From Candidatus Woesearchaeota archaeon (GTDB lineage Archaea > Nanobdellota > Nanobdellia > Woesearchaeales > UBA10216), in the NCBI GenBank assembly GCA_023269295.1, contig JAHFTU010000001.1:1-27274 (forward strand): 27,274 nt of DNA, given 5' to 3'. The notes below the pieces were generated by a model, which was given only the letters and a program-made list of their open reading frames with translations, did not search any database and was not told where the DNA came from. The translations under genes were made by a program, and so were the position numbers. Positions 1 to 27,274 of this stretch are shown piece by piece (within the stretch, counting starts at the first letter, position 1; the number at the start of each line of letters is the position of its first letter).

Positions 1-1
1 G

Positions 2-268
2 CACCCTGTGATAACAGTAATAAGAAGCGCCAAGAAGCCACAGGACGTGTGCATAAATCCGGAATGCCAGAGTAAGGTTTCGGCTGACGCCAAAAAACAC
101 ATAGACGCGAACGAAAACACTAGCTGCAAAAAATGCGGCGAAGGCAAGATGGTGCTAAGAAGGAGCATCTACGGAAGCTTCCTTGGCTGCGACAAGTTCC
201 CGAAATGCAGGAACATAATAAAGATAAACGGGAACAAAAGGAATAGCTACGCGAAGAAGGAGCAATAA
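2..268 (+). CDS. topA: DNA topoisomerase I (type IA), C-terminal zinc-ribbon region; 5'-truncated by the window edge
   Basis: The frame is open from base 2. It contains CINPEC and the TopA C4 zinc-ribbon pattern CKKCGEGKMVLRRSIYGSFLGCDKFPKCRNI. Confidence 0.85.
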   Translation, partial: HPVITVIRSAKKPQDVCINPECQSKVSADAKKHIDANENTSCKKCGEGKMVLRRSIYGSFLGCDKFPKCRNIIKINGNKRNSYAKKEQ

Positions 269-312
269 AATAATAGACAATAGTTGTCGTAATTCTCCAA
301 TAAACATAAAGG

Positions 313-318
313 TTTAAA
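313..318 (+). promoter_or_regulatory. TATA box for the mgtC-like gene
   Basis: TTTAAA with a purine-rich upstream stretch (ATAAAGG), about 25 nt before the ATG at 344. This spacing fits a leaderless transcript. Confidence 0.5.
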
Positions 319-343
319 TCCAGCGAACAGAACAAAGCTGCAA

Positions 344-772
344 ATGGCTGCCAGTATACTTAGTAATGGGGAAGTTCTGATAAGGCTTGCCCTTGCACTG
401 CTTGCGAGCGCAGTTGTTGGCTACGAAAGGGAAAGAACAAAGCACCCGGCAGGGCTCAGGACCCACATGCTCGTCTGCGTTGGGGCAGCGCTTATTACGC
501 TCGTTTCAATAGAGATGTTCCCGGCAGACCACACAAAACTGGCAGCAGGCATAGTAACCGGAATAGGCTTTCTTGGGGCCGGAACAATATTCAAAGACAA
601 AAACAATGTCCGTGGGCTGACAACTGCGGCAAGCATCTGGGCAGTGGCTGGATTAGGCATGGCGCTCGGGGAAGGAGCTTATTTCATAACAGCAGCCGGA
701 ACCGCAGCCATACTATTTGTACTGGAACTCAGCAGGATACAAAAGCTTCTCGTAAACAGCATGCAAAGATAA
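344..772 (+). CDS. MgtC/SapB family membrane protein
   Basis: Family motifs GYERE...AGLRTHMLVCVGAAL, AAGIVTGIGFLGAGTI and GLTTAASIWAVAGLGMALG; several hydrophobic helices. Confidence 0.92.
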   Translation: MAASILSNGEVLIRLALALLASAVVGYERERTKHPAGLRTHMLVCVGAALITLVSIEMFPADHTKLAAGIVTGIGFLGAGTIFKDKNNVRGLTTAASIWAVAGLGMALGEGAYFITAAGTAAILFVLELSRIQKLLVNSMQR

Positions 773-783
773 TAAATTGCATC

Positions 784-2106
784 TCAGGAGAATTCCAGAA
801 TCCCTTTTGCTTCTGCAACCAGGCTTGGGCTGCTGCCGCCGTGCCAGGTTGCCCTTGGCCTAACCCTCAGCGGGTAAAGGCGCTCGTTTGTATCATCAAA
901 CAGCAAGGCAGCACCTTTAACTCTCGGCAGGTCATTGAGCGACTTGTCAAGTCCCTCGCGCATGTAGCTCTGCATCAGGGCGCCAAGCGCATCAACATCA
1001 AGCCGGGCAGTAACCCTGTGGGCTATGACAATGTCTGACTGAGTCATCACATCAGTATGAATCTGGCCAGGCTGCTGCGATGCAAGGACAAGCGAGATGC
1101 CAGGCTGGCGGCCCTCCCTCAAAATTGTGATAAGGGCGTTTGAAGCTGGGGTGGAGCCTTCTTTTGGGAGAAATTCATGAGCTTCGTCCAGGAAAAGCCA
1201 AACCAATGGCATCTCCTTTTTTTCATCAACATGCTTCCGCAAAAATGAAGTTGTCTGCTTTATGGAAGACAGTTCCTCAGCTTTCCTGATTACCATTCTC
1301 TCGTTAAATAGCTTCTTGGAAACAATGCTTATGACAAGGGCCCGGATGTTGCTTTTTATGCCAGAGACAGCATAAGGGCTCAGGTCCAGAACCGTAATCT
1401 GCCCGCCTATTGCAAGCTCGCTGATTGGCGTTGATTTCTCATCAAACAACCCCCACTCCTCTGAGGAAGAGAACATATTTTCAACTGCCGCTTTCACTTC
1501 ATCATTAGTGCGCTCGTCCTTGTTAACCCTGCCTATGATATCCTGGATTGAAAATTTAGGCTGCTCCTTTCGCAAGACGGAGATAACCCTGCCCATCAGG
1601 GTGCCAAAAGGGCTTGTAGGCTCAGTCTCAAAGATGTTGCACCAGTCTCCTGCGGAAAGCTCGGCAGGACTAATTGAGAAAGGCAAGTCAACAGGGATGC
1701 CACGCCCCTTATAGTCAGAAAAGCTTCCTGTAGGGGCGTAAATCCTCACGTTAAACCTCTGAAAGGGAATGCTCCACTCTTTCAGCAGCGCTTCGTCCCT
1801 CCGGTTTTCATATTTCATGGTCCAGAATATTCCCATAGTGTCAAAAATAACAACGCTAAGGTTCTTTGTAAACTCCGGCTCAAGCGACATCATGCCCTCT
1901 GATATGGCGCCAAGTGAAAAACTTTTACCACTGCCCCTCTTCCCAAACACAGAAACAACGTGGGAGCGGAGAACATCCATGTAAATGCCTGTTGACAAGG
2001 ATGTAGTCTGGCCCATCTTGACATAGTGCTTGCCAAGGAGAAAAGTGCCCTTATCGCCAAATGCCCTCCTGTCCTCCTCATCACGGCCAACAATAATCTC
2101 GTACAT
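784..2106 (-). CDS. HerA/FtsK-superfamily P-loop ATPase (DUF87-like)
   Basis: Walker A GKRGSGKS, Walker B LFLDEAHEF, REGRQPG arginine-finger region and ASQQP motif. GAGGT ribosome-binding site upstream. Confidence 0.85.
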   Translation of the reverse strand: MYEIIVGRDEEDRRAFGDKGTFLLGKHYVKMGQTTSLSTGIYMDVLRSHVVSVFGKRGSGKSFSLGAISEGMMSLEPEFTKNLSVVIFDTMGIFWTMKYENRRDEALLKEWSIPFQRFNVRIYAPTGSFSDYKGRGIPVDLPFSISPAELSAGDWCNIFETEPTSPFGTLMGRVISVLRKEQPKFSIQDIIGRVNKDERTNDEVKAAVENMFSSSEEWGLFDEKSTPISELAIGGQITVLDLSPYAVSGIKSNIRALVISIVSKKLFNERMVIRKAEELSSIKQTTSFLRKHVDEKKEMPLVWLFLDEAHEFLPKEGSTPASNALITILREGRQPGISLVLASQQPGQIHTDVMTQSDIVIAHRVTARLDVDALGALMQSYMREGLDKSLNDLPRVKGAALLFDDTNERLYPLRVRPRATWHGGSSPSLVAEAKGILEFS

Positions 2107-2169
2107 TCACAACCTCTTTTTAGCTGATACTGCTAAGGGGCAATAAATACTTTGCTATAGAGCTGTTTC

Positions 2170-2204
2170 TTGATCGACATTCTTTCGCAAAGAAGGTCGT
2201 GCGG
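2170..2204 (+). repeat. REP-like palindromic repeat, copy A
   Basis: TTGAT-CGACATTCTTT-CGC-AAAGAAGGTCG-TGCGG; same architecture as the copies at 8703, 10829 and 26151. Confidence 0.75.
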
Positions 2205-2208
2205 AAAC

Positions 2209-2216
2209 TTTATAAA
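2209..2216 (+). promoter_or_regulatory. TATA box for the translin-gatCA-aspS operon
   Basis: TTTATAAA about 24 nt upstream of the ATG at 2240. Confidence 0.6.
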
Positions 2217-2239
2217 ATCCCCATAGCTTCACCAAACCA

Positions 2240-2839
2240 ATGGCAAAAGGAAGCGGAGATGGAAACGGCATAAGCGATGAGTTCACAAGCCTCAAGAAAG
2301 ACATAGAATTCGTTGATTCAAAGAGGGAAGCACTTATAGCCCAAACGAGGGAAATCCTGAAGGCCTCAAAAGGGGCCATTTATTCGTTGCAGCGAGGAGA
2401 TAACAAGGCAGCTGAAAAGGCACTGGCAGAGCTAAAGCCAAAGATTGCCAGCCTCAAGCCATATTCTGAAGACGCAAACTACGCAAGCGTCACAAAGCCG
2501 CCAATCCAAGAGTATGTAGAAGCGGCTTGTTTCAGCGAGTTCATAGCAACAGGAAAAATACTGCCGAAAAAAGAGCTTGGCGTATCTGCCGAGAACTATA
2601 TCGCAGGGCTTTGCGACCTTTCCGGAGAGATTGTAAGGAAGGCTGTAAACGCTGCCATAAATGATGACACAAAGACAGTAATTTCAGCAAAAAAATTCAT
2701 TGAAAACCTCTACTACGGCCTGATGCAGTTTGACTTCAGGAATGGAGACCTTAGAAGGAAGTTTGACGGGCTCAAGTACGACCTGAAAAAGATGGAAGAC
2801 CTGCTACTAAGTCTTAAACTGCAAGGGAAGATAAAGTAA
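2240..2839 (+). CDS. Translin/Trax-family protein (archaeal C3PO-like RNase)
   Basis: All-helical 199 aa protein with QEYVEA and YIAGLCDLSGEIVRKAVN, the acidic active-site motifs of Trax-type proteins. Confidence 0.85.
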   Translation: MAKGSGDGNGISDEFTSLKKDIEFVDSKREALIAQTREILKASKGAIYSLQRGDNKAAEKALAELKPKIASLKPYSEDANYASVTKPPIQEYVEAACFSEFIATGKILPKKELGVSAENYIAGLCDLSGEIVRKAVNAAINDDTKTVISAKKFIENLYYGLMQFDFRNGDLRRKFDGLKYDLKKMEDLLLSLKLQGKIK

Positions 2840-2849
2840 AAGAGGGAAT

Positions 2850-3089
2850 ATGGCGGCCGCTCAACCGGATCAGGAAAAAATAAGGAAGCAGGCCAAGGCA
2901 GTCATGGATGAGTTCATAAAAGCCCTTGACAAGGTCGGGGAGATTTCTGGAAAGGTTGGGCTGGAAAGGGAGCAGACAACCAGAGAGCCCACAAAATCAA
3001 AGCCCAACAAGGATTTCAGGGAAAGGATGCTGAAAAATGCGCCGAAAAAAGATGGCGACAGCATAATCGCTGAAAAGAAGAGCTGGTGA
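2850..3089 (+). CDS. gatC: Asp-tRNA(Asn)/Glu-tRNA(Gln) amidotransferase subunit C
   Basis: 79 aa protein whose stop overlaps the gatA start (GTGA). The C-terminal MLKNAPKKDGDSIIAEK resembles the GatC tail. Confidence 0.75.
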   Translation: MAAAQPDQEKIRKQAKAVMDEFIKALDKVGEISGKVGLEREQTTREPTKSKPNKDFRERMLKNAPKKDGDSIIAEKKSW

Positions 3090-4495
3090 ACTGGGAAATG
3101 GCGGCAGCTTATTCTACACAACAAAAGCTGGAGCAGCTCAGGAAAGGCAAGCTGACTGCAGCTGAGAACGTGAAAGAATTTCTTGATGTAATTAAGAGGA
3201 AAAACAGGCAGGTAAACGCGATACTGCACGTCAATGGCAATGCTGTTGCTGAAGCTGAAGCTGTTGACAAAAAGATAAGGATAGGGAAAGCCGGGAAACT
3301 GGCCGGGCTGGCAATAGTTGTAAAATCAAACATCTCTGTTATTGGGTTGCCTGTAAGCTGCGCATCAAAAACACTGGAGAACTACTACGGGACTTTTGAT
3401 GCTGATGCTGTCGCAAAAATAAAGGCTGAAGATGGGATAATAATAGGCATGGCAAACATGGACGAGTTTGCGTGCGGCAGCTCAGGCGAGAGCTCGGCAT
3501 TCGGGCCAACAGATAACCCAGCGGCCCCAGGAAGAATACCAGGGGGCACAAGCTCTGGCTCGGCAGCGGCGGTAGCTGCAGGAATGTGTGACATAGCGCT
3601 GGGCTCTGACACCGGGGGCTCAATCAGGAATCCTGCTTCGCATTGCGGCGTTGTGGGCGTAAAGCCGAGCTACGGGAGGGTCTCAAGGTATGGCCTTGTT
3701 GACATGACCATGAGCTTTGACCAGATAGGGCCCCTCAGCAATGATGTTCACGGAGCCACCCTTATGATGGAAACTATTGCGGGCAAAAGCGGGAACGACG
3801 CCGCAACAATAGAGAAGAAAGTGCCGGCTTACACGAGTATATTGCAAAAAAGCGCGAAGGGGCTTAGAATAGGCATGTGCCCCGAGTTTGAGGCAATGTG
3901 CACTGACAAAAGAATCTACAAGCTCATTGAAGATGTTGCTGGCAAATTCGCTGCCACAACAAAAAGCGCGATCAAGAAAATAAAGCTGCCGCATGTTGAC
4001 CTCGCAATACAGGCCTATTACCCAATTGTCTATGTTGAGTTTTTCTCAGGCACCCGCAAATTTGACGGTCGCAAGTATGGAAAAAAGATAGAGGAAAGCT
4101 GCGGCGAGGAGGTGTTGAGAAGGATTCTGGGGGGAATGGAAATATCAAGGGCAGAGTACCATGGAACTTACTACAGGAAGGCGCTGAAAGCGAAAAAGCT
4201 CATTTCAGAAGGATTTGAGAAGGCGTTCAAAGACGTTGACATCATAATATCGCCAACAACGCCAATGCTGCCGCACAAGCTCGGGACAAAAATAACAGAT
4301 CCAAGAATAATGTATGCGTACGACGCTTACACCATACCTGCCAACCTTGCCGGAATCTGCGCCGGGGTTGTTAATGCAGGGAAAATCGAGGGAATACCTG
4401 TAGGCTTGCAGGTAATGGCGCCGGCATTCAAGGAAGAACTGATGCTGCCGGTAATGGCTGAAATTGAAAAACACTCAGAAAAACAATCTTTATAA
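3086..4495 (+). CDS. gatA: Amidotransferase subunit A (amidase signature family)
   Basis: Catalytic Lys in VKSNI, then ANMDEFACGSSGE, PGGTSSGSAAAVAAG and GSDTGGSIRNPASHCGVVGVKPSYGRVSRYGL. Confidence 0.95.
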   Translation: MNWEMAAAYSTQQKLEQLRKGKLTAAENVKEFLDVIKRKNRQVNAILHVNGNAVAEAEAVDKKIRIGKAGKLAGLAIVVKSNISVIGLPVSCASKTLENYYGTFDADAVAKIKAEDGIIIGMANMDEFACGSSGESSAFGPTDNPAAPGRIPGGTSSGSAAAVAAGMCDIALGSDTGGSIRNPASHCGVVGVKPSYGRVSRYGLVDMTMSFDQIGPLSNDVHGATLMMETIAGKSGNDAATIEKKVPAYTSILQKSAKGLRIGMCPEFEAMCTDKRIYKLIEDVAGKFAATTKSAIKKIKLPHVDLAIQAYYPIVYVEFFSGTRKFDGRKYGKKIEESCGEEVLRRILGGMEISRAEYHGTYYRKALKAKKLISEGFEKAFKDVDIIISPTTPMLPHKLGTKITDPRIMYAYDAYTIPANLAGICAGVVNAGKIEGIPVGLQVMAPAFKEELMLPVMAEIEKHSEKQSL

Positions 4496-4519
4496 ACGCT
4501 TTCTTGTTCTCTGGAACGC

Positions 4520-6271
4520 ATGCTTAGAACTCACACATGCGGGGAGCTGACCGCGAAAAACGTCAAGGAGATAGTAATGCTCGCTGGCTGGTGCCATTCC
4601 AGAAGGGACCACGGCGGGGTAATCTTCATAGACCTCAGGGACAGGTACGGGCTCATGCAGGTAGTTCTTGACCCCAGCCACAGCAAAAAAGTGCACGAGC
4701 TTGGGGAGAAAGTTGGCAGGGAGTGGGTAATTGTTGCCAAAGGCAAGGTCAGGAACCGCCCGAAGGACATGGTTAACCCCAAGCTGAGAACTGGGGAGAT
4801 TGAAGTTCTTGTTGATGAGCTTTCCATAATAACAAAATCTGCTGTCCCTCCGATTGAGATTGACGACAGGGTAGAGGCAGCTGAAGACATAAGGATGAAG
4901 TACAAGTATCTTGACCTGAGAAGACCAGTAATGCAGCAGCGGCTGGCTTTCAGGCACAAGGCGACCATAGCAGTAAGGGAGTATTTCAACAAGAATAAGT
5001 TCATTGAAATTGAAACCCCGCTGCTTGTAAGGTCAACGCCTGAAGGAGCAAGGGACTATGTAGTGCCAAGCAGGGTAAACCCTGGCAAGTTCTACGCCCT
5101 CCCGCAATCGCCGCAGCTGTACAAGCAGATACTGATGATTTCAGGATTTGACAGGTACTACCAACTGGCAAAATGCCTGAGGGATGAGGATTTGAGGGCG
5201 GACAGGCAGCCGGAACACACCCAGATTGACTTTGAGATGAGCTTTGTTGACGAAAAAGATGTAATGGGCTTCGTAGAAGGGTTGTACAAGCACCTGTTCA
5301 AGGAAATGCTCGGAGCTGATTTGAAAACACCATTCAAAGTTCTGACTCATGCAGAGGCAATTGATAAGTACGGGATTGACAAGCCTGACTTAAGATTCGG
5401 GATGGAGCTTATTGACGTAACTGAGATTGTTAAGAAATCAGAGTTCAAGACATTTGCAGCTGAAGAGCAGGTAAAATGCCTAGTTGCAGAGAAAGACTTT
5501 GGAAGGAATGAGATTGACGAGCTGATAGGATGGGCAAAGGAGAATGGCGCAAAGGGGCTGGCCTGGATGAGGGTGACTGAGAAAGGGCTGGAGTCATCCA
5601 TTGTAAAGTTCTTTGGCAGTGAAATACAAAAACATCTGCTGCAAAAAACAAAAGCCAAGAAAGGCACTGTGATGTTTTTCGTTGCAGACAAGAAAAAGAA
5701 GGTTGCTGAAGTACTTGGAAAGCTCAGGCTGGAGCTTGGGAGAAGGCTTGGCCTGATGAAAGCTGAAGAGTTCAACTTCTGCTGGGTAACGGATTTCCCG
5801 CTGTTTGAGTGGAACACGGAAGAGGACAGGTGGGAGGCAGCGCACCACATGTTCACCTCGCCAAAGCAGGAGCACATTGAACTGCTGGAAAAAGCGCCTG
5901 AGAAAGTCCTTGGCACTCTGTTTGACCTTGTACTGAACGGCACTGAGCTTGGCTCTGGCTCAATACGCATCAATGACCCTGAGCTTCAGGAGAGGGTGAT
6001 GAAAGTGGTAGGAATAGACCACAAGGCAGCTGAAGCAAAGTTTGGCTTCCTCCTTGAAGCATACAAATACGGAGCGCCAGTGCACGGCGGCATGGGAATA
6101 GGATTTGACAGGACTGTAGCACTAATGCAGGGGCTCCACGACATCAGGGAAGTGGTTGCATTCCCGAAAAACAAGAAAGCCGAATCGCCAATGGACGGCT
6201 CGCCATCTGAGATTGAAGACAAGCAGCTGAAAGAGCTGCATGTAAAGACTGATGTCTTAAAGAAAGAGTGA
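4520..6271 (+). CDS. aspS: Aspartyl-tRNA synthetase, bacterial type (GAD-domain insertion), probably non-discriminating
   Basis: MLRTHTCGEL...RRDHGGVIFIDLRD, PEGARDYVVPSR, ALPQSPQLYKQILM, FRDEDLRADRQPE-type motif 2 and GGMGIGFDR motif 3. It is 583 aa with a GAKGLAW-containing GAD insertion. Confidence 0.96.
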   Translation: MLRTHTCGELTAKNVKEIVMLAGWCHSRRDHGGVIFIDLRDRYGLMQVVLDPSHSKKVHELGEKVGREWVIVAKGKVRNRPKDMVNPKLRTGEIEVLVDELSIITKSAVPPIEIDDRVEAAEDIRMKYKYLDLRRPVMQQRLAFRHKATIAVREYFNKNKFIEIETPLLVRSTPEGARDYVVPSRVNPGKFYALPQSPQLYKQILMISGFDRYYQLAKCLRDEDLRADRQPEHTQIDFEMSFVDEKDVMGFVEGLYKHLFKEMLGADLKTPFKVLTHAEAIDKYGIDKPDLRFGMELIDVTEIVKKSEFKTFAAEEQVKCLVAEKDFGRNEIDELIGWAKENGAKGLAWMRVTEKGLESSIVKFFGSEIQKHLLQKTKAKKGTVMFFVADKKKKVAEVLGKLRLELGRRLGLMKAEEFNFCWVTDFPLFEWNTEEDRWEAAHHMFTSPKQEHIELLEKAPEKVLGTLFDLVLNGTELGSGSIRINDPELQERVMKVVGIDHKAAEAKFGFLLEAYKYGAPVHGGMGIGFDRTVALMQGLHDIREVVAFPKNKKAESPMDGSPSEIEDKQLKELHVKTDVLKKE

Positions 6272-6275
6272 GCCG

Positions 6276-6830
6276 ATGTTCACACTCATCACAGGCAACG
6301 AGCAGAAAATAAGGGAGTTTGAGCTTGTTCTGAAAGGCTCAGGGATAATGTTTGAGGTTCTGCGGGCTGAGAAGCCTGAGCTAAGATCTGATGACCCTTG
6401 CGAAATTGTGAAGGTTGCAGCCAAGACCTTTGCTGAGGAGCTGAGAAAGCCTGCTGTTGTTGAAGACTCTGGATTGTTTATTGAGGCGCTTAAAGATTTT
6501 CCGGGAACATGCACTAAGTATGTTTACTCAAGGATTGGCAACAGAGGAATACTGAAGCTGATGAAAGGTGAAAAGAACAGGCGGTGCTGGTACAAGTCTG
6601 CCGTCGGCTACTGCGAGCCAGGAAAAGAGCCGGTTTGCTTCCTCGGGGTTGAAGAGGGAAGGATTGCTGAGAAGGAAAAAGGCAAAGAAGGATGGGGGCA
6701 GGACCCAATATTCATACCGAAAGGTAAAAGCAAGACGTACGGCGAGCTTAGAATGGCTGGGGATGTTAATCTGTTCAGGAAAGATGCTGTTGAAGCGCTA
6801 AAACGCTATTTGAAGGGTGAGTCACTATGA
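6276..6830 (+). CDS. Ham1/RdgB-family non-canonical NTP pyrophosphatase with a divergent specificity motif
   Basis: ITGNEQKIRE, VEDSGLFIEALKDFPG and GWGQDPIFIP are present. The C-terminal SHR is replaced by LFR. Confidence 0.88.
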   Translation: MFTLITGNEQKIREFELVLKGSGIMFEVLRAEKPELRSDDPCEIVKVAAKTFAEELRKPAVVEDSGLFIEALKDFPGTCTKYVYSRIGNRGILKLMKGEKNRRCWYKSAVGYCEPGKEPVCFLGVEEGRIAEKEKGKEGWGQDPIFIPKGKSKTYGELRMAGDVNLFRKDAVEALKRYLKGESL

Positions 6831-7603
6831 ACGCAAGATCATTAACAGCTGGACTGGTGTACTATACGGGGAAGTTTTTTGCAAACCTAGTAACCATGCA
6901 CAAGTATGAAGCTGTAGGAACAGATGCAATACCAAAAAGAGAACCGTTTGTCATAATGGCAAGCCACGATTCTTCAATGAATATAATTGAGGATGGAAAC
7001 CTTACGACAAGACGCCTGAGCTTCTTGTCAAAGTCCGAGAACTACAACAATCCTGTTTTCAGCCTTCTTCAGCGGCTTGGCGGCCAGATAAGGTTCGATA
7101 GGAGTGGCGCAAACATGGATGAAGTATATTCAGGACTAGAGCACGCAGTTATTGATAATATCGGGATTGTGATTTACCCTGAAGGCACCCGGAATACAGC
7201 CCCCATAATTGGAAAAGCCGGGCGGCGCGTGATAGACATTGTTGGGCACGTTGTGGAGTTAAGCTCAAGGCACCATGCACGCATTTATTTTGTTGCATTA
7301 GGAAGGACAGTAGACGGAAGCGGTTATACAACAGTCACCTGCGAGCAGAAGGCATACGCCGAAAATGGGCAAATTGTCATTCCAGAGGGCAATGCAAAGC
7401 TTGAATATGAAATGCAAAAGCCGGAGGGGAAAGGCTTGGAATTCTTTGTAAACGGGCATATCATGCCAACGCTTGCAAGGCTAAGCCACAAAACCTACAA
7501 TCCATCCGTGAGCGCAATCATGATTGGCATGCTCAGCAAGCGAGGAACGAGACACCTACCAAAAAAGCCAGACCCCGGGAAGTCACCCACCAGAAATAAC
7601 TGA
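6827..7603 (+). CDS. PlsC-like lysophospholipid/glycerolipid acyltransferase family protein
   Basis: Motif order GTDAIPKREPFVIMASHDSSMN, FLSKSE, GQIRFDR, IVIYPEGTR matches acyltransferase blocks I-III. The ATG overlaps the upstream stop (ATGA). Confidence 0.75.
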   Translation: MNARSLTAGLVYYTGKFFANLVTMHKYEAVGTDAIPKREPFVIMASHDSSMNIIEDGNLTTRRLSFLSKSENYNNPVFSLLQRLGGQIRFDRSGANMDEVYSGLEHAVIDNIGIVIYPEGTRNTAPIIGKAGRRVIDIVGHVVELSSRHHARIYFVALGRTVDGSGYTTVTCEQKAYAENGQIVIPEGNAKLEYEMQKPEGKGLEFFVNGHIMPTLARLSHKTYNPSVSAIMIGMLSKRGTRHLPKKPDPGKSPTRNN

Positions 7604-7777
7604 CAGAATCTTCACTTCATCACTGTCAATTAGCCCGTCACTTTCTGTTACAAGGGTGTTGTTCCTTGCAACAAGGACTGTTGAAGGGTTCAGCTTGAGC
7701 TGCTGCAGAAGCTTTGAAACAGTGCCATTAAATCTCAGGTTCTTTTTTGAGTTTTCGCGCTCAATAAATATTTTCAT
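7583..7777 (-). CDS. MoaD/ThiS/SAMP ubiquitin-like small protein
   Basis: 64 aa from the ATG at 7777: TVSKLLQQLKLNPSTVLVARN...EVKILSVISGG, ending in di-glycine. It overlaps the convergent acyltransferase gene by 21 nt. Confidence 0.9.
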   Translation of the reverse strand: MKIFIERENSKKNLRFNGTVSKLLQQLKLNPSTVLVARNNTLVTESDGLIDSDEVKILSVISGG

Positions 7778-7865
7778 AATGGCTGCAATGGCTGTTAGGT
7801 TAATAAAGTTTGGCAATAAAAAATTTACAAAAGGCAGAAATCGGATAAAAATGGTAAATTCTGGA

Positions 7866-7877
7866 TTTATAAATACT
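7866..7877 (-). promoter_or_regulatory. TATA-containing box (AGTATTTATAAA) for the SAMP-like gene
   Basis: Exact inverted copy of the 12-mer at 8007-8018. Confidence 0.5.
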
Positions 7878-7951
7878 AGTAAGGATTGGCTTTGCAGCTA
7901 AAAACCGCCTGGGTAGTGAAATATGGCTTTTTAAGGCTTGCAGGGGCAATT

Positions 7952-7973
7952 TTCCACAGGAAATGGTGGGGCG
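7952..7973 (+). promoter_or_regulatory. Lone ORB-like element (putative Orc1/Cdc6 binding site)
   Basis: TTCCACAGGAAATGGTGGGGCG is identical at 17 of 22 positions to the ORB-like box at 22784-22805; all five mismatches are transitions. Confidence 0.5.
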
Positions 7974-8006
7974 TTTGTGACTGGATTGCCTTTGTTTAAA
8001 AACAGC

Positions 8007-8018
8007 AGTATTTATAAA
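8007..8018 (+). promoter_or_regulatory. TATA-containing box (AGTATTTATAAA) for tbp
   Basis: TTTATAAA upstream of tbp, with a GGGGTG ribosome-binding site at about 8070-8075. Confidence 0.55.
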
Positions 8019-8084
8019 CAAGAAGTAACTTTTGCTTAAAAATAGCTTAAAAGGCTTTAACATATTTCGGGGGTGTTTATCAGA

Positions 8085-8639
8085 ATGGGCAAGAGAGAAA
8101 TCACTGTAGTAAACATTGTAGTCAGCACTTCTTTGGGCCACGACATTCCTCTTGAAAAGATGAATGCCATGCTTTCCAACACAGAGTACAATCCTGAGCA
8201 GTTCCCAGGGCTTGTAATCAGGATAAAGGAGCCCAAAACTTCTGCGCTTGTGTTCAGCAGCGGCAAGGTTGTCTGCACCGGCGCCAGGTCAATGGACAAG
8301 GTTGAGGAGTCTATCAAGAAGATTATCAAAAGCCTTGAGAAAATCGGGATAAAAATCACAATAAAGCCTGAGATAAAGATACAAAACATAGTTGCTTCGG
8401 GCACTGTGGGAATGGACCTTAACCTGAACACCCTGGCAATGAAGCTCAGCAACACAGAATACGAGCCCGAGCAGTTCCCAGGGCTTGTGTACAAGCTCGT
8501 TGACGGCCCCGTGAAGGCGACATTCCTGCTTTTCAGCAACGGCAAAGTGGTCTGCACAGGCACAAAGAGCGAGGAAGAAGTGAACAAGTCGCTTGACAAG
8601 CTCATTGAGAACCTGAAGAAGGCAGCAGGCAAGAAGTAA
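8085..8639 (+). CDS. tbp: TATA-box-binding protein
   Basis: Two direct repeats, EYNPEQFPGLVIR...LVFSSGKVVCTGA and EYEPEQFPGLVYK...LLFSNGKVVCTGT. The ATG at 8085 is preferred over the GTG at 8073 because of the RBS position. Confidence 0.98.
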   Translation: MGKREITVVNIVVSTSLGHDIPLEKMNAMLSNTEYNPEQFPGLVIRIKEPKTSALVFSSGKVVCTGARSMDKVEESIKKIIKSLEKIGIKITIKPEIKIQNIVASGTVGMDLNLNTLAMKLSNTEYEPEQFPGLVYKLVDGPVKATFLLFSNGKVVCTGTKSEEEVNKSLDKLIENLKKAAGKK

Positions 8640-8648
8640 CAAGGGGGC

Positions 8649-8670
8649 TTTTAGTTTTTATTTTGTTTTT
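8649..8670 (+). terminator. Oligo-T archaeal terminator after tbp
   Basis: TTTTAGTTTTTATTTTGTTTTT immediately downstream of the stop codon. Confidence 0.55.
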
Positions 8671-8702
8671 ATTATCAGCTGAAATGAATCATAACTTACC
8701 GC

Positions 8703-8735
8703 TGCATGACCTTTTTCTGCAAAAAGGTCAATCAA
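8703..8735 (-). repeat. REP-like palindromic repeat, copy B
   Basis: Minus strand reads TTGAT-TGACCTTTTT-GCAG-AAAAAGGTCA-TGCA. Confidence 0.8.
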
Positions 8736-8762
8736 AAAACGAATCAAAAAACGAATCAAAAA
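8730..8762 (+). repeat. 12-bp tandem repeat AATCAAAAAACG x2.75
   Basis: Units at 8730-8741, 8742-8753 and a partial unit at 8754-8762. It abuts palindrome copy B. Confidence 0.9.
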
Positions 8763-8806
8763 TGAGCTAATTCAGGAATTGAACTGGTAAAAATGCTGGT
8801 GTAAAA

Positions 8807-10834
8807 ATGCTTGAGGCAACAGAGCAGATAGAGAGGTTCAAGGAGTTCTTTGAAGAGGTTGACAAGAAAAACCTTCTGGAGACTGTTTCGGCGGGAAAGC
8901 TTTCGGTGGCTGTTGATTTTGCAAGGCTCTCGTCCTTTGACCCTAAGATTGCGGTTGACTTGCTAGACTATCCTGAAGAGGTCATTAAGGCTGCCGAGCT
9001 CTCAATAAGAGAGATAGAGCTGCCGAGTTCTGGCGAAGCAAAAAATTACAGGGTAAGGGTTTACAATCTTCCGGCATCACAAACTTTAATGATAAGAGAC
9101 ATAAGGAGCAGCCACATAGGGAAGCTTCTCGTGCTTGAGGGCATAGTCAGGAGGAAATCCGACGTCAGGCCGCAGGTCGTGAACACAAGGTTTGAGTGCC
9201 CAAACTGCGGCAACATAATATCCGTGCTCCAGCTTGAGGCAACATTCAAGGAGCCCCACCGGTGCGGGTGCGGCAGGAAGGGAAATTTCAGGCTGCTGGA
9301 AAAAGAGCTTGTCGACGCCCAAAGCATGGTGCTTGAGGAAAGCCCTGAAATGCTGGAAGGCGGGGACCAGCCCAAAAGGATTGGCGTGTTTCTCAAGGAA
9401 GACCTTGTAAGCCCGATAAGCGAAAAGAAAACAAACCCCGGGAACAGGGTAAAGCTGATAGGCGTGCTAAAAGACGTGCCTGTAGTCAAGCACGGCACAC
9501 GGTCAACGAGCTTTGACCTGCACATAGACACAAATTTCCTTGAGACTATCGAAGAAGATTTCTACGACCTCAAAATATCAAAAGAGGATGAAGAGGCAAT
9601 AATTGCACTGTCAAAAGACAAGCTGGTTTATGACAAGCTAATCGCATCGATAGCACCATCAATCTACGGCTATGAAAAAGTCAAGGAATCACTCCTCCTG
9701 CAGCTCATGGGAGGGGTACAGAAAAAGCGCTCGGACGGAATAATATCGAGAGGAGACATGCACATACTTCTTGTAGGCGACCCTGGCTCAGGAAAAAGCC
9801 AGCTGCTCAAAAGGATAAGCGTCATTGCACCAAAAGGCAGGTATGTGAGTGGGGGAGGGGTAAGCGGGGCAGGCATAACTGCTGCTGTTGTCAAGGACGA
9901 GATACTTGGCGGCTGGAGCCTTGAGGCAGGAGCCCTTGTCCTGGCAAACAACGGCATATGCGCAATTGATGAAATGGACAAAATGAGCGAAGAAGACACA
10001 GGCGCAATGCACGAGGCACTGGAGCAACAAAGCGTTAGTATTTCGAAAGCAAACATACAGGCAACGCTCATGGCAAGGACTACTGTGCTGGCTGCTGCAA
10101 ACCCTAAATACGGAAGGTTTGACCAGTACGGCAACATAGCCGAGCAGATAAACCTGCCTCCTGCGCTGATAAACCGGTTTGACCTCATATTCACCATAAA
10201 AGACTTACCACAAGTGGAGAGGGATGAAAAAACCGCAAGGCACATACTCAAGCTCCACCAGACCCCAGACATCAGCGAGCCCGAAATATCAACCAAAGTT
10301 CTAAGAAAATACATCTCTTACGCAAGGCAGAAGATAAGGCCAGTGCTTACAGATGCAGCAATAGACGAAATAAAGGACTTCTACGTGCAGCTCAGGAACA
10401 GGGAAGTCAGCGACGAACGGGCAGCAAGGGCGATACCAATCTCAGCAAGGCAGCTTGAAGCCCTGGTAAGGATAAGCGAGGCATCAGCAAAGGTCAGGCT
10501 ATCAGAAAAGGTAACAAGGGAGGATGCGCGAAGGGCCATCGAGCTCCTCATGGGGTGCCTGATGCAGGTAGGAAGGGAAAAGGAAACCGGCCAGATAGAC
10601 ATAGACAGGATAGCAACAGGCATACCTGCCTCACAGAGGGAAAGAATATTCCTGATAAAGCAGATACTCGAAGAGCTGGAGGAGGGGCTCGGGAAGACAA
10701 TACCGGTGGAAGATGTAGCCAGGCTCGCTGTTGAAAGGGGCGTGAGCAAGACCGAGGTTGACGAAATAATAGAAAAGCTCAAAAGAGCCGGGGATGTTTA
10801 CGAGCCGAGATACGGCTTCCTATCGAGAATGTGA
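8807..10834 (+). CDS. mcm: MCM replicative helicase
   Basis: Zn finger CPNC...CGC, Walker A GDPGSGKSQLL, Walker B IDEMDKM, AAANPKYGRFD, NRFDL arginine finger, sensor 2 ISARQLEALVR and a C-terminal winged helix. Confidence 0.98.
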   Translation: MLEATEQIERFKEFFEEVDKKNLLETVSAGKLSVAVDFARLSSFDPKIAVDLLDYPEEVIKAAELSIREIELPSSGEAKNYRVRVYNLPASQTLMIRDIRSSHIGKLLVLEGIVRRKSDVRPQVVNTRFECPNCGNIISVLQLEATFKEPHRCGCGRKGNFRLLEKELVDAQSMVLEESPEMLEGGDQPKRIGVFLKEDLVSPISEKKTNPGNRVKLIGVLKDVPVVKHGTRSTSFDLHIDTNFLETIEEDFYDLKISKEDEEAIIALSKDKLVYDKLIASIAPSIYGYEKVKESLLLQLMGGVQKKRSDGIISRGDMHILLVGDPGSGKSQLLKRISVIAPKGRYVSGGGVSGAGITAAVVKDEILGGWSLEAGALVLANNGICAIDEMDKMSEEDTGAMHEALEQQSVSISKANIQATLMARTTVLAAANPKYGRFDQYGNIAEQINLPPALINRFDLIFTIKDLPQVERDEKTARHILKLHQTPDISEPEISTKVLRKYISYARQKIRPVLTDAAIDEIKDFYVQLRNREVSDERAARAIPISARQLEALVRISEASAKVRLSEKVTREDARRAIELLMGCLMQVGREKETGQIDIDRIATGIPASQRERIFLIKQILEELEEGLGKTIPVEDVARLAVERGVSKTEVDEIIEKLKRAGDVYEPRYGFLSRM

Positions 10835-10859
10835 CCTTCTTAGTAAGAAGGTCAATCAA
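10829..10859 (-). repeat. REP-like palindromic repeat, copy C (overlaps the mcm stop)
   Basis: Minus strand reads TTGAT-TGACCTTCTT-ACT-AAGAAGGTCA-CAT. The plus-strand TGA of the stem is the mcm stop codon. Confidence 0.8.
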
Positions 10860-10960
10860 GAAATACAACATGTTTAGACACAGGCTGAAATAAGCAGAAA
10901 AAGAAAAATAGGAGAAGGAAGAGAGTCAATCTAGAAACGCGCGAGCTGCTTATTTAGTTT

Positions 10961-11040
10961 TTGGATTGAACCCCAAGTCGACGAAAGTCGACTGGGCCCA
11001 ATCGCAACAGCGATTTGGGCTTTTCCCAAAAGGGTCATGC
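10961..11040 (+). other. Multi-hairpin structured element (expanded repeat-family member or structured 5' leader)
   Basis: Hairpins GTCGAC-GAAA-GTCGAC, GCCCAATCGC-AACA-GCGATTTGGGC and TTTT-CCC-AAAA are enclosed by GATTGAACC...GGTCATGC ends that resemble the repeat family. Confidence 0.5.
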
Positions 11041-11681
11041 TACAGGAAAAACAATACCGGAGAGAAGTCGCACAAAAAGCGAGCGTAGCTGAAATTCTTA
11101 ACAATGCAGAAGCTGAAGGCGGAACTGCATCGCTGAATGCCAATGGCAGGCAGATAAAAAGGGCAAACGTACTAGCAACCATAGTTGACAAGACTGACAC
11201 AGATGGAGCTTACAAAAGCATGGTTGCTGATGACGGGACGGGGCAGATAAGACTGCGCCTCTTTGATGACGCCGCCGGGCTTTTTGGAAAAACTGAAATC
11301 GGCGACTTTGCGCTGATAATAGGAAAGCCAAGGCACTACGGCGATGAAACTTACATTGCACCCGAGCTTATCAGGGCCCTGAAGGAAATCAAGTGGGCAG
11401 ATGTAAGGAAGCTTGAGCTCAGAATACCGCGAACACAACAAAAAATAGGGCTGGCAGAAAACTTAAAAGAAAATGAAAAGCCGCTGCCAAACGACGACGG
11501 AGTGAGCAAAGACAAAGTCAAAGTTTACCAGGCAATAAAAGAGCTTGACACCGGCAGAGGGGCTGACGTGACTGAAGTTGTCTTGAAATGCGGCAGCAAT
11601 ACGGAAACGCTGGTAAAAGAAATGATAAGAAGCGGAGACCTGTTTGAGGTTTCGCCAGGCAGGCTCAAGGTTTTGGAGTAA
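11037..11681 (+). CDS. RPA32-like OB-fold single-stranded DNA-binding protein with C-terminal winged helix
   Basis: OB-fold pattern IKRANVLATIVDK...DDGTGQIRLRLF...LIIGKPRHY...YIAPE, and a C-terminal IKELDTGRGAD...GDLFEVSPGRLKVLE wHTH. Located next to mcm. Confidence 0.75.
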   Translation: MLQEKQYRREVAQKASVAEILNNAEAEGGTASLNANGRQIKRANVLATIVDKTDTDGAYKSMVADDGTGQIRLRLFDDAAGLFGKTEIGDFALIIGKPRHYGDETYIAPELIRALKEIKWADVRKLELRIPRTQQKIGLAENLKENEKPLPNDDGVSKDKVKVYQAIKELDTGRGADVTEVVLKCGSNTETLVKEMIRSGDLFEVSPGRLKVLE

Positions 11682-11695
11682 AGAAGAAGGATAAG

Positions 11696-11703
11696 TTTTA
11701 AAA
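11696..11703 (+). promoter_or_regulatory. TATA box for aIF-2beta/DUF424
   Basis: TTTTAAAA about 24 nt upstream of the ATG at 11727. Confidence 0.55.
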
Positions 11704-11726
11704 TAGCGCTGAGTTCTCAGGCGGCT

Positions 11727-12143
11727 ATGGCCACGGAAACTTACGAAAGCCTGCTGAAAAGGGCGCAGGAGCTGCTGCCGCAGAAAAACCTCGCTACCGA
11801 GAGGCTTGAAGTGCCAAAGGTGCTGGGCCACATACAGGGAAACAGGACTGTGGTGAGCAACTTCCACGCCATAGCAGAGATCATAAGGAGGCCGCAGGAG
11901 CACTTTCTCAAGTACATGCTCAAAGAGCTAGCGACATCAGGCGAGGTCACAAAGTCAGCACTCATTCTTGGAACAAAGGTGCCAGCATCAAGGATAAACG
12001 ACAAGATCCAGGAATACCTCAAGGACTTTGTAATATGCCCGGAGTGCAAGAGGCCCGACACAAAGCTTGAAAAGGAAGATAACGTAACTTTCATCAAGTG
12101 CTCGGCCTGCGGAGCAAAGCACGCTGTAAAAGTACGGATATGA
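11727..12143 (+). CDS. eif2b: Translation initiation factor aIF-2 subunit beta
   Basis: YESLLKRA, RLEVPK, GNRTVVSNF, HFLKYMLKELATSG and a C-terminal zinc ribbon CPECKRPDT...CSACGA. Confidence 0.96.
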   Translation: MATETYESLLKRAQELLPQKNLATERLEVPKVLGHIQGNRTVVSNFHAIAEIIRRPQEHFLKYMLKELATSGEVTKSALILGTKVPASRINDKIQEYLKDFVICPECKRPDTKLEKEDNVTFIKCSACGAKHAVKVRI

Positions 12144-12439
12144 ACAAGTTCATTGTTGCACAGCACAATTCTGAAGGAAGGCTCATTCTCACAGTCTGCG
12201 ATAGCAGTGTGCATGGCAAAAAGCTTGAAGAAAAAGGGGCTGTGCTTGACCTTGGCTCAAAATTCTACGGCGGCCAGGAGAAAGACACAGCATCTGTTGA
12301 GAAGCTAATGCAGAAGGCGTATACAATTCACGCTGTTGGAAAAAACTCGGTGGCAGCTGTCACCAAGCTAGGGCTTGCCGCAAAAGAGGACATAAAAACA
12401 GTTTCTGGAGTGCCGCATGTGCAGGTGCTAGTGATATAA
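12140..12439 (+). CDS. DUF424 family protein
   Basis: The ATG overlaps the upstream stop (ATGA). Motifs ILTVCDSSVHGKKLEE, LDLGSKFYGG, VGKNSV and VSGVPHVQV; this family is commonly found next to aIF-2beta. Confidence 0.88.
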   Translation: MNKFIVAQHNSEGRLILTVCDSSVHGKKLEEKGAVLDLGSKFYGGQEKDTASVEKLMQKAYTIHAVGKNSVAAVTKLGLAAKEDIKTVSGVPHVQVLVI

Positions 12440-12464
12440 TTAATTTCAATCGAGAAAAAGGGCT

Positions 12465-13250
12465 TTATTTAGGTAAACGCGTTTCTTCTTGGCGCGCATA
12501 ATTAAGATCCCCTTTGTATCTGTCCTTTATTCCTTGAAGTGCTTCAGAAAATAATCGCATAGATATGCCGGATCTAGATGTACTTTCAGATTTGGCTATT
12601 CCAGTAAAGGAAATTATGCGGTCTGCTGTTTCCTGGGTAAGTATATCACCTCCTCGCACAGTACCTACAGATTTTTTAATGTCAAAAACTAATTCTTTTC
12701 TCTGCTCTTCAGTGAGCGGGATGGGAAGGTCAGACTTAAAGTAGACCGGTAAAAATGGGCTGCGGGCTTGATAATGGACGGCAGCGTCCAATGCTGGGAG
12801 AACTGACTTTTCCTGAACAAGATCTTCAAGAGAAACAATTATAGCCATAATAGCTTGCCCTGGTAGCGGTTGCTCGGTTTCGTTGTTAATATGAAAGTCT
12901 CGCCGCTCCATCAAGTCTAAGAAATAAGTTTTGATGCTAGGGGCGGGTTTATCACTGAAGTAGAAGTTAATGTCGTTGCCTTCTTCATCAGCTTCTACTC
13001 TACATCCTTGGCTTTTAAGACCTTCGGGATCATTCAGTTCTCTATAAAAATCACGATCTGCTTCATGAGTTGGGTATTGGCTCACCAAGTAGCCTATTAT
13101 GGCTTGATTGCCTCTTCGCATCAAAAACAGAGCTCTGGATTGGTTTGCGAGGTCTGTGAAGTGCTGCGGCTCACCACTTGCTGGGTCACTAAGCTCCAAC
13201 AGTTGCAAAAGCGTTTCAGATGGTGTTTTAACCCGTTGCCGTTCTGTCAT
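12465..13250 (-). CDS. Hypothetical protein (261 aa)
   Basis: Long ORF with no competing frame and a GAGGT RBS just before the ATG. No family recognised. Confidence 0.75.
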   Translation of the reverse strand: MTERQRVKTPSETLLQLLELSDPASGEPQHFTDLANQSRALFLMRRGNQAIIGYLVSQYPTHEADRDFYRELNDPEGLKSQGCRVEADEEGNDINFYFSDKPAPSIKTYFLDLMERRDFHINNETEQPLPGQAIMAIIVSLEDLVQEKSVLPALDAAVHYQARSPFLPVYFKSDLPIPLTEEQRKELVFDIKKSVGTVRGGDILTQETADRIISFTGIAKSESTSRSGISMRLFSEALQGIKDRYKGDLNYARQEETRLPK

Positions 13251-13384
13251 TTTACCTCGCTTTCATACTCGCGCATAATAAGCGAGTTATGTAATCAAAC
13301 ACCATATTTAAATCTTTCTATTTTCATTATTAAACAGTGGTGAAAATCAAAACATTTAAATACTATGAAACCTGTGTGCGGTGT

Positions 13385-16207
13385 ATGGGAATGCGGCAAC
13401 TTGGGAAGCTTGCGGACTTGATAGGCAGAAATCCGGCAAAAAGGGCCATAAGAGGGGTTGCGACTAGTATTAACGACAGTGATATGGCCAAACAAGTCGG
13501 CAGTGTTTTGAAGGAGATTTACGCTACAAATGGGGGGGATGCTGCCCTTACCGCGGCAAACATCATCAGATACCTCACGGGGTCAAGAGGCGTTATGCCT
13601 GAACAACTCGTATGTACGGCCGAGGTAATGAAGCATCCTGAAGTTCTGGAAGCGCTCACGAAACTTGAAACAGGCAGCTACATTAATGACACTGCTAAAA
13701 CGGCTTTGAATTTATCTGAATTGGTTAAGCGTAACCCTGAATATTTGGCTGGAGCACTGGGGCTCATTAGTGATTGCCATAATGCCTATGTTGCAAGTTC
13801 CATCTCAGAAGGAGTATTAAACTCTATTGTAAAAGTAGGGGTCAAATTCCCGCAGAGGGAAATGGCGTTTGCGCAAATGCTTCTGTGGGTAAGAAGAGAC
13901 GGCGCGCGTGATTTTAACGATGGTATTGAAGCATCCTCAGTAGGAAGCAATATGGCGAATATGATGGAGAAGTTCGGCGACAGAAATTTTGAAAAAATAC
14001 TCACATTAACTGAGCAGTACCCAAGCGAGGTTTCTGCCAGGCTTGCTGAGATGCTTTATGATTACGTTGGGAGCGAGTTATACCTCCACGACGGCTACAT
14101 GAGAGATTCAAGTAAACCAAAGAAGTTGAGGAAAGTTTCGCTTGAAGAAGCCTTAGATGAAACTATAGGCTTAATGGCTAAGCCGGAAGTTGGCAGCTTA
14201 TTTGGAAAGATGAATGGAGAAGCTGCGCCCTTCGCTATGCTTTCCCTTGTCAAAATAGCCAGTCTTGGCGATGACGCTGTGAACGCTGCTGTTGGAACTG
14301 CGCAGCAATATCATAGGAACCTTTCAAGGTACGTGCTTGAAACCCTTGCGGAAAGCCCAGACGCTGTAAGGCTTGCGGAGAAGGCAAGAGCAATGAGGCT
14401 TCAGGAAATAGTAGGCTTCTCAAATGCTAATTCAGACTGGTGGGAACAGGTTTTGATAATTGGAGGACTCGCTGAGTTGGGTGAGGAAGCTGCTAGGGAA
14501 GCCGTACGGCTAACAACTGCGTACGGCTTAGGGAATGTCTTAAGAACATTTCTTAATGCAAAGAGTGAGAAACAAGTGCTTAACGCAGCAAGTGTAATGG
14601 CGGCCCGGGAAGTCAAGTCTACCATAGAATACTTCGGCGGGGATTCGGCTGCTGTTGTTTTATCGGCCCTCTTACGCGCTGGCGATAATAGCACAATGCG
14701 TAAGATAGCGGAAAACATCACTGTGCAAGAGGTGCAGGCCGTACTTGAGCCGTATAGCAGCGACGAAAGAGTTAGAGTAAGAACTGCCGAAGAGGCTCTT
14801 AATTTCGTCATTGGCTCAAAAAGTGTTGAAGAAATAAAGGAGCTTGCCGAAATAATGGCCCTCCCAGAAGCTGTCGAAGTAGCACACAATGGCGCAGGCA
14901 TGAGTTATAATGCCATGAGCCCCTTATTGGATGTTTTAAGAAATGTTGGGGCGGATACAGCCAAAAGATTTGCCAGAACAGTAAGCAGATTCAAAGGACA
15001 TAGTGATACGACAACTGTTGCCTACGGACTTCGCAACGTGGCCGGAGACCAAGAGACTTTCACAGCAGCATGCGACTCAATAGACCGAATTGGCGAAAAG
15101 GGGGACCAATTAACTGCGCTGTTTATTGGCAGGAGCGCTGCACGGGCAGCCCACATAATGGGAGACAAGTATAGAAGCTTCCTAAGCTATATGGAAAGGC
15201 GGGGTGGCAGGAATGACGTATTAACTGTGGAGAGAGCTTCCCCAGATGTGCGGGAGGCTGTGGCGCGGATTAAAACACCGACGAGCAGCAACACACAGAT
15301 GCACAACCTCATAAGGTTCGTAAGGTACACAGATGCAAACTACACACTCAGGGTAACGCAACAGGCTTCTGAAGATTTACAAGCGGCACTCAGAAACGCG
15401 GAAGCCGCATTACGCCAACACCTAGAACAATTTGGCATAAGGGAGGTTGAGGAGGCGTTGCAATTCCTGCCCTGGCTCCAAACAAAGGACGAGACAGCAT
15501 TGAAGGCTTTAAGAGGCGAGCAAGTCCAAAAAAGCGGCCAGAATAGGAGTTATGTGCTCAGGACAGCACAGCTAGACGCAGAAGCGCTGGCACAAGAGGT
15601 GCGGCAATATGCGAGAATTGCAGGTGTTATATTGCCAGAGCTGGCCTTGTCAAAACCGAGCATTGACTCAGTAAAGCAAGCAGCACAATACGTAATTTCT
15701 GAAATAGACAAGATAGACAGGAAAAAGGATATCTCTCGCCAAGCACTTAAAGAAGCAAAACCGAATCTTGACAGAATACTTCAGACGACAAATAATGAGG
15801 GGGAATACACGCTGCATGTTGCACCTCAGGACATTAAAGGGCAAATGGAGGCATTGCAGACAATTCCATCTTGCCTCTCGCCAGGCAGCATGTATTTCAG
15901 GCACACCCAAAATTACATGGCTAATCCAAACACGTTCTTTGCAACGATTAAAGGGAAGCAAGGGGCTGTTGGCAGAGTAACTGTCTTTACCGGAACGATA
16001 GAAGATGATAAACCTGCTATAGCGCGAGTAAGCAAACTGTATGCGATTGTGCCAGTGCGCGAAGGGGATGTTGACGAAGCTCTCAGGAAATATGCCTTAG
16101 AGACAGGCATGGTCTTCTTGGAACGCGGAATCCTGAAGGTTGACGGGTTAAGAGAAGCCTATGATGACCGTATAAGCTTTGACGGGAAGCACGTGACCAT
16201 AAGATAG
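13385..16207 (+). CDS. Large hypothetical protein (~940 aa) with degenerate helical repeats and a C-terminal alpha/beta domain
   Basis: The ORF is open from 13337. The ATG at 13385 follows GCGGTG and lies downstream of TTTAAATA. The protein is Ala/Glu/Leu-rich and helical; no family recognised. Confidence 0.85.
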   Translation: MGMRQLGKLADLIGRNPAKRAIRGVATSINDSDMAKQVGSVLKEIYATNGGDAALTAANIIRYLTGSRGVMPEQLVCTAEVMKHPEVLEALTKLETGSYINDTAKTALNLSELVKRNPEYLAGALGLISDCHNAYVASSISEGVLNSIVKVGVKFPQREMAFAQMLLWVRRDGARDFNDGIEASSVGSNMANMMEKFGDRNFEKILTLTEQYPSEVSARLAEMLYDYVGSELYLHDGYMRDSSKPKKLRKVSLEEALDETIGLMAKPEVGSLFGKMNGEAAPFAMLSLVKIASLGDDAVNAAVGTAQQYHRNLSRYVLETLAESPDAVRLAEKARAMRLQEIVGFSNANSDWWEQVLIIGGLAELGEEAAREAVRLTTAYGLGNVLRTFLNAKSEKQVLNAASVMAAREVKSTIEYFGGDSAAVVLSALLRAGDNSTMRKIAENITVQEVQAVLEPYSSDERVRVRTAEEALNFVIGSKSVEEIKELAEIMALPEAVEVAHNGAGMSYNAMSPLLDVLRNVGADTAKRFARTVSRFKGHSDTTTVAYGLRNVAGDQETFTAACDSIDRIGEKGDQLTALFIGRSAARAAHIMGDKYRSFLSYMERRGGRNDVLTVERASPDVREAVARIKTPTSSNTQMHNLIRFVRYTDANYTLRVTQQASEDLQAALRNAEAALRQHLEQFGIREVEEALQFLPWLQTKDETALKALRGEQVQKSGQNRSYVLRTAQLDAEALAQEVRQYARIAGVILPELALSKPSIDSVKQAAQYVISEIDKIDRKKDISRQALKEAKPNLDRILQTTNNEGEYTLHVAPQDIKGQMEALQTIPSCLSPGSMYFRHTQNYMANPNTFFATIKGKQGAVGRVTVFTGTIEDDKPAIARVSKLYAIVPVREGDVDEALRKYALETGMVFLERGILKVDGLREAYDDRISFDGKHVTIR

Positions 16208-16253
16208 TGTGCCAGCAATAGCGTGGCGAGTTCAGCAATAATCGATGACGCAC

Positions 16254-19200
16254 CTACCCGAACCACTTGCCCAGCCCTTCCTGCTTCTCCTTTTCCCTGC
16301 CAAAAACAGACTCCACCCTCATCTTTGTGAGCCCAAGCACCTGCTGGAGGTAGGGCGAGACCGCATACTTTTCAGCAAGGCTTATGGCAGGCTCAAGGTA
16401 CTTTATTATTGAGCCCTCGGAAATTGTGAACAGTATCTTGCCGCTGCACTTGTCACAGACGCCAGACAGCGGGGGCCTCCTGAACTTCGTGTTGCACTTG
16501 AGGCAGCGGAACTGCTGGGTTGAGAATTTCCTCAAATTGCCCCTCACGTCTTTTAACAGGTGTTTTTCTATAACCAGGCGGGCAACATCCTGGGCGTCAA
16601 CAGCCCGGATTTTTTCAGCGAGAACCATCTGGCCCTTGAGCTTTTCCTCCATGGAAGGCAGGATTTTGTAAGCAGAACAATTAACGCCGATGTTGACGCT
16701 CGAAAGCGGATGAGTATACCCAACGCCCTCATACTGCCTTGGAGTGTTAAGGCGGTGCCCTAGAAGCTCAACTTTTACCTCCTGAGGAAGCTTGCCCTGA
16801 AGCGCGGCCTCGTAAAGCTCCAGCGGATATGACCATGCAACGTCAAACCTGTGAGCCATGTCATCAACCTCAGCAGGCACCAATCTTGATGTGAGTACGA
16901 GCGGGCTGTCCATGGTCTTGGCGCCCCTTGAATCAGGAAGAAACTGCCTTGAGAAGTTCAAAAGAGCATCAAGCACAAGCATGACACAAGCCTCATCGCC
17001 ATCAGCATCCCTACGCATGGCAGCATGGAAAAGAGGATGGGCAAAGAATGCCTGGGTGTTTGAAAAGCCAATTATCCTCCCAACAATGCCTGCTGAGATG
17101 TGAGGGGCAAGGCCAATGACAAGGTGACCGACAAGATCCTCCTTTGCAGCGATATTGTAAAAGGAAGGCTCCTTATAGAACCGAACAAGCAGGTCATCGA
17201 CAAATTTGGAAATCCTGAAAAGAACAGCTGATGAGCTTTCATCAGTAGACTCAATGTTCGTAGGCAGTACCACATCCTGAGGCTTCAGCTCAAGAATCTG
17301 GTGCTCATTCTCAAGCGGCCTGCCGTGAATGTCCTTATCATAGCCGAGCTCAACGAGCTTGGAAACAGGAGTCCTAACCTCAACAGGCGTAAAATGGGTA
17401 AGCGGGAGCTCGCTCATGTCATACCTTATCGTGCCATCCTTGTTGACGCAAAGCTCGTGCTTTGCCCTCAGGATTCCCTTTGCAAAGTTCTCCGGGATGT
17501 GGTCCTTGTTGGACGTGCCCCTTACACCTTTTATAAGGTCAGGGTGAGTACTTTCCTTGATTGTGTGGAGTGCTGCATCAAAAAAATGCTTAATCTCAAT
17601 TGGCCTTCTTGAGTATGGCTTGTAATCGTGAGGGCACTTCTCAATAACGCCACACTTGTCGCAGAAAAACATCTTCTGGGTTTTCCCGTTGCATGTCTCG
17701 CAGACAGGGTAAATTGTCTGGGCATTGCATGCGCGGCAAAATGTAATGGGAAAATCTGAAACAACCCGGCCAGCCACAATGGCTTCCTGGAATGAGCGAA
17801 GCCTGCCGCCTTCCTCACCAACAGGGAAAAGAACATGCGGGCTTCCGGTAAGCTTGCGCATCTTTGCCTTCTCAGGCCTGCCCATCCTGGCACCTATGAA
17901 AGTGCCGCCCTTATCCCTAAGCTGGAACAAGGAAACCACTCTCGCCAAATCCAAGCCTGAATTTAGGGGTAACGAGGGTGATTGGGAAGCTGATGACGAC
18001 AGGGCAGACGCAACTGCCGAAGCTTTTTCCTTGATGATGTCTGCAAATGATGCTGAGGTTTCAGTGGAAGAGAACAGGAGCCTCACATCAATGCCAAGGG
18101 AAGCAAGGAAAGGGATTGCATCAGCATGGGCTATGACAACAAACTCGCTGTTAACAAAAAGGTGCGGCAGGCCAATAAGCTCAAGCGCCCTTTTACCATT
18201 CTTATCCTGAACACTGTGGCCGACAGGGATAATAATCTTGACTTTGCCTGATTCGAGCACAAGCCTCCCATTAGCCAACAGGCTCAGGAGGTCAGTGAAC
18301 TGGTCTGGCACTAACGAAGACCAGAAATATGTGAAAAAAGGATGAAGAGGAACTCTAAGAACTTCAGAAAGCCTTATTGCCAGCTCGGGCGAGGGCTTCG
18401 GAAAAGGGCTGGAAATGGCGAGCTGGAGCTCTTCAACAGGCAAGGATGTTTTCCCAGCAAGCACATCAAAAGAAAATAGCCCGAACTTTTCTGAAGCGGC
18501 TTTTTTAACCTCTTCAGCATACCACTCCTCACAGTAGCCTGCCGGAGCCAAAACATGGGCGCGGTCATAAAAATCACCGTATGAAATCAGCAAGTCACCA
18601 AGATAAATTATCTCGGCAACAGTTGCTGCACGGGAGCGGGCAGCGCTCTCTGAATCCAGGCGCATAACAGAGCCGTCAAGCAACCTGACAATCGGGCCCT
18701 CTATTGAATCGCAGGGAGTGATGGCTGCAGCCTTGCCCGGCCTTTCAACCTTGAGCTGGGTTCCTGTTGCAACAAACTTGTCCAAAACAATCATGGTGGC
18801 AGGATGCACGCCGGCAGCAGAATAGCCGCCTGCCCTGGTTTTGCCATACCTCAAGCGAAAGCCCCCCTGGCGAAGCGGGTGGGTTAGCACAGGCCGGCCG
18901 GCGACCAAGTCAGTAATAAAAGTGTAATCAGGGGCGAGCTTCCTGGATTCCTCGCCTTTCTCTTTGCTCATGCTTTTCTTTTTCTTCTGCAACGCAATAA
19001 ACTTCTCAAGAAAAGACCAGTCAAGGTCAAACGTTAACTGAAGCCGCTTGAGCTCCTTCCATAGCTTTGGGGCCTTGAAAGCCAGCATAGAAACAACAAG
19101 GCATACCCCGCCCCGTATCCTGTTTGTCTCAATCCTTGGCAGGTCCTTGTAGTTGCTCACCTCAAACTTCTCAGTGGGGTCGCCATCAACTTCAATCGGG

Positions 19201-19880
19201 CAGTTCCTTATGAGATAATCAATCTCGTCCTCGCTGGCCTTGTATTGCAGGTTGGTAACGCGCTCGTGATAATCATCAAGCTCTGTTACCAAGCGCTTCA
19301 CCTCCAAATCATCAGGGTCATACGCACCATAGCCTGCCTTCCTTCTAAGATAATCGGCGAGCACAAGGCAAAAAGCAGCGGCAGTGCCGCCAGCACCCCT
19401 GATAGGCCCAGCAAAAACAGCCGCAAAGTATTCCTTCCCATCATGGCGCTTCTTCACCTTCAGCTCAATAAAGCCCTCAAGAGGGGCAGAAACAACACCC
19501 GTAGTATGATAAGCGAAGCCAGTCCTGATTCCTGTCTCAAGCGCCTCGTGCTTATCCTTAAACTGGCAGAACTTGCCGCTCGCAACCTCATCAGCAATAA
19601 TCAGGGCAACCTCCCAGGCAAGCGCACCGTACTGGCCTTCAAGCTCCTGGATTCTTGCAGCAACTCCGCTGCCAATAAGGGCAGGCGCAACAGCAGACAC
19701 AAGGCCAACAACCCTCTCGGCGAGATTGGTAGCCAGCGGGATGTCTACAAAAGGCTCAGGGTCATAGCCCTTCTGGCGTGCAAGGCCTGCAGCTGCATAG
19801 CACTGCTTAAGCTTGCCTTCAACCTCAGAAAAGTACCTGTCAATTTCAGGGCTCGTTTCCTTTTTCCCGTCAGCTCTCAT
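16254..19880 (-). CDS. polC: DNA polymerase D large subunit (DP2)
   Basis: GPIRGAGGTAAA, GGFRLRYGKTR, FIGARMGRPEKAKMRK, catalytic RRDADGDE, GNLRKFSTQQFRCLKCNTKFRRPPLSGVCDKC. No intein. Confidence 0.98.
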   Translation of the reverse strand: MRADGKKETSPEIDRYFSEVEGKLKQCYAAAGLARQKGYDPEPFVDIPLATNLAERVVGLVSAVAPALIGSGVAARIQELEGQYGALAWEVALIIADEVASGKFCQFKDKHEALETGIRTGFAYHTTGVVSAPLEGFIELKVKKRHDGKEYFAAVFAGPIRGAGGTAAAFCLVLADYLRRKAGYGAYDPDDLEVKRLVTELDDYHERVTNLQYKASEDEIDYLIRNCPIEVDGDPTEKFEVSNYKDLPRIETNRIRGGVCLVVSMLAFKAPKLWKELKRLQLTFDLDWSFLEKFIALQKKKKSMSKEKGEESRKLAPDYTFITDLVAGRPVLTHPLRQGGFRLRYGKTRAGGYSAAGVHPATMIVLDKFVATGTQLKVERPGKAAAITPCDSIEGPIVRLLDGSVMRLDSESAARSRAATVAEIIYLGDLLISYGDFYDRAHVLAPAGYCEEWYAEEVKKAASEKFGLFSFDVLAGKTSLPVEELQLAISSPFPKPSPELAIRLSEVLRVPLHPFFTYFWSSLVPDQFTDLLSLLANGRLVLESGKVKIIIPVGHSVQDKNGKRALELIGLPHLFVNSEFVVIAHADAIPFLASLGIDVRLLFSSTETSASFADIIKEKASAVASALSSSASQSPSLPLNSGLDLARVVSLFQLRDKGGTFIGARMGRPEKAKMRKLTGSPHVLFPVGEEGGRLRSFQEAIVAGRVVSDFPITFCRACNAQTIYPVCETCNGKTQKMFFCDKCGVIEKCPHDYKPYSRRPIEIKHFFDAALHTIKESTHPDLIKGVRGTSNKDHIPENFAKGILRAKHELCVNKDGTIRYDMSELPLTHFTPVEVRTPVSKLVELGYDKDIHGRPLENEHQILELKPQDVVLPTNIESTDESSSAVLFRISKFVDDLLVRFYKEPSFYNIAAKEDLVGHLVIGLAPHISAGIVGRIIGFSNTQAFFAHPLFHAAMRRDADGDEACVMLVLDALLNFSRQFLPDSRGAKTMDSPLVLTSRLVPAEVDDMAHRFDVAWSYPLELYEAALQGKLPQEVKVELLGHRLNTPRQYEGVGYTHPLSSVNIGVNCSAYKILPSMEEKLKGQMVLAEKIRAVDAQDVARLVIEKHLLKDVRGNLRKFSTQQFRCLKCNTKFRRPPLSGVCDKCSGKILFTISEGSIIKYLEPAISLAEKYAVSPYLQQVLGLTKMRVESVFGREKEKQEGLGKWFG

Positions 19881-19889
19881 TTTGCCCCC

Positions 19890-21566
19890 TTATTTCCCAA
19901 AGTTAATGATTTTTGTGACACCTGTCTTCAAATTAAAGACAGGCAGCCTTGACGGCTGCGGGTTATGGCCCATGCGCTCCTGGAATTTTGTCTTGCCCTG
20001 CCAGCATGAGCTGTTTATCAAAGCAACCCCCTTATAATCTGAGACTGAGGTCCTGTGGACGTGGCCTGTCGCAAATATGTCAGGAACAATCCCAATAAAA
20101 AGGGGGTCAGTTGCATGGTCAGGCAGGATTAATGTGGACGTGTGAGCTGGCGCAAGATGCCTGCGCTGGAGCAAAAACTTCATAATCATGTCGGCGCGGT
20201 CATAGCCGCCGTTCTTCCTTATAGAATCAACATTCGCAACATAGTAATCAAAGCTGTAGCCGTGATAAAGCAGAACATCAAAACCGGAAAAAGTCGCTGA
20301 GGCATCAATGTTGACCACAGCAGGGTTTGACACAGAAATTACATTCGGGAGCTTGAGCAGCGGGGCTGCAAAGTCAGCAGCCAGGGCTGTCTGCGGCTCA
20401 GCTGCCCTTGTGGCATCATGATTGCCAGGGGAAATGATAATCGCTATGTGCTGCGGGATTTCGGACAAAAAGTCAGCACACAGCTGGTACTGCTCCTTTA
20501 CATCCTTAATGGCAAGCTCTTCATACTGGTCCTGATAAACCCCAACACCATCAACGATGTCGCCAGCCACCAAAACATACTTCACCTTGCCTGCAATTTC
20601 GCGCTGGGTAGGGTTGCCCAAGTTCCCGTTAATCCATTTGAGAAAACGCCTGAACTCCTCTTCCAAGAACTGTGCAGAGCCAAAATGGAGGTCAGACATA
20701 AAAACAGCGTAGCCCTCCTCAGGGGAATGCTTGGGCTCCCGCAACGGAATGTCAGGCAGAACAATGTTGTTTGCAAACAGGGCGCCGCTCCTGGCGTTTC
20801 CTGTAACCGCAACAACCTCATCAAAAACAAGGTCCTGAGCAAGCTCAAATATCTCCCTACGCGACTTGTTGACAATAACATTAATCACCCCAGTATGGTC
20901 CTCAAGCGTGAGCACTATATGGCCCTGCTTTGTCTGCTGCTTGTCCTTTACTATGCCTATAATCGCTGCTGATTCAGAAACATTGCTGCCCTTGAGCCTC
21001 GCAATTTGCACCAGGCCTGTCAGCTCGGCACGCTGGGCAAGCACACCCTGGATTGACTTGTAGCGCGCATTGTAATAGCTCACAAAGTCAGCTACCTCCC
21101 TCTTGGAAGGTGAGGTAGCATATGATGACACAACCCTTACTGAACCAGACTTGCCTGATTGCAAATCTGGTTGAATGCTGAACTTTGACATGGGACCGGC
21201 TTTCTTTGACTCTGCCTGCTGCAAGGAAAGCGCGCTAAGAAAGTTGGTGTAAGGCTCGGATTTCTGCTTCTTTTCTGAAATCGCCTTGGACCTTTCAAGC
21301 TCAAGCCAGTTCACACTGAATTCCTTGCTCTTAATAAGTTCATCAACATCCTTGTTAATGACAAGAAACTGGCCTGCGCTGTTCGGGCTGTTCTGTGGGA
21401 GATTTTTAAGCTCACCGGCATCGGCGCGGCCCATCGCGGCAAGAAACTCAGGGCTGACAAGGATGTTGTTCTTCAGCAGCTCTTCTATGCGGCTTTTCCT
21501 CCTGGTAAGCTCTTCTGCTGGCAGAGCATCAAATCCATCGTTAGCACGGCTCATTTTTTGATTCAC
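19890..21566 (-). CDS. polB: DNA polymerase D small subunit (DP1, proofreading phosphoesterase)
   Basis: An OB-fold (LEDHTGVINV) is followed by the metallophosphoesterase motifs SDLHFGS, AGDIVDG, PGNHD, HGYS and GHVH. The start could be the ATG at 21554. Confidence 0.97.
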   Translation of the reverse strand: MNQKMSRANDGFDALPAEELTRRKSRIEELLKNNILVSPEFLAAMGRADAGELKNLPQNSPNSAGQFLVINKDVDELIKSKEFSVNWLELERSKAISEKKQKSEPYTNFLSALSLQQAESKKAGPMSKFSIQPDLQSGKSGSVRVVSSYATSPSKREVADFVSYYNARYKSIQGVLAQRAELTGLVQIARLKGSNVSESAAIIGIVKDKQQTKQGHIVLTLEDHTGVINVIVNKSRREIFELAQDLVFDEVVAVTGNARSGALFANNIVLPDIPLREPKHSPEEGYAVFMSDLHFGSAQFLEEEFRRFLKWINGNLGNPTQREIAGKVKYVLVAGDIVDGVGVYQDQYEELAIKDVKEQYQLCADFLSEIPQHIAIIISPGNHDATRAAEPQTALAADFAAPLLKLPNVISVSNPAVVNIDASATFSGFDVLLYHGYSFDYYVANVDSIRKNGGYDRADMIMKFLLQRRHLAPAHTSTLILPDHATDPLFIGIVPDIFATGHVHRTSVSDYKGVALINSSCWQGKTKFQERMGHNPQPSRLPVFNLKTGVTKIINFGK

Positions 21567-21574
21567 CCAGCCAA

Positions 21575-22777
21575 TTAAAGATTAAGCGCCTCCTCTAACA
21601 GCCGCCTTACAACAGGGGTTGCTGCCTGCGGGGCGAGCATTATTTCCCTGGTTCGGCCATACCTCCCCTTTGAAATAACCCGCGCTGTAATTATGCCGAG
21701 CATATCAAACTCAGACAGGATGTCAGAAACCCTTCGCTGGGTTAACGGGCGGAGGCTAGCCTTGGCGCAGTATTTCTTGTAAAGCTCATAAACCTCACCT
21801 GTAAAAATAAACTTGCCAGCTCCATGGCTGATATTCAGGATAGAATACAGAACTAATTGTGCCTGCCGAGGCTGGGTTGTTACCAGCTCAGCAACAGTGT
21901 CGTGGTCAATCTTTTCCTCAGCGCTGTCAACATCAGCAACAGCAACAGATGTTGCACCCTTTCTGTCAGTAAGCTCACCAGCCACTCTAAGAAGGTCAAG
22001 CGCCCTTCTGGCATCGCCGTGTTCCCTAGCCGCATAAGCGGCGCACTTCTCAACAACACCAGGCTCGAGAGAGCTGTGCTTGAAAGCTGAAGAAGCCCGG
22101 TTATTAAGTATATCCTGAAGCTCAATAGCGTTATAGGGAGGGAAAAGCAGCTTTTCCTCGGAAAGCGAGGATTTCACCCGCGGGTCCAGGTGCTCGGCAA
22201 ACATCAAGTCATTTGAAATCCCGATTATTGCGACTTGCGTGTTCTTGAGCTCCTCGTTCTTTCTTGTAATCTTGTACAGGAAATCGTCGCCAGCCTTTTT
22301 CATCAAATAGTCTATTTCATCCAAAATAATAATAAGAATGCTTTTTGTGGAATCAGCTTTGGAGAAAAAAGCGCTGCAAACATCATCAGTTGAAAGCCCG
22401 GTGAGGGGAAGCTCCTTCCCAACCTGCGTAGCCAGCTCTGTGAAAAGGCCATATTCTGTGTCAGCATCAAGCTTACAATTCACATAAAGCGTCTGGATTG
22501 AAACACCCGCTTTTTTTGCAGCAGAAACAAGCTCTCCATTAATTACCCACTTAACAACCAATGTCTTGCCAGTACCGGTTTTTCCATAAATAAAAAGATT
22601 GGAGGGCCGCTCCAAACGCAACGCCGGTGCCACCACAACCCTCACCTGGTGGATTTGCACAGCACGATGAGGGATATCATTCGGGAAATGATTAGCTTGA
22701 AGGACACGCTTTTCCTTAAACACAGATCCTTTTTTCAGATATTCCTCAAAAAACTGCGGAAGATTCTTTTCCTTCAA
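21575..22777 (-). CDS. cdc6: Orc1/Cdc6 replication initiator
   Basis: Walker A IYGKTGTGKT, Walker B IILDEID, DPRVKSSL, HGDARRALDLLR and a wHTH ending SKGRYGRTR. The TTG at 22777 is preferred because GGGGTG lies 6 nt upstream, in the same GGGGTGTTTATC context as tbp. Confidence 0.96.
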   Translation of the reverse strand: MKEKNLPQFFEEYLKKGSVFKEKRVLQANHFPNDIPHRAVQIHQVRVVVAPALRLERPSNLFIYGKTGTGKTLVVKWVINGELVSAAKKAGVSIQTLYVNCKLDADTEYGLFTELATQVGKELPLTGLSTDDVCSAFFSKADSTKSILIIILDEIDYLMKKAGDDFLYKITRKNEELKNTQVAIIGISNDLMFAEHLDPRVKSSLSEEKLLFPPYNAIELQDILNNRASSAFKHSSLEPGVVEKCAAYAAREHGDARRALDLLRVAGELTDRKGATSVAVADVDSAEEKIDHDTVAELVTTQPRQAQLVLYSILNISHGAGKFIFTGEVYELYKKYCAKASLRPLTQRRVSDILSEFDMLGIITARVISKGRYGRTREIMLAPQAATPVVRRLLEEALNL

Positions 22778-22783
22778 GATAAA

Positions 22784-22972
22784 CACCCCACTGTTTCTTA
22801 TGGAAAAACAAGGAAACCTCTTAATAAGGATTCCGCTTAAATAAAATATACATTCAAGACACACCACCTGTGTTTTTTCGACGTGAAAACCATCAGCAAT
22901 AATAATTTCAATATTGAATTAAACTATAGGTGTTGGTTGTTGTTTTTGGTGTTTCCATGAGAAGTGGAGGTG
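22784..22972. other. Candidate replication origin oriC
   Basis: Inverted ORB-like boxes TTCCATAAGAAACAGTGGGGTG (minus, 22784-22805) and TTCCATGAGAAGTGGAGGTG (plus, 22953-22972) flank an AT-rich core. A degenerate mini-ORB, TTCGACGTGAAAAC, lies at 22877-22890. The region is directly upstream of cdc6-polB-polC. Confidence 0.75.
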
Positions 22973-23014
22973 TGTAGCCTTTTTTGTTACTCTTGAATAA
23001 TAAATATGCAAAGG

Positions 23015-23022
23015 TTTATATA
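23015..23022 (+). promoter_or_regulatory. TATA box for the TrmB-family gene
   Basis: GCAAAGG-TTTATATA, about 24 nt upstream of the ATG at 23046. Confidence 0.6.
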
Positions 23023-23045
23023 GTTCTTTTCATTCCCTAACCTCC

Positions 23046-23846
23046 ATGTTGATGCAGAAAGAAGTCATAAACCAATTAAAAGATATAGGCCTTAATAGCT
23101 ATGAGTCCAAGCTCTGGCTTGCCCTTCTTGCAAAGGGAGTTGCGTCTGCCGGTGAGCTTTCTGATATGGCTAATGTCCCAAGGAGCCGGAGCTATGATGT
23201 TCTTGAGAGCCTTGAGAAGAAGGGTTTTATCATAATGAAGATTGGGAAGCCAATAAAATACATAGCTGTCCAGCCTGAGCATGTTATTGATAATGTAAGG
23301 AAGAGGTTGGTTGAAGATGTTGACCTGCAGGACAAGCTCTTAAGTAAGATAGGGCAAAGCCCGCTTATTGATGAGCTAAAGCTGATGTACAAGAGCGGCG
23401 TCAGGGAGATTGACCCGCTTGAGCTCACCGGCAGCCTAAAAGGCAGAAAAAACCTTTACCACCACATTGAGCGAATGATTAAGAACGCCGAGAAAAGCGT
23501 TATTCTCACCACAACCGCTGCGGGCATCCTGAGGAAAAAGGATGTTCTTAGAAATGCGCTGCGCAAGGCAAAGGAAAGAAGGGTTAAGGTCAGGGTTGTT
23601 GCCCCGATAACAAGTGAAATGAAGCCGCAGCTGGAAGAGCTGGCAGGCCTTGTAGAGCTCAGGCACACCAGCACACCAGCACGATTCTGCGTTGTGGATG
23701 GCAAGGAGGCTGTCATTATGCCAATGGATGATGAAATAACAAATCCTGCCTCAGACGTAGGCATCTGGGTAAGGTCAAAGTTCTTTGCCTCAACATTTGA
23801 GAAGTTGTTTGATTCTTCATGGGCAACGCTGAAGCCTGTTTTTTGA
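23046..23846 (+). CDS. TrmB-family transcriptional regulator/chromatin protein (TrmBL2-like)
   Basis: N-terminal wHTH GLNSYESKLWLALL...VPRSRSYDVLESLEKKGFI...GKPIKYIAVQP, followed by a PLD-like effector domain (FCVVDGKEAVI). Confidence 0.92.
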   Translation: MLMQKEVINQLKDIGLNSYESKLWLALLAKGVASAGELSDMANVPRSRSYDVLESLEKKGFIIMKIGKPIKYIAVQPEHVIDNVRKRLVEDVDLQDKLLSKIGQSPLIDELKLMYKSGVREIDPLELTGSLKGRKNLYHHIERMIKNAEKSVILTTTAAGILRKKDVLRNALRKAKERRVKVRVVAPITSEMKPQLEELAGLVELRHTSTPARFCVVDGKEAVIMPMDDEITNPASDVGIWVRSKFFASTFEKLFDSSWATLKPVF

Positions 23847-23858
23847 TTGTTCACTAAA

Positions 23859-23866
23859 TTTATAAA
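23859..23866 (+). promoter_or_regulatory. TATA box for the DGR-target-like gene
   Basis: TTTATAAA, with a GGTGG RBS at about 23900 before the ATG at 23914. Confidence 0.5.
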
Positions 23867-23913
23867 ATACATGAACATTCAAAGCATCTAATTGTGTTGT
23901 TGGTGGATTAAAA

Positions 23914-24720
23914 ATGAGCTCACAATTAAATATGCCTTCTGTTGATTATAATTATAAGGAGTTTTTAGGTGGGAATGCAGAGCAAATGCAGTTGCTGCTT
24001 TCTGGTAAGGATAATAATGGAATTGTTGTTGATGTTCCGAGAGTGCCCATATCTGTTTTTGGTGTTATGGAACAGCGCATCGTTGTTTTTGAGTTCTTGA
24101 AGCTTGCCAGCAATCGTGGTTGGAGGGCATATCGTCGTCTAGGCAGTCATTATGAAGTTGTTCAAAATTTTACAGAGATAATGGAAAACTGGTTTGACAA
24201 ACGTATTGATACATGTGATGGTGTTGTCAGGCATAGTGACGGCCGCTTGAAAGTTGTTCTTGATGCACAGTACCTGAGACAGCTTACTCATGATACTAAG
24301 CTTGTTGATGGTGCGGTTCCTTTATCTGATGATGTTTACAGGGGGTTGTCTGGTGAGGAGTTTAGTTCTAAGCAGGTTGGGCAGTATTTCAACAAGCCTT
24401 TAAGCAGGGGTGAAGCAAAGCAGCATCCTGTCTGGCTCTCATTGCTTCGCGGCGACCAAGGTTTGCTGAATATGGCTGTGAATGTAATTTTCTCTCAAGC
24501 AAATGGAAGGCTTGGTGGTGTTGGCAAGATGATGGGCATTTACACACCTTCAGCACCTAAAGAAGGTGCTTCCGGGCGTTTGTGGTCTGTCTGCAGGCTC
24601 GACGACTACATCAACTACTCCAGGGCTAATGGCAGCAGCCATTTGGATGACCTCAATGGGCGTCTGGTCGGGGTAGCGCCGGAGGCGCCGCGCGCCGCAA
24701 CACTCGAACGTAGAGTCTGA
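23914..24720 (+). CDS. DPANN DGR target-like variable protein (putative C-type lectin-fold C-terminus)
   Basis: The C-terminus GRLWSVCRLDDYINYSRANGSSHLDDLNGRLVGVAPEA matches, from recalled knowledge, the pattern of DPANN DGR target proteins. It has an NNY-codon-rich 3' region and a GRA-loop hairpin. Confidence 0.72.
   Translation: MSSQLNMPSVDYNYKEFLGGNAEQMQLLLSGKDNNGIVVDVPRVPISVFGVMEQRIVVFEFLKLASNRGWRAYRRLGSHYEVVQNFTEIMENWFDKRIDTCDGVVRHSDGRLKVVLDAQYLRQLTHDTKLVDGAVPLSDDVYRGLSGEEFSSKQVGQYFNKPLSRGEAKQHPVWLSLLRGDQGLLNMAVNVIFSQANGRLGGVGKMMGIYTPSAPKEGASGRLWSVCRLDDYINYSRANGSSHLDDLNGRLVGVAPEAPRAATLERRV
24571..24688 (+). other. Putative DGR variable region (VR) with 3' GCGCC-GGA-GGCGC hairpin
   Basis: 21 of the 24 codons at 24586-24657 end in C or T (15 in C), unlike the T-ending bias in the rest of the gene. 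The hairpin has stems at 24676-24680 and 24684-24688 with a GGA loop. Confidence 0.65.
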
Positions 24721-24817
24721 ATGGGTGGCGAAAGCAAAAGCTTTTTAAATTCGTTTTCTGATAGCAGATAGGTAGCTGTTTAACATCAAGCAACAGTTGT
24801 CAAAAAGAGGTGGGCAT

Positions 24818-25033
24818 ATGCCAGACGGTAACATCCAAGTCGTAATACTCTCAATAATCATAGGCACCCTTGCCGCAATTGTTTACTCACTCAGGATTCT
24901 CGTGTTGATGGAAAGAAGAATGGCGCGAATTGACGAAAACCTCTTTGCCATAACGAAGAGGATAGCCCTTGAGGAAATAAAGATAGAAAGGGAAGAGAAG
25001 AAAATAGAAAAAAGAATCGGAAGAAGGCGCTAA
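24818..25033 (+). CDS. Small single-pass membrane protein with coiled-coil tail
   Basis: GAGGTG RBS at 24807-24812; a hydrophobic helix VVILSIIIGTLAAIVYSLRILVLM followed by a charged heptad tail. Confidence 0.8.
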   Translation: MPDGNIQVVILSIIIGTLAAIVYSLRILVLMERRMARIDENLFAITKRIALEEIKIEREEKKIEKRIGRRR

Positions 25034-25038
25034 ACCCG

Positions 25039-25650
25039 CTAAACTTTTTTCTTGCCCCTTTTCTTTTCCACTTTTTCGAGCTCATCCAGCCTCGTGTTTT
25101 CCGTAAACCTGTCTTCACTTTCAACAGCTTTTTCATCCTCCAGTAGCCCAATTTCCTTCTCCAGTGCAATGATCTCATTACTCCAGTCCTTTACCTTGCC
25201 TGAATTGTTCTCTTGGTTCAGAAGCTCGCCGCACTCCGGGCAGCGGAAGGAAAGGTCAAAAGCCTTGTCAAAATCAACGCCAACACAGGCGTTTGCGCAC
25301 GAAAAAGGGCTGCTCCTGTTTTCCTTGGAAATAAACTCCCTTAACAGCTCAAGCCTGCCCTTTTTCTCATTTAGAAGAAAAGCACCAACCTTATCCTCAT
25401 GGAAAGTCCAATAATGGATATACCATCCAACCTTGTTGTCTTTTTTCTTAATAAATGAAGCAAGGCTGTAGTTATACAGCTTGTACAGCAAATTCCTGGT
25501 CTCATTGACCTCCCTGCCTACAGCTTCAGCAAGCTTAAACTCAGAATAATCTTTTTTCCTGGCAAGTTCTCTAACTACCTCAGCAACGTCTCCCCCCACA
25601 TACGGTTTCAACAAGCCAGCCACAAATTCTTTCCCTTTGTTTTGTTTCAT
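25039..25650 (-). CDS. tfe: Transcription initiation factor E (TFE, TFIIE-alpha homologue)
   Basis: wHTH SEFKLAEAVGREVNETRNLLYKLY...GWYIHYW and zinc ribbon FSCANAC...DKAFDLSFRCPECGELL. Confidence 0.93.
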   Translation of the reverse strand: MKQNKGKEFVAGLLKPYVGGDVAEVVRELARKKDYSEFKLAEAVGREVNETRNLLYKLYNYSLASFIKKKDNKVGWYIHYWTFHEDKVGAFLLNEKKGRLELLREFISKENRSSPFSCANACVGVDFDKAFDLSFRCPECGELLNQENNSGKVKDWSNEIIALEKEIGLLEDEKAVESEDRFTENTRLDELEKVEKKRGKKKV

Positions 25651-25726
25651 ATTCTTACACTAAAGAGCTTTTCCAAATCTATAAAAAGTTTTAGAAAAGA
25701 TTGAATTGCCAACCGACCAAAGATTA

Positions 25727-26119
25727 TCAAAACCGCCCAATCAGCTGCTCAAAAGTGAGGCCCTTTTCCTTTACCATCCTTACAGAAACTGAAAATCCTG
25801 TCCCTGTCTTCTTCAGGTCATCCGGACTGAAGAAAGCCCACTTCATATCGTTGAACCTCGCGCCGATCCAGGGCTCGGCACCGAACATCTTTGCAAAAGA
25901 CACGAGGTCATTTACCTGCTCTTTCTGCAAATGCCTGTTCAGGTCTCCGGATGACTTGCACTCTATTGCCAGCGTGCGGGTTGCGTTGGACGCGATTATG
26001 TCTGGGCAAGGGTAGGCCATAGAGCCAGAGCCGGCTGCTCTCAAAGCCGCCCATTTGTTGCCCCAGAACATATGAATGAGCTCACGCTCAGCGTTGCTTC
26101 CTTTCGCCTTTGCATTCAT
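25727..26119 (-). CDS. hjc: Archaeal Holliday junction resolvase
   Basis: KGSNAEREL, RAAGSG, PDIIAS and AIECKS, the PD-(D/E)xK nuclease motifs of Hjc. Confidence 0.95.
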   Translation of the reverse strand: MNAKAKGSNAERELIHMFWGNKWAALRAAGSGSMAYPCPDIIASNATRTLAIECKSSGDLNRHLQKEQVNDLVSFAKMFGAEPWIGARFNDMKWAFFSPDDLKKTGTGFSVSVRMVKEKGLTFEQLIGRF

Positions 26120-26150
26120 CTTTTTCCCCTTTTTTCCTGCTGCACAACTG

Positions 26151-26181
26151 CCGCATGACCTTTTAGCAAAAGGTCAATCAA
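26151..26181 (-). repeat. REP-like palindromic repeat, copy D
   Basis: Minus strand reads TTGAT-TGACCTTTT-GCT-AAAAGGTCA-TGCGG. Confidence 0.8.
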
Positions 26182-26196
26182 AACTATGCAGCTTGC

Positions 26197-27096
26197 CTAA
26201 ACGTTGACCCTCATAAAATCCTTGGCGCAGACCACATTATCAAAAGTGCCCCTGGCATTCTCTTCAAGCTCCCCAGTTGTCTTGTACCTTTGGGAGAAAT
26301 GAGTCAGAACAAGCTTTGCCGCCCCAGCCTTGTTTGCAATTGCAGCAGCCTGCCCGGCTGTAAGGTGCTTGTACTCGCCAGCCTTGCCTTCCAGCTCGTC
26401 AGCGTAAGTTGCCTCGCAGACCAGCAGGTCAGCATCCTTTGCAAGCCTTACAGCATTATTGCAAAGCTGCGTATCCATAATCACGGTGACCTTTTTACCA
26501 GGTGTCTTGAAAGTCACGTCAGCAGGCTTCACGGTTTTGCCTTTCCAGGTTACAGGCTTGCCTTCCTGGAGTTCTCCGAGCAGCGGCCCTTCAGGCACCC
26601 CAAGCTTCTTAACAGCTGCCATGTCAACATGAACCTTGTCCTTTTCCACTATGCTGTAGCCAAGGCATGGAACAGAATGTTCAAGGCTGGCAGCCTCAAG
26701 ATAAAAGTCGCCGGTTTCAAAAAACACCCCCCCATCAACATCGTGCACTTCAAGTTTGAGGCCTCCCCTTTTTTCCTCCATCAGGAATGCCTTCCGCATG
26801 AACTCCAGCTGCGTCTTTGTGCCTTTCGGGCCAAAAACCTGCAGGCGGTGTTCGGTTGTTGAGCTGTTCAGCGTCTGAATCAGCCCAGGAAGCCCAAGTA
26901 CATGGTCGCCGTGCCAGTGGCTTATCAGGACCTTTGTCACTTTCGTAAGCGGGATGCCAGTAATCTTGAACTGCCGCTGCGTCCCCTCACCGCAGTCAAC
27001 CAAAATCCCCTCAGTCCTGTAACTAACAAAAACAGCCGACTGGTTTCTCTCCTTTGTCGGCACCATTGAGCTTGTCCCCAAAAACGTCACTTCCAT
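26197..27096 (-). CDS. rnz: Ribonuclease Z (tRNA 3' processing)
   Basis: FLGTSSMVPTKERN, DCGEGTQRQ, SHWHGDHVLG, exosite GVPEGPLLGELQEG, CEATY, HLTA and THFSQRY. The ATG at 27096 lies about 23 nt from a TTAAATAA box. Confidence 0.96.
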   Translation of the reverse strand: MEVTFLGTSSMVPTKERNQSAVFVSYRTEGILVDCGEGTQRQFKITGIPLTKVTKVLISHWHGDHVLGLPGLIQTLNSSTTEHRLQVFGPKGTKTQLEFMRKAFLMEEKRGGLKLEVHDVDGGVFFETGDFYLEAASLEHSVPCLGYSIVEKDKVHVDMAAVKKLGVPEGPLLGELQEGKPVTWKGKTVKPADVTFKTPGKKVTVIMDTQLCNNAVRLAKDADLLVCEATYADELEGKAGEYKHLTAGQAAAIANKAGAAKLVLTHFSQRYKTTGELEENARGTFDNVVCAKDFMRVNV

Positions 27097-27194
27097 AACA
27101 GGAGAGGCGTGCGGCAACTTATTTAAGCGTTATGATTTACATGCAGGCATTTCTAGCAAAAGGCTTTTAAAACAACCCATAAACCAAACAAGCC

Positions 27195-27274
27195 ATGGAA
27201 GCCACAGCAGTTGATTTGAAAGAGAAAGCCAAAGAAACTGGCAAATCTGAGCAGAAATCCGAGCCTAAAACTCC
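27195..27274 (+). CDS. Partial CDS (Lys/Glu-rich N-terminus), 3'-truncated by the window edge
   Basis: ATG about 23 nt downstream of TTTTAAAA (27165-27172); the frame MEATAVDLKEKAKETGKSEQKSEPKT is open to the window end. Confidence 0.55.
   Translation, partial: MEATAVDLKEKAKETGKSEQKSEPKT

Follow-up and report, generated by a model that had tools for sequence, protein, structure and literature searches.

Is the 268-aa ORF at 23914..24720 (plus strand) a DGR target and, if so, where is its template, and is the gene still being rewritten? The window, i.e. the whole stretch of 27,274 nucleotides analysed here, comprises bases 1-27274 of contig C24 (47.5 kb) of genome G000, a Woesearchaeota-type MAG of 1.18 Mb in 127 contigs (88% complete, 2.4% estimated contamination). 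The first-pass annotation proposed that this gene is an orphan target hypermutated in trans, with neither a reverse transcriptase (RT) nor a template repeat (TR) nearby. Indeed, neither was found anywhere on contig C24, inside or outside the window. The ORF end that it quoted and its count of pyrimidine-ending codons (21 of the 24 codons in 24586-24657) were reproduced exactly on re-counting. The gene body has 131 such codons out of 224 (Fisher p=0.007), and C-ending codons number 15/24 in the same tract and 29/224 in the gene body. The GC content rises as abruptly as had been described, from 0.428 in the gene body to 0.581 in the variable region (VR, here 24569-24673) and 0.681 in the tail. 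The C-rich NNY tract of this gene is real and non-random. A TATA-box-like element (TTTATAAAATA, 23859..23869, plus strand) can be read upstream of the gene, followed before the ATG by an SD-like GGTGG (23902-23906, plus strand), and these putative signals agree with the idea that the gene has its own promoter and ribosome-binding site. The first-pass annotation places the gene beside the replication origin; this putative position was checked by adjacency to an Orc1/Cdc6-like gene, identified by sequence and conserved gene order, at 21575-22867 on the minus strand.

What kind of protein is encoded? No Pfam family was found in it, the DnaB_2 match being below the threshold. A search of 5.8 billion clusters gave only 13 homologues, one of which has a source named as a Woesearchaeota archaeon. 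In the alignment of these homologues, the columns that vary between GRLW.V and GRLVGVAPEA are those encoded by AAC/AAT in the TR described below, and between the two motifs the residues L, I, S, A, G, and HL do not vary. Residues 250-254 of the target are RLVGV; G249, L251, V252, and G253 are invariant among the 13 homologues and V254 is nearly so. An AlphaFold (AF2) model of the target has a pLDDT of 68, with the VR below 50 and thus modelled at low confidence. By Foldseek, the sole significant PDB match of this model was 5IOO (E=2.1e-5, prob 1.00). VIA-align gave Z=12.7 and rmsd 3.2 with 178/209 residues aligned, the next best Z being 2.8, and a profile search of PDB sequences with the target gave no match. 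The 5IOO entry, entitled 'Accommodation of massive sequence variation in Nanoarchaeota by the C-type lectin fold', is AvpA, a nanoarchaeal DGR variable protein whose RFxGV beta5 strand is encoded by the IMH and whose hairpin lies within the coding tail (Handa et al. 2016, PMC5006420). In the target, RLVGV takes the form of this R-F-x-G-V beta5 motif and would likewise be IMH-encoded. Thus, the gene encodes a DGR-type variable protein, modelled with an AvpA-like C-type-lectin fold. The assignment to DGR-type variable proteins is strengthened by the coincidence of the variable columns of the family with the AAC codons of the template.

Where is the template? The VR (24569..24676, plus strand) is homologous to G000:C89:7904-8011. 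By BLAST, the VR has only one other match in the whole genome, at C89:7904-8006 (84% over 103 nt, E=1e-26), and the homologous tract is sharply delimited and leaves out the gene body. The C89 copy is AAC-rich (it reads ...NRLNDNINNSGANGNNHLGNNDGRLVG...) and lies between genes, with a HAD hydrolase gene on one side and an MNT/HEPN pair on the other. It is neither a part nor the end of a long ORF; stop codons close its frame just upstream. The contig geometry places it at least 30.7 kb from the target locus. The first-pass annotation had envisaged a non-coding near-copy that differs only at template adenines and is accompanied by RT and Avd-like genes. The copy is there, non-coding and AAC-rich, on another contig of the same genome and directly behind an RT-16 RNA, so that the template is remote as expected. 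The rest of the expectation failed, since only 12 of the 18 mismatches are at adenines and no RT or Avd gene stands beside the copy. A second GTCGGAATAG on contig C120 was rejected as a chance match in an ordinary coding region with no AAC enrichment.

Both ends of the VR have recognizable features. The first 10 nucleotide residues (CTTCCGGGCG) include the 3′ end of the RT-16 RNA. At the other end, the homology stops at an IMH-like 3′ boundary (24667..24677, plus strand; GTCGG-GG-TAGC in the VR vs GTCGG-AA-TAGT in the TR), which encodes the RLVGV strand and is identical in the VRs of three related systems (G019, L043, and L044). Just 3′ of the VR, the sequence coding for APEA can form a GC mini-hairpin, GCGCC-GGA-GGCGC (24676..24688, plus strand). 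The same stem is kept in G019, L043, and L044 and, with GAA or AGA loops, also in G022 and L065, this conservation being confounded by coding. The folding energy of the hairpin is not better than that of shuffles (z=+1.5).

Do the two repeats differ as the VR and the TR of a DGR should? The repeats differ at 18 of the 106 scored positions (24569-24674); 12 mismatches are at the 27 adenines of the TR and six at the 79 other bases (Fisher p=5.5e-5). The usual DGR criteria place the TR/VR differences at template adenines with about one exception or fewer (PMC5006420, PMC5758913); here 6/18 mismatches are non-adenine, and the sister pairs of L043 and L044 have none. The six (24579, 24622, 24642, 24647, 24648, and 24655) are all transitions, and they were polarised by comparing three further TRs of the same family (G019, L043, and L044). 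At 24622, 24647, and 24655, A stands in the VR and in every other TR, and G in the C89 TR. Thus, these three A>G changes arose in the C89 TR later than the last copying. The remaining positions, 24579, 24642, and 24648, show T in the VR and C in the TRs (three of the four TRs at 24648); these are C>T changes in the VR, all at synonymous third positions. Among the four TRs compared, the C89 TR is the closest to this VR, with six non-adenine mismatches, the other three having 10, 12, and 20. Lineage-specific bases are common to the VR and the C89 TR, among them CTTCC, the 3′ end of the RT-16 RNA, and the VR was therefore copied from the lineage of the C89 module. Since the enrichment at adenines is accompanied by six non-adenine transitions, I class the pair as DGR-derived and not as a currently active DGR pair.

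What is the RNA in front of the TR? The Rfam family RF03019 (RT-16 RNA) matches C89:7789-7909 over model positions 1-158 with 64.5 bits (gathering score 50), ends where the TR begins, and has this single copy in the genome. RT-1 to RT-19 were defined by their proximity to RT genes, and some were speculated to act in DGRs (Weinberg et al. 2017, PMC5737381); in the literature searched, no link of RT-16 to a specific DGR was found. RT-16 lies directly 5′ of the TR in the RT-bearing cassettes of G007, G001, G039 (C5 and C18), L043, L044, and L062. In these Woesearchaeota-type archaea, RT-16 is always immediately 5′ of the DGR TR at the following loci: G000:C89:7789-8040 (L008), L043:6726-7000, L044:1732-2020, L062:1587-1770, L026 (G019), L041 and L037 (G039), L019 (G007), and L021 (G001). 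Intact RT-16/TR modules have a TATA-like box approximately 27 nucleotides upstream, a 5′ strand (e.g. GTCCCAGC) able to pair with a motif immediately 3′ of the TR (GCTGGGAC), and a U-run after this 3′ motif. The pairing of the two ends co-varies between genomes (CCCGGC/GCCGGG, CCCAGC/GCTGGG, and TCTTGG/CCAAGA) and reaches 12 bp in G001. These features suggest a discrete template RNA of about 270-300 nucleotides with paired ends. Judged by its position, RT-16 is the probable 5′ domain of the archaeal DGR template RNA, and it may serve as an RT-independent marker for templates and remote targets.

The C89 module is no longer intact. The 3′ motif and the U-run are present, and the 5′ strand is missing together with approximately 38 nucleotides of stem P1. 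The closing helix thus has no 5′ strand either, and P1 is reduced to a weak U-rich mini-helix. Nevertheless, the TR, RT-16, and 3′ flank of C89 are 81% identical to those of G019 across genera, with target proteins about 48% identical, and this conservation suggests recent constraint. The neighbours of the C89 RT-16 are HAD hydrolase, MNT, and HEPN genes, with no RT beside it. The HAD hydrolase gene, the RT-16/TR, and the MNT/HEPN toxin-antitoxin-like pair form a 2.3-kb island (G000:C89:7013-9352, L008), and the collinear stretch of G004 and G006 lacks this island. Orthology of the MNT genes that follow the TR in C89 and L044 was considered and rejected, as only 28 residues align. At the beginning of the same contig, a segment of about 235 bp (C89:8-243, L008) has further copies, 76-89% identical, on many contigs of all genus members and on C82, C14, and C81 of G000. 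The recurrence is suggestive of a multi-copy element or of a conserved repeat or RNA.

Is there an RT that could read this template? In the 88%-complete assembly of G000, none was found by PF00078 or by tblastn, for which two DGR RTs of the genus and a third from the same order served as queries. Avd was not found in G000 by PF05635, and it is also absent among the Pfam matches listed for the called genes of complete sister cassettes, so that Avd is probably not diagnostic in this clade. The DGR RT loci of the congeners G007, G001, and G002 lie at contig ends. Considering the completeness of 88% and the 127 contigs as well, the RT of G000 could be unassembled.

How did the target gene come to its present place? 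The Orc1/Cdc6, TrmB-like, p78, TFE, and Hjc genes are collinear in 11/11 genomes of the genus, and p78 directly follows TrmB in seven of the ten other genomes (G009, G002, G005, G007, G006, G001, and G010). By synteny, the target gene and its promoter form a target-only insert of 887 bp (23847..24733, plus strand), limited by the stop codon of the TrmB-like gene (23846) and the p78 promoter motif gcaaaagctttttaaa (24734-24749). Among same-genus genomes, only G000 and G003 have the insert; it is also present in a public contig, L065. The G003 copy has a disruption of approximately 30 residues in the VR, and the L065 copy has a codon deletion and synonymous drift. In a comparison of the window with L065, the flanking DNA is 86-87% identical, and only the last 145 bp of the target align. 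The target bodies at this site (23914-24560 of the window vs L065:1622-2170 and L049 of G003) have 37-43% protein identity vs 86-88% DNA identity in TrmB, p78, and TFE, which suggests allele replacement or very fast evolution of the part outside the VR. At the same site, G008 has a gap of approximately 600 bp between the TrmB-like and p78 genes (L053, G008:C1), which may represent what is left of a lost target, or cargo of another kind.

Do the relatives of this target retain complete cassettes? L043 has an RT (431 aa, RVT_1+HTH_40, divergent), a target, RT-16, and a TR, with 18 mismatches at adenines and no non-adenine mismatch inside the repeat. L044 has the same layout with the RT cut by the contig end, and its mismatches number 12 at adenines and none elsewhere inside the repeat. 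L062 is arranged as target, RT-16, TR, and RT, and its aligned segment of 44 nucleotides has five mismatches at adenines and none at other bases. In G019, a C-terminal RT remnant (aligning to RT residues 254-341) stands beside an IS-like ORF, and there are 19 mismatches at adenines and two at other bases. Thus, the non-adenine differences rise with the loss of the RT, from none in the RT-linked pairs to two in G019 and six in the pair of the window, which is the most drifted. In the G019 cassette (L026; G019:C4, reverse-complement 5494-7034), the RT is reduced to the equivalent of its last 90 residues or so. The ORF directly upstream of this remnant has a zinc-ribbon, transposase-like N-terminus, and the abutment of the two indicates that the RT was probably destroyed by insertion.

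Orphan relatives of the target are common. G021 (95% complete, six contigs) has a target and no TR, RT-16, or RT. No TR or RT was found in G003 or, near the target, on contigs L063 and L065, and G022 has kept only an RT-16 remnant after its target. A different case was found in G039. The locus on G039:C22 (L041) has a target, RT-16, and a TR but no RT; its VR matches the TR of the C18 cassette (L037) with adenine-only core mismatches, and its own adjacent TR differs from it by many non-adenine changes and an indel. By this comparison, the target on G039:C22 is a remote one that keeps a decayed private template. In G015, two contig ends (G015:C24:1-260, L031, and G015:C52:6500-6759, L030) carry the same target 3′ end with different VRs. 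The coding flanks are identical for 42 nucleotides upstream and 35 nucleotides downstream of the VR. The second short match in G015 was therefore rejected as a TR, being another version of the VR with identical coding flanks; the pair may be either two VR alleles in the population or two paralogues splitting the assembly. In this MAG (93% complete), no RT was detected.

The source metagenome was examined as Logan assembler contigs, in which rare VR variants are invisible. The target locus and the C89 locus are both present in the same sequencing run. One contig with a depth of 13.4 covers 23815-24688 without any difference from the window. Low-depth contigs match only 24569-24671 and carry TR-like adenines; they are probably from relatives. 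The summed contig depth rises from about 13 to 88 over 24643-24683, the conserved GRLVGVAPEA/IMH segment. This rise implies that the exact segment is shared by many other targets or templates, related to these, of the groundwater community from which the sample came. RT-16/TR words were also found in at least 15 other groundwater and freshwater runs. In an RNA run of the same sample, the share of sampled words was 0.00 for the target gene and for the TR module.

Taken together, the target is a genuine DGR-derived variable protein gene with a cognate remote template, and the pair is now dispersed and drifted. I consider it rather likely that the gene is static at present, i.e. a dormant or fossil DGR target that is still intact and probably still useful as a predicted binding protein, rather than an actively hypermutated one. 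The following course of events may be envisaged. An ancestral cassette would have written the VR by mutagenic retrohoming: the TR RNA would be reverse-transcribed with random misincorporation opposite adenines, and the cDNA would replace the VR up to the IMH-like GTCGGGGTAG boundary and the hairpin. The cassette would then have come apart, leaving the target as the 887-bp insert in the core replication/transcription block and the RT-16/TR in the separate island. The RT gene is missing from the assembly and may have been lost altogether, and RT-16 would have lost the 5′ strand of its first stem. After the last homing, the TR would have acquired three substitutions of A by G, and the VR three synonymous ones of C by T. 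As for the proposed hypermutation in trans, the remote cognate TR exists, and current activity is less likely than a dormant or fossil state, given that no RT was found and that one third of the mismatches are non-adenine. The first-pass annotation had named a static paralogue or fossil target as the alternative if neither a TR nor an RT existed in the genome and the reads showed no hypervariability; about half of this holds, since the TR exists and no RT was found.

Could the target still be active? An RT in the unassembled 12% (in a second cassette of the congener type, a virus, or a plasmid) might use the C89 RT-16/TR RNA in trans and still diversify the VR, perhaps rarely. I regard this as unlikely, though it is the most serious competitor of the dormant state. 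It draws on the incomplete and fragmented assembly and the position of the congener RT loci at contig ends. Since RT-16 is common to different cassette types, a foreign RT could recognise the C89 RT-16. Remote templating is seen within the same order, in the G039:C22 target with the C18 TR, and has been described before (PMC5758913). On the target side, the ORF, the IMH-like end, and the candidate hairpin are intact, as is the 3′ motif of the TR with its U-run; the TR is conserved across genera together with RT-16 and the 3′ flank. The three changes in the TR are all A>G, opposite to the AT-ward drift in the VR, which also counts against simple dormancy, and assembler contigs would miss rare variants of the VR. 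On the other hand, homing from the C89 TR would erase non-adenine differences, and thus the six such differences, none of which has a counterpart in the RT-linked sister pairs, count against an active state. So do the lack of the 5′ strand in the first stem and closing helix of RT-16, the lack of an RT, Avd, or second RT-16 in the 88%-complete assembly, the single VR sequence in the contigs of the source sample, and the absence of both the gene and the TR module from the RNA run. A more far-reaching idea, which seems quite doubtful to me, is that the RT-16/TR module, which in intact copies brings its own TATA box, a closing helix of its two ends, and a U-run terminator, is a free-standing 'template gene' that can exist apart from any RT. 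The DGR would then be fully dispersed, with the target, the template RNA, and the RT at three unlinked places, or with an RT from another cassette, a virus, or a host partner, and would still occasionally rewrite a surface-binding protein amid core replication genes.

Might the template belong to another organism? If the bin is a chimera of strains, C89 would come from a related population in the same sample, its TR would belong to the DGR of that organism, and the target would have no template in its own genome. The HAD gene beside the TR, for which no same-genus orthologue was found, raised the suspicion that C89 is mis-binned; the estimated contamination of the MAG and the presence of other TR-like contigs of lower depth in the sample point the same way. 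However, G009:C3 and G008:C13 are collinear with C89 and 84-85% identical to it, a value similar to the identity of the window to its congeners. It is the most typical contig of the bin by tetranucleotide composition, and its GC content is 0.470 vs 0.469 for C24. Together with the presence of both loci in one sequencing run, the synteny, identity, and composition make mis-binning of C89 unlikely, and it was rejected. Moreover, the VR and the C89 TR share lineage-specific non-adenine bases and the RT-16-derived junction. A chimera is thus very improbable. Last, there is next to no chance that the NNY tract and the C89 match are due to chance or composition or to an ordinary duplicated gene fragment: such a reading could appeal to the non-adenine mismatches, the absence of a Pfam match, and the low confidence of the modelled VR, and it is already effectively refuted by the E value of the repeat with its sharp TR-type boundaries and lack of homology to the gene body, the RT-16 RNA directly upstream of the C89 copy, the adenine-only mismatches of homologous genes in complete RT-bearing cassettes, and the AvpA fold of the target model.

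If the target is dormant, this genome offers a view of a DGR after the loss of its enzyme: the variable protein persists as an ordinary gene in the conserved Orc1-TrmB-TFE-Hjc block, and the template RNA gene lies elsewhere. Pipelines that start from the RT are blind to such RT-less remnants. DGR targets of DPANN archaea are thought to mediate host attachment. The present case suggests that many 'hypothetical' AvpA-like genes of DPANN archaea are frozen products of past hypermutation.

How does this system compare with known ones? The target model resembles AvpA (5IOO) in consisting of one domain, a C-type-lectin fold of some 200 residues that carries helical inserts. Both have a short VR near, yet not at, the C-terminus and a non-variable R-[FL]-x-G-V strand, encoded by the IMH in AvpA and by the IMH-like segment in the target; the putative hairpin of the target would lie inside the coding tail, as in AvpA. 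In contrast, the sequence identity is only about 11-13% with no HMM-level match to the PDB sequence, the VR part of the target model is of low confidence, and the tail after the VR is 46 residues long in AvpA vs 15 in the target. Close systems are also the complete Woesearchaeota cassettes of L043, L044, and L062, whose targets belong to the same protein family (40-52% identity) and which have the GRLW...GRLVGVAPEA scaffold of the VR and the RT-16 RNA in common with the system of the window. The C89 TR has 13 differences in 106 nucleotides to that of L043 and likewise to that of L044. These cassettes differ in having an adjacent RT (RVT_1 + HTH_40), a full first stem of RT-16 with the closing helix, and no non-adenine mismatches. 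Remote DGR targets are well documented in Treponema denticola and others (Wu et al. 2018, PMC5758913), and the trans action of the TR and the RT was experimentally established for BPP-1 (PMC5758913). As in those systems, the present target lies far from its template and has a VR, an IMH-like end, and a putative hairpin. There, however, the TR stands beside an intact RT and the mismatches are essentially adenine-only, whereas here the TR is detached from any RT, none was found, and non-adenines account for one third of the mismatches. With the full RF03019 model, the score of the C89 element exceeds the gathering threshold, but the family was defined near RT genes (PMC5737381), whereas the C89 element has no RT nearby and its stem P1 is reduced. 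AvpA-like proteins 'with no DGR' had already been noted in Woesearchaeota genomes (PMC5006420). The most useful by-product of this analysis is the placement of RT-16 as the putative 5′ domain of the template RNA.
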